Both the position numbers and the translations under genes were made by a program. Positions 1 to 64,000 of a stretch of 64,000 nt of DNA are shown in pieces. The notes beneath the pieces are model-generated. The model was given only the letters and a program-made list of their open reading frames with translations, did no database searches and was not told the DNA's origin. Source of the stretch: an uncultured virus (IMG/VR IMGVR_UViG_3300017786_003062) (Duplodnaviria; Heunggongvirae; Uroviricota; Caudoviricetes); the IMG/VR virus record IMGVR_UViG_3300017786_003062; one strand, 5' to 3'. Numbering within the stretch: the first letter of the stretch is position 1; every line of letters starts with the position of its first letter.

Positions 1-146
1 CCTAACCCCGCTAGTGACTGCGATGTGATACTGCGTATTTCTACTACAGCACCTGGGTACCACCCCTGGCTAGTCAAGTTCGACCCTTCTGGTAAAGGCC
101 TCTTCCTTGCACTATAAACAAAAGCTAATTACTCTTTTGTTGCTAT
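1..146 (-). ncRNA. Candidate structured non-coding RNA, 3' part truncated by window edge
   Basis: No ORF in the track. Minus-strand helices: AACAAAAG/CUUUUGUU (117-141), GGCCUUU/AAGGGUC (82-100), GGGU/ACCC (55-65), GGUGCUG..GUA-GAAA-UAC..CAGUAUC with GNRA loop (27-53), closing helix UGACU/AGUCA (72-76 with 15-19). G-U pairs form only on the minus strand. Own promoter upstream. Confidence 0.6.
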
Positions 147-152
147 ATTAAT

Positions 153-181
153 AATATAACATTGTTATTAACAAAGAGCAA
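153..181 (-). promoter_or_regulatory. Sigma70-type promoter (TTGCTC-N17-TATATT with extended -10 TGn)
   Basis: -35 at 176-181, -10 at 153-158, 17-nt spacer. Lies downstream of the capsid terminator and points into the structured element. Confidence 0.55.
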
Positions 182-223
182 TCACTTTGTTTACCAAAAT
201 ATATAAAATGGAATTTTAGTCAT

Positions 224-255
224 AAAAAAAGGGCGAACAATTAAGTCCGCCCTTT
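224..255 (-). terminator. Rho-independent terminator after major capsid gene
   Basis: Minus strand GGGCGGAC-TTAATT-GTTCGCCC followed by T7. Confidence 0.85.
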
Positions 256-281
256 CTAGTACTTCTATTTAAGACTATGTC

Positions 282-1448
282 TTAAGAGAATGTTACACCT
301 GCGATAGTAACTGTACCTAAGTAGTCCGCCGCGTTACCTAGAGACGATGCTGTGTTTGATAACTCAACATATCCGTATCTAGTCATGAAGCTTACTACTG
401 GCTCAAAGCTATCAGGGTCTAACACTACGCCACTGCTCATTAATGGAATGTATGGGCAGTAAAACGCTGGTGCGTCTGACTCTGAAGATCCTTTGTAACC
501 AACTAGTACTGCTGTGTTATCAGCCGCATATGAATCAACATATACTTTCATAGCACTATTCAAAGTACCAACCATTTTAGTGTTAGTTGGAGCTTCGAAA
601 GAACCTTCAGTTGTTCTTGCGAACGCTGAAGTTGTTGCTGACTGAAGTACAGTTAATGCATGTGGCGATACCACTGCGTAGTTACCAGCACCACGTCTAG
701 TACGCTGAGCGATAGTGTTTGCAACACGGTTGATCATTACAGCTAATGCCGCATGTTCGTCACCTACGAATGTTGCAGTACCACTTACAGCAGTCTGGTC
801 GTATGCTTGTTGGTTTGTAGATCCTGCTAAAGCACGTAAAGAAGCTAATACTTCTTGATCAATCTCAGCAGTAATTTCTTGGGCTAATGCCGCCATAATT
901 TCTGCTTCAATATCGATACCTTGCTGTGCTTGAGCATCTTGAGCCGCTTCAAAAGTCCATCTAGCTGATAGCTTTCTGGTTTTTGCTTCGACAGTTTGCT
1001 TTAAGATCTGGATTGATAATCTCTTACCAGCCGCACCTTCAAGAGCCGCTGTTGCAGATCCTTTTGGTGTTGCATCTGTAGCGTTACCTGAGTAAGCTGA
1101 TGCGATCTTAAATGGTGAAAGTGCTTCTTCACCTACTTCGTTACCATCAGATGAATCTGAGTAACGTACTCTTAATGTGTGGATTTGACCCACTGGACCT
1201 GTCATAGGCTGTACACCGACTAATTCGTTGGCGATTACAGTTGGCATGACACGTCTGATTACTGGTAGGATAACTCTATTTAGAGTTGCAACATTACCGG
1301 CGCTTGTAGAACCAGCTGTAGCAGTCTCATTCAACCACTTGCGTGTGTTTTCAAGAGTGCTTGCCATTGTTGCTTTCTTATTGCCTTGAAGGCCTTCTAA
1401 AAGTGCAACTTTGGTATCCTGCCAGCGACTTTCTAGTAGTTCTGACAT
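282..1448 (-). CDS. gp23: T4-like major capsid protein
   Basis: Motifs VGVQPMTGPVGQIHTLR, VEAKTRKLSARWTFEAAQD, EITAEIDQE, FYCPYIPL, MTRYG. Confidence 0.97.
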   Translation of the reverse strand: MSELLESRWQDTKVALLEGLQGNKKATMASTLENTRKWLNETATAGSTSAGNVATLNRVILPVIRRVMPTVIANELVGVQPMTGPVGQIHTLRVRYSDSSDGNEVGEEALSPFKIASAYSGNATDATPKGSATAALEGAAGKRLSIQILKQTVEAKTRKLSARWTFEAAQDAQAQQGIDIEAEIMAALAQEITAEIDQEVLASLRALAGSTNQQAYDQTAVSGTATFVGDEHAALAVMINRVANTIAQRTRRGAGNYAVVSPHALTVLQSATTSAFARTTEGSFEAPTNTKMVGTLNSAMKVYVDSYAADNTAVLVGYKGSSESDAPAFYCPYIPLMSSGVVLDPDSFEPVVSFMTRYGYVELSNTASSLGNAADYLGTVTIAGVTFS

Positions 1449-1458
1449 TATTTTCTCC

Positions 1459-2562
1459 TTATTTCAATCCTGCAAGTCGTCTAATGTCAACAATATTATT
1501 TGTTGATTCGACGCTTACACTACTAACGTTAGTTTTTCTATTGCCTGTGATTTCTTTTGCCTCTGACTCTGTCAATTTCGCCTTCTTCTTTTCCGGAGTC
1601 TTCCCGTCAATAACGGCAGTAATGTACTTGTCAAACGCACCTTTCAGTTTGTCCGTTTGTACACTTTCCAGTAAGTCATTCATAATCTCACGTTGATCCT
1701 TGCTCAAAGGACCAGTTAATTCGTGCATTACTTCTTTTCTCTTAGTCGCTTCAACTAATTTAGCAATCTCTGCTTCTTTAGATTCAATAATCTTCGACTT
1801 CTCAGCAACATCTGCTTTAGCTTCTTCAACTGTTTTGTCTTTCAACTCAACAACTTTCATTAGCTTAGATGTTTCTGATTTTTCATTTAAGTATGAGTTA
1901 GTATACTCACCCGCAAATGTTTCGAAAATCTTGCGACCAAAATCGTTTTTACGTGCTGAATCAATATCTTCTTTCAGTGCAGTAATTTCCTTTTTAAGGC
2001 CTTTACTTACTGTTTCAGTTACTAGTTCTGCACTTCTCTTAACAAAGTTAGCTTTAACTTTTGCTAAGTGATCTTTAGCTTCACGTACTAAACGTACTTT
2101 CGTTTCTGCTAAGTCTTTCTTATCTTGATGGAACTCTGCAATTTCTTTTGACAAAGCTTCTACTACAAATTCTTCAAGAGCACCAAATTTCTCTGATACA
2201 ACTTTCTGATCTTCATGTAGTTCTCCAACTTCCTTCTTAAGCTGATCAAATACAAAGCCTTTTAGCATACCTGCGTTTTCACGCATTGCAACAGCGTATT
2301 TTGCTCTTGCTTCTGCTAATGCTTTTCTATCTTCAGCAAATTCGGAAATTTCTTCACTTAGTTTATCGTTGACTAATGCATCAACTGCTTCTACCATTTG
2401 AGCCTTATCATGCTCATACTTTGAAGCAAACTCTTCGCGAAGTTCAGCTGTGACAGCAAGTTTATTTTCATTAACTTGTTTGTCCCACGCTTCTTGGATG
2501 TCAGCTTTAATCTCTTCAGAAAGAACATTGTTTTCAAAAAGTGATTTTAGTGCTTCCAACAT
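1459..2562 (-). CDS. gp22: Prohead core scaffold protein
   Basis: Coiled-coil E/K/A-rich 367 aa between protease and capsid genes, as in the T4 order 21-22-23. Confidence 0.85.
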   Translation of the reverse strand: MLEALKSLFENNVLSEEIKADIQEAWDKQVNENKLAVTAELREEFASKYEHDKAQMVEAVDALVNDKLSEEISEFAEDRKALAEARAKYAVAMRENAGMLKGFVFDQLKKEVGELHEDQKVVSEKFGALEEFVVEALSKEIAEFHQDKKDLAETKVRLVREAKDHLAKVKANFVKRSAELVTETVSKGLKKEITALKEDIDSARKNDFGRKIFETFAGEYTNSYLNEKSETSKLMKVVELKDKTVEEAKADVAEKSKIIESKEAEIAKLVEATKRKEVMHELTGPLSKDQREIMNDLLESVQTDKLKGAFDKYITAVIDGKTPEKKKAKLTESEAKEITGNRKTNVSSVSVESTNNIVDIRRLAGLK

Positions 2563-2574
2563 TATGGTCTCCTA

Positions 2575-3207
2575 TTACCTTAGACCCTTGATGATATTCA
2601 CCAAAGATTCTTTTAAATATTTTTGTGCCTTCGCGTCGCCTTGGACTTCTCTTGCTAATTCTAATGCCTTGTACCCCCCACGGGCGTTTATTAAATGCTC
2701 ATATATTGGGGTTGGGTATGCACCCGGAGCACTTGGCTGTGCTACAACATCAACTGTAATAATCTCGTAGTCACTTACTTCGCCGGCACCGTCTTCACTT
2801 ACGTTGCCTGACCCACGCGATGAAACACCTAGTTTAACTCCGCTTTCCAGCATTGTTTGAACTAGTTGTCCCATTGGCGTCGGTAATACTTTTAACTTGC
2901 CATAACCGTTTGGTCCATCCATCCACATATCTGTGATCATATGGCTTACACGGTCTAAGTTAATGTTAAGTCCTTCTGGGTGATCAACTTCTCCAAGAAC
3001 ACTATATCCTCCTGTGATTTGATCGTTGAGAGTTTTGACAGCTCTACCTATCTCAGTAACAGGGTAAACTCGCTGGTTTGCGTTTTTTACACCGCCCTGG
3101 ATACAAATACCTTTAAGATAAAGATCTTTGCCTCCATTCTTGTTTTCAGTAGTCTCGACAACCATACCTGCTTGGTCGAATGTCAATGTCTCAGTTAAAT
3201 TAAACAC
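2575..3207 (-). CDS. gp21: Prohead maturation protease (GTG start)
   Basis: KNANQRVYP, LGEVDHP, LGVSSRGSG, DVVAQPSAPGAY motifs of T4 gp21-type proteases. Confidence 0.95.
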   Translation of the reverse strand: MFNLTETLTFDQAGMVVETTENKNGGKDLYLKGICIQGGVKNANQRVYPVTEIGRAVKTLNDQITGGYSVLGEVDHPEGLNINLDRVSHMITDMWMDGPNGYGKLKVLPTPMGQLVQTMLESGVKLGVSSRGSGNVSEDGAGEVSDYEIITVDVVAQPSAPGAYPTPIYEHLINARGGYKALELAREVQGDAKAQKYLKESLVNIIKGLR

Positions 3208-3225
3208 CTATAAGTTCCTTAACTA

Positions 3226-4200
3226 TTAAGATCCGATAGTACTTTTACTATCAGTTCCACTTTCGCCTGCGCCTTTTTTCTCAGCGCCGTGGCCTTTTGA
3301 GTTAGCACTCATTGACTTTGAAGCTTTTCCGCCTGGTACGTTAACGTTCCCTGCGTTATCTTCTTTAGCCGAGTCAGCTTTCCCACCTTTTTCATCGCCA
3401 CCTTGTGCAATGTTTCCAGCAGTTCCACCCATGTCGTTAGCGCCAGCTACTGGAGACTTAGTGTTATCACCGTTGTCGCCCATATTAGCTGTTACTTTTT
3501 CAACATACTCACGCATTTCAGTGTTGGCATCTTTTTTGCCTTCAAATGCTGGTGCTACTTCAAGATCGGCTTCAGGAGCAATAGCTTCTTCTGCCTCATC
3601 GTCATCACCTTCGTCGTCTCCAGCGTCCATATCCATTTCTGGTTCTGCATCGCCTTCGTCTTCGTCACCGTCTTTATCAGCCATCATAGCGTCAAATTCA
3701 GCTTTTAGGTCATCGAATGTATCTTCCAAATCAGTGACTCTGTCTTCAATGTCTTCGTCATCTTCTTTGTCACCTTCTTCGCTGTCTGCGGCAATATCTG
3801 CCATCATGTCATCAGCGGCATCGCCACCCATGTCATCTTCAGCTTCTGGTGTAATTTCGTCTACAAAGTTTTCGTCAACTTCTTCGTCTGAAGCTTCGTC
3901 TACTTCTTCATCAGTTGCTTCGTCTACTTCTTCGTCAGTAGCTTCGTCAACTTCTTCGTCAGTTGCTTCGTTAGTTTCTTCGTCGTTGCTTGACTCATCA
4001 ACTTCTTCGTCAGTAGTTTCATCTACTTCTTCATCAGTTGCTTCGTCTACTTCAACTTCTTCTACGTCATCTTTTAATAAGTTTTCATAGATATCGCGTG
4101 ATTTCTCAACTACGATTTCGTGGAACAATTCTTCTGCTCCCGCTTTGTCTTCAGCAATTAGCTTTTCAAGCATTGCTTCAAATTTATTTTGATTAGCCAT
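3226..4200 (-). CDS. Highly acidic prohead core protein (gp67/gp68-like position)
   Basis: D/E-rich with DEATDEEV repeats; located between portal and protease; SD GGAGGAG and TAAATA late promoter upstream. Confidence 0.7.
   Translation of the reverse strand: MANQNKFEAMLEKLIAEDKAGAEELFHEIVVEKSRDIYENLLKDDVEEVEVDEATDEEVDETTDEEVDESSNDEETNEATDEEVDEATDEEVDEATDEEVDEASDEEVDENFVDEITPEAEDDMGGDAADDMMADIAADSEEGDKEDDEDIEDRVTDLEDTFDDLKAEFDAMMADKDGDEDEGDAEPEMDMDAGDDEGDDDEAEEAIAPEADLEVAPAFEGKKDANTEMREYVEKVTANMGDNGDNTKSPVAGANDMGGTAGNIAQGGDEKGGKADSAKEDNAGNVNVPGGKASKSMSANSKGHGAEKKGAGESGTDSKSTIGS
3871..4053 (-). repeat. Intragenic ~24-nt tandem repeat (about 7 units encoding DEATDEEV variants)
   Basis: Translation EVDEATDEEVDETTDEEVDESSNDEETNEATDEEVDEATDEEVDEATDEEVDEASDEEVDE. 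Confidence 0.9.
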
Positions 4201-4244
4201 TTTTTATCTCCTCCTGTTGTTTAGATACGATAAGCTGTCAGTTG

Positions 4245-4252
4245 TATTTATG
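4245..4252 (-). promoter_or_regulatory. T4-type late promoter (CATAAATA)
   Basis: TAAATA core 44 nt upstream of the core-protease-scaffold-capsid operon. Confidence 0.7.
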
Positions 4253-4302
4253 GAAAATGATTAAAAGGGTGGTTAAACCGGTCAAAACGAGCCGATTTTA
4301 CA

Positions 4303-4905
4303 TTAAGATTGTAAATTCACGAATTTTTCAGTGAATTCAGCTACTGTAATATGGGATAGGTTACCTAAGGGTCTTAAATTGTCTGGGCAGTAATCATCCT
4401 TATTCTCTACTACACGTATATATCTCTTTCCAACATTTTTTTGAATTACTATTCCTGTTTGCCTGCTCCAATTGCCATGATATGTTGCTACTTCTTCGCT
4501 TCTTTTGTAGTTTTTTGTATTTGCATACAAATTATTAATTTTGCCTTCTATTCCTTCGTAGTCAAAGCCTAGTATGTATATTTCGCTGTGTTGATGATCT
4601 GCACCATAAGATGCTAACCATAATGCTGTAGGTCCACTTGACCAACCTAAAGGATCAGCAAAGTAGTTAAAGCAATGAAATTTTTCGTATAGTTTGTTTG
4701 GATTAGTCCAAACTTTGTTTTCGTGTTGATACTTTGAATTGTTAATTTCAGTAACCATCTTAGTATCTACAGCAACAAGATAGTCAGGTCTTAATCCTGA
4801 TCTGTAAACAGCGTTACAGGCATATAATGTTCCGTGTGCTTTAAGTGGTTCTAAGGGTATAGGTTTTCTTGACGTGCCGTTACCAATAACAAATGCTATT
4901 GACAT
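4303..4905 (-). CDS. DUF115/Maf/MptE-like Rossmann protein (possible glycosyltransferase)
   Basis: AFVIGNGTSR, YACNAVYR, PDYLVAVD, GWSSGPTAL, IYILGFD motif series. Confidence 0.6.
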   Translation of the reverse strand: MSIAFVIGNGTSRKPIPLEPLKAHGTLYACNAVYRSGLRPDYLVAVDTKMVTEINNSKYQHENKVWTNPNKLYEKFHCFNYFADPLGWSSGPTALWLASYGADHQHSEIYILGFDYEGIEGKINNLYANTKNYKRSEEVATYHGNWSRQTGIVIQKNVGKRYIRVVENKDDYCPDNLRPLGNLSHITVAEFTEKFVNLQS

Positions 4906-4907
4906 TT

Positions 4908-5153
4908 TTAAACAGCCTGTTCTGCATTCGCGGCAAGTCCATACATTTGTCTTACGAAATGTAATTCCTTGTCCTGCTCCTCTTTGTGCAAATCAGATGC
5001 TTTACGCATTTTGTTTATCTGACGTAATGTTAAACGTGTCTTACGTGTGTCGTCTTTTTTCATAATTGAATCATCAGACTTGGGATCGTAAGCGTTGTTT
5101 TCAACTGGCTCCAAAGTTTCTTTATCAAAATAAAATAGTTCACGTAGTATCAT
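4908..5153 (-). CDS. Small head-module protein, function unknown
   Basis: 81 aa, in operon after portal; TAAATA 5 nt upstream of ATG. Confidence 0.75.
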   Translation of the reverse strand: MILRELFYFDKETLEPVENNAYDPKSDDSIMKKDDTRKTRLTLRQINKMRKASDLHKEEQDKELHFVRQMYGLAANAEQAV

Positions 5154-5161
5154 GTTAATAT

Positions 5162-6898
5162 TTATCCTTCAGCGCCTGGTACTGGGGCATCATCGCCTGT
5201 TACTGTTTCTGGTGGTGTGCCTGCTCCGCCATCTTCTGGTGCCGGTGCGTCTGGATCAACTGCTTCATCTTCCATTCCGCCAAGGTCTGCACTCATGCCT
5301 GCGGCACTAACACCTGCTCCACGCATTTCGCCTGCGGCGTCTGTTGGAACTGGAGTTAAGTTTTCGTCATTTTCTTCACGCCAGAACTTTTCGTTCTCTG
5401 CAACTTCTTCTGCACTTAGTCCTAAGAAACGTTTAAGTGCAAATCTATTTGACACATAAGGTATAGCCGCCATTTGAGTAAATGTTCCAACTCTTGCATT
5501 GTCAAGTTCTGATTGTCTGTAACTTGCAAAGTTTTGTGGTGGTTGCATCCTTAGGTCAAACATTGCTGTGTCAATGTTAATACCTTTTTCTAATAGGTAG
5601 CGTTTAAAGTCTTGATTAAATTGTTCTGTTAAAAGTCCTTGTAGTCTTTCGCAATAGGTGTTAAAGCGTAACTCTTGAATGTACGCAGTACCCACTCGCC
5701 CATCTTGGAATGCACTAGCACCATCGTCAGGCCCTGTAGGAAGATAAGAACTAGGAATACGCAAACCGCGTACCAACTTATTAGTAAAATATCTAAGATC
5801 ATCAATCTCTCCTAAGTTTGTACCACCTGGTAGTGTTTCAACTTTAGATCCACGTCCTTCTGCTGTTTGCGGAAAGAAGTAATCTTCGTTAATGCTTAAT
5901 GGGTTATAGCTAGAGTCAATAACATTATTTCCTCCACCTGTACTACTTGGAATACGTCTTTGGTGTATATCTGTTTTTACACGTTCAACAAATTGCATTG
6001 CCAAGTGTGATGGCATATTACCTACGTCAACGTAAAATACTCTACGTTCAGGTGCTCTTTGCACTCTGTAAATAATAATAGCATCTTCTAATAATTCTTT
6101 TTGTTTGTATACTTTAAATATACTTTCTAACAAACTGTTACCAAATGGGAAGTTGTTGTCTAAACCTTCTGATAAACTTAGGTGTACAATATGTTCTGCA
6201 TCAACTGCAAACTCTGATTCGCCTTTTGCAAAACGTCCACCTTGTAATGCTTGGTTAGGTGCACCTGTCATTCCACGTGAGCCACCAGTCATGTAACCTT
6301 CGCCACCGCCTGTAACATTACCGTTTGTTTGTAATGGAGTAGTTGCTACGTTTGAAACAAAGTTTAAGTTTACATTTTTAATAACATACTGTTCAGGTTT
6401 TTTACCTTCTGATTCGTTAACAATAATCTTTGTAACGTTTGCAGGATCAATGTAATGCCATTTTTTAGTTTCTGGATCTCTAATAAAAAATGCATCACCA
6501 TACTTGAATACATTACGTAAAATACGAAACATTTTTGTTTCAAAGTTTTGTACTTTACACCACTGTTGTAAGTATAGTTTAAGTGTTTGTACTTCTGTAT
6601 TAGTTGCATCAGATTTGAAATCCATAACAAACGGACTTCTGTTTGAAGTATTTTTTTGGGTTGTAAATTCTGCTAAAATGTCTAATGCGGCATTTACTTC
6701 ACTATCGTTGTCCATAGTGTTATATTGTCCGTATCTTTCAACACGATTTGGAGAACCTACATATACATCTGGCAAGTAACTTGAATAGTTTGCTTGGGCA
6801 GGACCCATACCTTGGTTAGTACTTCCGCCAAGTGGGCTATAACTGCCGTCTTGGGCAGAACCTGTTGGAACTGGCGTAAAATAACGTTTCCAACTCAT
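5162..6898 (-). CDS. gp20: Portal vertex protein
   Basis: LLEDAIIIYRVQRAPERRVFYVDVGNMP, EDYFFP..GRGSKVETLPGG, LRIPSSYL: diagnostic gp20 motifs. Confidence 0.97.
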   Translation of the reverse strand: MSWKRYFTPVPTGSAQDGSYSPLGGSTNQGMGPAQANYSSYLPDVYVGSPNRVERYGQYNTMDNDSEVNAALDILAEFTTQKNTSNRSPFVMDFKSDATNTEVQTLKLYLQQWCKVQNFETKMFRILRNVFKYGDAFFIRDPETKKWHYIDPANVTKIIVNESEGKKPEQYVIKNVNLNFVSNVATTPLQTNGNVTGGGEGYMTGGSRGMTGAPNQALQGGRFAKGESEFAVDAEHIVHLSLSEGLDNNFPFGNSLLESIFKVYKQKELLEDAIIIYRVQRAPERRVFYVDVGNMPSHLAMQFVERVKTDIHQRRIPSSTGGGNNVIDSSYNPLSINEDYFFPQTAEGRGSKVETLPGGTNLGEIDDLRYFTNKLVRGLRIPSSYLPTGPDDGASAFQDGRVGTAYIQELRFNTYCERLQGLLTEQFNQDFKRYLLEKGINIDTAMFDLRMQPPQNFASYRQSELDNARVGTFTQMAAIPYVSNRFALKRFLGLSAEEVAENEKFWREENDENLTPVPTDAAGEMRGAGVSAAGMSADLGGMEDEAVDPDAPAPEDGGAGTPPETVTGDDAPVPGAEG

Positions 6899-9531
6899 TA
6901 TGCCGCTCCTGATATTGCGTTTGTCATAGCTTTTCCACCTTTAGTTTGTTTTTTAAGTTCATCTAATATAAGTGTGTTAGTACTATTTAACTGATTCAGT
7001 AAGCTACTCGACTTATCTTGACTCTCATTATTGACATTTAATACTTTAGTAAACGATGCTTTGGTTTCAGCATCCATATTTTTGTATTCTTCGTTGTATT
7101 GTCCAATTTGTTTAATTAATTCTTTTAAGTTTTTGGTTACTTGTTTAAGGTTTGCACCATCCATAGTTTCAATATATGCCGCAATGCCTTGTAACCCATC
7201 TCCAATAGCTTTAATTCCAGCGGAATCAATATCAGCAAACGCCTCAAGGTCGTCAGCCATATCTTTCATTCCACCATCATTGCCAAACAATCCGCCAATG
7301 AATTTACTAAAGCTATCCATAATACCGTCACCGGTAAATGCCGCAATACCTGTTTGTAAACTAGTTAATGCAGGCCCCATATCCTTCATTGATTTAGAAT
7401 CAATACCTTCAAACGATTTAACGCCTGCGGCAATTTTTTCTAATACGCCTTCACTCATAAACGATGCAACAACACCGCCTTTAGCAAGACCCATAATATT
7501 ATCTGTAAGTGGTTTTAAGGCCCCACCAACGTCACCTAATTTTTTTGAATCAAGGTCTTCAAACTTTTTCAATCCAACTGCAACATTGTCAACAGATGTG
7601 GTGATCGAATCTATCAACGCCGCAATTCCAAATCCTGCTACACCTACTCCGGCAAATGCTACTCCAATTGCCAAAACGCCTGGCGTTGCTAATGCTAACG
7701 GAGCCGCCATAGCCGCAACAGCCGCTGTGAATCCAATTAATACAGCCGCGGCACCAATACCGCCCCACATTAATGCTTTACCCCACGATTCAAATTTTTC
7801 AATTATTGGACCTAATGATTCAAACAATCCTCCCATTAGTCCACTTGATTTCGAACCTGCATTTTTATTATGCTCCGGATGTCCTGGTGGCGGACCTGTG
7901 TCAGCACCAAATAATGTTTTGATAGGATTAATAAGATACTTGGTTACTAGTTCACCAATGCTTAACTTGCCCCAGTCCTTTTTAAAGTCTTCAACCATTG
8001 TACCAAGGTTGTCAAACAATGTTCCTAGTCTATCAACAAATCCCTGAATAGATGTTTGTGTTTCGTCTTTGTTAAACCATGCTGTAAGGTCTGACATTAC
8101 TTTTTGCAGTTTGTCAAATATACCTGAGTCAAGCAATTTAACTAAGATAGTACTACGTATCTTTTCAATCATACTATCAAAGTCAGTAAGTGTTTTATCT
8201 TTAGCCGCAATAGCATCTAATTGTTTTTGTTCTGCATCACTAAGTTTTCCACCAACTTCACCCATTTTTGCTAGTGCTAATACAGCATCATATGTAGTAT
8301 CACCTAGTGCTTGTGATTGTGCAATTACTGCCGCATTTTCCTTAACAAACCTTTTTGCTTCTTCTACTTGCAAGTTAGTCATCTCTGCAAAATCATCTGC
8401 TGATAAAGAACCATCTCTCAATCCTTGTGCCATTGTTGCAAACTCTGGATTAGTTCGTAGCAAACTCTTTCCAAAGTCACTTAATGGAGCACCGTTAGTT
8501 GCAATCAATTCTTTTATTGCGTCTTCCATTTCTGGACTTCCGCCTTTGATCAATGCTAAACTAGCATTCATTTGTTCTTGAACGCTAGAATCCATGTTCA
8601 TGAACAATGCTTGTAATCTCTTATCAGTACTTTGAGCTTTTAATTCTTCTGCGGCTTGCTTTCTAGACATACCTGTAATTTTAGCAAGTGCATCAAGTTG
8701 CATAATATAATTCTGTGTGCCTTTAGCAAGACTTCTATCAGAACGATCTTTCAATCTACCTTGAATTCTTTGTAAGTCAATATAGTCAGCTGTAAACTCA
8801 GTTACATCTTCCATTGTCATACCTAGTTTAGAAAAATCTGTTTGTGATTGCTGTACATATTTTGAAATTTTAGAAAATCTATCAGCACCTGTAGTTGCAC
8901 CGCCAAATGCTACTGCTAACATCTGTGAATTTTCTTGTATTGTACCTGCTAAGGTAGCCATGTTTAATCCTGCTTCAGCGGCACGTCTTTGCATTTCAAA
9001 CATACTAGAACCAAAGTCAATACCTGCTCCAGACAATGATCTGTACATGTCAATTTGGTTATCAAGTACATTTAGCATTGTTTGGCCAAACTGACCAATC
9101 ACTCCGCCTACAATAGGAAATTTTGATATTAGTCCTGTAACATGCTGTCCAAAGTCACTTATTCGATTACCGCCAGCAATTAGTTCTTTACCAAGACCAC
9201 CAAATGTTTGGATAGTATTACCTATTCCGCTGAATAGTCCTAATGAGTATCTATCAAATGCTTTTGCAGTATTTCTAACTCGTTCTGAAAGTTTCTTCTG
9301 TGCTTTGGTTGCGTCTTTCTTAGCTTCAGTACCTTCTGCTGTAGCCTTGTTATCTTCTTTAGATATAGCAACGCCTTTGGTTTTGACGTCATTTGCCATT
9401 TTTTCAGTGGCCGCACCACCGCCCTTGGAGCCTTTTTCCATTAGTGCAACTAGACGTTGGAGAGTAGCTTCACTAGCCGCATTGCTAGTAACTCCATCCA
9501 TTCCACCGCCTCTGTATGTGACATCAACCAT
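6898..9531 (-). CDS. Tape-measure-like / baseplate hub tail-length protein
   Basis: 877 aa, helical A/G/L-rich, with a long hydrophobic stretch (ALMWGGIGAAAVLIGFTAAVAAMAAPLALATPGVLAIGVAFAGVG); divergent from the gp26-like chaperone. Confidence 0.65.
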   Translation of the reverse strand: MVDVTYRGGGMDGVTSNAASEATLQRLVALMEKGSKGGGAATEKMANDVKTKGVAISKEDNKATAEGTEAKKDATKAQKKLSERVRNTAKAFDRYSLGLFSGIGNTIQTFGGLGKELIAGGNRISDFGQHVTGLISKFPIVGGVIGQFGQTMLNVLDNQIDMYRSLSGAGIDFGSSMFEMQRRAAEAGLNMATLAGTIQENSQMLAVAFGGATTGADRFSKISKYVQQSQTDFSKLGMTMEDVTEFTADYIDLQRIQGRLKDRSDRSLAKGTQNYIMQLDALAKITGMSRKQAAEELKAQSTDKRLQALFMNMDSSVQEQMNASLALIKGGSPEMEDAIKELIATNGAPLSDFGKSLLRTNPEFATMAQGLRDGSLSADDFAEMTNLQVEEAKRFVKENAAVIAQSQALGDTTYDAVLALAKMGEVGGKLSDAEQKQLDAIAAKDKTLTDFDSMIEKIRSTILVKLLDSGIFDKLQKVMSDLTAWFNKDETQTSIQGFVDRLGTLFDNLGTMVEDFKKDWGKLSIGELVTKYLINPIKTLFGADTGPPPGHPEHNKNAGSKSSGLMGGLFESLGPIIEKFESWGKALMWGGIGAAAVLIGFTAAVAAMAAPLALATPGVLAIGVAFAGVGVAGFGIAALIDSITTSVDNVAVGLKKFEDLDSKKLGDVGGALKPLTDNIMGLAKGGVVASFMSEGVLEKIAAGVKSFEGIDSKSMKDMGPALTSLQTGIAAFTGDGIMDSFSKFIGGLFGNDGGMKDMADDLEAFADIDSAGIKAIGDGLQGIAAYIETMDGANLKQVTKNLKELIKQIGQYNEEYKNMDAETKASFTKVLNVNNESQDKSSSLLNQLNSTNTLILDELKKQTKGGKAMTNAISGAA

Positions 9532-9558
9532 TTATTAAGTACCTATATAACTCAGATT

Positions 9559-9592
9559 CATAAATATACTATATGAACACTTATTATTTATC
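9559..9592. promoter_or_regulatory. Face-to-face pair of late promoters (CATAAATA +, GATAAATA -)
   Basis: TAAATA at 9561-9566 (+) and 9585-9590 (-) in the 73-nt divergent gap. Confidence 0.65.
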
Positions 9593-9604
9593 CGGAGAAA
9601 AACC

Positions 9605-10468
9605 ATGCCAGAAATAGAGAGAAGCGGAGCCAATCCGTTACAGAAGTATTTTAGGCAACCAAAAATTTACATTAAGTTGCCAAGCAACGGCAGATGGTAT
9701 CCTAATGGAAGTTTAGAAGTAACAGACAATATGGAATTCCCTGTTTATGCAATGACGGCAAGAGATGAACTTATGTTTAAAACTCCTGATGCATTACTTA
9801 ACGGTCAATCTACAGTTGATGTTATCCAAAGTTGTGTACCTAATATTAAAAACGGTTGGGACATACCAACACTTGATATTGATACACTATTGGTTGCTAT
9901 TAGAATTGCCACATACGGGGAGAAATTAGAATTAACTTCTAAAATCCCAAATACAAAACTAGAACGTAAATTTGACCTAGACTTAAGAGTAGTACTTGAC
10001 AAGTTTCAAAATGTTGCGTTTGATGATACTCTTACAATAGACGAGCTTACCCTTACAGTAAGGCCGCAAACGTATCGTGAGTTTACAAAAGTTGCAACTA
10101 AGACTTTTGAAGAACAGCGTATTGCTTCAGTCATACAAGAAGATGATATGACAGAAGAACAAAAACTAGAAATCTTTAATCAAGCATTCCAACGCTTAAC
10201 AAGTATTACAGTTGATATGGTCATGCAAGGAATTGTATCGATCCAAACAGGTGAAGATGTTGTAACTGACAAATTACACATTCAACAGTTTATACAAAAT
10301 GCAGACAAGAAGTTTTATTCTTCTGTTGTTGAAAGTATGGAATCACAAAAGAAAAAGTTTACGTTAGAGCCAATCACAGTTGACGCAACAGAAGAAGAAA
10401 TCAAAGAAGGCGCACCTAAGCAATGGGAAATGCCTGTTTCGTTTGATCAATCAAATTTTTTCGTATAA
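9605..10468 (+). CDS. gp26: Baseplate hub assembly chaperone, gp26-like
   Basis: YIKLPSNG, MTARDEL, LDIDTLLVAIRIATYGE, C-terminal ..NFF. Confidence 0.8.
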   Translation: MPEIERSGANPLQKYFRQPKIYIKLPSNGRWYPNGSLEVTDNMEFPVYAMTARDELMFKTPDALLNGQSTVDVIQSCVPNIKNGWDIPTLDIDTLLVAIRIATYGEKLELTSKIPNTKLERKFDLDLRVVLDKFQNVAFDDTLTIDELTLTVRPQTYREFTKVATKTFEEQRIASVIQEDDMTEEQKLEIFNQAFQRLTSITVDMVMQGIVSIQTGEDVVTDKLHIQQFIQNADKKFYSSVVESMESQKKKFTLEPITVDATEEEIKEGAPKQWEMPVSFDQSNFFV

Positions 10469-10499
10469 GGATAGCTTCTAAGTCTCTAGAGGATATCCT
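10453..10499 (+). promoter_or_regulatory. Putative -1 programmed ribosomal frameshift cassette
   Basis: Overlapping slippery heptamers A-AAT-TTT and T-TTT-TTC in the gp26 frame, 6-nt spacer, then hairpin GGATA-gc-TTCTA-agtctc-TAGAG-ga-TATCC. Confidence 0.7.
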
Positions 10500-10692
10500 A
10501 AGACTGGTCGACAACCTAGAAAACGAGACAAAAAACATCAAGATGGAACTTGCACGCCTGTGTTGGTACATGCGTGGTGCAATTAGTCTTGAAGAAATGT
10601 ATCAAGTGGGTCCTGAAGATAGAGAAATATTCGCTAAACTAATTAAAGAAAACTTAGAGACTGCTAAAAAGACTGGGCAACCGTTCTGGTAG
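10459..10692 (+). CDS. gp51-like baseplate assembly chaperone segment, probably expressed as a frameshift fusion
   Basis: Not in ORF track. The -1 frame is open 10447-10692: FRIRIASKSLEDILRLVDNLENETKNIKMELARLCWYMRGAISLEEMYQVGPEDREIFAKLIKENLETAKKTGQPFW. First ATG only at 10543, with no SD. Confidence 0.7.
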   Translation, partial: FRIRIASKSLEDILRLVDNLENETKNIKMELARLCWYMRGAISLEEMYQVGPEDREIFAKLIKENLETAKKTGQPFW

Positions 10693-10695
10693 GAT

Positions 10696-10851
10696 TTAGC
10701 AGAAAATCAAATAAAATATAACCCACGAAAATAATGCTCCTTTAGCAAAGGCTGTCCACATCATTTGATAGTCGGATAGCTTTGTGCATTTTTGGAAATC
10801 ATGTATATGTTGTTCGTGCCAGTTAATTAGATTTTTTAAATACTGTTTCAT
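10696..10851 (-). CDS. Small membrane protein (51 aa)
   Basis: Not in ORF track. MKQYLKNLINWHEQHIHDFQKCTKLSDYQMMWTAFAKGALFSWVIFYLIFC; ATGA overlap with upstream gene; hydrophobic C-terminus. Confidence 0.6.
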   Translation of the reverse strand: MKQYLKNLINWHEQHIHDFQKCTKLSDYQMMWTAFAKGALFSWVIFYLIFC

Positions 10852-13007
10852 TTTGCAATTAACATCTGTCGTACTTGTTTCTGCACACCTGCTTTAGCAA
10901 TTCTTGTTGCTAAGTCTGGCAAATCAACTGTGCTACCTTGCGATGTAGTACTACCACCTACTAGGTCTTGTTTGATACTGTCTGTATTTGCACCAGACTG
11001 TTTAATTTTTTGTGCTAGTGCTTTAACATTGCTTTGTGTAGGTGTAGCTGTGTTGCTACCCGGTTTTTTAGGCGTTGTTGGTTTACTAGATGGTTCTTGT
11101 TTGCCTGGTTTAGTTGGAGCGCCTTTAGTATTTGTACTGTCTAAGTTCTTTGCACCTGTGTTTGTAGGCTCAGCTTGAGCAGGTTCTGCTGGTGCTTTAG
11201 TTGGTTTAGCTGGTGTTTGTGTGTCTTTTGTATTATCACTTGCTGTTGACGCTTGTGTTGCGTCTGCGGCACCATCTGTAGGTGTTTGTGCATCAGCTTT
11301 AGTTACTTCGTCTGGACTAATTGGTGCTTGTGTTGATCCTGCAATACTGCTTATCTGATCGTTAGTTAATCCTGCACCTGATAAAATATTTACAATGCTA
11401 CCGGAATCAGTTGGTTCACCCATCTTCTTCCAATCTTTATTAAGTTTGTTAGCAGTAACTTTGTTACCTACATCTTTAGCACCTTGCTTAACTGCACCAA
11501 CTGCTCCTTTGGCACCTTTAGCAACTGCTCCCGCACCTTGCTTAACTGCTCCTGCGGCTTTACTTGCAACTTTACCTGCACCACGTTTTAGTTTAGCACC
11601 TAGTGAATTAGGATTGTCTAATGGTAGTTCTTGTTGTGCTGGATCTGCTTCTTGTAAGTATTCGTTAAATGCATCTTCATAATCAATTGATTCTGCTTTA
11701 TCTCCTACTGCTCCAAAGTCTGAAAGTTTTTGACTCTTGTCAAAGTTTTTATCTACAGGTGTTGCATCACTTCCGCCTTTAAGATCAAGTTCCAGTTGTT
11801 TCATTTCTTCTGGTGCAACAGGTTTAACTTTGTGCATTTCTTTTTTAGCATCATCAACTGTTGCCGCCGCACCTTGTGCCGCCGCCGCTATTGCTCCGCC
11901 TGCATCGTTAACTGCCGCTATTGCTTTGTCGCCATCATCAAGTACAGCAATTACAGCATCTATCTGATCACTTGTTAACGCATCTTTTGGAATGTCTTTA
12001 ATAGCAAGTGCTAGTGTTGTAAGATCTGAGTTTGCTGTTTGTGTTGCAGAAAGAAATTCGTGCAGTTGTCCTGCCGCTTTATAATACTCTGGCGAAAATA
12101 CTTTTACTGACTGTGTTGCCGCTACTAAATCTTTATATTGTGCAAGTTCGTCTGGTTTAAAAACTGTGTGGTAGTTGTAAAAGAATCCGTTAATGTTACC
12201 TGATGATTTATGAAGCATTGCACCGTCAAGTACACCTTTATCAAATCCTGCATCAGCAATAGCACCGTCAACTGCCTTTTCAAAGTTTGCATCTTCAAAC
12301 CCTTTCATCATAGCATCTGCTTGAGCTTCATCTGCAAGTGCCATGTTGGCCATAATGTTATCTGACAAGTATCTAAAGCCTGCTCCAACAAGAGCACCAT
12401 ATGCCGCTGTTTTAACTGACTTACCAACTGCTGTTGAAAGTTTTTCACCTTGTAATAAATCTTTAGTACCACGTAGTACTAGACCTGCGGCCGCACCACC
12501 TAGTGGTCCTCCTGCAAATGCCGCAATGGTTGTTAGTATACCTACTGCTAGTGTTGCCTTACCTGGATTAGCTTTTGCCCAATCACTAATTTTATTAACG
12601 CCTGCAACAATTTTACTGTCGCTTGAACCAATTTTCTTTTTAAGTTCTTCAAACTTCGCATCAGCATTTTTAACTGGGCCTGCGTTTTGTGCTAGTCTGC
12701 CTAGCTCATTAATTTTTGCATCAACTTTCTTAGCTAGATCAACGGGTAACTTAGCCGCCGCTCCAACTTTACCTAGTGCAGTTTTATTATCTCCACTGGC
12801 CATTGCTGTTTCTTCAGCACCTTTGAAGATTGATTGTATTTGATCTGGTGTAAGTTCTGCTTCTGCTAGTATTGAATACTGCTCAACCAGTGGCCAAAGC
12901 TCTAATTCAAACCTTGTTAAATAATTTTGCTGTGCTTCATTAAGATCTTGCCAGCCTTCATTTAATATAGTTTGAGTCTTGCTTGTGAGTACTTCGTTGA
13001 GTTTCAT
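10848..13007 (-). CDS. Putative internal head / ejection protein
   Basis: 719 aa in a late-promoter operon; several (I/L)xE-(A/G) sites; Gly-zipper-like hydrophobic segment; P/T/K-rich C-terminal linker. Confidence 0.5.
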   Translation of the reverse strand: MKLNEVLTSKTQTILNEGWQDLNEAQQNYLTRFELELWPLVEQYSILAEAELTPDQIQSIFKGAEETAMASGDNKTALGKVGAAAKLPVDLAKKVDAKINELGRLAQNAGPVKNADAKFEELKKKIGSSDSKIVAGVNKISDWAKANPGKATLAVGILTTIAAFAGGPLGGAAAGLVLRGTKDLLQGEKLSTAVGKSVKTAAYGALVGAGFRYLSDNIMANMALADEAQADAMMKGFEDANFEKAVDGAIADAGFDKGVLDGAMLHKSSGNINGFFYNYHTVFKPDELAQYKDLVAATQSVKVFSPEYYKAAGQLHEFLSATQTANSDLTTLALAIKDIPKDALTSDQIDAVIAVLDDGDKAIAAVNDAGGAIAAAAQGAAATVDDAKKEMHKVKPVAPEEMKQLELDLKGGSDATPVDKNFDKSQKLSDFGAVGDKAESIDYEDAFNEYLQEADPAQQELPLDNPNSLGAKLKRGAGKVASKAAGAVKQGAGAVAKGAKGAVGAVKQGAKDVGNKVTANKLNKDWKKMGEPTDSGSIVNILSGAGLTNDQISSIAGSTQAPISPDEVTKADAQTPTDGAADATQASTASDNTKDTQTPAKPTKAPAEPAQAEPTNTGAKNLDSTNTKGAPTKPGKQEPSSKPTTPKKPGSNTATPTQSNVKALAQKIKQSGANTDSIKQDLVGGSTTSQGSTVDLPDLATRIAKAGVQKQVRQMLIAK

Positions 13008-13017
13008 TATTCAGTCC

Positions 13018-13533
13018 TTATAGTAACTTTGCTAATTCTGCTTTGTCTTGAGGACTTAGTGCGTCAATTTCTTTTTGTAAATCAGCCGGTATACCGCCTT
13101 GAGCACTTGCTGAACCAAACTTATCACCTAAACTAGCTGGACTACTTGCAGTTGCCGCTTGTCCTGCCGCACCTTTAAACGAATCTTGTGCAATTCCTTG
13201 TAACAAATCGTCTACTTGTTTAGGAGTCATTTGTCCTTGTACACCCTGCATACGCTTTGTTGGAAGTTTTTGTTTTTGTAAAAAGTCCATAACTTGATCT
13301 GCTGTTGGTTGTTTTGGATTACCACCAGTTTGACCCATATAGCCTCTATATTGTGTGAATATTTCTTTTGCTCTGGCGTTTTGGTCTACTTTACCCGTCA
13401 TGCCAGCCGCTGTGCCTTTAGCGCCAACGGCGCCTGCTACTTTTGCGCCAGCTTTTCTTGCTAGGTTACCTAGGGCACTTCCGCCAGGAGCCTCAGATAC
13501 TGCTGTTTCTGTAACTATTTGATTAATTTTCAT
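13018..13533 (-). CDS. Putative internal head protein
   Basis: N-terminus MKINQIVTETAVSE-A resembles that of the downstream gene (MKLNEVLT..ILNE-G); SD AAGGAG; perfect TATAAATA upstream. Confidence 0.5.
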   Translation of the reverse strand: MKINQIVTETAVSEAPGGSALGNLARKAGAKVAGAVGAKGTAAGMTGKVDQNARAKEIFTQYRGYMGQTGGNPKQPTADQVMDFLQKQKLPTKRMQGVQGQMTPKQVDDLLQGIAQDSFKGAAGQAATASSPASLGDKFGSASAQGGIPADLQKEIDALSPQDKAELAKLL

Positions 13534-13554
13534 AGTAAACTCCTTTGTATAATA

Positions 13555-13591
13555 TATTTATACTTAATTAGTCGCAAACTATCATTAAATA
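13555..13591. promoter_or_regulatory. Back-to-back late promoters (TATAAATA -, TTAAATA +)
   Basis: TATAAATA on minus strand at 13555-13562; TAAATA on plus strand at 13586-13591. Confidence 0.7.
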
Positions 13592-13597
13592 TTTGAT

Positions 13598-13780
13598 ATG
13601 GTTACACATTATAATATAATGTCTGACGGTAATGAAGTTGCTAGACTCAATAGTATGGAAGAAGCGACCCAAGCCGTAGAGATGTTCCGTATTCAGTCCC
13701 CACACAGTGATTTCGAAATAGAGATAGTCGAAATTAGTAGTGTCAAACCTGGATTTGGACGTGATCCTGATTTACATTAG
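13598..13780 (+). CDS. Hypothetical protein (60 aa)
   Basis: ORF with protein-like composition, 6 nt downstream of TAAATA. Confidence 0.6.
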   Translation: MVTHYNIMSDGNEVARLNSMEEATQAVEMFRIQSPHSDFEIEIVEISSVKPGFGRDPDLH

Positions 13781-13846
13781 AGTCACGATCTGAATTGTTC
13801 CAAGTGTTTGTGTGGATTCGTTGTTCGATAGTTGTGAATTGTTTAG

Positions 13847-13946
13847 AACAAGTACTTCGTACTTGTTGTTTTTCGCTGTCGCTCAAACACTTATATCTTT
13901 TAATGTTATAAAGGAATAATGTATGAATAATAAGTGCGAAGCACTT
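13847..13946. repeat. Two perfect inverted repeats with C-GAA-G triloops in opposite orientations
   Basis: AACAAGTAC-TTC-GTACTTGTT (13847-13867) and AAGTGC-GAA-GCACTT (13932-13946). Confidence 0.8.
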
Positions 13947-14300
13947 TAGCATTATCTAGATAGTTGAGCCACAATTCGCCCGTTGCCGGACGAATTAAAA
14001 AAAATGACTACTCCTACATTATCTGAGTGAGCATCGCCACAATCTATTAAAGAAGATTGTAATATAATTACACGGAGGCGGCGTACCGCATACCCCCTAC
14101 TTCAGCATTCGCATAATACGCGGAAAGCAGTTAATCCCTAATAGTCGAAATCACTTACTCTGTGGTTGCTTTTTCTCAGAGCCACAATCTTTTATACCTA
14201 AGTTAGTATTGTCCTTGCAACACACTAGATCCACCGGTGGATTTCCCACAAGTTCATAGCGAGTCGAGCTACCTCGACCAAACAATGTTGCTATGTTTGC
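13930..14300 (-). ncRNA. Candidate large structured non-coding RNA
   Basis: About 10 predicted helices, GCAA and UACG tetraloops, G-U pairs only on the minus strand, no credible ORF; starts at the GIY-YIG stop codon. Confidence 0.7.
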
Positions 14301-14723
14301 CTATAATTTACGTAATTCTTCTTTTAGAATTTTAGAACCGCCAACCCGTACATTAATAATTCCGTTATAATACTCGTCTGTTTCTAGTACTCTACGGTCA
14401 AACTGTTCTTTAGCCTCTAAGTAACTTGCTAAGCCTCTGCTTTTACAGTAATGTAATATTTCTCTGGTGAATTTATCAGTGCCTAATTCTTCAACGTCTC
14501 TTAATAAGTTATCACTGGAGCCCCAATAGTCTCTCCAATCTGATTCTTTAGTTCCGCGTCTTTTGTTTTTTCTGCCTTTGAGTGGTGGCTTAGTTGTCTT
14601 AAATTTAGCTAGTTTTTTGCCTACGTACTTGCGATTATCAGTGATGTTAGTGATTAGATAAACAAATGCTTCGCAATCTTCCGGAAGTTCGTCTATTTTC
14701 TTACCTTTATAAGTCCACTGCAT
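14301..14723 (-). CDS. Stand-alone GIY-YIG family endonuclease
   Basis: AFVYLITN...RKYVGKK (GIY-YIG equivalent), YWGSS, REIL, conserved E (YLEAKEQ) and YYN. Confidence 0.8.
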   Translation of the reverse strand: MQWTYKGKKIDELPEDCEAFVYLITNITDNRKYVGKKLAKFKTTKPPLKGRKNKRRGTKESDWRDYWGSSDNLLRDVEELGTDKFTREILHYCKSRGLASYLEAKEQFDRRVLETDEYYNGIINVRVGGSKILKEELRKL

Positions 14724-14742
14724 GAACTTACTTACATTAAGC

Positions 14743-14955
14743 CTATGTGTCTTGCTCTTGATTCTGGTTCTTCTTGTTAGATGTGAAGTCGTCCATGATT
14801 TCTACTCTGCGTGTAGAACACAAACGACGAATTTCGCTTAACCACCTACGTGCTTCACGTTTAGTACGTTCGCTTTTGCGAATTTCAAACGCTTCATTGG
14901 CTTTATAGTATTGCATATAAGCCTTTGTAAGTAGATCATGCGTATCGTCTGTCAT
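14743..14955 (-). CDS. Hypothetical protein (70 aa)
   Basis: TAATG-coupled to gp46; basic, predicted helical. Confidence 0.7.
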   Translation of the reverse strand: MTDDTHDLLTKAYMQYYKANEAFEIRKSERTKREARRWLSEIRRLCSTRRVEIMDDFTSNKKNQNQEQDT

Positions 14956-16724
14956 TATTGTATTTCTATATCGTTATCATAACTAGTAAAGCCGTTTTCT
15001 TTTATTACTTTAAGTACATTTGTAACTCTACCCATTAGTTCGTCTTTGTGTGAAATTAGATATACGTTCTTACCACGTTCTCTAGCCATTTTCTTAAGAA
15101 TACTAATAGAACTTTCAACACCTGCTGTGTCCATACCACTATCAATAAGCTCATCAATGAATAGTAAGTTAATATTTTGATATAAACTTTCCCATACATC
15201 ACGGAAACTCCAACTCATACCAAGTATAAGTCTATTACGTTCACCTCTACTCAAGTTATCAAAGTCTAAGTCCTGTCCTAGTTGTTGTATTTCAACTGTT
15301 AGGTCATTTTTAAACACTACAGTATGTGGTAAACCTATTTTGTCTAAGTAATATGTAAGTCTGTTGTTTAAGTATGCTAAGTTTTGTTCAATAATCTTCT
15401 TACGAATAAAACTATCTTTGTTTGTTAGCAACTTATACAAAAAGTCTTGATGTTCTTTAGTACTAGTCAGTTCATTTACTGTTTCCCAGTTAAGTTCTTG
15501 AATAGCAGTTTCTTTTAAATCGTCAATTTGTTCTTGGTAAGGATCAACTTCATCCTTCTTTGCCTGTAAAGCAATCTTTAAGTTCTCAACATTGTGTTGA
15601 TGCTCATATGCTTCTTTAGCATTTTCATAAAATGTGTTAGGCTTACTTTCAATGTCGCCTAAGTCTTCAATCTTTTTAATTACCTTATCAAACTTACTAG
15701 CAATTTCAATTAGGTATGTGTGTGCATCACCGTAATCAGTTTGTAGCTTTTCTTTAAGTTCTTCTAACTTTTCATCGTGTAAGTCTTGTCCACAAGCATA
15801 ACACTTTGCATGTTCTAAGTCATCTAATTCTTTACCAGACTTTTTCATGTTCTTGTCAGCTTGTTCTAATGCACGTTCAACTGTTGATCTTTCTTTGATC
15901 AAGTTATTATGCTTATTTGTTTTGTCTGCCCACGAACTTAGTAACTCGTGTGCTTCTAGTTCAGCGTCAATGTCTAGTTTTTCTAAGTCTTTAATTGCTT
16001 TGTCAAGTTTATCACAGTCTTGTTTGTTTTGAGAGATCCATGCTTTACGTCTTGTATGTAACCTATCAATATTTTCTGTAATTTTTTCATTACTTGCTGT
16101 TACTGCCGTAAGTCTAGCAGTTTCATCTGTGAGTTGGTCTTTAACAATCTTAGTTTGTTCTCTAAGTTTGTCAGCTTTCTCACTTAATATAGTAATACCT
16201 AACAGTTGCTCAATGATTGCACGTTGATCGTTGCTCTTTAATGACAAAAACGGCTCTGTATATGTGTTAAGTGCAAGAATATGCTTAAACATATCATGAC
16301 TCATACCAAGAAGCGTGTTGATATCCTCTTGTGTCTTACGACTATCGCCTTGACTTTCGTCTGTAATCTCTTGATCAGTACCATCAATGCTAAATTTTAA
16401 CAAATTAGGTTTACGTCCACGCTCAATATGATAATTTCTACCATCTTTTTCAAACGTGAGGGTTACTAACATTGCTTTGTTATTAGTTTTGTTAACTAAA
16501 TTGTCTTTGCGAATGTTAGTTAGTGCTTGGCCGTACAGGGCGTAGGATAATGCGTTAATTATCGTAGTTTTACCTGTACCGTTACGGGAACCTGAATCGT
16601 CACCTCCTTGATCTAAGTTTTCACCAAGCACTAACGTTAGTTGTTCTCTATCGAAATCAACTCCTTGTGTAGCATTACCTACACTCATAAAATTCTTAAC
16701 TGTTAATTCTTTAATTTTAATCAT
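14955..16724 (-). CDS. gp46: Recombination endonuclease ATPase subunit (Rad50/SbcC-like)
   Basis: Walker A RNGTGKTT, zinc hook CYAC in coiled coil, signature LSRGE, Walker B LLFIDE, H-loop ISH. Confidence 0.95.
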   Translation of the reverse strand: MIKIKELTVKNFMSVGNATQGVDFDREQLTLVLGENLDQGGDDSGSRNGTGKTTIINALSYALYGQALTNIRKDNLVNKTNNKAMLVTLTFEKDGRNYHIERGRKPNLLKFSIDGTDQEITDESQGDSRKTQEDINTLLGMSHDMFKHILALNTYTEPFLSLKSNDQRAIIEQLLGITILSEKADKLREQTKIVKDQLTDETARLTAVTASNEKITENIDRLHTRRKAWISQNKQDCDKLDKAIKDLEKLDIDAELEAHELLSSWADKTNKHNNLIKERSTVERALEQADKNMKKSGKELDDLEHAKCYACGQDLHDEKLEELKEKLQTDYGDAHTYLIEIASKFDKVIKKIEDLGDIESKPNTFYENAKEAYEHQHNVENLKIALQAKKDEVDPYQEQIDDLKETAIQELNWETVNELTSTKEHQDFLYKLLTNKDSFIRKKIIEQNLAYLNNRLTYYLDKIGLPHTVVFKNDLTVEIQQLGQDLDFDNLSRGERNRLILGMSWSFRDVWESLYQNINLLFIDELIDSGMDTAGVESSISILKKMARERGKNVYLISHKDELMGRVTNVLKVIKENGFTSYDNDIEIQ

Positions 16725-17733
16725 CTCTACCTAGATCCCTATATATGTCTAACAGTTTTTTCCTATCAAAGTTGTCTGAATCGATTGCTTCAATCTCTTT
16801 AGCTACAATTTCATCAACACTTTCAAACTGTGCAATATCAATCTCACTATTAATCTCGTCATCTTTGGTACTAGGAATTAATGTAATTTCTCTACATTCA
16901 TATTCTTTAATAAATGTTTCTTTAATAAAACTTGCTTCTTCGTAACTAATAGGTAAGTCTAGTGTAACTCTCAAATACATCTTAGGTTTAATAAGTGTAT
17001 CTTTCTCATCTAGTAGTTGACTAAGTTTAACTGTGCGATACTTAGGACAGTTCCACCAGTTAATGTACTGTGGTTCCCCACCGTGTTCTAAAATCATCAT
17101 ACCACGTTCGTCATCCCATGCATCTGCATAGTTGTGTGGTAGTGCATTACCAATATAATGTACAGGACCTTTTACTTGTCTTTTGTGAAAGTGTCCACTA
17201 AACACATATTCTTGATTTTTAAAATGTTCTGCTTTTAGTTCTCCGTGATCTGGCATCTGCACCATAGCATTCATATAGAAGCTAGGTAGTTCAAAGTGTC
17301 CAAACACGTATTTGCTTTTTAATTTACTAATCTTTTTCCATTCATCACCAACTAGCCATGGGACTAGTGTACTATCACCAATGGTCATTATTTCATTAAC
17401 CATTGTAATGCCTTCAATGTGCTTACCAAAAGCAACTGAATTCAAATCTCTTTTATCTTTATAATATAAATCATGGTTGCCAGGAAAGAAATAAAACTTT
17501 TCAAATGCCTTACCAAGTTTTTCCAATGCTCGAAGCGTAGCATCAAGTGTAGTGATGTTCAAACTGTTTCTATTATGATGCCAGTCGCCCATAAAGATAC
17601 CAGTCTCACAGCCGTTAGCTTGAGCTTGTTCAATATACCAATCTACGAATTCTTCGCAGTCGTCATTGTGTGTTTTAGAATTGGACTTGAGTCCAAAGTG
17701 TATGTCTGTAAAGACAGCCGCCTTTTTAAACAA
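16717..17733 (-). CDS. gp47: Recombination endonuclease nuclease subunit (Mre11/SbcD-like), TTG start
   Basis: Phosphoesterase motifs TDIHFG, GDWHH, GNHD, GHF, SGHFH; SD GAGG. Confidence 0.95.
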   Translation of the reverse strand: MFKKAAVFTDIHFGLKSNSKTHNDDCEEFVDWYIEQAQANGCETGIFMGDWHHNRNSLNITTLDATLRALEKLGKAFEKFYFFPGNHDLYYKDKRDLNSVAFGKHIEGITMVNEIMTIGDSTLVPWLVGDEWKKISKLKSKYVFGHFELPSFYMNAMVQMPDHGELKAEHFKNQEYVFSGHFHKRQVKGPVHYIGNALPHNYADAWDDERGMMILEHGGEPQYINWWNCPKYRTVKLSQLLDEKDTLIKPKMYLRVTLDLPISYEEASFIKETFIKEYECREITLIPSTKDDEINSEIDIAQFESVDEIVAKEIEAIDSDNFDRKKLLDIYRDLGRDD

Positions 17734-17758
17734 AATTATACCTCACGATTTATACTTT

Positions 17759-17787
17759 ATTGTACAACATATAGATTTTACTGTCAA
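17759..17787 (-). promoter_or_regulatory. Sigma70-type promoter TTGACA-N17-TACAAT for gp47-gp46
   Basis: -35 at 17782-17787, -10 at 17759-17764. Confidence 0.8.
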
Positions 17788-17788
17788 C

Positions 17789-18640
17789 CTATTTTTTAAC
17801 AGGAGCGGTTTTAGCTACTGCATTCTTTCGATTGTGTTCTTCTAGTTGAGCTTCCCATTGTCCTTGATTCTGTCTAGTAAAGGAAGGATTCATATTATTC
17901 ATTTCTAAGATATCATCACGAATGTTTTGATTACGCTTTTCAATGTTAATAATTCTAACAAAACTATTTGTAACAGCGGCAGTATAATATGCAAATGGAT
18001 TATTTGATTTTGACTCGTCAAATTGTAATCCTATTTGTGTTAACTGTAAAATTGCTTGGCCACGCATTTCGTCATTGTAAGTATAACCTCTTACGTTACC
18101 ACGTGTAGCATATCGTTCACACAATTTCATCCACATCAAAGCAAGTTTATTAGTTGCTTGTCCGCCTCTTAAACTAAAGTGTCCATTCTCCATTCCGCCT
18201 TCCCAATGACTTTTACCTACAAGCTCTAATTCATCATTGTCATTGAACCTGTAGTGTACAAATGGGGGAAAGTTTAATTTTACCTTGGTATCTGCTATCG
18301 TTTTAGGATTTTTCTTCCTACCTTTTTCTTCTGGAATGTGATCATACGTCATAACACGGAAAATTAAGTCTGTTTTAGCTATTTTTCGGTAGTCTATTTC
18401 TGTATCTGCCTGCTTTACCTTCTCTCCAGCCTTCTTCCTTCGCTCATATTCAGCGTAACCAATGCGTTTCGCCTGGTTTCTTTTTGCTTCTGCTATAGTT
18501 CTGATGTTGATTTTTCCAACTTCAGGTAAAATAATATCATATTGGGCATAACTGTCGTCTGTAAAACTACTGTATGTACTCTTTGACTTATGTATTTCAG
18601 AAAGCAGATCTCTGTTGTTTAAGTAATTTACTTTTCTCAT
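17789..18640 (-). CDS. gp55: Late-transcription sigma factor
   Basis: NYLNNRDLL, GYTYNDEM, FDESKSNNPFAYYT..SFVRII; position next to gp47. Start moved to ATG 18640 because GGAG lies upstream of it. Confidence 0.88.
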   Translation of the reverse strand: MRKVNYLNNRDLLSEIHKSKSTYSSFTDDSYAQYDIILPEVGKINIRTIAEAKRNQAKRIGYAEYERRKKAGEKVKQADTEIDYRKIAKTDLIFRVMTYDHIPEEKGRKKNPKTIADTKVKLNFPPFVHYRFNDNDELELVGKSHWEGGMENGHFSLRGGQATNKLALMWMKLCERYATRGNVRGYTYNDEMRGQAILQLTQIGLQFDESKSNNPFAYYTAAVTNSFVRIINIEKRNQNIRDDILEMNNMNPSFTRQNQGQWEAQLEEHNRKNAVAKTAPVKK

Positions 18641-18666
18641 GTAAGAATTCTCCATATTAAAGTTCT

Positions 18667-18702
18667 ATTATAAACTACGTAGATAATAAAGTCAACTAAA
18701 TA
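18667..18702. promoter_or_regulatory. Sigma70 promoter TTGACT-N17-TATAAT (-, for gp55) adjoining a late TAAATA promoter (+, for baseplate operon)
   Basis: -35 at 18690-18695 and -10 at 18667-18672 on minus; TAAATA at 18697-18702 on plus. Confidence 0.75.
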
Positions 18703-18721
18703 ATGTAAAGGAGATCGCCAA

Positions 18722-19606
18722 ATGTCATCATTTGATTTTGCAAAACTAGGAAACAGTATTAAAAACGGGGTGAGTGATTTTACAAGCAACCTGACAGGTG
18801 CAGTAGAAGATGCGGCCAATGCTGTGTCTGATTTTGTAAATGTAGATGGGTTTGCTAAAGATATTCGATCTAAAAATTTGCCAGACGGTTCTCTAGCGAA
18901 ACTTGGTGGTACTGCAACTGAAACGGTTGGGTTTAAGAAGCCAGTTAACCGAGACTGGCGTGTTAGATTAAGTATTCCTAATGTGGCAAGTTTCAAAGCA
19001 TCTCCGTTATTAAGTCCATTAAAACAAACCAATGGATTAGTTTTTCCGTTTACCCCTACAATTATTGTAGCACACTCAGCAAACTATCAAGCAATTACCC
19101 CTACACATACTAATTATCCGTATTTTGCTTACCAGAACTCACAAGTGGATCAACTTGTTATTACAGGTGACTTTTTTGTACAAAATGGCGTTGAAGCAGA
19201 GTATTGGGTAGCGGCTTTGCATTATCTACGTTCAGCAACTAAAATGTTTTATGGTGGAGAAGCTGAAACATTAGGTGCACCGCCACCAGTTGTTAAACTT
19301 AATGGATACGGAGATTTTATTTTTAATAATGTGCCAGTTGTAGTAACAAACTTTACAGTTGACTTACCACAAGATGTTGACTATATTGCAACAGGACTTG
19401 GTAAAGCGATGTCAACAGAAAAAAGTGTATCAGGAGCCGCTGGGCAAACGATAAAAGAAAAACGAGATAGCGTAAGTTGGGCACCAACACAAAGTTTAAT
19501 AACAGTTACAGTACAACCGCTTTACAGTAGACGTGAAATTGAAAAATTTAGTTTACAGAATTATGTTAACGGTGAATATATTAAAAATGGCGGAGGATTT
19601 ATTTAA
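18722..19606 (+). CDS. Tail-tube-fold baseplate protein (tube initiator, gp48/gp54-like)
   Basis: GLVFPFTP, GAPPPVVKLNGYG, NVPVVVTNFTVDLP motif set; first gene of the baseplate operon. Confidence 0.6.
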   Translation: MSSFDFAKLGNSIKNGVSDFTSNLTGAVEDAANAVSDFVNVDGFAKDIRSKNLPDGSLAKLGGTATETVGFKKPVNRDWRVRLSIPNVASFKASPLLSPLKQTNGLVFPFTPTIIVAHSANYQAITPTHTNYPYFAYQNSQVDQLVITGDFFVQNGVEAEYWVAALHYLRSATKMFYGGEAETLGAPPPVVKLNGYGDFIFNNVPVVVTNFTVDLPQDVDYIATGLGKAMSTEKSVSGAAGQTIKEKRDSVSWAPTQSLITVTVQPLYSRREIEKFSLQNYVNGEYIKNGGGFI

Positions 19607-19911
19607 TGGCAGTTTACAGCCAATCAAGCCCGTGGCACAATACGCCTGAAAACGAAAGTGGCGAACATATGGATCTATTGAGGATTCGAACAGTACCGGC
19701 TTCGTCAGACGATGCGTTATATGAAGTTGAACCTCAATACAATCATCGTCCAGATTTATTAGCATATGACCTTTACGGTTCACCAAAACTGTGGTGGGTA
19801 TTTGCACAACGCAATATGGATACTATTAAAGATCCTATTTATGATTTAAAAGTGGGAACTAAAATTTATCTTCCAAAGGCATCGGATATCAAGTCTAGAC
19901 TGGGAGTTTAA
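19606..19911 (+). CDS. gp53: Baseplate wedge LysM-like protein
   Basis: RPDLLAYDLYGSPKLWWVFAQRN..DPIYDLKVGTKIYLP. Confidence 0.85.
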   Translation: MAVYSQSSPWHNTPENESGEHMDLLRIRTVPASSDDALYEVEPQYNHRPDLLAYDLYGSPKLWWVFAQRNMDTIKDPIYDLKVGTKIYLPKASDIKSRLGV

Positions 19912-19913
19912 AT

Positions 19914-22268
19914 ATGTCTCTCCTAGGTGAAATAAACAAACTTAAAAACGAAAAAATAAGACTTGAAAACTTAGTCAAAAACGAGCTTGGCGGAAATCCT
20001 CATAGCTTTATGTCTGAAGAAGATATTAAAGCGGCAAAACAATCTTTATCTAAAGTTAAGCAAGATTTAGCAAGAAGTCAGCGTGTTAATAAGATTCAAA
20101 GAAACACAATAGATAATGAACTAGAACAATTTACCTCAGTAAATCATATGTTTGGATTATACTGTTTATCCACAGACGAAATATTAGACCCTGACAATAC
20201 ATATATGGGTGCCCAAGGCGAACCAGAAGTAGTTATTATTAAAAGTGGCGGCGGAACTAGAGCTATGGGCGAACGTAAAGCTCAAACTATGTTAGAAAAA
20301 GCCGGAGGTAGAGTTGAATACTTTATGGATGATGTTACTATTGAATCTGTAATAGGATATAATAGTGAAACTCGTGCAATGCAAATGCACAAGGGTGGAT
20401 TTTCAGTAACAGAACCTTACAGCATGGGACAGTTTCTTGAAACTTTACAAGTTGCGGCTGTTATGGCTGGACACTTAACTTATACGTTTGCAACATTTTT
20501 ATTAACAATTGAATTTGTAGGATATACAGATGACAATCAAATGAAGCGTATTGCAAAACGACAAATACCAATTAAGATAACAGATTCAACAATGTCTGTT
20601 AGTTCTTCTGGTACAGTTTACGAAACAACATTTATTTCTGCAAATTCTAGTGCTAACAGTGATTCAGTACAAAAAATTCCATCAGACATTCAAATTGTTG
20701 GAGGCGATCTCCAAGAAGCATTACAAAGTGGAATACAAAGTTTAACTACTGTGCTTAATACTAATTTGTTAAAACGTGAAGAAGGTAATAAAAAGAAATT
20801 TGCTGATCAATTCATTATATTATTTCCACCTGGTGATGCTTTAGAAAGTAGAAAACTAGCTACTAAGAAAGAAGATGATGCTACAGTTAACGATATAACT
20901 GCTCAAGAAAAAGTTGAGTCATTAACAGGTAAATCTCAAAGTACACAAATAATTGACTACGAAGCATTTTTAGAAAAAATTGCAGGTGTTTCAGTAAAAA
21001 GGTCAGACCTTGGCGAAGCTATTGTATCACAAAGTTTAGCAACCGGAAATATAAATCCTATCGGAACATCAAAACTAGTTACTGATAAATTGCAAAATGG
21101 TAGTATTCAAAGTGCTGGAGCCGATAAAGTTTATGATGAACAAAAAGATGTTTATGAACAAAAAGCAAATTATATACCAGAAGGCAAACGTGCTTTTAAG
21201 TTTGAAAAGGGTACAAAGATTAACAGCATTATTGAGGAAATGGTTTTATCAAGTGAATATGGTAAAAGTTTATTAGATCAAAAATTAGTTGACGGCTTCC
21301 GTCCTTGGTTTAGTATATTGCCAATGGTGTTTCAAGTTCCGGTAAAGGATATAGAAGCAAGTAAAGGCCGTCCACCGTTTATCTATATTTTTAAAGTAAT
21401 ACCGTATGAAGTACATGCTAGTACTTGGATGGGTCCTGGAGATGTTGCACCGGCAACACCAATAGATCATATTGCAAAAGAATACAATTATTTGTACACA
21501 GGTAAAAACAAAAATGTATTAGAATTTGATCTAACATTTAATAACAGATATCTAACACCTGTTCCAAGAGATGGTAGTGCAGATACAGAAACTGCACAGA
21601 ATGATGGAGCAAGTGCTACAGCTAATAGTGAAGACAAATCAAATATAATAGCACAAAAAGAAGGCGACCCTACACCGTCATTAGATCCTTTAAAATCAAT
21701 TATTGAATCTGATATTGAAATTATTACATCAGGTATGAGAGCTGTACCATCAGATGCTAAAGAAGTAATTGCACGTACTTTCCATAAAGCATTGGTCTAT
21801 AGTATGGTAGATTTAGTAAGAGTTGAATTGCAAATAATGGGAGATCCTTATTACATTAGTGATAGTGGTACAGGAAATTATATGTCAGCACAAGGATCAA
21901 CTTGGTTTGCAGACGAAAACGGACATATTGATCATGTACGTAGTCAACAGTTTATTGAATTAAATTTTAAAACACCTTATGATTATAGTGCATCATCAAG
22001 TACAGTAGAATTTCCTGTAACTAACGATGAAGCCGGTGGGGTTAAAGTTAGACAATTTAGTGGATTATATAAAGTAACTTATGTTAAGTCTGAATTTAAT
22101 CAAGGTAAGTTTATACAAACACTATCATTGTTAAGAATGAATACACAAACAGAATTAGATTACAAAAAACAAAAAGGACCTGAAGAAGATCAAGGACCAG
22201 CCGAAGAAGGCACTATAGCAAAAAATCATCAACCTGGTTATGGCTATGGCGGAGGACACCACGCATGA
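19914..22268 (+). CDS. Baseplate hub protein (gp27/gpD-like)
   Basis: Between gp53 and gp5; C-terminal ELQIMGDP..FSGLYKVTYVKSEFNQGKFIQTLSLLR typical of hub proteins. Confidence 0.6.
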   Translation: MSLLGEINKLKNEKIRLENLVKNELGGNPHSFMSEEDIKAAKQSLSKVKQDLARSQRVNKIQRNTIDNELEQFTSVNHMFGLYCLSTDEILDPDNTYMGAQGEPEVVIIKSGGGTRAMGERKAQTMLEKAGGRVEYFMDDVTIESVIGYNSETRAMQMHKGGFSVTEPYSMGQFLETLQVAAVMAGHLTYTFATFLLTIEFVGYTDDNQMKRIAKRQIPIKITDSTMSVSSSGTVYETTFISANSSANSDSVQKIPSDIQIVGGDLQEALQSGIQSLTTVLNTNLLKREEGNKKKFADQFIILFPPGDALESRKLATKKEDDATVNDITAQEKVESLTGKSQSTQIIDYEAFLEKIAGVSVKRSDLGEAIVSQSLATGNINPIGTSKLVTDKLQNGSIQSAGADKVYDEQKDVYEQKANYIPEGKRAFKFEKGTKINSIIEEMVLSSEYGKSLLDQKLVDGFRPWFSILPMVFQVPVKDIEASKGRPPFIYIFKVIPYEVHASTWMGPGDVAPATPIDHIAKEYNYLYTGKNKNVLEFDLTFNNRYLTPVPRDGSADTETAQNDGASATANSEDKSNIIAQKEGDPTPSLDPLKSIIESDIEIITSGMRAVPSDAKEVIARTFHKALVYSMVDLVRVELQIMGDPYYISDSGTGNYMSAQGSTWFADENGHIDHVRSQQFIELNFKTPYDYSASSSTVEFPVTNDEAGGVKVRQFSGLYKVTYVKSEFNQGKFIQTLSLLRMNTQTELDYKKQKGPEEDQGPAEEGTIAKNHQPGYGYGGGHHA

Positions 22269-23842
22269 TGAATCCATTACTAGATAAAGTTTCAAAAGAT
22301 AAAACTCCAATAATGATGCCAGGGCCATACCTTGCTAAGGTAGTGAGCTTTATTGATTCTGAGTACATGGGTACTTTACAAGTACAGTTATTAAAAACTA
22401 CCACAACAGGTAACCCAAACTTTGCTGGCGGATCAATGTACCAAGCAAAATACTTGTCACCGTTTACAGGACAAACTCCAAGAAACGGAGTAACAGCAAA
22501 CGACGGTTATAGAGATAGTCAACAAGCATATGGTATGTGGATGATTCCACCTGACATTGGAACACAGGTTCTTATAATTTTTGCAGAAGGTAACCCAAAT
22601 ATGTGTTACTGGTTAGGCTGTGTTCAAGATAGGTATATGAATTTTTCTGTACCGGGAAATGCCGCAACGTCATTTACTAAAAAAGTTGATGCTGATGGGA
22701 ATGATCTAATTGACGAAAAAATGAAACCTGCTAAATTGCCGGTTAGTGAATACAACAAAGTAACTGAAACAGGACTTGCACAAGATCCTACAAAGTTTGA
22801 AAAGCCACACCAAAAAGAATTTGTAAATGGCTTAGTTGACTCAGGATTAATATTTGACGAAACAAGAGGAATTACAACTTCAAGTGCAAGACGTGAAGTA
22901 CCAAGTGCAGTCTTTGGATTTAATACTCCTGGACCTATTGATAAACGTCCTGGTGCTCCTAAATCAAGAATAGGTACTAACGAAGAATTTGTTGACGTTT
23001 ATAAATCAAGACTTGGCGGAACTTCTCTTGTAGCAGATGACGGAGATGATAAATTTTTAAGAAAAACAACAGCAGACAAAGGTCCACCAGAGTATGCTGA
23101 TGTAATGCAAAATGAAACAGATGGTAAAAGGGAATTACCACACAACGAATTATTCCGTGTGCGTACTAGAACAGGACACCAAATACTTTTACATAATACA
23201 GAAGATCTAATCTACATAGCTAATGCTAGAGGAACTGCTTGGCTTGAAATGACAAGTGATGGTAAAATTGACATTTATGCAGAAGATAGTATTAGTATGT
23301 ATAGTGGTAATGATTTTAATTTTACAGCAAATCGTAATGTTACTATTGAAGCTGGTGCAAATTTATACTTAAAAGCAAGTGACAATCACAATGCTAGTTC
23401 AAAGAAAGGCGGTAAAATACAAATAGAATCTGCCGCTGATACAAATATTTTAATTGGTGCTAACGGTAAGATTACAACATCAACTAACTTTGATCTAAAC
23501 ACAGGTTCTGCAAACAAGTTTACAGCAGGTACAACTACTGATATACTCAGCGGAGGAAACCATACAGAAACAGCACCTAAGATTGATATGAACGGCCCAA
23601 CAGCCGCAACAGCTGAACAAGTTAGTCCGTTGAACACACATATTAACCCAGGACCATCAGCATTAGGATGGTTAACTCAGCGTATGCCACAGCATGAACC
23701 GTGGCCATGGCATGAAAATTTAAATCCTCAAGCATTTAAACCAGTTGCTACTGATAGGGATAATAATTTTACAACTAAAAACGATGAACCAACACCTAGT
23801 ATTCCTGATACATTTAAGAAAACTAGTAAAGCTAATGAATAA
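22265..23842 (+). CDS. gp5: Baseplate central spike, gp5/VgrG-like
   Basis: OB-fold YGMWMIPPDIGTQVLIIFAEG..YWLGC; RTRTGHQILL..LEMTSDGKIDIYA; beta-helix repeats; C-terminal PQHEPW. Confidence 0.8.
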   Translation: MMNPLLDKVSKDKTPIMMPGPYLAKVVSFIDSEYMGTLQVQLLKTTTTGNPNFAGGSMYQAKYLSPFTGQTPRNGVTANDGYRDSQQAYGMWMIPPDIGTQVLIIFAEGNPNMCYWLGCVQDRYMNFSVPGNAATSFTKKVDADGNDLIDEKMKPAKLPVSEYNKVTETGLAQDPTKFEKPHQKEFVNGLVDSGLIFDETRGITTSSARREVPSAVFGFNTPGPIDKRPGAPKSRIGTNEEFVDVYKSRLGGTSLVADDGDDKFLRKTTADKGPPEYADVMQNETDGKRELPHNELFRVRTRTGHQILLHNTEDLIYIANARGTAWLEMTSDGKIDIYAEDSISMYSGNDFNFTANRNVTIEAGANLYLKASDNHNASSKKGGKIQIESAADTNILIGANGKITTSTNFDLNTGSANKFTAGTTTDILSGGNHTETAPKIDMNGPTAATAEQVSPLNTHINPGPSALGWLTQRMPQHEPWPWHENLNPQAFKPVATDRDNNFTTKNDEPTPSIPDTFKKTSKANE

Positions 23843-23862
23843 CCAGTAAGGTAAATATTGAT

Positions 23863-24300
23863 ATGGCAAGCGAACTATACAAAAACATTAAAGTTAACAG
23901 CGATTTAGCACCACCTAATCCAACGACAACTAATCGTGCTTACAAAGGTCTTAGTACAGTTAATCCGGAAAATGTTAGTAAAACATTGTACGACATTGGG
24001 TTAATTAAACAAGACTTGCTTAATCACTTTCATATTAGACAAGGTGAAAAATTAATGAATCCTGAGTTTGGAACAATTATTTGGGACGCAATATTTGAGC
24101 CAATGACGCCGTCAATGGAAGAAGCAATAGCAGAAAATGTTAAAAGAATTGTAAATTCAGACCCAAGAGTTACTGCAAATTCAGTTATTATTGACACATA
24201 CGAAAGTGGTATCATTATAGATTGTGATTTAACATATTTGCCGTATAATATCAGCGAAAAAATGCGTTTAACGTTTGATGAAAACTCGGGAATGAATTAA
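23863..24300 (+). CDS. gp25: Baseplate wedge subunit / sheath initiator
   Basis: IKQDLLNHFHIRQGEKLMNPEFGTIIWDAIFEP..DPRV. Confidence 0.92.
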   Translation: MASELYKNIKVNSDLAPPNPTTTNRAYKGLSTVNPENVSKTLYDIGLIKQDLLNHFHIRQGEKLMNPEFGTIIWDAIFEPMTPSMEEAIAENVKRIVNSDPRVTANSVIIDTYESGIIIDCDLTYLPYNISEKMRLTFDENSGMN

Positions 24301-24353
24301 CTACACACTTAACAGATTACACTAAATAGTATTATACTAAGGAAAGCAAACAA

Positions 24354-27300
24354 ATGGCGGCAACAGATAGACAGAATAGATTATTAATAGCAGAAGATTG
24401 GGCTAAAGTATACCAATCTTTCCGTAATGCTGAATTTAAATCTTACGATTTTGACAACTTACGTAGAACAATGATTAACTATCTGCGTCAAAACTATCCA
24501 GAAGATTTTAACGATTACATTGAATCAAGTGAATACTTGGCACTAATTGACCTTATTGCTTTCCTAGGACAAAACGTTGCTTTCCGTGTTGATTTAAATG
24601 CTAGAGAAAACTTTTTAGAACTTGCATCACGTAGAGAAAGTGTTCTACGTTTAGCACGTTTGCTTTCTTACAATCCAAAGCGTAATAAACCAGCTAACGG
24701 ATTGCTTAAAATGGAAAGTGCTTCAACGTCAGAAGATATATTAGATAGTAATGGTACAAATCTTGCTAACCAAGGAGTTATTTGGAACGATCCTAGTAAT
24801 TCTAATTGGAGAGAGCAATTTGAAAGAGTACTTAATGCCGCATTGCCACTTAATTCGCAATACGGAAAACCAATTAAAAAAGATAAAGTAGAAGGTGTTC
24901 CAACAGACCAGTATAGATTTAACGGATCAAACACCGATGTTCCAGTTTACACTTTTAGTAAAAATGTTGACGGTAGAAGTTTACAGTTTCAACTTGTTAG
25001 TACTGATGTCGTTGATGGTGTTATATCAGAAGAAGCACCACTTCCAGGAAACAGTTTAGGATTTCTTTATAGAGATGATGGCAGAGGACCAGGTTCGTCA
25101 AACTCAGGATTTTTTGCACACTTCCGTCAAGGTACTCTTGACAGCGGAGTATTTAATGTTGATACACCAAGCACTAACCAAACAGTAAGCATTGATGCAA
25201 CTAACGTTAACAATGACGATGTTTGGCTTTACAAACTAAACTCAGTTGGCGCTGAGGATCAGTTATGGACAAAGGTTGATGCAGTTGAAGGAAACAACAT
25301 TGTTTATAATAGTACAAGAAAAAATCAAAGAAACATTTATGCTGTATTAACAAAAGCACAAGACTCAATTGATATGATCTTTAGTGATGGAACATTTGGT
25401 AATCTTCCTAAAGGACAATTTAAAGCATTTTTTAGAACTAGTGCAAATGATACATTTAATGTTGTTCCTAAAGACTTAACAAATATTTCTGTAACAGTTC
25501 CTTATACATCTAAAGCAGGAAACGCTGAAGTATTAAACTTAGTATTTTCTTTAAAGTATACAGTTGACAATGCAAGTTTAAGTGAATCAAACGCAAGTAT
25601 TAAAGCAAATGCTCCTGCAACGTACTACACACAAAATAGAATGGTAACTGGTGAAGATTACCAAGTTGCACCATTAGGAGTTAGCCAAGAAATTATTAAA
25701 GTAAAAACTGTTAATAGAACAGCAAGTGGTATTAGTAGATATTACGATCTACTTGATGCAACAGGAAAGTATTCAAATACTAGTTTGTTTGGTACAGACG
25801 GTTTGCTATACAAAGAATTAACAGACAGTAAAGAGTCGTTTACTTTTAGTACTAGAACAGATGTTGAAGGTACTATTGAAAATACAATTACTCCAATACT
25901 GTCAAAAACATCAGTTATTAATTATTACTTAGATAAGTTTCCAAAAGTTTTAGTTTCTGATTTACAAGCAAGTTGGTCACAGTCGTCAACAAGTACAAAT
26001 TACAGTACAGGTAAGTTTTTAGATTCAGTTAGTTCTACATACCAAGTTGGAACATTTACAGGTAGTGGATTACGTTTTATTGAACCAGGAAGTTTAATTA
26101 AATTTGTTGCACCAGCAGGACAGTATTTTGCTAAAGATGGTACACTTGCAACTGGAAATATTTTACCAGCAGGAACAAAAACATATTCTTGGACTAAAGT
26201 TATTTCTGTAGTAGGCGATGGCAGAACTGATAATACTGACGGTAGTGGACCAATTGCATTTAACGATGTAATACCAACAGGTGCAGTACTTTCAGAGATT
26301 AGACCAAAGTTTAGTAAAGCACTTGTTACTGATGTTAAAACACAAATTATTGATCAAATTTTTGCATACAAAACATTTGGATTAAGATACGATACGAATT
26401 TAAGACAATGGCGTTTAATTACAGAAAACAATTTAGATATCACAAGTAACTTTAGTACAGGTAAAACAGGTGATATTACTAACCAGCAATTAGATGCAAG
26501 TTGGTTGTTACTATTTGAAACAGACGGAGCTCAGTATACTGTAAGTTACAGAGGGTTACGATATGTGTTTGAAAGTAATCAAGAAATTAAATTCTTTTAC
26601 GATAGCGAACAAAAAATTTACGATAATAAAACAGGACAAATTGTTAAAGATAAAATTGAAGTACTATCTATTAATACAGTTCCAGATGCTATTACACCAT
26701 TTACTATTGATTATCCTTGGCAAATTACAAAAGAGTATAGAGATCCTGAAGGATATATTGATAGCAAAAAAGTTGAAGTTGGGTTCTTTGATACAGACGA
26801 TGATTCAGTTGTTGATGATCCAGATACATTTAACGTATTAATTGCACCTGAAACTAATGTTAATGATAAATTTGTTTTCTTAAAGAAATACATAACATCA
26901 GATAATATTGAAGATTTTAAATATGTTGACAATGATATTGAAAAAATTACAGTTGTTACTAATGATAGTTTTATTCAAACTTCAGGCATGCCAACAGGAA
27001 AAGTATTTTATGTTGTAAAAACAGATGTATTTAAAAAGTATGATGCAACTACATTGTTACTAACACAAACAACAGACTACAAAGCATTCACAGGTAGAGA
27101 TAAATTAAAATTCCATTATGTGCATACAGCAGATGATGATGCTCGTATTGATCCAAGTAGTTCTAATATTAATGATTGTTACTTGTTAACAAAAACATAC
27201 GATACAAACTTTAGACAATATTTAAGTGGTGTAACATCAAGTTTACCATTGCCTCCAAGTAGTGATAACTTGTTTAATAGTTATGGTGCTGAAATTAATA

Positions 27301-27794
27301 AAATTAAGTCAATTAGTGATGAGCTAATTTATCATCCAGTTAAGTATAAAGTACTGTTCGGAGATAAAGCAGAAACTAATATGCAGGCAACATTTAAAAT
27401 TGTAAAAAACCCAGAACAAGTTGTTAATGATAATGATATTAAATCAAAAGTTATTAATGCAATCAACCAATTCTTTGCATTAGAGAACTGGGACTTTGGT
27501 GATACTTTTTACTTTACAGAATTAAGCACATACGTAATGAACGCAGTTAACCCGGACTTAGTAAGTTTGATTATTGTTCCAAAACAAACAGGACAAGCAT
27601 TTGGTAGTTTGTTTGAAATACGTAGCGAATCAGATGAAATTTTTATCAGTGGTGCGACAGTTGATGATGTTCAAGTTATTGATGCAATTACGGCAAGTAG
27701 AATACAAGCAACAGGAAATGTTGTAACAGCGTCAAGTACGTCAACAAACAGCGGAATTACAAGTGGCACTACTTACAGTAGTTCATCTTATTAA
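24354..27794 (+). CDS. gp6: Baseplate wedge protein, gp6-like
   Basis: YDFDNLR, FNDYIESSE, ENFLELASRRESVLRLARLLSYNPKR, FSDGTFG, QNRMVTGEDY. Confidence 0.9.
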   Translation: MAATDRQNRLLIAEDWAKVYQSFRNAEFKSYDFDNLRRTMINYLRQNYPEDFNDYIESSEYLALIDLIAFLGQNVAFRVDLNARENFLELASRRESVLRLARLLSYNPKRNKPANGLLKMESASTSEDILDSNGTNLANQGVIWNDPSNSNWREQFERVLNAALPLNSQYGKPIKKDKVEGVPTDQYRFNGSNTDVPVYTFSKNVDGRSLQFQLVSTDVVDGVISEEAPLPGNSLGFLYRDDGRGPGSSNSGFFAHFRQGTLDSGVFNVDTPSTNQTVSIDATNVNNDDVWLYKLNSVGAEDQLWTKVDAVEGNNIVYNSTRKNQRNIYAVLTKAQDSIDMIFSDGTFGNLPKGQFKAFFRTSANDTFNVVPKDLTNISVTVPYTSKAGNAEVLNLVFSLKYTVDNASLSESNASIKANAPATYYTQNRMVTGEDYQVAPLGVSQEIIKVKTVNRTASGISRYYDLLDATGKYSNTSLFGTDGLLYKELTDSKESFTFSTRTDVEGTIENTITPILSKTSVINYYLDKFPKVLVSDLQASWSQSSTSTNYSTGKFLDSVSSTYQVGTFTGSGLRFIEPGSLIKFVAPAGQYFAKDGTLATGNILPAGTKTYSWTKVISVVGDGRTDNTDGSGPIAFNDVIPTGAVLSEIRPKFSKALVTDVKTQIIDQIFAYKTFGLRYDTNLRQWRLITENNLDITSNFSTGKTGDITNQQLDASWLLLFETDGAQYTVSYRGLRYVFESNQEIKFFYDSEQKIYDNKTGQIVKDKIEVLSINTVPDAITPFTIDYPWQITKEYRDPEGYIDSKKVEVGFFDTDDDSVVDDPDTFNVLIAPETNVNDKFVFLKKYITSDNIEDFKYVDNDIEKITVVTNDSFIQTSGMPTGKVFYVVKTDVFKKYDATTLLLTQTTDYKAFTGRDKLKFHYVHTADDDARIDPSSSNINDCYLLTKTYDTNFRQYLSGVTSSLPLPPSSDNLFNSYGAEINKIKSISDELIYHPVKYKVLFGDKAETNMQATFKIVKNPEQVVNDNDIKSKVINAINQFFALENWDFGDTFYFTELSTYVMNAVNPDLVSLIIVPKQTGQAFGSLFEIRSESDEIFISGATVDDVQVIDAITASRIQATGNVVTASSTSTNSGITSGTTYSSSSY

Positions 27795-27807
27795 GGGGAT
27801 AAGCTAA

Positions 27808-30800
27808 ATGGCTTTTAACGATAATCAATCCGATACTGCTCTTCCAGTTGGAGCAAATCAATCTAAAAGAACTAGTGCAGATCACCTACCTAAGTATTTT
27901 AGAACGGAGTCGAATAAAAAGTTTCTTAGTGCTACACTCGATCAACTTTTAAATCCAGGAGTTGCTGAAAAGATATCAGCATACTACGGAAGACGTATTG
28001 CAAAAGCTAGAGTTGCATCTGATAATTATATTTCAGATACTAATGCTGATAGAGAAAACTATCAGTTTGAACCTGCTACAATAGTTCAAGATGAATTAAA
28101 CAACGTTACATTCTACAAAGATTATAACGATTTTAAAAATCAAATTAAAGCATTCAATGGTACAGTTAATAACGATAGCGTACTAAACAAACAAGAATAC
28201 TATTCTTGGAACCCACATATTAATTGGGATAAGTTTACTAACTACAGAGAATATTATTGGTTACCAAACGGTCCAATAGGTATTGGTGTTGCAGGACAAG
28301 CCAAAGATATTGACAGTACATTTACTGTTACTAGTCAAGACAATCTTGATAATACTGCATATGTATTTTCCCCAGATGGCAAAACACAAAACCCATCATT
28401 AAAATTATATAGAGGACAAACATATACGTTTGTTCTTAATACTCCAGGTATGCCTTTAACATTTAGAACTGCTAGAAGTTTAGATGCTGAAGTATTATAT
28501 ACAACTGGCGTTGACGATAGTACACAAACAACTGATGTTGGTACAATTACATTTGAAGTTGATATTAATGCACCAGATACATTATATTATATTAATGGTA
28601 ATGATATTAATACAAGTGGATTAATTAAAATTTATGATATTGTAGAAAACAGTAAAATTGATGTTGAAGCAGAAATACTTGGCAAACAAAGTTATACAAT
28701 GTCAAACGGGTATGCGTTATCAAATGGAATGAAAGTATATTTCCAAGGTGATGTAACTCCTGCAAAATATGCCGAAGGCGAATGGTATGTTGAAGGTGTA
28801 GGAGATAAAATTAAATTAGTATCCGAAGCAAACGTACAAATACCTGGAACATATTCTACAGACAAACCAGTACCGTTTGATTCAGAAGCATTTGACAGAG
28901 TACCGTTTAGTAATGCAAATAGTTTTGCAGGTACAAAAGATTATGTTTGTATGAACAGATCAAGTAATGATTTAAATCCATGGTCAAGATATAACAGATG
29001 GACACACAAATCTGTTATCGAAACTACAGCAACTATTAATGGAATTGTTCCAGAAATAGATCAAGCAAACAGAGCCAAACGTCCAATCGTTGAATTTAAC
29101 GAAAATATTAAATTACATGAGTTTGGAACTTCAGCAAAAGATAATGTAGACTTAATTGATACATTTACATCTGATGTGTTTAGTACTATTGAAGGTTCAT
29201 TAGGTTATAATATTGACGGAGTTGATATTGCAGACGGTATGCGTATCTTGTTTACAGGTGATCCTGATACAAGAGTTAACGGTAAAATTTACAAAGTAAA
29301 CTTTATTACTCATAACAATATTAGACAAATTAGTTTAATTGAAGAAACTGATACAGCACCATTGTTAAATGAAGTAGTACTAGTTGAAGCTGGTAATACT
29401 AACAAAGGTAAAATGTGGTATTACAACGGAACTAAATGGTGTGTAGCACAAGAAAAAACAGCAACTAATCAAACACCAATGTTTGACTTGTTTGATACTA
29501 ATGGTGTTAGTTTTTCTAATACAACAACATATCCTAGCACAACGTTCATTGGTAATAAACTGTTTAGTTACAAGCAAGGTACAGGAACTAATGATGTTGA
29601 ATTAGGATTTCCTTTAAGTTATAGAGCATTAGAAAATACAGGTGATATTGAGTTTGACTTTAACTTGTTAAACACAACACATACATACCAACAAAATAAT
29701 GCAGTTATTACTGCAAAGTCTGATAACGGTGTACTAAGACAGTATAGCGACAGAGAAACATTTACATATGTAAGTGGTTGGATAAAAGGTAATACAGAAA
29801 GTAAACAATTAGTCAACAGGCAATATGTTGTAGCAACACAGTTTAATGATTTTGCTATTGACGTATATGATCGCAGTGGAGACTTAAACGACCTTTGGGT
29901 TAGAGTTTATGTTAACGATAAACGTAAATTAGAAAATACAGACTATGCTATAAACAGAATTAATGGTGTAGCATATGTTACGTTTACAAAAGATCTTGTA
30001 AAAGACGATATTTTAGTAATTAAAACTGATAGTGCTACAAAGAAAAATGCTAACGGTGTTTACGAATTTCCAATTAACTATGAGCGTAATCCTAAGAACG
30101 AAAATATTGAATCGTTTACACTAGGCGAAGTTAATGACCATGTTGAAAGTATTACTGAATTTAGAAATGATTGGACAGGATCTTTTCCTGGAACAAGTAA
30201 CCTAAGAGATTTAGGAAACTTATCACCATACGGAAGTAGATTTACACAGCATAGTGGATTAGCTAACCTTGCAGTATATCATATAACAGATAAAACTGCA
30301 AACATTGTTAACGCATTAAAATTTTCAAGAGCAGAGTATGGTAAGTTTAGAAGAAAGTTTTTACAAATAGCTGAAAACTTAGGTTATGATGGATCATCAA
30401 GAATCCATTTTGATAAAGTAATAACTGAACTAAATTTAAACAAAACAAATGACATGCCGTTTTACTTTAGTGATATGATCGGTCATGGTATTAGTAATGA
30501 AATTGTTCATACAGTTTTTAGTGCATCGCAAGAATACTATAGCTTAACAGCAGAGTTTAGTTTGCGTTCATTATCAAACCAAGCAATAAGTGTTTACCGT
30601 AACGGAGAGTTACTTTGCCACGGACAAGATTATGAATTTGAAGTAGGGTTTGAAGGCTTTGTAAAGTTTTTAACTCCAAATGCTATTAACGATGTTATTA
30701 CAATATATGAATACGAAAACACAGACGGATCGTATATTCCAGAAACACCTACCAAGTTAGGTTTATATCCTGCATATGTTCCTGAAAAGTTTATTGACAA

Positions 30801-33800
30801 CACTTACGGAGTTGACCAAACTGTTATTAGAGGACATGACGGATCTACCTTTGTAGCATACAATGACTTTAGAGATGAGTTATTACTTGAATTAGAAAAA
30901 AGAATTTATAACAACTTAAAAGTTCCATACAACACATCACTATTTGATATACACGATTTTGTTGGCGGCTCAAATAGAGAAACAGGCATTCCTAAATGGG
31001 CTATTGATAAAGGAATGATTACAGAATTTATTGATTGGCTATCAATTGTAGGAAATCCAGATTATACAAACTATGATTTCTATGAAGCATCAGATACATT
31101 TACGTATAACTATTCTTCAACACTAGGAGCAAACAATACTACTAATCCAGGATACTGGAGAGCAGTTTACAAACAAGCATTTGATACTGATCGTCCACAT
31201 ACACATCCATGGGAAATGTTAGGACTAAGTGTTAAGCCTACATGGTGGGAAACAGAATATGGTAAAGCACCATACACAAGTGAAAACATGTTGCTATGGC
31301 AAGACCTTGAAGATGGTATATGCAGAAAGCCAGGTGCTCCGGCAGAATACTTAGAACATTACAAACGTCCAGGTCTTACTAATTGGATACCGGTTGATGA
31401 TGCAGGTAATTTATTAAGTCCTGTTGATGCTAACTATGCAAAAGAATTTGTATTAGGTAGTACTAAAAATCCATTTAACTTTGGTGACGAAGGACCAACA
31501 GAAACTGCTTGGAGAAGAAGTAGCGAATATCCATTTGCATTATTAATTTCCTTAATGTTAAATCAGCCAAGTAGAGTATGTGGTCTTGGTTGGGATAGAA
31601 GTAGAATTGTTAGAGATAGTGCAGGCACTATTGTTTATAGTCCAACAGGCAAGCGTTTAAGATTAGAAGATTTAGTATTTCCAAATACTTCAACAGATGA
31701 AACAAGAGTAAACACTTGTGGATTAATAAACGTAATTGCAAACTATTTAAACAGTAAAGATACTGATGTTTATACAAAGTACAGAACAAATATAAAAGCT
31801 GTTGACAACAAGTTAGGAATTAAACTTGGTGGATTTACTGAAAAGAGTAAATTTAAATTAATACTTGATTCAAGAACTCCTTACAATGAAGGCAATGTTT
31901 TTGTACCAGAAGAAAATTATCAAATTTTCTTAAACACAAGTTCTGTTACAGAACTAGTTTCGTACAGTGGTGTAATTATTGAAAAGAAAGCTGAAGGATT
32001 TATTATTAGAGGATACGATAAAGTTAATCCGTACTTTAAGTATTTTACACCAACACCAAAAGCAGATGATCCAATTGTTACAGTAGGCGGTATTAGTGAA
32101 GATTTTGTAAAATGGACTGAGAATAAAACATACGCTGAAGGTTCTATTATTCAATTTGGCAATGAATATTATGTTGCTAAAGCTCAACACGTAGCTGGAT
32201 CAGACTTTGACCAGTCATTATATCAAAAGTTACCTGAACTTCCTATGAAAGGCGGCCGTAGTGCATTCTTTAGACGTGAGTTTAATACTGAACTAATTAA
32301 AGAGCCAGCAGAACTTGCATATGGTACAATGTTTAGAACAGTACAGCAAGTGGTTGACTTTTTATTAGGTTATAGCAAGTATTTAGAAAGTGAAGGATTT
32401 TCATTTAATAACTTTAGTGATAAGATTTTAGATGTAGAAAACTGGAGAGTAAGTGCTAAAGAATTTTTATTCTGGACAACACAAGGTTGGGCAGAAAATA
32501 GTGTTATTACACTAAGTCCGGGTGCAAACCAATTAAAGTTTTACAAAGAGAAAAATGTAGCAGACAATATTTTTGATACATTTTACGACTACAGTTTATT
32601 AAAAGCAGACGGTAAGAAATTAATACCAGAATATGTAAGAGTTGGTAGAGATAATGATAATGAATTTACAGTATCAACTAGAAATACTGCTGATGGTATT
32701 TACAATGTTAATATTCCTTTAGTACAAAAAGAACATGTAGTAATACTTGATAATACAACAGTATTCAAAGATGTAATTTACGACCAAGCTCCAGGCTATC
32801 GTCAAGCAAGACTTAAAGTCATGGGATATAGAACTGATGCTTGGACAGGTGGATTTAATATTCCAGGATTTATTTACGATAGTGCTACTACTACTGTTTG
32901 GGAGCAATGGAAAGATTATGCAGTTGGCGACACAGTTAAATATAAAGAATTTTATTATGTTGCAAAGGTAAAGATACCTGGAACAAATATATTTAATAAT
33001 GCAGACTGGGAAAAGTTAGAAGTTCGTCCTGAAGCAGGATTGAAAGCAAACTTAGATTATAAAGCAAAACAGTTTGGAGATTTTTATGATCTTGATACAG
33101 ACAACTTTGATAATGATCAGCAAAGACTAGCACAGCATTTAATTGGATATCAAAAGCGTAAGTACTTAGAAAACATTATTAATGATGATGTAAGTCAGTA
33201 TAAATTCTATCAAGGATTTATTCAAGATAAAGGTACAAAAAACAGTTTAACTAAATTGTTTGATGCATTGTCTAACACAGATGCAGACAGTTTAGACTTT
33301 TATGAAGAATGGGGATTTAGATTAGGTCAATATGGATCATCAACAGCGTTTGATGAAGTTGAATATACACTTGACGAAGCAAACTTTAGACTAAGTCCAC
33401 AGCCTGTTGAATTAGTTGACACAGTTACAGGTGAAGAAACAGATTTAATTTATAGAATACGTCCTTTTGAAACATATCTAAAACCTCAAGGATATAATCA
33501 TAAACCGTTTCCAACTAACGATGTTCAAAAAAATGTTTTACCGACAGCAGGATATGTAAATCCGCAAGATGTAAAATTATCAGTACCAACCTATGAGGAT
33601 TTATTAGCAGAATCACCGTCAGCACTTAACGTTGGTGATTATGTTTGGATTGGTAAAAAGGGTATTGAATGGGACGTTCTAAAGTATATTAGATCTAATG
33701 ATAGAGTACTTGCTATTCAAACAACATCAATTACTGGTGTAGAAGAATTTGTAATTACACTTGGTAAACAATCAAAATACGAAGTTGATGAAATTATTGG

Positions 33801-36800
33801 TATAGTTGACGTTGAAGGTGCTGAGAAGTTTTTCAAAGTTAAACGTAACGAACTTGATACATTAATTTGTTATCCTAACGGTACAGTTGAAGATGCTGAA
33901 CTTGTTAATGGTTTTGTTACTAAGTTTAATTCTAATAGAACAACTAGTTTTGATAGTGCAAACTTATTGCTATCAGATTATAACAACGATCTAAAAGTTG
34001 GAGAAACTATTTGGATTGATAAAGATATTACAGACAACTGGCTAGTATTAAAAAATGAGCCTGTACACTCTGAGCAACAGGTTTTATCAAATATTAAAAC
34101 TAGTGATTCAAGTGTAGAGTTTGGTAAAGTAATTGCGGCAGACCAAAGAAACACAACACTTGCAATTAGTGCGCCAGGCAACAGTGAAGTATACTTGTTT
34201 GGCAGAACTACAGACACAACAGATTTTACACACCTTCAAACAATTGAAGATCCAGGTTCAACTTATTACTCCGGTAACGGAAACTTTGGTAAGTCAGTTG
34301 CTATTGCAGAAGATGGAGAATTTTTAGCAATAGGTGCACCACAAGCAAGTAATGTTAAAACATTATACAAAGGTGAGTTTTCAGATTCTTCAAACTATGC
34401 AACAAACGATATTGTATCATATAAACAGAATCTATGGAAAGCAAATTATGGTATTACAGCGGCATCAGGGTCGTTTACATTTAACAGCTACCAAGCATCA
34501 CATGATGTTGCAGTTGCAAGTTATGCCGACGGAGCATATCCAGAAACAGTATATGCAATTAGAGGACGTTACAGTTTTGATGGAGCAACAGATCATATAT
34601 TAGTTAGAGCTCCAAAAGATCCTTACGAAGGTTCAAGCGTTAACGATAAAATTAGTTTACAATGGAATCAATATTCACAAAACTATCCAAATGGTATTTT
34701 ACCGTTTGGTGTTAATGGTCCAGGTACTGCGTCATTTGAAGGCACTAAAGTTATTGCTGGAAAGATTGATGCTATCTTATATGTTGATAATATTTTAAGA
34801 ACACCAGCAGTAGGCGACATTGTATCTACACCAACAGCAATTGGTACAGTACAAGATATCATTATTGATAATGTTAACTCAGCAATGTTGTACATGACAG
34901 ATGTTAATGGTGAGTTTGAGTCTACAGGTTCATTAATAACTAACGGCGTTGATATGGGTACATATGAAGCTGTTGAATTTGCTAATCCAAATACAACGTA
35001 TGGCGGTTGGTGGAGAATTGATGGTATTAATAGCTTTACAACTACAGAAAAAACAATTACAGTTCCAAACCTTGTAATAGGTGACTTTATACTTGAAACA
35101 GAAAGTAGAACACCAGAAGTTGCGGCAAATACAATGGACGATGTAAATGCGTTTAACAACGACATTGGTAACCCAACTAAGGGCGGTAAGATTGGAATAC
35201 TAAGTTATTACGATAAACAAGGACTTCCAGTAACAGAGCCGTATTGGTTTGTTAGAGCACCAAAAGCAATTACGGATACATTAAGTCCTACAGATAATTT
35301 TACAATGTCAATGAACCAAGTTAGAGATAGCTTGAATACACTTTATGATCCGTCAGCATTAGGATTGTCTTTTAACTATATAAATTCACCTCACACAGTA
35401 CATGACTTGTGGGACGGTTATATTGATATTACATTTACTAACTTTACACCACCACCAAACCAAGTACCATATGTTCCTGTTGAAGGAGATATTGTAACAC
35501 AATTATTTACAGGTGCTTATGCAGAAGTAGCGTATGTACAAGAAGGATTACTTGGTGCAAGAGTATTTGTTAAAAACTTAAACACAAGTGCAGGAGTATT
35601 TGCATATGGTAACACACATGGTGCAACTGGCGACTTACATATTAGTAACTGGCAAGGCCAAGGATTTAATAGATTAACAGGACGTATTGAATCTACAGAC
35701 TTAACAACTGATTTCTCAGGTAAGTATATTGTTGTTAGAAATAACGATAGTACGTTGTTGCAAGTTGTAACACCGTCATTTAAAAATGAAATTGAATTCC
35801 AGTTTTATACAAACCGCTCTGTAACAGGTGCGGCACGTACAGCAAATATTCCAAGTCCGTTAAACAAAGAATATACACAAATATTTAATTTACCAATTGA
35901 CCCTAAAGACGGTGTTGCAAGTTCATACAGTAATGAAGGTGCATACTTTATCTATAATAAAACAGGCAGTGGTGAATACAGTTTACAACACGGTTATACA
36001 AATCTTGAAAGAGGTAATAATAAAAACCTAGGTACACAGATTGAAATGACTAAACAAGACAATCTATACAGATTGTTTGTAAGTGCGCCAGGCGCCGGCA
36101 ACGGAACTAATCCGGGTAGAATACATTTTATTAAACACGGTGTTGATAGTAACGGTAGTGAATTTAATTGGGCATTTACTAATAATCCTTCATACAAGGG
36201 TGTGTTTAGTGATGCAGTACCATATTACACAGATGACATTGTACTTTATAATAATCAGTTTTACAAAAGTTTAACTAACCAAGTAGCAAGTGCGTTTAGT
36301 TCAAGTTGGATATTGTTAGCACAGAATATTGATTTCATAGGTTATGTTCCAAATGATACAGGTTATCAGCCAGATGGCGATAGCACATTTGATAACGAAA
36401 GCAACACTTTATATAATTTTGCACATCCGTTTACTGTAAATAAAAACGGAAACGTATTAGCAACTGTAGCTGACTTTGAAAATGCAACTCCTAAGATTGC
36501 AATTTATAGATTTAACAATAACCATTATGAATATTCACAAGTTATTGATACTCCTGTTGCGTCTACAAAATATGCATCAGCAATAGCAATAAGTGACGAT
36601 GGTGAATTAATTGCAGTTGGTGCTCCGTTAGATGACTCAATAGCAAATGACAACGGTAAAGTTTATGTATACAAAAATACAGAAGGTACATTTAACTTAT
36701 TCCAAGAGCTTTATAGTCCAGATAGTTCTGTAGCAGAACGCTTTGGTCAAACAGTTGACTTCTCAGGTAACGAACTAATGATATCATCACAAGGTGGTAA

Positions 36801-39800
36801 CTTGGTTGATAATACTTCCTTTGATAGATATACAGCCGCAATGGATCCGCAACCACAGACGTACTTAGATGATAGTACACTTGTTACGGCACAATACGTT
36901 AACAGTAAAGAATCTGATTTAGCAGTTGAAACTACATATGATAATAACTTAACACAGTTTAGTAAAGAAAACTTAGACAGTGGTGAAGTATTCATTTACC
37001 AGTATGTTGGTGGATACTTATTATATGCAGAGAAATTAGCATTTAATAACAGCAACGTTGAACGCTTTGGAGAATTTATCCATGCGTCAAACAACCACAT
37101 ATATGTTTCAATGCCAGAGCTTAGTGCATCTAATACAGGTAATAATTTTATTGGTACAGTTGTAGATTACAAACGTCAACGTAACGAACTTCCATGGAAA
37201 ACATATAGAAGTCCAACTAGACAAGTTGACTTAGATAAGTTCAAAGGAGTATTTGTTTACAGTAAAGACGGAAGCGGAACAGCAACACAATTAGATTATA
37301 TTGATCCTATTCAAGGAAAAATTGCTGGACCGGCTGAAGAAGAATTAGCATTTACAACTCCGTTTGATCCTGCAACTTATACACAAACTGATCAATCTAA
37401 TGTAAATGTAGATACAGAAAATTATTGGGCTAACGAGCATGTAGGTAAACTATGGTGGGATATTAGTACAGTACAATGGATTGAACCATATCAAAACAAT
37501 ATCATTTATAACACAGCTAACTTTAATCAACAAATGGTTGGATCTAGTATAGATGTATATGAATGGGTTGAAACATCATTAACACCAACACAGTGGTTAG
37601 AACTAGCTGATACAGAAGATGGATTAGCAAGAGGTATTAGTGGAACACCTAAATACGGAACTACTACATTTGTAACTAAAAGATTATATAATAGTGTAAG
37701 TTCAAGTTTCTATAACAAATATTACTATTGGGTTAAAAATACTAAAATTATTCCAACACTTGAAAACAGAAGATCAAGTGCATACGATGTTGCACAATTA
37801 ATTAATGATCCTGCAGGACAAGGTTATAAATTTGTTGCAGTTTACTCTAATGATAGATTTGGATTATACAACTGTGGTAGTTTAGTTGAAGAAGATAAAA
37901 AAGCAATTAACTTTAGATACTGGACAATCCCTAATCAAGAAATTAATCAACATAATCAATATCAACTTATTACTGATGGATTAGCAACGAGTAAACCTAA
38001 CAAAGACTTAGAAGCTAAATGGATTGATAGTTTAGTTGGTGTAGACATTTATAATAGACCAGTTCCTGATCCAGCGTTATCGCCTAAGCAGAAATACGGT
38101 GTACTTAATAGACCTAGACAGTCAATGTTTAAAAATAGTACTGAAGCACTTAAACAAGTAATTGAACGTACTAATAGAGTGTTGGCTAAAGAATTAATTG
38201 TAGATGAATACAGCTTTACTAATTTGTTATCATCAGATCCACAACCAGATATTATTAGTTCTAAATATGATGTAGCAATTGATACATATTCTGAACTTAG
38301 TTTTGTTAATATTTCAAAGGTTAAGCCAGCAACACTAACTCCTGTATTTGAAGAAGGAAAATTAGTTAGAGTTGATATTACAAATCCAGGTTCGGGCTAT
38401 ATCACAGTACCAACATACGAGTTTGAACAAGTTGGTGATGGTGAAAAAGCACAAGTTACATTAACACTTAATACCGCAGGTGGTATTGGTAGCGTAACAG
38501 TTAGAAATCCAGGTAAAAACTATTCACCAAACACAAACTTATCAGTAAGATTGTTTAGTGTACTTGTTAAGAGTGATGAAACTGTAAACAGTAAATGGTC
38601 AATATTTTCATATAACACAGTATTAGCTGAGTACCAAAGAACAGCAACTCAAGCATATGATGTAAGCAACTGGTGGAACTACATTGATTGGTACGATGCT
38701 GGTTACAGTAAATTTACTGATATTGATTTTACTATTGATGAAAGTTACTTACTAACATCGTTGAATGACACCATTGGTGATATTATTAAAATTAAAAACA
38801 TCGGTACTGGTGGTTGGTTGTTACTAGAAAAAATTAGTAATGAAGAAGCAAGTGATTACACAAGTAACTATAGAACTATTGGTAGACAAGACGGAACTAT
38901 AGAATTTAAAGAAGAACTGTATAACTTTACTAAGAGCTTTGTAGGCTTTGACGGATTAAGTTATGATACAGCATTCTACGATAATCAACCAACTAACGAA
39001 TTGCGTATTATTTTAAAATCACTTAGAGATGATATATTTGTTGATGGCTTAGAAGTAGAATACAATCAGTTATTCCTAGCAAGTATTAGATATGCGTTTG
39101 CAGAGCAACCGTTTGTTGATTGGGCATTTAAAACTAGTTTCATTAAAGCAAAACACAATGCTGGTGATTTACAGCAAAAAGTTACATTCCAAAATGATAG
39201 CTTACCAAGTTACGAAGAATTTGTTAAAGAAACTAAACCTTTCAAAACAAAAATTAGAGAATACCTAAGTAACTATACTAAGACAGATTTAACTTCAAGT
39301 AGTATTAGCGACTTTGACTTTGCTCCACAATACAACGAAGATACACAGCGTATTGAACCAGCATCACTTAAAGTTAAAGACAATTTAATCTACGGACAAG
39401 ATGCAACATTAAACACTTATCCAAACAAGCATTGGTTAGACAATGTAGGCTTTGAAGTTGCTAGTTGTAATATTAGTGATAAAGGTTTAGGCTATACTGA
39501 AATACCTGTTATTAAATTTGTAGGCGGAGGCGGAACAGGTGCTAAAGGACTTGCTAAATTAGGATCAGGCGGAAGTGTTGTAAGCATTGAAGTTACAAAT
39601 CCAGGTTCAGGTTACTTGTCAGCACCAACTATTGAAATTGAAGGTAGTTTGTCAACTGTTAACGAAAGTAGAATTGCTAAAGCATCAGCACAACTAGGTA
39701 ATAGTAAAATTAGAGCTATGCACTTGCGTAGTAAGTTTGACCGTGTAACAGGAACATTTTTAATTACTTCATTAGCAGAAACACAAACGTTTGCAGGTAA

Positions 39801-42642
39801 TAACAGTAAAACATTTTTTGATGTTAAATGGCCAATGGACGTAAGACGTAACCAAGTTACTATTACAGTTAACGGCATTGAAGAATTACAAGGTAACTAT
39901 TCAGTTAGCAATGAAGAATATACTGATAAGTCTTACACAAGATACAAAGGACGTATTACATTTGATAATCCTCCGGCAAACAATGCAGTTATTGTTGTTA
40001 CATACAAAAAAGATGTATCAATGCTACAAGCACAAGATAGAATTAACTTGTTCTACAATCCTTCAACAGGACAGTTAGGTAACGATATTTCACAGTTAAT
40101 GGACGGTGTTGATTACGGTGGAGTACAAGTTAAGAGTTTTGCATTTAATACAGGTACAGGATATGGTAACGAACCTTATTACACAACTACTTGGGATTCA
40201 TATGATGCAACATACGAAGATGAAATTTTCCAACTAGACGGAAGTACACAAGTATTAACATTGTCTGCTCCATTAGTTAATGGCGTAACATATAACGTAT
40301 ATAAAAATGGTATTAGAATTGACGATCCTGAATATGATGGATCAACAGTTCCAGGTAATCCAAATGCAGTAATGAATTCACTAGTAGGTGATGGTACAAC
40401 AGATACATTTGTTATTGACAATGATAAGATTCCAACAGCAGGTAACGATGTAATTGTTATTAGAAAATCAACAAGTGATGGTAGCTTCTTACCAGATGCA
40501 GACGCATATGACACAATGTTACAAGGTGGTGACATAGCGTACTCAACTGCAAAAGGTATTAGTGCAGAAGAAATTGTAGTTGATGGTGATGGGTTTGTAA
40601 CTCCGTTAACATCTAAAGGACCTGAAGAACTTGTTCCAGGACAATTACTTGATAGTGTAAACATTAAAGTATACGATAGAATTAATGATGGTTCAAGTAT
40701 AATTAATAATTACAACTACATTTACACAGGAAGCCGTACATTTAAACTTGATAGAGTACCAGCAAGTAGCAAAGATGTGTTTGTTAAAGCTAACGGAACA
40801 ATTTTAGATTCAGGTAATAACAGTTTGTTTACTGTAAATTATCAGGATAAAACATTAACATTAGATAACAGCGTTGCAATAGCAAACGGTCAAAGTGTTA
40901 ACATTATTACAATGTCAGCTAACGGTGAAAACATTCTTGATGCAGACACATTTACAGGTGACGGATCAACATCAGTATTTGTTACATCAGTTAAGTTTAA
41001 ACAAGGACTAAGTTTGTTTATTACAAAAGACGGTGCTCCAATTGATGCTGTACTTGCAGAAACAGATTCAACATACGAGACAGCAGGTCAAGTATTACTT
41101 AGACTACCGATTGCTCCTCTTCCAGGAGAGCTTATACAATATGTAATTTATGATAGTGCGGCTAAGTCGTTCTCACAGATATCAATTGATGAGTTTACAG
41201 GTTCAGGATCATTACAAACATTTAATTTAGCTAATGCACCGTTTACACAACGCCCATTAGCAAACAGCGTAGTTGTTAAAGTAGGTAATAAAATACTTAC
41301 ACCTGGATACAATCAACAGTATACAGTTTCATCAACTAGAGAATACAAACTGCGTGATTGGCAAGTTGGACTTGCACAGATACCAGCAGAAAAAATTAAA
41401 GTATTCTTAAACGGCGTAGAGCAAATATTATCAACAAGTTATATTTGGAATAGATTTAATTCAAGTGTTGAATTATTTGCTGGTGTTGGTAACAACGGAG
41501 ACATTTTAGATGTTTACTTACTAGGTGACGGAGAGTACGACTTTGGTGTGTTTGATGCTAATGGTTATTGGAATGAAACTCCTAATCAAGTACAGTTAAC
41601 AACTGCTCCACAAAATGGTGAAAAGGTAACTGTTTATCAATTTAGTAATCATGATGTTGCAAAAATTGAAAGAATTAATTTAGATGTTGTTGCAAGAGCT
41701 ACACTTACAACAGATACAAAAGAATATAACGAATATCATCAATTAGCAAACGGATTTATTAAACTAAGAACTCCTGCAATTGATACAAGTTATGTATGGT
41801 TAACTAAAAATGGCGTACTATTAAGTCCAAACGTTGAATATGCATTACTAGAAGACAAAGTAACTATTAGAGTAGCAGTTGATATTGATGCAAATGACGA
41901 AATGGAAGTAATACACTTTAGTAATAGCACTATAATTCCTAAGTTTGGATTTAGTCAATTTAAAGATATGCTTAATAGAACACACTTTAAACGTTTAGGT
42001 GATGAATCACGTTACTTCTTAGCTGAAGATTTAAACTATTACGATACTAGTATCAAAGTTACTAACTCTGATACACTACCTCAACCAAACAAAGACCGTA
42101 GTATTCCAGGTATTGTGTTTATTGACGGAGAGCGTATTGAATATTACTTAAAAGAAGGCGGAGTACTTAGACAATTACGTAGAGGTACACTAGGAACTGG
42201 TATTGCAACAGTACATGCTAAAGGAACTGAACTAATAGATCAGAGTAACAAGCAAACTGTTCCATATCAAGATAGAACACTTCAGCAAACATTTACAGCA
42301 GATGGCTCAACTAGTAGCATTGTAGTAGACTTTATTCCAAATTCAGTACATGAATTTGAAATATTTGTCGCTGGTAAGCGCCTGCGTAAAAATGCAATAA
42401 ATACATATGATCCAACTGTTGATTTAGACAGCCCAGAGGCAGATATTGTGTCGCCCGCGGAGTTTAGTGTCGATGGAACAACTTCAACTGTTGTATTAGC
42501 TGAAACACCACCTATTAATACCAAGATAGTGGTGGTTAGACGCATTGGTAAACCTTGGACTGACAGTGGAATTCCTCTACATAGGCAAGAAAATGACATT
42601 GCAAGGTTCTTAAGAACAACAGAGGTGGCGTTACCTAAATAA
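27808..42642 (+). CDS. Giant (4944 aa) virion baseplate/wedge protein, gp7-like position
   Basis: Directly follows gp6; N-terminal HLPKYF..KFL; internal NPGSGY repeats, FG-GAP-like blades, chitin-binding-like motifs; C-terminal IDGERIEY..LRRGTLGT. Confidence 0.75.
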   Translation: MAFNDNQSDTALPVGANQSKRTSADHLPKYFRTESNKKFLSATLDQLLNPGVAEKISAYYGRRIAKARVASDNYISDTNADRENYQFEPATIVQDELNNVTFYKDYNDFKNQIKAFNGTVNNDSVLNKQEYYSWNPHINWDKFTNYREYYWLPNGPIGIGVAGQAKDIDSTFTVTSQDNLDNTAYVFSPDGKTQNPSLKLYRGQTYTFVLNTPGMPLTFRTARSLDAEVLYTTGVDDSTQTTDVGTITFEVDINAPDTLYYINGNDINTSGLIKIYDIVENSKIDVEAEILGKQSYTMSNGYALSNGMKVYFQGDVTPAKYAEGEWYVEGVGDKIKLVSEANVQIPGTYSTDKPVPFDSEAFDRVPFSNANSFAGTKDYVCMNRSSNDLNPWSRYNRWTHKSVIETTATINGIVPEIDQANRAKRPIVEFNENIKLHEFGTSAKDNVDLIDTFTSDVFSTIEGSLGYNIDGVDIADGMRILFTGDPDTRVNGKIYKVNFITHNNIRQISLIEETDTAPLLNEVVLVEAGNTNKGKMWYYNGTKWCVAQEKTATNQTPMFDLFDTNGVSFSNTTTYPSTTFIGNKLFSYKQGTGTNDVELGFPLSYRALENTGDIEFDFNLLNTTHTYQQNNAVITAKSDNGVLRQYSDRETFTYVSGWIKGNTESKQLVNRQYVVATQFNDFAIDVYDRSGDLNDLWVRVYVNDKRKLENTDYAINRINGVAYVTFTKDLVKDDILVIKTDSATKKNANGVYEFPINYERNPKNENIESFTLGEVNDHVESITEFRNDWTGSFPGTSNLRDLGNLSPYGSRFTQHSGLANLAVYHITDKTANIVNALKFSRAEYGKFRRKFLQIAENLGYDGSSRIHFDKVITELNLNKTNDMPFYFSDMIGHGISNEIVHTVFSASQEYYSLTAEFSLRSLSNQAISVYRNGELLCHGQDYEFEVGFEGFVKFLTPNAINDVITIYEYENTDGSYIPETPTKLGLYPAYVPEKFIDNTYGVDQTVIRGHDGSTFVAYNDFRDELLLELEKRIYNNLKVPYNTSLFDIHDFVGGSNRETGIPKWAIDKGMITEFIDWLSIVGNPDYTNYDFYEASDTFTYNYSSTLGANNTTNPGYWRAVYKQAFDTDRPHTHPWEMLGLSVKPTWWETEYGKAPYTSENMLLWQDLEDGICRKPGAPAEYLEHYKRPGLTNWIPVDDAGNLLSPVDANYAKEFVLGSTKNPFNFGDEGPTETAWRRSSEYPFALLISLMLNQPSRVCGLGWDRSRIVRDSAGTIVYSPTGKRLRLEDLVFPNTSTDETRVNTCGLINVIANYLNSKDTDVYTKYRTNIKAVDNKLGIKLGGFTEKSKFKLILDSRTPYNEGNVFVPEENYQIFLNTSSVTELVSYSGVIIEKKAEGFIIRGYDKVNPYFKYFTPTPKADDPIVTVGGISEDFVKWTENKTYAEGSIIQFGNEYYVAKAQHVAGSDFDQSLYQKLPELPMKGGRSAFFRREFNTELIKEPAELAYGTMFRTVQQVVDFLLGYSKYLESEGFSFNNFSDKILDVENWRVSAKEFLFWTTQGWAENSVITLSPGANQLKFYKEKNVADNIFDTFYDYSLLKADGKKLIPEYVRVGRDNDNEFTVSTRNTADGIYNVNIPLVQKEHVVILDNTTVFKDVIYDQAPGYRQARLKVMGYRTDAWTGGFNIPGFIYDSATTTVWEQWKDYAVGDTVKYKEFYYVAKVKIPGTNIFNNADWEKLEVRPEAGLKANLDYKAKQFGDFYDLDTDNFDNDQQRLAQHLIGYQKRKYLENIINDDVSQYKFYQGFIQDKGTKNSLTKLFDALSNTDADSLDFYEEWGFRLGQYGSSTAFDEVEYTLDEANFRLSPQPVELVDTVTGEETDLIYRIRPFETYLKPQGYNHKPFPTNDVQKNVLPTAGYVNPQDVKLSVPTYEDLLAESPSALNVGDYVWIGKKGIEWDVLKYIRSNDRVLAIQTTSITGVEEFVITLGKQSKYEVDEIIGIVDVEGAEKFFKVKRNELDTLICYPNGTVEDAELVNGFVTKFNSNRTTSFDSANLLLSDYNNDLKVGETIWIDKDITDNWLVLKNEPVHSEQQVLSNIKTSDSSVEFGKVIAADQRNTTLAISAPGNSEVYLFGRTTDTTDFTHLQTIEDPGSTYYSGNGNFGKSVAIAEDGEFLAIGAPQASNVKTLYKGEFSDSSNYATNDIVSYKQNLWKANYGITAASGSFTFNSYQASHDVAVASYADGAYPETVYAIRGRYSFDGATDHILVRAPKDPYEGSSVNDKISLQWNQYSQNYPNGILPFGVNGPGTASFEGTKVIAGKIDAILYVDNILRTPAVGDIVSTPTAIGTVQDIIIDNVNSAMLYMTDVNGEFESTGSLITNGVDMGTYEAVEFANPNTTYGGWWRIDGINSFTTTEKTITVPNLVIGDFILETESRTPEVAANTMDDVNAFNNDIGNPTKGGKIGILSYYDKQGLPVTEPYWFVRAPKAITDTLSPTDNFTMSMNQVRDSLNTLYDPSALGLSFNYINSPHTVHDLWDGYIDITFTNFTPPPNQVPYVPVEGDIVTQLFTGAYAEVAYVQEGLLGARVFVKNLNTSAGVFAYGNTHGATGDLHISNWQGQGFNRLTGRIESTDLTTDFSGKYIVVRNNDSTLLQVVTPSFKNEIEFQFYTNRSVTGAARTANIPSPLNKEYTQIFNLPIDPKDGVASSYSNEGAYFIYNKTGSGEYSLQHGYTNLERGNNKNLGTQIEMTKQDNLYRLFVSAPGAGNGTNPGRIHFIKHGVDSNGSEFNWAFTNNPSYKGVFSDAVPYYTDDIVLYNNQFYKSLTNQVASAFSSSWILLAQNIDFIGYVPNDTGYQPDGDSTFDNESNTLYNFAHPFTVNKNGNVLATVADFENATPKIAIYRFNNNHYEYSQVIDTPVASTKYASAIAISDDGELIAVGAPLDDSIANDNGKVYVYKNTEGTFNLFQELYSPDSSVAERFGQTVDFSGNELMISSQGGNLVDNTSFDRYTAAMDPQPQTYLDDSTLVTAQYVNSKESDLAVETTYDNNLTQFSKENLDSGEVFIYQYVGGYLLYAEKLAFNNSNVERFGEFIHASNNHIYVSMPELSASNTGNNFIGTVVDYKRQRNELPWKTYRSPTRQVDLDKFKGVFVYSKDGSGTATQLDYIDPIQGKIAGPAEEELAFTTPFDPATYTQTDQSNVNVDTENYWANEHVGKLWWDISTVQWIEPYQNNIIYNTANFNQQMVGSSIDVYEWVETSLTPTQWLELADTEDGLARGISGTPKYGTTTFVTKRLYNSVSSSFYNKYYYWVKNTKIIPTLENRRSSAYDVAQLINDPAGQGYKFVAVYSNDRFGLYNCGSLVEEDKKAINFRYWTIPNQEINQHNQYQLITDGLATSKPNKDLEAKWIDSLVGVDIYNRPVPDPALSPKQKYGVLNRPRQSMFKNSTEALKQVIERTNRVLAKELIVDEYSFTNLLSSDPQPDIISSKYDVAIDTYSELSFVNISKVKPATLTPVFEEGKLVRVDITNPGSGYITVPTYEFEQVGDGEKAQVTLTLNTAGGIGSVTVRNPGKNYSPNTNLSVRLFSVLVKSDETVNSKWSIFSYNTVLAEYQRTATQAYDVSNWWNYIDWYDAGYSKFTDIDFTIDESYLLTSLNDTIGDIIKIKNIGTGGWLLLEKISNEEASDYTSNYRTIGRQDGTIEFKEELYNFTKSFVGFDGLSYDTAFYDNQPTNELRIILKSLRDDIFVDGLEVEYNQLFLASIRYAFAEQPFVDWAFKTSFIKAKHNAGDLQQKVTFQNDSLPSYEEFVKETKPFKTKIREYLSNYTKTDLTSSSISDFDFAPQYNEDTQRIEPASLKVKDNLIYGQDATLNTYPNKHWLDNVGFEVASCNISDKGLGYTEIPVIKFVGGGGTGAKGLAKLGSGGSVVSIEVTNPGSGYLSAPTIEIEGSLSTVNESRIAKASAQLGNSKIRAMHLRSKFDRVTGTFLITSLAETQTFAGNNSKTFFDVKWPMDVRRNQVTITVNGIEELQGNYSVSNEEYTDKSYTRYKGRITFDNPPANNAVIVVTYKKDVSMLQAQDRINLFYNPSTGQLGNDISQLMDGVDYGGVQVKSFAFNTGTGYGNEPYYTTTWDSYDATYEDEIFQLDGSTQVLTLSAPLVNGVTYNVYKNGIRIDDPEYDGSTVPGNPNAVMNSLVGDGTTDTFVIDNDKIPTAGNDVIVIRKSTSDGSFLPDADAYDTMLQGGDIAYSTAKGISAEEIVVDGDGFVTPLTSKGPEELVPGQLLDSVNIKVYDRINDGSSIINNYNYIYTGSRTFKLDRVPASSKDVFVKANGTILDSGNNSLFTVNYQDKTLTLDNSVAIANGQSVNIITMSANGENILDADTFTGDGSTSVFVTSVKFKQGLSLFITKDGAPIDAVLAETDSTYETAGQVLLRLPIAPLPGELIQYVIYDSAAKSFSQISIDEFTGSGSLQTFNLANAPFTQRPLANSVVVKVGNKILTPGYNQQYTVSSTREYKLRDWQVGLAQIPAEKIKVFLNGVEQILSTSYIWNRFNSSVELFAGVGNNGDILDVYLLGDGEYDFGVFDANGYWNETPNQVQLTTAPQNGEKVTVYQFSNHDVAKIERINLDVVARATLTTDTKEYNEYHQLANGFIKLRTPAIDTSYVWLTKNGVLLSPNVEYALLEDKVTIRVAVDIDANDEMEVIHFSNSTIIPKFGFSQFKDMLNRTHFKRLGDESRYFLAEDLNYYDTSIKVTNSDTLPQPNKDRSIPGIVFIDGERIEYYLKEGGVLRQLRRGTLGTGIATVHAKGTELIDQSNKQTVPYQDRTLQQTFTADGSTSSIVVDFIPNSVHEFEIFVAGKRLRKNAINTYDPTVDLDSPEADIVSPAEFSVDGTTSTVVLAETPPINTKIVVVRRIGKPWTDSGIPLHRQENDIARFLRTTEVALPK

Positions 42643-42660
42643 ATACACTTGTAGGAAATA

Positions 42661-43278
42661 ATGATGACAGACAAATTTAATGATAAACAAGGTGTTCTTT
42701 TGCAAGGGCACATCAAGATACACAATCCAGAGACTGGTGAAATCTTGGTGGACAAGCGTAATGCTATTCACTACGAAAACATGAGTATTTCATTAGCGGA
42801 AAGTTTATCTAATCAAGGACAGGGTATGGTCTACCAAATGGCATTTGGTAATGGCGGTACTAACGTAGACCCAACGGGTATTATTACGTACTTGTCACCA
42901 AACTCAACAGGAACTAATGCTAGTTTGTATAATCAAACATATGCTAAAGTTATTGACAACAACAATGTTAATAACGTTGATCCTACTAGAAACAAATTAG
43001 AAACTAGACACGTAAGCGGAACTAACTACACAGATATTGTAGCAACTTGTTTATTAGACTACGGTGAGCCTAGTGGGCAAGATGCTCTTGATAACGCAAC
43101 AGCAAACGACAGTTTGTATGTGTTTGACGAGTTAGGACTTGTAAGTTATGCAACTAGCGGAACAGGCAGATTGCTAACACACGTAATTTTCCACCCTGTA
43201 CAGAAGTCACTAAACAGACTAATCCAAATTGATTATACTGTTAGAGTACAGAGTTTAACAGGTTTTAACGAGGTTTAA
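42661..43278 (+). CDS. Virion baseplate protein
   Basis: 205 aa, GHIKI..N, FDELGL, LLTHVIFHPVQKSLNRLIQIDYTV; late promoter TAAATA at 42640-42645. Confidence 0.65.
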   Translation: MMTDKFNDKQGVLLQGHIKIHNPETGEILVDKRNAIHYENMSISLAESLSNQGQGMVYQMAFGNGGTNVDPTGIITYLSPNSTGTNASLYNQTYAKVIDNNNVNNVDPTRNKLETRHVSGTNYTDIVATCLLDYGEPSGQDALDNATANDSLYVFDELGLVSYATSGTGRLLTHVIFHPVQKSLNRLIQIDYTVRVQSLTGFNEV

Positions 43279-43281
43279 TAA

Positions 43282-45312
43282 ATGGCATATACTGTACAAT
43301 ATACTGACTTATCCCAAAAAGGTACTATTGTTGTTGAAGACAACACTATTAACCAACAAACGTCCTTGGACTTGCCAGGCAGAAATACAACTGCGTATGG
43401 TACAGCTATTGCCGAAAACTTTTTACACTTATTAGAAAACTTTGCTTTTAACACAGCACCAACAAATCCTGTAGAAGGACAGTTGTGGTATGATACAACT
43501 CCAGGTGTTGATCAGTTAAAATTATATGATGGTACTAACTGGGTTAGTGCATCAGGTTTAAAGAAAGCTACTACAGCACCAGAAGCAAACCAATCAGTTA
43601 CAGGTGACCTTTGGGTTGATACAGACAACCAACAATTATATTTGTATACAGGTTCTGGATGGATATTAGTTGGACCAACATTTAGTGATGGTCTTTCAAC
43701 AGGTGTTAAGCCTACAACTATTATTGGCACAGACAATATTACTTACACAGTTTTAATTATTGAAGTAAAAGCAAAAACACTTGCAATTATTTCAACAGAT
43801 GCATTTACACCTAAAACAACAATACAAGGCTTTACAAGTATTAAGCCAGGTTATAATTTAAGTACGTTTGATATTACAGGTTCAGGTACTGCAAAATATT
43901 TAGGTACAGCAGAAAAAGCAGAATCATTAGTTATAGGAGCAGAAAATGTTCCAGCGGCAAACTTCCTTAGAGCTGACAAAGAAACTAACAGCCTAGTTGC
44001 TGTTAATGTTAAAAATAATTCAGGTATCACAGTAGGTGCAGATAGTGCATTGAACATTGGTATTGAAGGACAAGCAGGTATTATTGGTCACCAAACAAGT
44101 GGATCAAACATTGATATTAGAGTTAACAACGAAGGTACAACTACTACAGTTTTACGTGTTGATTCAACAAGCAAAATTGGTATTAATAATTTAGCACCAG
44201 TTGAGTCATTAGACGTAGTTGGAAATATACAAACAGACAGTAGCGTATTAGTTAACGGAACAACAGACAGTTCAACTATAAACACAGGTAGTATTATTGC
44301 TAGAGGTGGTGTTGGTATTGCTAAAAGATTGTATGTAGGTAGCGATACAAACATTGCAGGATTATTAACTACAGGTAATATTGTTCCAAACATTACAACA
44401 ACAAGAAATATTGGTACTGCAAACGAACAGTTCTTAAATGTATTTTCACAAAACTTTGTTGGTAACTTAACAGGTAACGTAACAGGATCAATTAGTGGTA
44501 GATCAGGATCAACTGATAAACTAGCAAGTGCAACAACATTTAGAATGGTTGGCGATGTAAGTGCTCCTGAGTTTAGCTTTGATGGACAAGATGCTAGTGT
44601 AAAAACTTTTACTACAACAATTGACAACACATTTATTGCGGCTAAAACAGAACAAGCATTAAGTGAACCAACAGATGAATACATGTTTAACAGAGTCCAA
44701 GGTGACACTGGTGTATTTAAAATATCAAGAACTAACTTGTTTAAAGCTATTCCGCAATTACCAGTTGGTATGATTACTGCATTTGCGGCAGGCGTACTAC
44801 CAGCAGATTGGTTAATATGTGATGGTAGAGAAGTTAGCATTGCTGAATATCAAAACTTGTTTAACGTTATTGAATATAACTTTAAAGCACAAGCACTTGT
44901 AACAGCAGGTAAATTTGCGTTACCAGACTTACGTGGTAGATTTATGCTAGGCTTAGATAACATGGGCGGCGAAAGTGCTAACCGTGTAACTAGTGCGGCG
45001 GCAGATACATTAGGTAATGTTGAAGGACAACAAACACAATCAATTGGACTTACTAACTTACCAGAACACGAACATGATTTACGTGGACCAAGTGGAGACC
45101 AGTACTATACTACTAGAGATATTAGCGGAGTACCAAACGATCCACAAGGTATACAATACGATGCTCCAACAGGAACACAAGCAGGACAGGCTTATCCATC
45201 ATCAGGTGGTGTACTAACAAATAGCACAATTGGACAACCAATTGATGTTATGAATCCATATATGGCAATAAACATGATCATATACGCTGGGCAAAACACG
45301 GGAGCAGTATAA
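43282..45312 (+). CDS. Tail fibre protein with C-terminal tail-collar domain
   Basis: PVGMITAFA..WLICDG..FALPDLRGRF (collar motif), LPEHEH, MNPYMAINMIIY. Confidence 0.85.
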   Translation: MAYTVQYTDLSQKGTIVVEDNTINQQTSLDLPGRNTTAYGTAIAENFLHLLENFAFNTAPTNPVEGQLWYDTTPGVDQLKLYDGTNWVSASGLKKATTAPEANQSVTGDLWVDTDNQQLYLYTGSGWILVGPTFSDGLSTGVKPTTIIGTDNITYTVLIIEVKAKTLAIISTDAFTPKTTIQGFTSIKPGYNLSTFDITGSGTAKYLGTAEKAESLVIGAENVPAANFLRADKETNSLVAVNVKNNSGITVGADSALNIGIEGQAGIIGHQTSGSNIDIRVNNEGTTTTVLRVDSTSKIGINNLAPVESLDVVGNIQTDSSVLVNGTTDSSTINTGSIIARGGVGIAKRLYVGSDTNIAGLLTTGNIVPNITTTRNIGTANEQFLNVFSQNFVGNLTGNVTGSISGRSGSTDKLASATTFRMVGDVSAPEFSFDGQDASVKTFTTTIDNTFIAAKTEQALSEPTDEYMFNRVQGDTGVFKISRTNLFKAIPQLPVGMITAFAAGVLPADWLICDGREVSIAEYQNLFNVIEYNFKAQALVTAGKFALPDLRGRFMLGLDNMGGESANRVTSAAADTLGNVEGQQTQSIGLTNLPEHEHDLRGPSGDQYYTTRDISGVPNDPQGIQYDAPTGTQAGQAYPSSGGVLTNSTIGQPIDVMNPYMAINMIIYAGQNTGAV

Positions 45313-47123
45313 TGAGTTATAAATTAAATAAAACGGACGGCTCATTACTAGTAGACTTAGTCGACGGTAGTTTAGATACTACAAGTACTGATATTTCCTT
45401 AATAGGTAAAAACTATTCAGGGTTTGGTGAAAGTATTAACGAAAACTTTATTAAGATACTAGAAAATTTTGCTAACACATCGGCTCCTAGCTTACCACTA
45501 AAAGGTCAGCTATGGTTTGATAGTACAGAAGCAAGACTTAAAGTTTATGACGGAACAAATTTTAGAACCAGTGGTGGCCCTATTGTACAAAATTCACAAC
45601 CAGGTGTTGGTGTAGTTGCAGGTGATCTTTGGATTAACAACGATACAAGACAATTACATTTTTATGATGGTACACAGTTTAATTTAGCAGGTCCAATTTA
45701 TACAAATGACCAAGGCAAGTCAGGGTTTGAAACTGTAACAGTATTAGATAATCAAAACAATAGTAAAACTATTATAAAGTTTTCAATAGCAGGAACACTA
45801 ATAGGAGTATTTTCGAACAATGAATTTACACCAGCGGCTTCATATGCTATTACTGGACTTGATAATATTAAGAAAGGCTTTAACATTATTTCAAGTGTTA
45901 CAGACTTTGTATTTAGAGGCTCAGCAGATAGTGCCGCGGCACTAGTTGATAATGCAGGCGTAGCCAAAAGTGCTTCGCAGTTTTTATCAGCAGACTCTAA
46001 CTCAGTTACAACTGGAACAGTAACAGTTGCTAACAGTGGTGGTATTACAATTGGTACTGCACAAAACAATATTCAAAAGGTAGTTGGAACTAGCGTTGTT
46101 AACGAAAATCAATTATCAAATCATGATTATAAAATTAGAGTTAGAAAAGCAACAGGTTTTGTAGATGCAGTAACTATTGACACATCAGAATCATTCTTAG
46201 GTATATTTAAAGATACTCCACAGCATACGTTACACGTTGGTGGCGATATGAGAGTTGATGGTAACTTATTTTTAACATCACCAGCTGTTAACATTGAAAC
46301 ACAAAATTTAAGAGTTGAAGATAAAAATATTGAATTAGGTATTACTAGTGATAGTACATCATTAGATAATGCAAACGTAGACCTTGGCGGAGTTATTCTT
46401 AAATCAAGCGATCTTGATAAAGAATGGCTTTGGAGAAATGCTACAGGTGCTTGGACATCAAGTGAAAACATTGACGTTGTTGCAACTAAGTGGTACAAAG
46501 CTGAAGGTGTTAACGTATTAAACAAAACAGAATTAGGTTCAACAGTAACACAAGCACTTGGACTTACAGACATTGGTACATTGAATCAGCTTAATGTTGA
46601 TCAAACTAATATCCAAGGCGCAAAGATTACAACTAGTACTCCATTACAATTAGAAAGTACTGGAAGTATTACAATTACTAATAACCAAAAAATTACTGGA
46701 CTAGCGGAACCAACAACTAATACAGATGCCGCTACTAAGTTTTATGTTGATGATCAGATTAACTTAGAACCAGTTGTAATGAGTTTAGATATTACTGGAT
46801 TATCTAACAGTAACATTGCAACGATCATCGAAGACATTTATCCAGCAAGTAATAAGAAAACCGGAACATATGCGTACATAGCTACTTCAACTATTGCAGG
46901 AGCAACAGTTACAGGTATTGACGTAGACGCGGCTAAAAACATCTCATACGTTGCAGTAGATGCTAACGGTGTGTTAAATCAGAGTGTAGTACAAGACGTT
47001 GCGTTTGCTTCAGCATCAGGTAACGTTAATGTTACTATATCACGTGGTTTAAAACGCTTTAGAGTTGCCGCAGGTGCATGGGTATTTGATAACGATCTTG
47101 GTTCAAGCGGCGGCTTGTGGTAA
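45312..47123 (+). CDS. Tail fibre / baseplate structural protein
   Basis: Shares N-terminal domain with neighbours; ITGLAEPTTNTDAATKFYVD fibre motif. Confidence 0.7.
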   Translation: MSYKLNKTDGSLLVDLVDGSLDTTSTDISLIGKNYSGFGESINENFIKILENFANTSAPSLPLKGQLWFDSTEARLKVYDGTNFRTSGGPIVQNSQPGVGVVAGDLWINNDTRQLHFYDGTQFNLAGPIYTNDQGKSGFETVTVLDNQNNSKTIIKFSIAGTLIGVFSNNEFTPAASYAITGLDNIKKGFNIISSVTDFVFRGSADSAAALVDNAGVAKSASQFLSADSNSVTTGTVTVANSGGITIGTAQNNIQKVVGTSVVNENQLSNHDYKIRVRKATGFVDAVTIDTSESFLGIFKDTPQHTLHVGGDMRVDGNLFLTSPAVNIETQNLRVEDKNIELGITSDSTSLDNANVDLGGVILKSSDLDKEWLWRNATGAWTSSENIDVVATKWYKAEGVNVLNKTELGSTVTQALGLTDIGTLNQLNVDQTNIQGAKITTSTPLQLESTGSITITNNQKITGLAEPTTNTDAATKFYVDDQINLEPVVMSLDITGLSNSNIATIIEDIYPASNKKTGTYAYIATSTIAGATVTGIDVDAAKNISYVAVDANGVLNQSVVQDVAFASASGNVNVTISRGLKRFRVAAGAWVFDNDLGSSGGLW

Positions 47124-47152
47124 GAGATAAATAGTAACATAGAGGAAAAGAA

Positions 47153-48643
47153 ATGGCATATACTATTGATAGATATAATGGAACTACTTTAACAGTTGTT
47201 GAAGATGGAACCGTGGATCAAACTAGTGATATTAAACTAGTTGGTAAAAATTACGCCGGTTACGGTGAAATTCAGAACGAAAACTTTTTACACTTATTAG
47301 AAAACTTTAGTGGTGCTAACCAGCCTCCAAAAGCCATTTCGGGACAGGTTTGGTACGACTCAGGTGCTAATAAGCTAAAATTTTATGATGGATCTAAGTT
47401 TAGAACTACAGGCGGTGCTGAAGTAGCCGCAACTGCACCAGCTGGTTTAGCAACTGGCGACTTATGGTGGGATTCAACAAACGAACAATTATATGCATAT
47501 AGCGGTACAGGTTATGTACTAGTAGGACCACAGGGTGCAGGTACAACTGTTACACAGATGGTTTCAGCTAACGTTAGAGATACAACTAACGTAAACAGAT
47601 TAGTTATTAAGGCTATTGTTAACGATGAAACAATTTATATTATTTCAGGCGCAACATTTACTATTGATAGTACAGACCCACTTAATGCTATTACAGGATT
47701 TGACGTTGTTAAAAAAGGTTTAACACTAAGAAATACAACAAACGCAACAGGCGGTGTTACAAGTACACAGGATTATTACTGGGGTACAGCAAGTAACTCA
47801 TTAAAACTAGGTGGCTATAGTGCTACTGACTTTGCATTAGCAGGTTCAGGATCATTTACATCACTTGTTAGTTTTGCAGATGCAGGTATTTCAATTGGTA
47901 ACTCAAGTGATTTAAAAATCTTTATTGAAAATGACAACGAAGGCGTTATTAAAAATGACGTTGGAACTAAAATTAAACTTAAAGTTGATAACGTAGGTGG
48001 TGTTGAGCAACATGTAGCAACAGTACAAGACACAGGTATTATGCCTGGTTCTACTAACACATACGCAATTGGCGGAACAGGTGCTGTATTCAGTGAAATG
48101 CATGCCACTAACTTTTACGGGTTAGCGGAAAATGCACAAAAAATGCAAGTTGGTGTAAACTACCGTAGTGCAGATACAGCGGCAACTAATAACACAGTAG
48201 CAGTTAGAGATGCAAGTGGTAATTTAGTAGCAAACAAATTTACAGGTACAGCAACATCAGCAGAATACGCTGACTTGGCTGAGATGTACAAAACAGAAGA
48301 TGAATTGCCAACAGGCACTATTGTTAGTGTTCCAAAATTTGACGAAGACACAGACGCAGAAGTAAGAGCTATTGAGCCAACTGAAATTCCAGTAGGTGTA
48401 ATTAGTGCTAAACCGGCGTTCTTAATGAACAGCGAAGCAGAAGGTCAAGCAGTTGCACTTAAAGGGCGTGTTCCAGTAAGAGTAACAGGCATCGTTAATA
48501 AAGGTGAAGCAATTTATGCTGACTCACAAGGACTTGGACATACTATTAGAGCTGAAGGACACTTTTTAGTAGGTATTGCCTTAGAGAGTTGGGAACCAGA
48601 AGCAGAAGAAGAAGGCTTAGTAGAAGCCATTCTGAAAGTATAG
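47153..48643 (+). CDS. Tail fibre with C-terminal intramolecular chaperone (peptidase G2-like) domain
   Basis: YADLAEMY, VGVISAKPAFLMN, VALKGRVPVRV; late promoter TAAATA at 47128-47133. Confidence 0.7.
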   Translation: MAYTIDRYNGTTLTVVEDGTVDQTSDIKLVGKNYAGYGEIQNENFLHLLENFSGANQPPKAISGQVWYDSGANKLKFYDGSKFRTTGGAEVAATAPAGLATGDLWWDSTNEQLYAYSGTGYVLVGPQGAGTTVTQMVSANVRDTTNVNRLVIKAIVNDETIYIISGATFTIDSTDPLNAITGFDVVKKGLTLRNTTNATGGVTSTQDYYWGTASNSLKLGGYSATDFALAGSGSFTSLVSFADAGISIGNSSDLKIFIENDNEGVIKNDVGTKIKLKVDNVGGVEQHVATVQDTGIMPGSTNTYAIGGTGAVFSEMHATNFYGLAENAQKMQVGVNYRSADTAATNNTVAVRDASGNLVANKFTGTATSAEYADLAEMYKTEDELPTGTIVSVPKFDEDTDAEVRAIEPTEIPVGVISAKPAFLMNSEAEGQAVALKGRVPVRVTGIVNKGEAIYADSQGLGHTIRAEGHFLVGIALESWEPEAEEEGLVEAILKV

Positions 48644-48655
48644 AGGTAAAAGAAT

Positions 48656-49549
48656 ATGGCAGTCGGCGATATAATTACAGCGGCAAGGTACAACAGTTTA
48701 CAATCACGTGTTGCTACTGTAATGGGTGTAGGGTCAGGCGATGACGGTTACGGTCAAAATTTAAATAGTGCCCAGGTAAACGTTAATGATAATGTACAAG
48801 CAATTGACATTAACCAACTATACACTGATATGGCAAACGGACGTATTCATCAAACAGGTGCAACACCGTCTGAGATTAACATTGTAACACAAAACGTTGA
48901 TATTGTTTTAGACAGTGATACAATTAACAAAAAAGGTATTGTACAATTTGAAAATCTTGCTACAACACTTGAAAATGATAAATTTGTAGCACACGGAAGT
49001 CAAACTACAGCTGAAGCGGCCATTGCAGGTACTAGAACTACTTCATGGAACGGTACAATTTCACATATTATTGATGTAACATTTGCAGATGCAAATCATC
49101 AAAGACACTATTTCAATGCAGGCGGAACTATTCGTTTTGCTTCTAACATTACATATGTTGGATCAAGTAGTAAAACAATTGACTGGATGACTATGTTAGT
49201 TAACATGGGTACAGTTAGTATGAACTATACATCAACTACAGCAACAGGATCAGGAAACGGTAGTGCAATTGGTTATCATGATTTAGATGCTAGTTACCAA
49301 CAGCTTTTTGAAAAAACAGGATCAGGGCTATATGCCGCAAACGATTACAAAATCGAAGGATCCAAAGTAAGTGATACAGTTTTACGTTTCAAAGTTACAT
49401 TTAACGATGATAATACAGGTAACCCAAATACAGACGAAAACGTATTAGGTGTACTAAACAGTACAATTACACAATTACGTCCAACCGGAGCGGCAGTAGA
49501 AGTAGCTTCTCCAAATTACTCCACAAACGGCAGTTCAAATCTAAGTTAA
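48656..49549 (+). CDS. Virion structural protein
   Basis: T/G/N-rich 297 aa, GDIITAARYN N-terminus, RHYFNAGG; in fibre operon with SD GAGG. Confidence 0.6.
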   Translation: MAVGDIITAARYNSLQSRVATVMGVGSGDDGYGQNLNSAQVNVNDNVQAIDINQLYTDMANGRIHQTGATPSEINIVTQNVDIVLDSDTINKKGIVQFENLATTLENDKFVAHGSQTTAEAAIAGTRTTSWNGTISHIIDVTFADANHQRHYFNAGGTIRFASNITYVGSSSKTIDWMTMLVNMGTVSMNYTSTTATGSGNGSAIGYHDLDASYQQLFEKTGSGLYAANDYKIEGSKVSDTVLRFKVTFNDDNTGNPNTDENVLGVLNSTITQLRPTGAAVEVASPNYSTNGSSNLS

Positions 49550-49552
49550 GAC

Positions 49553-49581
49553 TTGCTTTTCTTCCTTAAATAGTGTATAAT
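49553..49581 (+). promoter_or_regulatory. Nested promoters: sigma70 TTGCTT-N17-TATAAT with late TAAATA in the spacer
   Basis: -35 at 49553-49558, -10 at 49576-49581, TAAATA at 49567-49572. Confidence 0.6.
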
Positions 49582-49600
49582 ACACTAAAGGAGAATTAGT

Positions 49601-49954
49601 ATGGATGAACGTCTTGAAAAGGCATTAGAATTTGCCAATTACATGACTACTCTTAACAACCAAAAAAGAGTCTTAAAAGAAAAGTTTTACGAAAGTGCAA
49701 TCCATTACCACAATGGTGGTCAATTCTCAGTAAACAAAGACCTAATGAATTTTTGTAATATGTTAGTAAGCACAGGACAAGAGTCTGTAGTGCTAATTGA
49801 CGACAATGATATTCCAGTAAAAGTTGCTGACATTGAAACATTCCTAAGTGATATTTTAGACATTTATTTTACAGCATCAAACGAGTATCTTACAGAGTAC
49901 GAAAAGATAAGGAGCCTGCGAAAGGTTTCCGGACTTGTAGAATATGAAGAATAG
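49601..49954 (+). CDS. Hypothetical protein (117 aa)
   Basis: SD AAGGAG; first gene of the overlapping glycosyltransferase operon. Confidence 0.75.
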   Translation: MDERLEKALEFANYMTTLNNQKRVLKEKFYESAIHYHNGGQFSVNKDLMNFCNMLVSTGQESVVLIDDNDIPVKVADIETFLSDILDIYFTASNEYLTEYEKIRSLRKVSGLVEYEE

Positions 49955-50792
49955 AGGTGCATTAATATTTGCTAGAAATAACTTAGAAGTAGATTATTGT
50001 AAACAAGCACATTATCTAGCAAAGCGTATTAAAAAATATCTTGGATTACCAACAACTGTTGTAACAGACAGTCTTGATTACTTAAAAGCAACATACACAG
50101 ACTACGAAACAGTATTTGATAAGGTCATTGAAGTACCAAATACTAGAGCGGCAAGTGAAAAACGTTATTATGACGGTTCGGGTGTTTACAAACAACTTGC
50201 TTTTAAGAATGACTTGCGTACACAAGCATATGAACTAACACCTTATGACGAAACAATAATGTTAGATAGTGATTATATCATTGCAAATGATGTACTTAAA
50301 AATTGTTTTACACAAGAACACAATTTCCTAATATATAAAGACGCAAAAGACCTAACAGGATTTAGAGATACTACAGAGTTTCAAAGAATTAGTGAAACTA
50401 GTGTAGACTTTTACTGGGCAACTGTTGTATACTTTAAGAAAAGTAAAGAAGTAGAAACATTTTTTAACTTAACACAACACATACAAGATAACTGGCAACA
50501 CTATAACAGTATTTTTCAAATTAACAAATCATCGTTTCGTAATGATTGGGTGTTTAGTATTGCAATACATATTATGAACGGATATCAAACAGGTAGTTTT
50601 GCAAGTTCTTTACCAGGTAAAAAATATTACACAGCAGATAGAGATATATTGTGGGAATTAAATGATGACAACTTTTTATTTTTAGTAGAAAAAGAAGGAC
50701 ACCTTGGAGAATACACACCTTTGCGTATTAAAGGTAGTAGTGTTCACGTTATGAACAAGTTTAGTTTGAATAGGATCATAGATAATGACTAA
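49944..50792 (+). CDS. GT-A fold glycosyltransferase-like protein (GT8-like)
   Basis: TPYDETIMLDSDY (DxD), WATVVYF, RNDWVFSIA, HVMNK. Confidence 0.7.
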   Translation: MKNRGALIFARNNLEVDYCKQAHYLAKRIKKYLGLPTTVVTDSLDYLKATYTDYETVFDKVIEVPNTRAASEKRYYDGSGVYKQLAFKNDLRTQAYELTPYDETIMLDSDYIIANDVLKNCFTQEHNFLIYKDAKDLTGFRDTTEFQRISETSVDFYWATVVYFKKSKEVETFFNLTQHIQDNWQHYNSIFQINKSSFRNDWVFSIAIHIMNGYQTGSFASSLPGKKYYTADRDILWELNDDNFLFLVEKEGHLGEYTPLRIKGSSVHVMNKFSLNRIIDND

Positions 50793-51618
50793 AGGTATAG
50801 TTTTAATAGCACAAAACAGCGAATATGACTACGTAGAACAAGCGTGTGCGTTAGCTATGAGTATTAGAGCTACTAATGACACTAAAGTTTGTTTGTTAAC
50901 CAACGATAAAGTGCCATCTAGGTATGTAGATCTGTTCGATGTTATCAAAGAAATACCGTGGGAAGACGATTCCGCTAACATGGAATGGAAGGTAGCTAAC
51001 CGTTGGAAGTTATATCATGCTAGTCCGTATGATGAAACTATTGTAATGGACACAGATATGCTTGTATTACAAAACATAGACTCATGGTGGAACTTTTTAA
51101 GCAACTATGAAGTGTTCTATACTAGCAAAGTATACACATATAGAGGCGAAGTAGTAAATGATACTTACTATCGTAAAACATATATTGCAAATAACTTGCC
51201 AAATGTGTATGCAGGCTTTCATTACTTTAAAAAATGTGACTTTGCTAAAGACTTTTATTCATGGTTAGAGCTTGTAATGAACAACTGGCAGTTCTTTTAC
51301 GGTCACTATGCAAGTAAAGAGTATCAAAACTTTTTAAGTGTTGACACAAGTACAGCAATCGTTACAAAGATACTAGATTGTGAAGATCAAATTACAAACA
51401 AGAAAGTAACATTTCCTAGTTTTACACATATGAAGCCTAGAATTCAAGGTTGGTATAATCCTAGTGAAACATGGCGTAGTAGAGTAGGTGCATATCTAAC
51501 TGATGACTTAAAATTAAAAATAGGTAATCATCAACAGCAAGGTATTTTCCACTATACTGAGAAAGAATTTTTAGATGAATCTAAAATACAAAAGTACGAA
51601 AGGTATCTTAACATATGA
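50785..51618 (+). CDS. GT-A fold glycosyltransferase-like protein (GT8-like)
   Basis: SPYDETIVMDTDML (DxD), YAGFHYF, FTHMKP, FHYTEK. Confidence 0.72.
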   Translation: MTKGIVLIAQNSEYDYVEQACALAMSIRATNDTKVCLLTNDKVPSRYVDLFDVIKEIPWEDDSANMEWKVANRWKLYHASPYDETIVMDTDMLVLQNIDSWWNFLSNYEVFYTSKVYTYRGEVVNDTYYRKTYIANNLPNVYAGFHYFKKCDFAKDFYSWLELVMNNWQFFYGHYASKEYQNFLSVDTSTAIVTKILDCEDQITNKKVTFPSFTHMKPRIQGWYNPSETWRSRVGAYLTDDLKLKIGNHQQQGIFHYTEKEFLDESKIQKYERYLNI

Positions 51619-52205
51619 AATTAAGTGTAGAGTTACCTAAACAAGAAAGGTATGTAGTATTTGATCCTACTAACGGAGATGTTATTTCAGTACCTAACTA
51701 TAAACCTAAAGATGGAAGTTATATTCCTGTAGAGGAGCATGAAGTTAAAGGTATGATTTCAGGCGAAGAACCTCTTAGCTATTATTATGTACATTATATT
51801 AAACGTACTAAACAATATGAACTTAGACAACGTTCTAATACTAGTATTGACAGTTATCTAGTAGATGATTTAATATACCAATTACCAAGTGTATCATCTG
51901 AAGCACCTGATATCCATGTATTACAAAATATTAAAGATACATGTTGGAAAATTACTATTGGTGGAGATTTAAAAGCAAACATTTTAGCACAGAAAGTTAA
52001 CTTTAAAAATACAATAACATTTAGTATTACAGAAAAAGACGATCCAAATATATTATTAAAAACATTAAGTTTTAGTTTTGCTGATTTATCAGACGTAAAA
52101 TACGTAGTACTGCCTTTTGATAGTGATTTTGAGTTTAGTGCAAAACCAGTTAGCGTATATACAATTAAAAACTTTGATAGATATATGTACGAGGTAATCA
52201 AATGA
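51615..52205 (+). CDS. Hypothetical protein
   Basis: 196 aa, ATGA-coupled on both sides. Confidence 0.75.
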   Translation: MKLSVELPKQERYVVFDPTNGDVISVPNYKPKDGSYIPVEEHEVKGMISGEEPLSYYYVHYIKRTKQYELRQRSNTSIDSYLVDDLIYQLPSVSSEAPDIHVLQNIKDTCWKITIGGDLKANILAQKVNFKNTITFSITEKDDPNILLKTLSFSFADLSDVKYVVLPFDSDFEFSAKPVSVYTIKNFDRYMYEVIK

Positions 52206-53086
52206 AAATAAACATCGCAGAGCAGGATATTATATTTCTATCTTATGACGAACCTAATTGTGAAAAGAATTTTGTTGATTTAGTTAACAAAGTTCCGTGG
52301 GCAAAGCGTGTACACGGTGTAGAAGGATCAGATGCGGCACACAAAGCCTGTGCTGAATTAAGCGAAACTAAACACTTTGTTACAGTAGATGGCGATACAA
52401 TTATTGACCCAGAGTTTTTAAACGTAGTATTAGACTTAGACGAATTAAAAGTTGACGATGATTATCAATTTAGTTGGTGCGGACATATTAATGTTAACGG
52501 ACTAAAATATGGTAATGGTAGTTTAAAAATGTGGACTAAAGACTTTGTAAAAAATATGCAAACGCATGAAAACACAGACGGTGAAGATGATACTAGTATT
52601 GAATTTTGTTACTTTGATAATTACTATCAATTAAATGACAACTATAGTACAAGTCTTATAAATGCAACTCCACATCAAGCATGGAGAGCAGGGTTCCGTG
52701 AAGGAGTCAAGATGAGTTTGAACAGAGGTGCTAAAGTTAAAGACCTTGCAAACGATACTTGGTGGCAAAATTATCAACGTTTGTTAATATGGATGCAAGT
52801 TGGTGCTGATGTAGACAATGGCATATGGAGTGTAATGGGAGCAAGACAAGGTTGTTACATGACAATGTGTACAGATTGGGACTTTGTACAAACAAGAGAC
52901 TTTGTATATCTTAATAAACTGTGGGAAGAAACAAAAAATAAAGATCCGTTAGCATACAGTAAAGAATTAGGTCAACGTCTTAGTAGCGAGTGCGGATTAC
53001 CTCTCTCGTCTACACCTTTTGACGATGAACAAAGTCATTTTTTCAAACAAGTATATATTAACACGGACAGAGTTATTCGTAAATGA
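52202..53086 (+). CDS. Glycosyltransferase-like protein (GT-A, DxD)
   Basis: IIFLSYDEP, AKRVHGVEG..AHKACA, FVTVDGD, NGLKYGNG, AWRAGFREGVK. Confidence 0.6.
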   Translation: MKINIAEQDIIFLSYDEPNCEKNFVDLVNKVPWAKRVHGVEGSDAAHKACAELSETKHFVTVDGDTIIDPEFLNVVLDLDELKVDDDYQFSWCGHINVNGLKYGNGSLKMWTKDFVKNMQTHENTDGEDDTSIEFCYFDNYYQLNDNYSTSLINATPHQAWRAGFREGVKMSLNRGAKVKDLANDTWWQNYQRLLIWMQVGADVDNGIWSVMGARQGCYMTMCTDWDFVQTRDFVYLNKLWEETKNKDPLAYSKELGQRLSSECGLPLSSTPFDDEQSHFFKQVYINTDRVIRK

Positions 53087-54456
53087 ATGAATTAGAAAAA
53101 ATTAAGTCAGTAATGCCTAAAATTGAGAGTGAAACCTCTCCAACATTCTGTTTAGCAAAATGGCATCACACAACTATCTATCTTGCAACAGGAGAAACGC
53201 ATAGTTGTTACCATCCTGCTCCGCATAAAATTCCTTTAGAAGAATTAGAAGGCAATCCTAGTGCGTTACATAATACTATTGAGAAAAAAGAACAACGTAA
53301 ACAAATGCTATGTGGAGATAAACCAGACGGTTGTAGTTACTGTTGGAAAATTGAAGCAATGGGCAAAGATTTTATAAGTGATAGACATATTAAAACTGCA
53401 AGTATATACACACCTGAAAGAGTAGCGGAAATAAAACAAAAAGGGGCGGATTTTAACGTAAATCCTGAGTATATTGAAATTAGTTTTAGTAATGAATGTA
53501 ATTTCAAGTGTGGATACTGTCATCCTAAAGCCTCTAGTAGGTACTGGAACGAAATAAAACAACATGGACCATACGACATGTCAAGCACACATAGGCAAGA
53601 CATTGATTGGTTTGAAGTACAAAAAGACGAAGATACTAATCCATACGTAAAAGCGTTCTGGGAATGGTGGCCTGAACTTAGTAAGACACTAAACATTTTG
53701 CGTATTACAGGTGGTGAGCCGTTAATGCATAAAAGTTTTTGGAAACTGTTAGAAAAGTTAGACAACGATCCTAAGCCACATATACAAATTGAAGTAAACA
53801 GCAACATGGGTGTTAAGCCTAAGCTAGTTGAAAAGCTAACTGAAACAGTTAAGCGTTTAAAAGCAGAAGGTAAGATTAAAAGTTTTAAATTGTACACTAG
53901 TATTGATACTTGGGGACCAAGAGCAGAATATGCACGTACTGGTTTAGACATTAAGTTATGGGAACAAAACTTAGATTATTATCTAAGCAATACAAACTGG
54001 CCTGTAACGTTTATGATTACATTTAATATATTTGGTGTAACTAGTTTTACGCAACTATTAGAAAAAATACTAGAGTGGCGTACAAAATACAATAGTGATG
54101 ACAATGCTACACAATGGCAACGTGTTAGATTTGACACACCTCATTTAAAAGAACCAAGCATATATGACATGAACATTTTACCTAAAGAAGAATTCATGCC
54201 GTATATGGAAAAACATTTACAATTTATTAAAGACAACCAAGACGATAACGACCGTACTAAGTTTACAGGATTAGAATATGAAAAGTTTAAGCGTGTAGTA
54301 GAGTATATGCGTACAACACATTATGAACCACGTAAACTAGAACAAGCACGTAGAGATTTTCATAACTGGTTCAAAGAATTTGATCGTAGACGTAACTGTA
54401 ACTTGGTAGAAACTTTTCCAGAACTAGAAGGCTTTTATAATGACTGCGGAAAGTAA
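53083..54456 (+). CDS. Radical SAM protein with N-terminal SPASM/twitch-like domain
   Basis: CNFKCGYC (CxxxCxxC), ITGGEPL; N-terminal FCLAKW..SCYH..CSYCW. Confidence 0.9.
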   Translation: MNELEKIKSVMPKIESETSPTFCLAKWHHTTIYLATGETHSCYHPAPHKIPLEELEGNPSALHNTIEKKEQRKQMLCGDKPDGCSYCWKIEAMGKDFISDRHIKTASIYTPERVAEIKQKGADFNVNPEYIEISFSNECNFKCGYCHPKASSRYWNEIKQHGPYDMSSTHRQDIDWFEVQKDEDTNPYVKAFWEWWPELSKTLNILRITGGEPLMHKSFWKLLEKLDNDPKPHIQIEVNSNMGVKPKLVEKLTETVKRLKAEGKIKSFKLYTSIDTWGPRAEYARTGLDIKLWEQNLDYYLSNTNWPVTFMITFNIFGVTSFTQLLEKILEWRTKYNSDDNATQWQRVRFDTPHLKEPSIYDMNILPKEEFMPYMEKHLQFIKDNQDDNDRTKFTGLEYEKFKRVVEYMRTTHYEPRKLEQARRDFHNWFKEFDRRRNCNLVETFPELEGFYNDCGK

Positions 54457-55633
54457 TACATTTTGCATACTTCCTTGGATTCATTTCTATGCTAATCCAG
54501 ACGGCAACGTACTTCCTTGTTGTATAGGCGATTGGCGACAACCTCTTGGCAACACACGTAACAACACTATTGAAGAAATATGGAATAGTGAGGAATATAA
54601 AAAATTAAGACTTGCATTATTAAACAACGAAAAGCCTAGTGCGTGTACACAATGTTGGAAGCACGAAGAAGCAGGTTTAGAAAGCAATAGAATTGCACAA
54701 AATAATAGATTTGCACAACATATTAGTATAAAAGACGAAACCAATTTTGACGGTTCGTTAGATATAATGAAGTTGTTATACTTTGATGTGCGTTGGAGTA
54801 ATATTTGTAATTTTAAATGCAGAACCTGTAGTAGTACTTACAGTTCTACATGGGCTGTAGAAGATAACAAGCAAGGTGAAAATAAACCTGTATACATTTT
54901 TGCAGGTGGCGACAACAACGATAACCTTTTTGAACAGTTTAAGCCATACCTCAAAGGCATTCAAGATTATTATTTTGCAGGAGGTGAGCCTCTTATTACA
55001 GATAAGCATTATGATATTTTAGATTATTTGATTGAAAATAAAAAGACTGATGCTGTACTGCAATATAATAGTAATTTAAGTAATTTATTTTTTAAGAAGA
55101 AAAGTATTACAGAGTATTGGAATAATTTTAAACACGTTGAAGTACGTGCAAGTATTGACGGCTATGGAAACAGAGGTGAGTATATTAGAGAAGGTACTGA
55201 CTGGCCAACTATAGAACAGAACTTAAAAATTATTAAAGAAGAAAGTCCGCATGTAATTATTAGTTTTAATTGTGTAGTAAGTGCATTTAATGTACTAACA
55301 CTTGTAGACTTTTTAGAATACATGTCTGGTAAAGGATTTGATGTAAACAATAGTACGCTTTACAATATTGTTGAACCTAATCATTATAGTTTTAATGCAC
55401 TAACAGATGAACAAAGACACACAGCAATAGATAAGTTACAAGCATACGCAAATACAGTAACGCATACAGAACATTTAAGATATGTAAATGGTGTTATTGA
55501 TTACTTGCAAAAGTCAACGTTTGACCAAAGTGCAAATGATTTGTTTAAATCTAAAAATATGTATTTTGATAAAATACGTAATCGTTCTTTTGACGAAACG
55601 TTTCCAGAACTTATTGACGTATTAACGGATTAA
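54440..55633 (+). CDS. Radical SAM protein with N-terminal SPASM/twitch-like domain
   Basis: CNFKCRTC, FAGGEPL, SIDG; N-terminal FCILPW..PCC..IEEIWNS..CTQCW. Confidence 0.92.
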   Translation: MTAESNTFCILPWIHFYANPDGNVLPCCIGDWRQPLGNTRNNTIEEIWNSEEYKKLRLALLNNEKPSACTQCWKHEEAGLESNRIAQNNRFAQHISIKDETNFDGSLDIMKLLYFDVRWSNICNFKCRTCSSTYSSTWAVEDNKQGENKPVYIFAGGDNNDNLFEQFKPYLKGIQDYYFAGGEPLITDKHYDILDYLIENKKTDAVLQYNSNLSNLFFKKKSITEYWNNFKHVEVRASIDGYGNRGEYIREGTDWPTIEQNLKIIKEESPHVIISFNCVVSAFNVLTLVDFLEYMSGKGFDVNNSTLYNIVEPNHYSFNALTDEQRHTAIDKLQAYANTVTHTEHLRYVNGVIDYLQKSTFDQSANDLFKSKNMYFDKIRNRSFDETFPELIDVLTD

Positions 55634-56483
55634 TTTGCGTATTAGGACGCATAATAGTTTCGTACTTTAACATATCCAACCAACGCTGTTTCATTTCATA
55701 CAAGCTAAAGCCCTGTCCAGGTTGACCTAAACATGCACTTGTCATTAACTTAACCCATTTCTTTTGTGTAGCACCTACTACTTTGTCAGTTTTATCACTC
55801 CAGTCATGTTTGAATACGTTCTTTAAGTAGTCGTAGTGTTCAAGTGGAGTAGGATGTCCGTCATGGAAAAGTTTATGTACAATTTTTTTATCTTTTGATA
55901 TTTTAGCTTCTAAGTTATTATTCCACAGCGTAGCATAAAAGCTAGGTAGTATTTGATCTATACTTTCTTCATACATATGTGTAAGTGTTTGTAAATCTAA
56001 GTCTGGGTTTGGTTTTAAGTCCCATTGATTTGAATATTCAAAATCTAACATCTTAATCATATGATGATTGCAACGATGTTTAAGTAATTGGTGGGCACTT
56101 TTAATTAGTGCAAAGTCTCTAACATACGATCCAAACTCGCTAAAGTAGTTTTCAATAAAGTTTTGATTATAGTCACCTTGTGAAAATATATTACCAGGTA
56201 CTAGCCATCCGTCTTTTTCAGGTAGATATCTATCTTCTCTACATACATTAGTCCATTGTACAATAACTAGATCCTCGTGTGTAAAGTTGTATACATTATC
56301 AGCCTGCATAATCATGTTGTGTATATACTGATTACCTGCACCACTACGACCAAAGTTTCTAAACTCTGCTTCGGGAAATTCTACACCTATAATATTAGCC
56401 CATGTACCCCATTGATAACCTGTAAAGCTACAACCAAAGGTAAAAATTCTCTTTGGAGTATTATGTATTAGTTTCTTGCTCAT
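55611..56483 (-). CDS. SGNH/GDSL-like protein
   Basis: FTFGCSFT, NFGRSGAGN, DGHPT (DxH). Confidence 0.6.
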   Translation of the reverse strand: MSKKLIHNTPKRIFTFGCSFTGYQWGTWANIIGVEFPEAEFRNFGRSGAGNQYIHNMIMQADNVYNFTHEDLVIVQWTNVCREDRYLPEKDGWLVPGNIFSQGDYNQNFIENYFSEFGSYVRDFALIKSAHQLLKHRCNHHMIKMLDFEYSNQWDLKPNPDLDLQTLTHMYEESIDQILPSFYATLWNNNLEAKISKDKKIVHKLFHDGHPTPLEHYDYLKNVFKHDWSDKTDKVVGATQKKWVKLMTSACLGQPGQGFSLYEMKQRWLDMLKYETIMRPNTQINPLIRQ

Positions 56484-57747
56484 TTATTTTCTCTACCATG
56501 TATTTAACTAAGCCGGTCATTTGACTCTTAGTATGATTCTCGTCTACCATATTTTTTAAGTTGTGTGCTAGTAGATCAGCTTGTCTCCAACGCCAGTCAA
56601 TCTGTTTAGTAATAGGCAAAGCTGATATTCTATTTACATGTTTTTCAACTTCTACTCTAAGTTTAGACCAACGTTTATATGTATCGTGTTCTTCGTCAAA
56701 GCTATAATCAAAGTTGTTATCAAAGATCTTATAGCCGTAATCTTGTAGTTTTAGATTAGCATGGCGTTGTCCAAATATTAAGAAAGGTTGTAAGTGATAT
56801 ATACTTCTAAAAGTTTTTTCACTCCAGAACAAACTAGTACCTTGCCAATTTTCTGCAAACGTTTCGTTTACTATTTGAAATAATGTTTGTTGGTGCAAGT
56901 AACTACTTAGACTCATAGCATGATTAGTTATAAAGTCATCAGTATCGATTGTAAGCGGAAGGACGTTCTTCTGCCACTTTTTAATATCACTTCCTGATAT
57001 ATTACAACCAGTTGGCATTTGATAACTATGCCAATGTTTTAATGTTTTCTTTTTAAACAAATCATGACTTACTAATCCGTGATAGTATAAATCACTATGA
57101 AAAATTTCGTAAGCACTCAATGTACGGTGCGGTCTATTAACACGACTTAAACTTAAAAATATTTTACCCTTATAGCGTTGTGCAACTTCTTGTTTTTCTT
57201 GTTTCATGCGTCTTTCAACATACTGGTCACAAGTCTCGCCGTCAATCTGTTGTCGTACACTATCGCCAATACTTTCAGCACCGGCTATACCAAACAGCAT
57301 TGATTCAAAGTTATTAAACGTAACAACCTTAATAGATTTTTGTTTATTGTGTTCCATATTAAAACGTACAATGTTACTTTCGTCATACATGTTAGAACTA
57401 AAAAATATAACTTTTTCAGGATCAACACCTGCTTGTTCGCAACTATAATATAAAACATCAAAGTATGGAACATCGTGTATTGTACTAAAGCCTTCTGTAC
57501 TTGTATCAAAAAGGAAAAAACACTTTGGATCGTTTTTTAATTGTTTTAATGCTTTGGGTTTTACAAATCTAAACAAGTTAAGATCAGTATGCCAATCAGG
57601 ATATTGAATTAAACAATGTATTGCACTTGCGTCAATTAACTTGTGTTTTCCGGCACTAATAGCTTCTTTTAATTTCTCAATAGACTGCGTAGTGTGCGGT
57701 CGAGCTACATAATCATTCTTTGCAATAGAGTCTTGAATCAACTTCAT
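56461..57747 (-). CDS. Hypothetical protein, possible glycosyltransferase-related
   Basis: FLSLSRVNRPHR, IVNET, SEKTFRSI..PFLIFG; the SEK motif is reminiscent of GT10-type donor-binding domains. Confidence 0.45.
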   Translation of the reverse strand: MKLIQDSIAKNDYVARPHTTQSIEKLKEAISAGKHKLIDASAIHCLIQYPDWHTDLNLFRFVKPKALKQLKNDPKCFFLFDTSTEGFSTIHDVPYFDVLYYSCEQAGVDPEKVIFFSSNMYDESNIVRFNMEHNKQKSIKVVTFNNFESMLFGIAGAESIGDSVRQQIDGETCDQYVERRMKQEKQEVAQRYKGKIFLSLSRVNRPHRTLSAYEIFHSDLYYHGLVSHDLFKKKTLKHWHSYQMPTGCNISGSDIKKWQKNVLPLTIDTDDFITNHAMSLSSYLHQQTLFQIVNETFAENWQGTSLFWSEKTFRSIYHLQPFLIFGQRHANLKLQDYGYKIFDNNFDYSFDEEHDTYKRWSKLRVEVEKHVNRISALPITKQIDWRWRQADLLAHNLKNMVDENHTKSQMTGLVKYMVEKINEQETNT

Positions 57748-57760
57748 GTGTTTAACTTTC

Positions 57761-57782
57761 CATAAATACTACTATATTTATG
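57761..57782. promoter_or_regulatory. Palindromic pair of late promoters CATAAATA-N6-TATTTATG
   Basis: Perfect 8-bp inverted repeat in the divergent gap; each half is a TAAATA late-promoter motif. Confidence 0.7.
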
Positions 57783-57808
57783 TACGTATATAATGATTGG
57801 AGATCATA

Positions 57809-58981
57809 GTGAAGATTGGATTTATTGGTATAGGAAAACTTGGGTTACCTTGTGCAGAAGTTATTGCCGAAAAGGGGAATGATGTAACAGGGTATGATGT
57901 TGCTAATGTTAAAAGCGACAAAGTAACAGTTTGTTCTAGTATCAAAGAAGCTGTTAAGGATAGAAATATTGTATTCATTGCAGTACCTACTCCACATCAT
58001 CCAGACTATGATGGCAAAGCACCTACGGCTCATTTAGAACCTAAAGACTTTGGATACGACATTGTAATTGATTGCATACGTGAAGCAAACATGCATATGA
58101 ATAAAGATCAATTACTTGTATTAATTAGTACAGTATTACCAGGCACAGTACGTAGAGAATTTGCACCACTAGTAACTAATACTAGATTTGTTTATAATCC
58201 TTATTTGATTGCTATGGGTACAGTAGCTTGGGATATGGTTAATCCTGAAATGATTATGATTGGTACAGACGATGGAAGTACTACAGGTGATGCAAAAGAA
58301 TTAGTAGACTTTTACAAAACTATAATGGAAAACGATCCACGTTATGAAATTGGTACGTGGGACGAGTGCGAATGTATCAAAGTATTTTACAATACATTTA
58401 TTAGTGCAAAAATTGGATTAGTTAATATGATACAAGATGTTGCAGAAAAGCAAGGACACATTAATGTTGATGTAGTAACTAATGCACTTGCCAAAAGTGA
58501 TCAGCGTATTATGGGTCCAAGTTATATGAAAGCAGGAATGGGCGACGGTGGAGCATGTCATCCAAGAGATAATATAGCTCTACGCTACATGGCTCAAAAT
58601 TTGGGGTTGCAATATGACATATTTGATGCTATAATGAATGCAAGAGAAGTGCAGGCTAAAAATATGGCAAATTATTTGATTAAGATTGCTGAGGAGCGAT
58701 CTTTACCTATTTTGTTAAATGGCATTGCATATAAACCAGGAGTACCATATACTGACGGAAGTTATAGTTTGTTAGTAGGACATTATTGTAAAGAAGCAGG
58801 CTATCATTGTATTGAAGTTGATCCAATGGCTAGTCCACAACGTGGTCCTTTTACAGCCGTAGCATTATTAGCACATCCAACTCTTTACTGTTATCTTAGT
58901 GAAGGAAGTGTTGTAGTTGATCCTTGGAGAGAGTTCGAGTCTAAAAAGTTAGAAGTATTCCATTATGGAAACACACGATGA
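57809..58981 (+). CDS. ugd: UDP-glucose/GDP-mannose dehydrogenase family protein (GTG start)
   Basis: GIGKLG Rossmann motif, FIAVPTP, STVLPGT, KVFYNTF, GDGGACHPRD (catalytic Cys), GIAYKPG; SD GGAG before GTG 57809. Confidence 0.9.
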   Translation: MKIGFIGIGKLGLPCAEVIAEKGNDVTGYDVANVKSDKVTVCSSIKEAVKDRNIVFIAVPTPHHPDYDGKAPTAHLEPKDFGYDIVIDCIREANMHMNKDQLLVLISTVLPGTVRREFAPLVTNTRFVYNPYLIAMGTVAWDMVNPEMIMIGTDDGSTTGDAKELVDFYKTIMENDPRYEIGTWDECECIKVFYNTFISAKIGLVNMIQDVAEKQGHINVDVVTNALAKSDQRIMGPSYMKAGMGDGGACHPRDNIALRYMAQNLGLQYDIFDAIMNAREVQAKNMANYLIKIAEERSLPILLNGIAYKPGVPYTDGSYSLLVGHYCKEAGYHCIEVDPMASPQRGPFTAVALLAHPTLYCYLSEGSVVVDPWREFESKKLEVFHYGNTR

Positions 58982-59886
58982 AGAAAATTTTAATTGTTGG
59001 TGACAGTAATGCACTAGGTGAGTGGGGAACTATTATTCCAGGACCTGCTTGTGCAAATCCTAAACACCCAGAACTATTTCAACCGTGGAATAAAGACAAA
59101 TATTTAGAAGGTTCTGCACCTAAGCCTTTTCAAGTTGTATGGCCAGGATTTGGTTACAACTTAGATCAAATGGGTCATGCTACTGCCAACTATGCGTTTG
59201 GTGGATCAGGTAACTTTGAAGCAATTTTTAAAGTTGAAGAAGCATTAGGTCTTGCACCTTGTTTTACTAGTCCAGTATTTTATAAACCTGATTTAATCAT
59301 ATGGATGCTTACTGAGCCTTGTAGAGATTTAAAAAGAAGTTTATGGCCAGATGAAGCAGGACTATATGACTTGCAAAAGTATTACGATCAAAGCGAAGAT
59401 AAAATTAAAAATGCTAATAGCATTAAAGAGATAAGTGATGAATTACTTACAATAGCATTAGATGGCGCACAAGCAATTTACGAGCAAACAGGTATACCTT
59501 GGTTAGTAATTGAAGGTTGGGGTAAACTACCTAAAGATATTAGTAAGTATACTTTTATAAAATATGTACATCGTGAGTGGATGGATAAAATAATAGGAAG
59601 ACCAGTACCATTAATTAGTAGTTGGGGTACAGCAGAAAATGTTCGTAGACGTAGACCAGACCTAACAGAAAATGCGGCAGAGAGTTTACGTATGTTTGCT
59701 AGACAAAAACCTGAACTTAATATTCCTCATATACCAGAAGGTGAAGATACAGAGTTTAAAACTATAGTTGACGAATACGAAAAAGTAATTAAAATTATGA
59801 CAGACAGCGACAGGTTCCCAGATAACTGTCATGTAGATAGATTAATACAAGAGGAACTAGCTAACGAGATAGCACCACATGTATGA
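58978..59886 (+). CDS. SGNH/GDSL-like hydrolase or acyltransferase
   Basis: ILIVGDSN, NYAFGGSGN, PDNCH (DxxH). Confidence 0.65.
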   Translation: MKKILIVGDSNALGEWGTIIPGPACANPKHPELFQPWNKDKYLEGSAPKPFQVVWPGFGYNLDQMGHATANYAFGGSGNFEAIFKVEEALGLAPCFTSPVFYKPDLIIWMLTEPCRDLKRSLWPDEAGLYDLQKYYDQSEDKIKNANSIKEISDELLTIALDGAQAIYEQTGIPWLVIEGWGKLPKDISKYTFIKYVHREWMDKIIGRPVPLISSWGTAENVRRRRPDLTENAAESLRMFARQKPELNIPHIPEGEDTEFKTIVDEYEKVIKIMTDSDRFPDNCHVDRLIQEELANEIAPHV

Positions 59887-60550
59887 TATTGTTTTTATAA
59901 GTTACGGTGAAGCAAACGCTGATAGTAATTGGGATAAACTTAAACAACAATATCCGATGGCAAAGCGTGTTAAAGATGTTAAAGGAATTCACCAAGCACA
60001 CGTAGCAGGTGCTAAAAAATGTTTTACAAAAATGTTTTGGGTTGTAGATGGTGACGCCCAGATAGTAGACGATTTTAAATTTGATCACGAAGTTAGTAGT
60101 TACGATTTAGATTGTGTTCATGTGTGGAGAGCAAGAAATCCTGTTAACGGATTAGAGTATGGATATGGTGGAGTTAAGTTATTACCACGTATGCTTACAC
60201 TAAAGATGGACACTACAACAAATGATATGACTACTAGTATTAGTGATAAATTTAAAGCAATGCCAGAAGTTAGTAACATTACTGCGTTCAACACAGATCC
60301 ATTAAGTACATGGCGTGGTGCGTTTAGAGAATGTGCAAAGCTGGCAAGTAAAACAATACAAGGACAACTAGAGGAAGAAACAAATGAACGACTTAAAACT
60401 TGGACTACTCATGCTGATGGAATACATAGTAGATATGCGTTACGAGGTGCTAATGCTGGTATGCAGTTTGGCCTTTCTGACGGCGCTGATTTGGGGTTAA
60501 TAAACGATTTTGAATGGTTAGAACTACAGTATGCAAACGATTCCTTTTAA
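59879..60550 (+). CDS. Glycosyltransferase-like protein, paralogue of 52202-53086
   Basis: IVFISYGE, AKRVKDVKG..AHVAGA, FWVVDGD, NGLEYGYGG, TWRGAFRECAK. Confidence 0.6.
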   Translation: MYDIVFISYGEANADSNWDKLKQQYPMAKRVKDVKGIHQAHVAGAKKCFTKMFWVVDGDAQIVDDFKFDHEVSSYDLDCVHVWRARNPVNGLEYGYGGVKLLPRMLTLKMDTTTNDMTTSISDKFKAMPEVSNITAFNTDPLSTWRGAFRECAKLASKTIQGQLEEETNERLKTWTTHADGIHSRYALRGANAGMQFGLSDGADLGLINDFEWLELQYANDSF

Positions 60551-61490
60551 TAACATAACGTCTTTAGGACAAAAAACAATGTTAGACAATCCGTTGTTTA
60601 ATGTTAGTTGGATACTTGGACGTTTTTGTAATTATAAATGTAGCTACTGTTGGCCTTATGCAAATACAGATAAGCCTGACCATCAAGAATTAAGTTTATA
60701 TAAAAGTACTATTGATGAAATAAAAAGTCAAGCAAGAGACAATGGGTATACACAATTTCATTTTAGTTTTAGCGGAGGAGAACCAACAGCATATAAAGAC
60801 TTTGGGGAGCTCATAGAGCATTACTGTAGTGATACAGCACCAGAATATCAAAGTTTACATATGACTACAAATTTATCACCAGGAAGTAAATGGTGGAACA
60901 AATGGTTAGAAGCAACTAAAGGATTACAACGTAGAAGTATTACAGCAAGTTTCCATGCAGAGTTTGCAAATGAACAAGAGTTTGGAGACAAGTGTTTACA
61001 ACTTATGAAAGAAGGAGTACTAGTAACAATCAATCAAGTTATGGTACCCGATCTATGGAAGGAATATTATGAAAGATCATTACGATTTATTGATAGAGGA
61101 ATACATGTTACTCTTAAGCCACAAAGCGACCCAACTGCGTCATTTGTGGTCAGTGGTTACACGGAAGAACAAACAAAAATCCTACAAACAGAATCAGAGC
61201 AACAAACCGCACAAGTTAGGCTCAAAGCAAATGATGGAATAGAATACGAACTTGACCAAGCAGAAAGATTAAATGCATTTGGCTTTAATAAGTTTAAAGG
61301 CTGGACTTGTAACGCAGGATATCAAAGTTGCATCATACGTGGCGATGAAGTTAAAAGAGCTTACAGTTGTAGCGATGAACCTCTAGGTACGCTTAAAGAC
61401 GGTTTTACGCTGTTTAAGACACCATCTAAGTGTGTAACTGATACGTGTGTTAGTAGTGCAGATAATAAAATACCAAAGGTACAACTATGA
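60531..61490 (+). CDS. Radical SAM protein with C-terminal Cys-rich (twitch-like) domain
   Basis: CNYKCSYC, FSGGEPT; C-terminal CNAG..C..C..CVTDTC. Confidence 0.9.
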   Translation: MQTIPFNNITSLGQKTMLDNPLFNVSWILGRFCNYKCSYCWPYANTDKPDHQELSLYKSTIDEIKSQARDNGYTQFHFSFSGGEPTAYKDFGELIEHYCSDTAPEYQSLHMTTNLSPGSKWWNKWLEATKGLQRRSITASFHAEFANEQEFGDKCLQLMKEGVLVTINQVMVPDLWKEYYERSLRFIDRGIHVTLKPQSDPTASFVVSGYTEEQTKILQTESEQQTAQVRLKANDGIEYELDQAERLNAFGFNKFKGWTCNAGYQSCIIRGDEVKRAYSCSDEPLGTLKDGFTLFKTPSKCVTDTCVSSADNKIPKVQL

Positions 61491-61801
61491 AGAAGTTATG
61501 GGAACGCTATAAGGCGCATGATAAAAAAGTAAAAGAAGCACAAGCAAACTTTAAAGTTTCTGATATAAAGAACAAATACGTTAGAGCATTGATGTGGATT
61601 TTTATGCTTAAATTTGTATGGGATATTACTACATTATTTGAAAAGTATTTGCCTATGCCAACAGTATATAAAATACTAGGATTAGGATGGACAAAGTTAG
61701 GCTATTATGTGTTTTGGTTATTATGGTTTATATTCTTAGTAGTAGTATTATACAATGTATTAGGTGAAGAAGCCTTTGATAAGTTAGTTAACGAATTATG
61801 A
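61487..61801 (+). CDS. Small membrane protein
   Basis: 104 aa with two hydrophobic segments; ATGA-coupled on both sides. Confidence 0.65.
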   Translation: MKKLWERYKAHDKKVKEAQANFKVSDIKNKYVRALMWIFMLKFVWDITTLFEKYLPMPTVYKILGLGWTKLGYYVFWLLWFIFLVVVLYNVLGEEAFDKLVNEL

Positions 61802-62409
61802 AAATAGATATTAAAGATATTAAGTTTTGGATGGACGCTATTCGTAACAGCGATGACAGAAGCCGTACCTTAGAAAGTTTTTGGGGCGGACAGTTAGAAT
61901 CTAAAACTTGGTTAGTTGATATTCTACAAGCAAAGGCTAAAACAATTAGTAATGCTAGTGTTGTTATACATGGCGGTTGGAATGGTGTGTTAGCAAATAT
62001 GTTATTCAATAGTGATATTGGTATTAAACATATTACAAGTGTAGACCTTGATCCTGTTTGTAAAGAAATTGCAAGTACAGTAAACAAGCGTCAAGAGATG
62101 GAAGGTATGTTTGAAGCAGTTACAGCAGATATGTGTACTTACGAATATACAACTAGTCCTTATTTTGTTATTAATACAAGTTGCGAACATATTACACAAG
62201 AACAATATATGCAATGGTTAAATAATATACCAAAGGGTACAAAGATAATTTTACAATCTAATAACTACACCGAGTTAGAAGAACATGTTAACTGTAGTGA
62301 AACGCTTGGCGAGTTTGAAAAGAAATCAAAGTTAAAAATTGAAGTTGCAAAAGAATTAGAATTAACAAAATATAAACGATTTATGATTATAGGAACAAAA
62401 GATGTATAA
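61798..62409 (+). CDS. Class I SAM-dependent methyltransferase-like protein
   Basis: VVIHGGWNG motif I variant, SVDLD, TADM, VINTSCEH. Confidence 0.7.
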   Translation: MKIDIKDIKFWMDAIRNSDDRSRTLESFWGGQLESKTWLVDILQAKAKTISNASVVIHGGWNGVLANMLFNSDIGIKHITSVDLDPVCKEIASTVNKRQEMEGMFEAVTADMCTYEYTTSPYFVINTSCEHITQEQYMQWLNNIPKGTKIILQSNNYTELEEHVNCSETLGEFEKKSKLKIEVAKELELTKYKRFMIIGTKDV

Positions 62410-63400
62410 CTACGAAGATATTACATCAATACATTTAGAAGTTACAACAAGGTGCCAAGCAAGATGTCCTATGTGTCCAAGAAGGATCAATGGTGGACCT
62501 GAACTTGACAGTTTAGATCTTACAGAAATTAGTTACCAACAATTTACAAAATGGTTTCCTGTAAGTTTTGTACAACAATTAAAGTTTCTAAATATGTGTG
62601 GTAACTTAGGCGATCCTATTATGGCCAAAGACACACTAGGCATAATGCAATACCTACGTAAGCACAATCCTTTTATGACCTTGCAAATGCACACTAACGG
62701 AAGTGCAAGAACTACTGATTGGTTTAAAAGTCTTGCAGATGTAGGAGTAAAAATTGTATTTGGTATTGACGGACTAGGAGATACTCATGCGTTATATAGA
62801 ATTAGTACAAACTATGAGAAAATTTTAGAAAACGCACAAGCATTTATTGAAGCAGGTGGAGATGCAAGATGGGATATGCTTGTATTCAAACATAACGAAC
62901 ACCAAGTAAGTGCATGTGAACAATTAAGTAAAGACTTAGGCTTTAAAGGATTTAGTATTAAGCATACTACACGTTTTAGAGATGGTAAGTTAGATGTAAT
63001 TGATGACGACTATAATATTACGCATACACTATTACCATCACAAAAGAGTTTAGAAATGATTGCTCCAGCAGAAAAAGCTAGGAACGAATCTATGCCAACT
63101 ATTAATTGTAAAGCAGTTCAAGATAAACAAATGTATATTGCCGCAAACGGAAACGTTAGTCCTTGTTGTTGGTTAGATTTAGAATGGTTACCACAACACT
63201 CTCATTCAAGAATAGATTACATGACAAAAATTAAAGAATATCCTAATTTACACAATCATTCATTTGAAGAGATTTTTGACAACGGCTTTTTTAACAAGAT
63301 TAGTAGTTGTTGGACTAGTACTGGACTTAAAGAATGTTCAAAACAATGCGGAACGTTTGATAAACTAAACGCACAGTTTGAAAGGCATGAGCATGAGTAA
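62402..63400 (+). CDS. Radical SAM protein with C-terminal SPASM/twitch domain
   Basis: CQARCPMC, CGNLGDP, HTNG, FGIDG; C-terminal C..YIAANGNVSPCCW..CSKQC. Confidence 0.9.
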   Translation: MYNYEDITSIHLEVTTRCQARCPMCPRRINGGPELDSLDLTEISYQQFTKWFPVSFVQQLKFLNMCGNLGDPIMAKDTLGIMQYLRKHNPFMTLQMHTNGSARTTDWFKSLADVGVKIVFGIDGLGDTHALYRISTNYEKILENAQAFIEAGGDARWDMLVFKHNEHQVSACEQLSKDLGFKGFSIKHTTRFRDGKLDVIDDDYNITHTLLPSQKSLEMIAPAEKARNESMPTINCKAVQDKQMYIAANGNVSPCCWLDLEWLPQHSHSRIDYMTKIKEYPNLHNHSFEEIFDNGFFNKISSCWTSTGLKECSKQCGTFDKLNAQFERHEHE

Positions 63401-64000
63401 AACATTTTGTCCTTTACCTTGGATACATTTAGCAACACGACCTAACGGTGACGTTAGAGTTTGTTGTACTGCTAATGCATCAGGTGCAGGGATAGAAGAT
63501 GACAAAACAGTAGGGCTTGTTAAGAAAGACGGCATTGCTATGAATATGCGTGACCATACTATTGAAGAAGTATGGAATAGTGAGCATATGCGTAACACAA
63601 GATTGCAAATGCTAAATGACCAAGTACCTGCAAGTTGTCGTAAATGTTTTGCAGAAGAAGAAAAGGGTATTGTAAGTAAGCGTCAATGGGAAACTAAAGT
63701 GTGGGAAAAGCGTTTAGACATTGATAGTATTGTAGAACAAACAGACGCAGACGGTAACTTACCTGTTAACATTCCTTACTTTGATTTACGCCTTGGTAAC
63801 TTGTGCCAATTAAAGTGCGTAATGTGTAGTCCACATGATTCAAGCAGTTGGATTAAAGAATGGAAACTACAAAAACCTAAATACAAAAACAAAGACTTAA
63901 TTGCAGAACAAAGTTGGGATCAAGACTTTGATTATACTTGGTACAAGAAAGGATCCTTCCTTGATTCTATGAAAGACCAAGCACAACATATTAAAGAATT
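63393..64000 (+). CDS. Radical SAM protein with N-terminal SPASM/twitch-like domain (partial, runs off window)
   Basis: Not in ORF track. MSKTFCPLPWIHLATRPNGDVRVCC...IEEVWNS...CRKC...DLRLGNLCQLKCVMC; open to window end. Confidence 0.88.
   Translation, partial: MSKTFCPLPWIHLATRPNGDVRVCCTANASGAGIEDDKTVGLVKKDGIAMNMRDHTIEEVWNSEHMRNTRLQMLNDQVPASCRKCFAEEEKGIVSKRQWETKVWEKRLDIDSIVEQTDADGNLPVNIPYFDLRLGNLCQLKCVMCSPHDSSSWIKEWKLQKPKYKNKDLIAEQSWDQDFDYTWYKKGSFLDSMKDQAQHIKE

Follow-up and report, generated by a model that had tools for sequence, protein, structure and literature searches.

Large, multiply pseudoknotted RNAs are rare, and those found in the past have proved to be ribozymes, guide scaffolds (HEARO, which became omegaRNA) or self-assembling cages; for HEARO/omegaRNA and reRNA, co-occurrence with a nuclease gene was the clue that led to their function. 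In HEARO/omegaRNA with IscB and in reRNA (RAGATH-18 type) with TnpB (see PMC11061315), a conserved structured RNA lies directly beside the nuclease gene, as it does at the locus described here, and the reRNA starts at the 3′ end of the TnpB ORF, which is also where the present RNA starts. Group I introns with a homing endonuclease gene (e.g., T4 td with I-TevI; checked for here through Rfam) likewise link a pseudoknotted RNA of several hundred nucleotides to a small endonuclease gene; there too GIY-YIG and PD-(D/E)XK nucleases are interchangeable and also occur free-standing. T4 segB, a free-standing GIY-YIG homing endonuclease gene in a tRNA gene cluster, is a Seg-type gene that, as here, adjoins conserved structured-RNA genes in a T4-type phage. 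T4 endonuclease II (DenA) is a 136-aa GIY-YIG enzyme; like the protein found here, it belongs to a T4-type phage, is close to 140 aa long and consists of the catalytic domain only, and it is not known to have an associated RNA. Lastly, GOLLD and ROOL are large ornate RNAs of phages and prophages (10.1101/2024.12.08.627333); they resemble the present RNA in being large, supported by covariation, phage-borne and in some genomes independently transcribed, whereas the present RNA matches neither in sequence or structure, is smaller (about 370–450 nt), is tightly linked to a nuclease gene and has a duplicated motif whose two copies covary in parallel.

The locus lies in a window of 64,000 nt (the whole stretch of DNA analyzed) from an uncultured virus of the Caudoviricetes (IMG/VR IMGVR_UViG_3300017786_003062). 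The earlier note had placed a large folded RNA of minus polarity, with no credible ORF, directly after the stop codon of a GIY-YIG nuclease gene, and its coordinates, strand and extent are borne out, running from the GIY stop codon down to a UUCG-loop hairpin and U-run that is likely an intrinsic terminator (Table 1). By nhmmer, 53 of 80 relatives have the RNA directly 3′ of their GIY gene and on its strand; by model R2 the count is 55 of 80. Model R1 misses divergent middle domains and matches only 23 of 82 sources, and its match upstream of the gene in locus L052 (E 0.013) was taken as noise. A coding reading of this stretch was rejected, there being no conserved ORF and no codon periodicity: the median length of the longest stretch free of stops in 39 homologs is 49 aa, the frame differing from one to another, and substitutions lack a 3-base period (0.19/0.17/0.18). 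The 44-aa and 69-aa ORFs of the window (the latter being the downstream one) are not conserved. The 5′ leader is a short UAGGC-type stretch whose first triplet is the UAG stop codon of the GIY gene (14303–14301), and at the other end the terminator stem covaries among relatives (GUGC/GCAC, UUGC/GCAA, ACGC/GCGU, CUGC/GCAG). The DNA that follows the terminator is A+T-rich.

Table 1 Features of the RNA and nuclease genes in window coordinates (RNA position n corresponds to window coordinate 14304−n)
Feature	Position	Strand	Remarks
SegE-type GIY-YIG endonuclease gene, stand-alone, 140 aa	14301..14723	−	PF19835, PHROG 447
Whole structured RNA	13929..14303	−	about 375 nt; GIY-YIG stop codon (14303) to intrinsic terminator (about 13929)
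5′ domain	14194..14293	−	compensatory changes in relatives
H1	14291–14287 with 14221–14217	−	encloses H2, H3, H4
Hairpin H2	14279–14262	−	inside H1
H3	14261–14258 with 14226–14223	−	inside H1
Variable hairpin H4	14253–14233	−	inside H1
Hairpin H5	14209–14194	−	after H1 helix
Middle domain	14042..14193	−	compensatory changes in relatives
H6	14186–14182 with 14165–14161	−	middle domain
H7	14160–14124	−	middle domain
H8	14121–14116 with 14086–14081	−	middle domain
H9	14072–14058	−	middle domain
Pseudoknot pk1	14097–14093 with 14078–14074	−	100% paired, 2 doubly changed pairs
Pseudoknot pk2	14103–14100 with 14055–14052	−	100% paired, 3 doubly changed pairs
Pseudoknot pk3 (H7 loop)	14144–14139 with 14049–14044	−	100% paired, 5 doubly changed pairs
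Direct-repeat module 1 (UUGUGGCG..ACUCA-GAUAAU-G)	14017..14041	−	core motif 14028–14017
G+C-rich hairpin H11, between repeat modules	13973..13996	−	9 pairs
Direct-repeat module 2 (UUGUGGCUCAACUAUCUA-GAUAAU-G)	13950..13974	−	core motif 13961–13950
UUCG-loop hairpin plus U-run (13946–13932), likely intrinsic terminator, 3′ end of RNA	13929..13946	−	terminator scan

Folding of the single sequence beats chance only modestly: the z score is −2.43 for the minus strand, whose −110.7 kcal/mol is equaled by 2 of 100 shuffles, and −1.36 for the plus strand. The main evidence for the structure is comparative and consists of compensatory base changes read from the sequences of relatives, which back three domains: the 5′ one with several helices, the middle one with its pseudoknots, and the 3′ one. 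The 5′ domain has 25 pairs that are 98.7% paired; both sides have changed in 15 of these, against 0–4 in slid controls, and 0 of 500 shuffles reach as high. The middle domain has 49 pairs with 92.8% of cells paired and 31 pairs changed on both sides (again 0 of 500 shuffles; slid controls, 3–12 pairs). Besides its three covarying pseudoknots the middle domain contains long invariant single strands. Minus polarity is confirmed by the many conserved G-U pairs, which on the plus strand would turn into A-C mismatches (for example columns 51/65, 52/64, 86/116 and 107/126 of the middle-domain alignment, and 15/32 and 97/105 of the 5′-domain alignment). Covariation and conservation were thus both found among relatives, and by this comparative argument the structured RNA is confirmed as real. 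The eight helices that had been drawn by eye fared unevenly. Four of them, GUCGAG-GUAG-CUCGAC, UGUGG/CCACA, AAUUCGUCCG/CGGGCGAAUU and GGGG/CUCC, are supported in relatives, the last being in fact a pseudoknot, but the other four (CAUAGC/GCUAUG; the 14-nt palindrome; UAGUGUGUU/GACAAUACUA plus CGCGU/AUGCG; ACAAUCU/AGAUUGU) lack conservation, and different pairings, some of them long-range, take their place.

The 3′ domain holds two direct-repeat modules of ∼25 nt with a variable 6-nt core that is identical in both copies. The core agrees between modules 1 and 2 in 31 of 31 representatives, among which there are five core types, and in all 66 distinct group-2 RNAs; for each variable core position the best covarying column is the same position in the other repeat, not a complementary one. 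The identical module sequences lie ∼58 nt apart. In the hairpin between them (H11) one pair has changed on both sides and two pairs have gone from C-G to U-G in 14 sequences, and other RNA groups have a different hairpin at this place. A reading as a mini-CRISPR (repeat-hairpin-repeat) was rejected because the “spacer” is a conserved, covarying hairpin. A cis partner for the repeated motif was also rejected: between −700 and +900 nt at 46 loci there is no exact complement of the 6-nt core except for five scattered singletons, and the covariation is parallel rather than complementary. The variable guide-like segment that the earlier note had thought worth seeking was not seen in the RNA apart from the duplicated 6-nt core, which is its only variable exposed element; the 3′ end consists of a conserved repeat module and the terminator.

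Rfam 15 gives 0 matches at gathering thresholds; with the limit relaxed to E 10, the window and 20 homologous loci yield nothing beyond unrelated noise. The RNA, which the earlier note could not assign to a known family by eye, belongs to no Rfam family. Group I, group II and small-ribozyme models are not matched in the window or the 20 loci, nor are the HEARO or omegaRNA-type families or those of GOLLD and ROOL, and ARAGORN finds no tRNA or tmRNA in the window. No description of the RNA was found in the literature, though an unnamed entry in the supplements of PMC10690425, where a table lists candidate RNAs upstream of GIY-YIG genes, may overlap with it. The RNA is a previously undescribed family of large (about 370–450 nt), multiply pseudoknotted phage ncRNA; whatever its job, both the RNA class and the genetic partnership are new.

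The partner gene in the window encodes, by its profile match, a member of the GIY-YIG superfamily with a SegE-type domain. PF19835 is matched with 117.7 bits (cut-off 25; E 4.7e-34), residues 3–123 covering profile positions 1–123 of 123, and the homolog at locus L213 scores 113.3 bits. Among 13 homologs, distant ones included, Y22, Y33, G35 (Y33-x-G35) and E103 are invariant and R87, E88 and N120 are at least 90% conserved; we assign catalytic roles to Y22, Y33-x-G35, R87/E88, E103 and N120 by analogy. The AF2 model has a pLDDT of 83, and its best meaningful Foldseek match is the I-TevI catalytic domain (1ln0_B; weak, with E 0.39 and TM 0.62 on the target), all E-values being >0.3. A sequence search of the PDB with the protein gives no match; this, together with its Pfam placement in SegE_GIY-YIG, sets it apart from DenA. 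As had been claimed, it is a catalytic domain only, ending at residue 140 without a DNA-recognition tail and followed by noncoding sequence, and in this it differs from SegB, which has the Seg C-terminal DNA-binding half. That the gene is what is left of a longer Seg gene with a degraded C-terminal half was rejected because all 80 relatives are 137–140 aa long and the sequence downstream evolves as RNA helices. The “very basic insert” noted earlier is not an insert, but a conserved feature of the protein family, and is modeled as a β-hairpin. IMG/VR holds at least 599 relatives of the gene. In the window phage the cassette adjoins SbcCD-type recombination nuclease genes, and at the same loci the GIY protein is 75–83% conserved as against 50–80% for its SbcC/Rad50-like neighbor.

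The RNA recurs in hundreds of ocean virus contigs. It is restricted to phages, unrelated types of which share it; a search of 185,579 species genomes gave only two matches, from a single MAG. Scans with exact patterns (a 15-mer for group 1, and a second scan for group 2) met at least 120 loci each. Among the matches listed, the group-1 scan finds the RNA in 56 of 80 flanked loci, and the GIY gene lies upstream on the same strand in all 53 that are testable (gap −6 to 79 nt), the other three being cut by contig ends. Among the group-2 matches listed that have at least 950 nt of upstream sequence, 67 of 68 have an adjacent nuclease gene (63 GIY upstream, 2 GIY downstream and 2 PDDEXK_15 upstream), and the remaining one is cut off 3 nt beyond the search pattern. 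Thus among about 120 testable loci in the matches listed no nuclease-free RNA locus was seen, and the coupling to a small nuclease gene is indeed tight. This occupancy near 100%, beside an RNA that is not a tRNA, differs from the sporadic presence of segB; the patchiness among close relatives that marks Seg-type homing endonucleases is absent, and it is the type of nuclease that varies, between lineages.

Two loci (L291 and L254) carry in the GIY position a PDDEXK_15 gene (PF24608; E 1.6e-27 and 1.1e-25) and have the same repeat core as GIY-linked RNAs. This association is old: the nuclease genes of the two loci share 71% identity, and there is divergence between their RNAs as well. Complete ∼31-kb phages that have terminal repeats and lack an SbcC-like gene carry the RNA once, after a terminator-like hairpin, and the GIY gene is downstream of it. 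In a contig related to these phages (L242) a promoter-like site can be seen by eye where the hairpin would be. The GIY gene also exists alone: the complete Melnitz genome has one (78% identical) beside ribonucleotide reductase genes and no RNA that BLAST or model R2 can find (best E 0.93), and at least seven other loci have coding sequence and no RNA directly after it. The GIY nuclease without RNA is 75–80% identical to the RNA-linked one. More distant family members lie 200 nt upstream of a tRNA gene in S-RIM8 (a further likeness to segB), not far from a ribonucleotide reductase gene, and next to an HNH endonuclease gene with nrdA downstream in Felix O1; both neighborhoods are classic homing-endonuclease sites. 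These arrangements show that the RNA gene and a small stand-alone endonuclease gene form a stable two-gene cassette, of which the RNA is the constant part and the nuclease, GIY-YIG on either side or PDDEXK_15, the exchangeable part. Because the GIY gene also occurs without the RNA, they support coupling of the genes and not a specific RNA-guided nuclease complex.

Our preferred reading, to which we give a probability of roughly 0.4, sees here a new and autonomous ncRNA, the gene of which moves together with an exchangeable nuclease of the homing type. The covariation and the lack of an Rfam match in the window and 20 homologous loci speak for it, as do the replacement of GIY by PDDEXK_15, the GIY genes that lack the RNA in Melnitz and at seven loci, and the position of the RNA ahead of GIY, after a terminator-like hairpin, in the ∼31-kb phages. 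The nuclease would cut DNA on its own, without an RNA guide, and break-induced copying would keep it and the neighboring RNA gene in phage populations. The RNA would do its own job as a folded molecule: its compact pseudoknotted core would display the same single-stranded motif twice, each copy with a hairpin after it. Most simply, the two copies would be binding sites for one co-evolving partner, for instance a dimeric protein or a nucleic acid that the phage encodes elsewhere. By analogy, the two genes would be related as a conserved gene for a structured RNA is to a homing-type endonuclease in group I introns or at T4 segB. Several facts weigh against this reading. Selfish homing genes are usually patchy, yet no nuclease-free RNA locus appears in about 120 testable loci among the matches listed; the GIY protein is more conserved (75–83%) than the SbcC/Rad50-like one (50–80%) and has no DNA-binding tail; the old PDDEXK pairing looks like a lasting functional need rather than parasitic turnover; and the role proposed for the RNA is generic, with no partner found for its repeated motif. 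Two features stand out as puzzling, namely the near-obligatory adjacency of an exchangeable mini-nuclease gene and modules that change in parallel and not complementarily.

The earlier note had suggested that the RNA binds or targets the nuclease, and the free occurrence of GIY, the swap to PDDEXK_15 and the lack of a guide segment all tell against this. A working pair in which the RNA would recruit a generic small endonuclease, aim it or control it is unlikely. In one variant the RNA would pair with DNA, and a structure-specific GIY-YIG or PD-(D/E)XK enzyme would cut the R-loop or branched structure so formed; in another it would be a scaffold or guide like HEARO/omegaRNA with IscB or reRNA with TnpB. 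GIY-YIG and PD-(D/E)XK folds both include structure-specific enzymes, which fits such a pair, and so do the absence of any RNA without a nuclease gene beside it (among the matches listed), the persistence of the coupling in two phage backbones that are unrelated and have the two genes in opposite order, an old and stable non-orthologous replacement by PDDEXK_15, an ORF stop codon inside the conserved 5′ leader of the RNA, RNA-library contigs that bridge this junction, and a nuclease more conserved than the neighboring core genes. On the other hand, the nuclease is still 75–80% identical where the RNA is lacking, it is unlikely that one specific RNA interface would serve two unrelated folds, and in place of a programmable guide there is only the 6-nt core with five variants among 31 sequences. 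HEARO and TnpB systems also differ in having RuvC/HNH folds instead of GIY-YIG/PDDEXK; here the protein is just 140 aa long, the nuclease is also found where the RNA is lacking, and there is no transposon end, variable guide or match to a HEARO or omegaRNA-type Rfam family. A broader proposal, that the RNA is the nucleic-acid-recognizing half of an RNA-dependent DNA-cutting system or, nearly equivalently, a new ribozyme core of a mobile cassette, we consider rather unlikely. In its first form the RNA, displaying its two identical motifs, would bring a generic and exchangeable mini-endonuclease (GIY-YIG or PD-(D/E)XK) to the substrate, perhaps through an R-loop or branched structure that it forms and the enzyme resolves. 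Either form, if true, would mean that abundant and apparently very large marine phages have a nuclease-RNA partnership for which there is no precedent.

Transcripts, which the earlier note had asked to see, are found in three metatranscriptome runs from three studies, whose contigs (14014–14363, 14183–14713 and 14011–14735) bridge the ORF/RNA junction. This suggests that in the window phage the RNA is transcribed at least partly as a 3′ continuation of the GIY-YIG mRNA. No contig from these runs, which were chosen because they contain the stretch, covers 13544–13909 or 14825–15100, and contigs stop at 14011, 14014 and 14029, near module 1. In contigs of such runs neither gaps nor stops are evidence; the stops are at most a weak hint of a 3′ end or of a fall in coverage. 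Such co-transcription and the tight spacing to the stop codon are compatible with a cis-acting untranslated region with control over the nuclease mRNA, either its stability or its translation, a reading that we nevertheless think very improbable: the RNA is 3′ of the nuclease in large phages but 5′ of it, with a hairpin between, in the 31-kb phages, it serves two unrelated nuclease genes, its ∼370 nt and three pseudoknots go far beyond known UTR stabilizers, and elsewhere the same nuclease gene manages without it.

A new self-splicing or self-cleaving ribozyme, that is, a mobile intron-like RNA with a homing endonuclease gene at its edge and two identical motifs marking two reaction sites, is improbable. 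Three covarying pseudoknots with long invariant single strands, a partnership with interchangeable and elsewhere free nucleases (the group I intron pattern) and identical sites ∼58 nt apart, which fit paired processing sites, argue for it. Against it stand the lack of a match to the Rfam 15 group I, group II and small-ribozyme models at E up to 10 and the lack of a host gene that it interrupts: no ORF results when the flanks are joined, and the flanking ORFs, both PDDEXK_15 and GIY, are complete. An intron splitting the nuclease gene was rejected because PDDEXK_15 covers its profile fully. Splice joints were not seen in the RNA-library contigs, a weak test as only contigs were used, and in one relative such a contig spans module 1 through module 2. 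Compared with a group I intron, then, the RNA matches no intron model and has no interrupted gene or exons, the nuclease ORF lies outside it and not in a loop, and among the matches listed it is never seen without a nuclease.

The two identical direct repeats, which evolve in concert, are iteron-like and raise the question of a replication-origin module with a structured primer or R-loop transcript, nicked or processed by the adjacent nuclease. The A+T-rich DNA after the terminator, a cassette common to unrelated phages in the manner of origin-plus-initiator modules, and its SbcCD-type neighbors in the window phage would suit this idea. We find it quite improbable, as a DNA origin does not need compensatory changes that preserve RNA pseudoknots, the repeats are only two, their core is the same with GIY-YIG and PDDEXK_15 partners, and no initiator gene is evident. 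When a trans partner of the repeated motif was sought in the window, the 8-mer CATTATCT/AGATAATG proved to occur nine times (2.95 expected; 0 of 100 shuffles reach 9), but the seven extra sites have no shared context. Within the RNA, AUCU at 13961–13958 may pair with AGAU at 14190–14187, both of which are invariant.

The ~375 nt beyond the stop codon of the 140-aa GIY-YIG gene (a SegE-type nuclease; PF19835) are conserved and, on the same strand and immediately 3' of that gene, specify a new, large, pseudoknotted phage RNA. A sequence profile finds it in 53 of 80 related loci of IMG/VR, and R2, a covariance model of its 3' domain, in 55 of the 80; loci without a match are mostly contig-end cuts or carry more divergent versions. 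The stretch has little coding capacity (longest open stretches with a median of 49 aa, in varying frames) and its substitutions show no codon periodicity. Single-sequence folding gains modestly over shuffles (z = -2.43 for the minus strand and -1.36 for the plus strand); the decisive support for the structure comes from comparison with relatives, not from such folds. RNAalifold gives 73 pairs for 14 sequences, with compensatory changes in 31. Of the 25 pairs of the 5' domain, 15 are altered on both sides, and pairing is kept in 98.7% of cells (0/500 shuffles equal this; slid controls give 0-4 doubly altered pairs). For the middle domain, whose test structure was written out by hand with three pseudoknots, the values are 31 of 49 pairs and 92.8% of cells (0/500 shuffles; slid controls 3-12), and each pseudoknot helix is paired in 100% of cells. 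Conserved G-U pairs are frequent, and the RNA is therefore of minus-strand polarity. These results agree with an earlier note that proposed a structured non-coding RNA of this polarity here; four of its eight helices are retained, and the other four give way to conserved, partly long-range pairings.

The RNA starts on the minus strand with a UAGGC leader that includes the ORF stop codon. In its 5' domain helix H1 surrounds H2 as well as H3 with its variable hairpin H4, and hairpin H5 is next; the middle domain contains H6, H7, H8 and H9 and the pseudoknots pk1 (GGGGG/CCUCC), pk2 (GAAG/CUUC) and pk3 (H7 loop CUAUUA with UAAUAG). The 3' domain has two direct-repeat modules of ~25 nt, which lie 55-64 nt apart; the G+C-rich hairpin H11 comes after module 1 and the terminator hairpin after module 2. 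A 6-nt variable core is the same in both modules in 31/31 representatives (five core types) and in 66/66 distinct RNAs of the second group, and by eye a further variant in locus L055 is altered in both copies. The best covarying partner of each variable core position is the equivalent position of the other module, and no complementary partner of the core was present between -700 and +900 nt; the covariation is thus parallel, not complementary, and intramolecular pairing does not explain it. An 8-mer of the core (AGATAATG/CATTATCT) has nine occurrences in the window where 2.95 are expected (0/100 shuffles reach nine), and its seven sites outside the RNA (19220, 20111, 29139, 32649, 46364, 50010 and 50780) have no obvious shared context. 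In window-type RNAs only, module 1 lies inside a hairpin (GAUGCUC..GAGUAGUC) followed by an eight-U run, which looks like an internal terminator. Contigs from three RNA libraries end near this hairpin, at 14011-14029, ends that alone are no evidence.

Contigs from three seawater metatranscriptome runs, in three studies, span the ORF/RNA junction; this fits co-transcription of the two, although such contigs give neither ends nor levels and DNA carry-over is possible. That the RNA is simply a cis-acting untranslated region is hardly probable at all.

With E allowed to reach 10, Rfam 15 still has no match to the window or 20 homologues (the earlier note could place the RNA in no known family by eye), and the region contains no tRNA or tmRNA. 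No description of it was found in the literature searched, including the part covered of a large catalogue of viral candidate RNAs. An origin module is a very improbable reading, and a new mobile ribozyme an improbable one. The RNA falls into several divergent groups, which have in common the core motifs and the 3' domain with its repeat modules and differ in the middle and, partly, the 5' domain. Outside viral contigs the RNA is essentially absent: in 185,579 species genomes the group-2 pattern matched two stretches, and a single MAG contains both. The two matching contigs (PBPT01000016.1, 335 kb, and PBPT01000082.1, 153 kb; L332 and L333) may be phage contigs binned with this Neomarinimicrobiota MAG.

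Coupling to nuclease genes was tested from the RNA side, by RNA-pattern scans and not from the protein; some contigs are present in more than one scan set, which makes the counts somewhat dependent on one another. Wherever it can be tested, the RNA gene has a nuclease neighbor. Of the 80 flanked loci from a 15-mer scan, 56 have the RNA, and in 53 of these a GIY-YIG gene lies just upstream on the same strand (the other three are contig-end cuts). The remaining 24, which lack both RNA and GIY-YIG gene, were rejected as chance matches. Among 68 group-2 loci with sufficient upstream DNA, the GIY-YIG gene is upstream in 63 and downstream in two, a PDDEXK_15 gene (PF24608, an unrelated nuclease fold) takes its place in two, and one contig ends 3 nt past the pattern. 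The two with the gene downstream (L213 and L252, genomes G005 and G006) belong to ~31-kb phages whose complete genomes have direct terminal repeats, an unrelated backbone and no SbcC-like gene; their single-copy RNA has a terminator-like hairpin before it and, after it, a GIY-YIG gene of 141 aa that shares 49% identity with the one in the window. By eye, the equivalent place in a related contig, L242, where the GIY-YIG gene likewise comes after the RNA, is promoter-like. The PDDEXK_15 gene (L291, L254 and L216) lies where GIY-YIG does, with the 70-aa ORF on one side and the RNA on the other, and likewise terminates at the UA(A)GGC leader. This association is old: between two lineages (L291 and L254) the nuclease genes share 71% identity, and the RNAs too have diverged.

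The nuclease also occurs without the RNA. In the complete Melnitz genome a GIY-YIG protein (75-80% identical) adjoins ribonucleotide reductase genes, and BLAST and R2 did not detect the RNA there. At least seven further loci have coding sequence directly 3' of the gene, and R2 has no match on the contigs of five of them; these contigs are only 3-22% complete, so the genomes they come from may still carry the RNA. More distant family members in GenBank phage records have no such RNA: that of S-RIM8 is upstream of a tRNA gene, with a reductase gene in the same region, and that of Felix O1 has an HNH endonuclease gene as its neighbor, and nrdA downstream. The RNA gene thus needs a nuclease neighbor, whereas the nuclease does not need the RNA and is exchangeable for another fold. 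This asymmetry argues against a specific, co-evolved RNA-guided complex; the earlier note had suggested that the RNA may bind or target the nuclease in an RNP. It resembles the partnerships of homing endonucleases with structured-RNA genes, and by analogy a partnership of that kind is our preferred reading (probability about 0.4). A mechanism in which the RNA works with a generic nuclease is somewhat unlikely; we retain it because nuclease occupancy beside the RNA is complete, the nuclease is highly conserved and the PDDEXK replacement is old, which suggest a real functional need.

As the earlier note had described, the GIY-YIG protein consists of a catalytic domain alone. Its motif residues are intact, its model is confident (pLDDT 83), and the I-TevI catalytic domain is the closest meaningful match to its fold (weak E-value). 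The protein shows stronger conservation across loci than the neighboring SbcC-like protein does. Members of this small family (PHROG 447) in cyanophage, Felix O1-like and other phages are often labelled "NAD synthetase" (e.g., NC_020486.1, NC_005282.1 and NC_041929.1), which, judged by Pfam, looks like a propagated misannotation.

Features at the RNA locus and at loci with the PDDEXK_15 gene (window coordinates unless a locus is named)
Feature	Position	Strand
SbcD/Mre11-like metallophosphatase	16717-17733	-
SbcC/Rad50-like ATPase	14955-16724	-
70-aa ORF	14743-14955	-
140-aa GIY-YIG gene	14301-14723	-
RNA	14303-13929	-
Module-1 hairpin and eight-U run	13996-14035	-
Conserved block and hairpin	~13845-13895	-
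Terminator-like hairpin	13847-13867	+
60-aa ORF	13598-13780	+
Sigma-70-like site	13593-13620	+
TATAAATA motif	~13556-13563	
171-aa gene	13018-13533	-
719-aa gene	10848-13007	-
PDDEXK_15 gene, L291	608-1123	+
PDDEXK_15 gene, L254	1517-2071	-
PDDEXK_15 gene, L216		

The phage genome is probably ~350 kb long, as completeness ratings of 49-75% for near-identical and related contigs of 176-268 kb indicate; the nearest cultured relatives of its SbcC-like protein, PA5oct-type phages, are only 48% identical. The minus strand has no credible genes from the GIY-YIG gene to the next gene, at 13533, ahead of which lies a TATAAATA motif that we take to resemble a T4-type late promoter. Past this gap, the products of the 171-aa gene and the low-complexity (Ala/Gly/Pro/Thr-rich) 719-aa gene have no Pfam or PHROG matches. 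Beyond the RNA terminator, a block GUGUUUGAGCGAYAGCGAAAAC and then a covarying hairpin are kept across groups 1 and 2 and the PDDEXK_15 loci, and could be part of either the RNA locus or a convergent small gene. A terminator-like hairpin is present here on the plus strand. The seemingly empty gap is partly explained by a plus-strand 60-aa ORF, convergent with the RNA, whose start is overlapped by a near-consensus sigma-70-like site (11/12 matches). Its C-terminal coding block, ending in VKPGFGRDPDLH, is kept in group-2 loci L010, L023, L030, L047 and L069.
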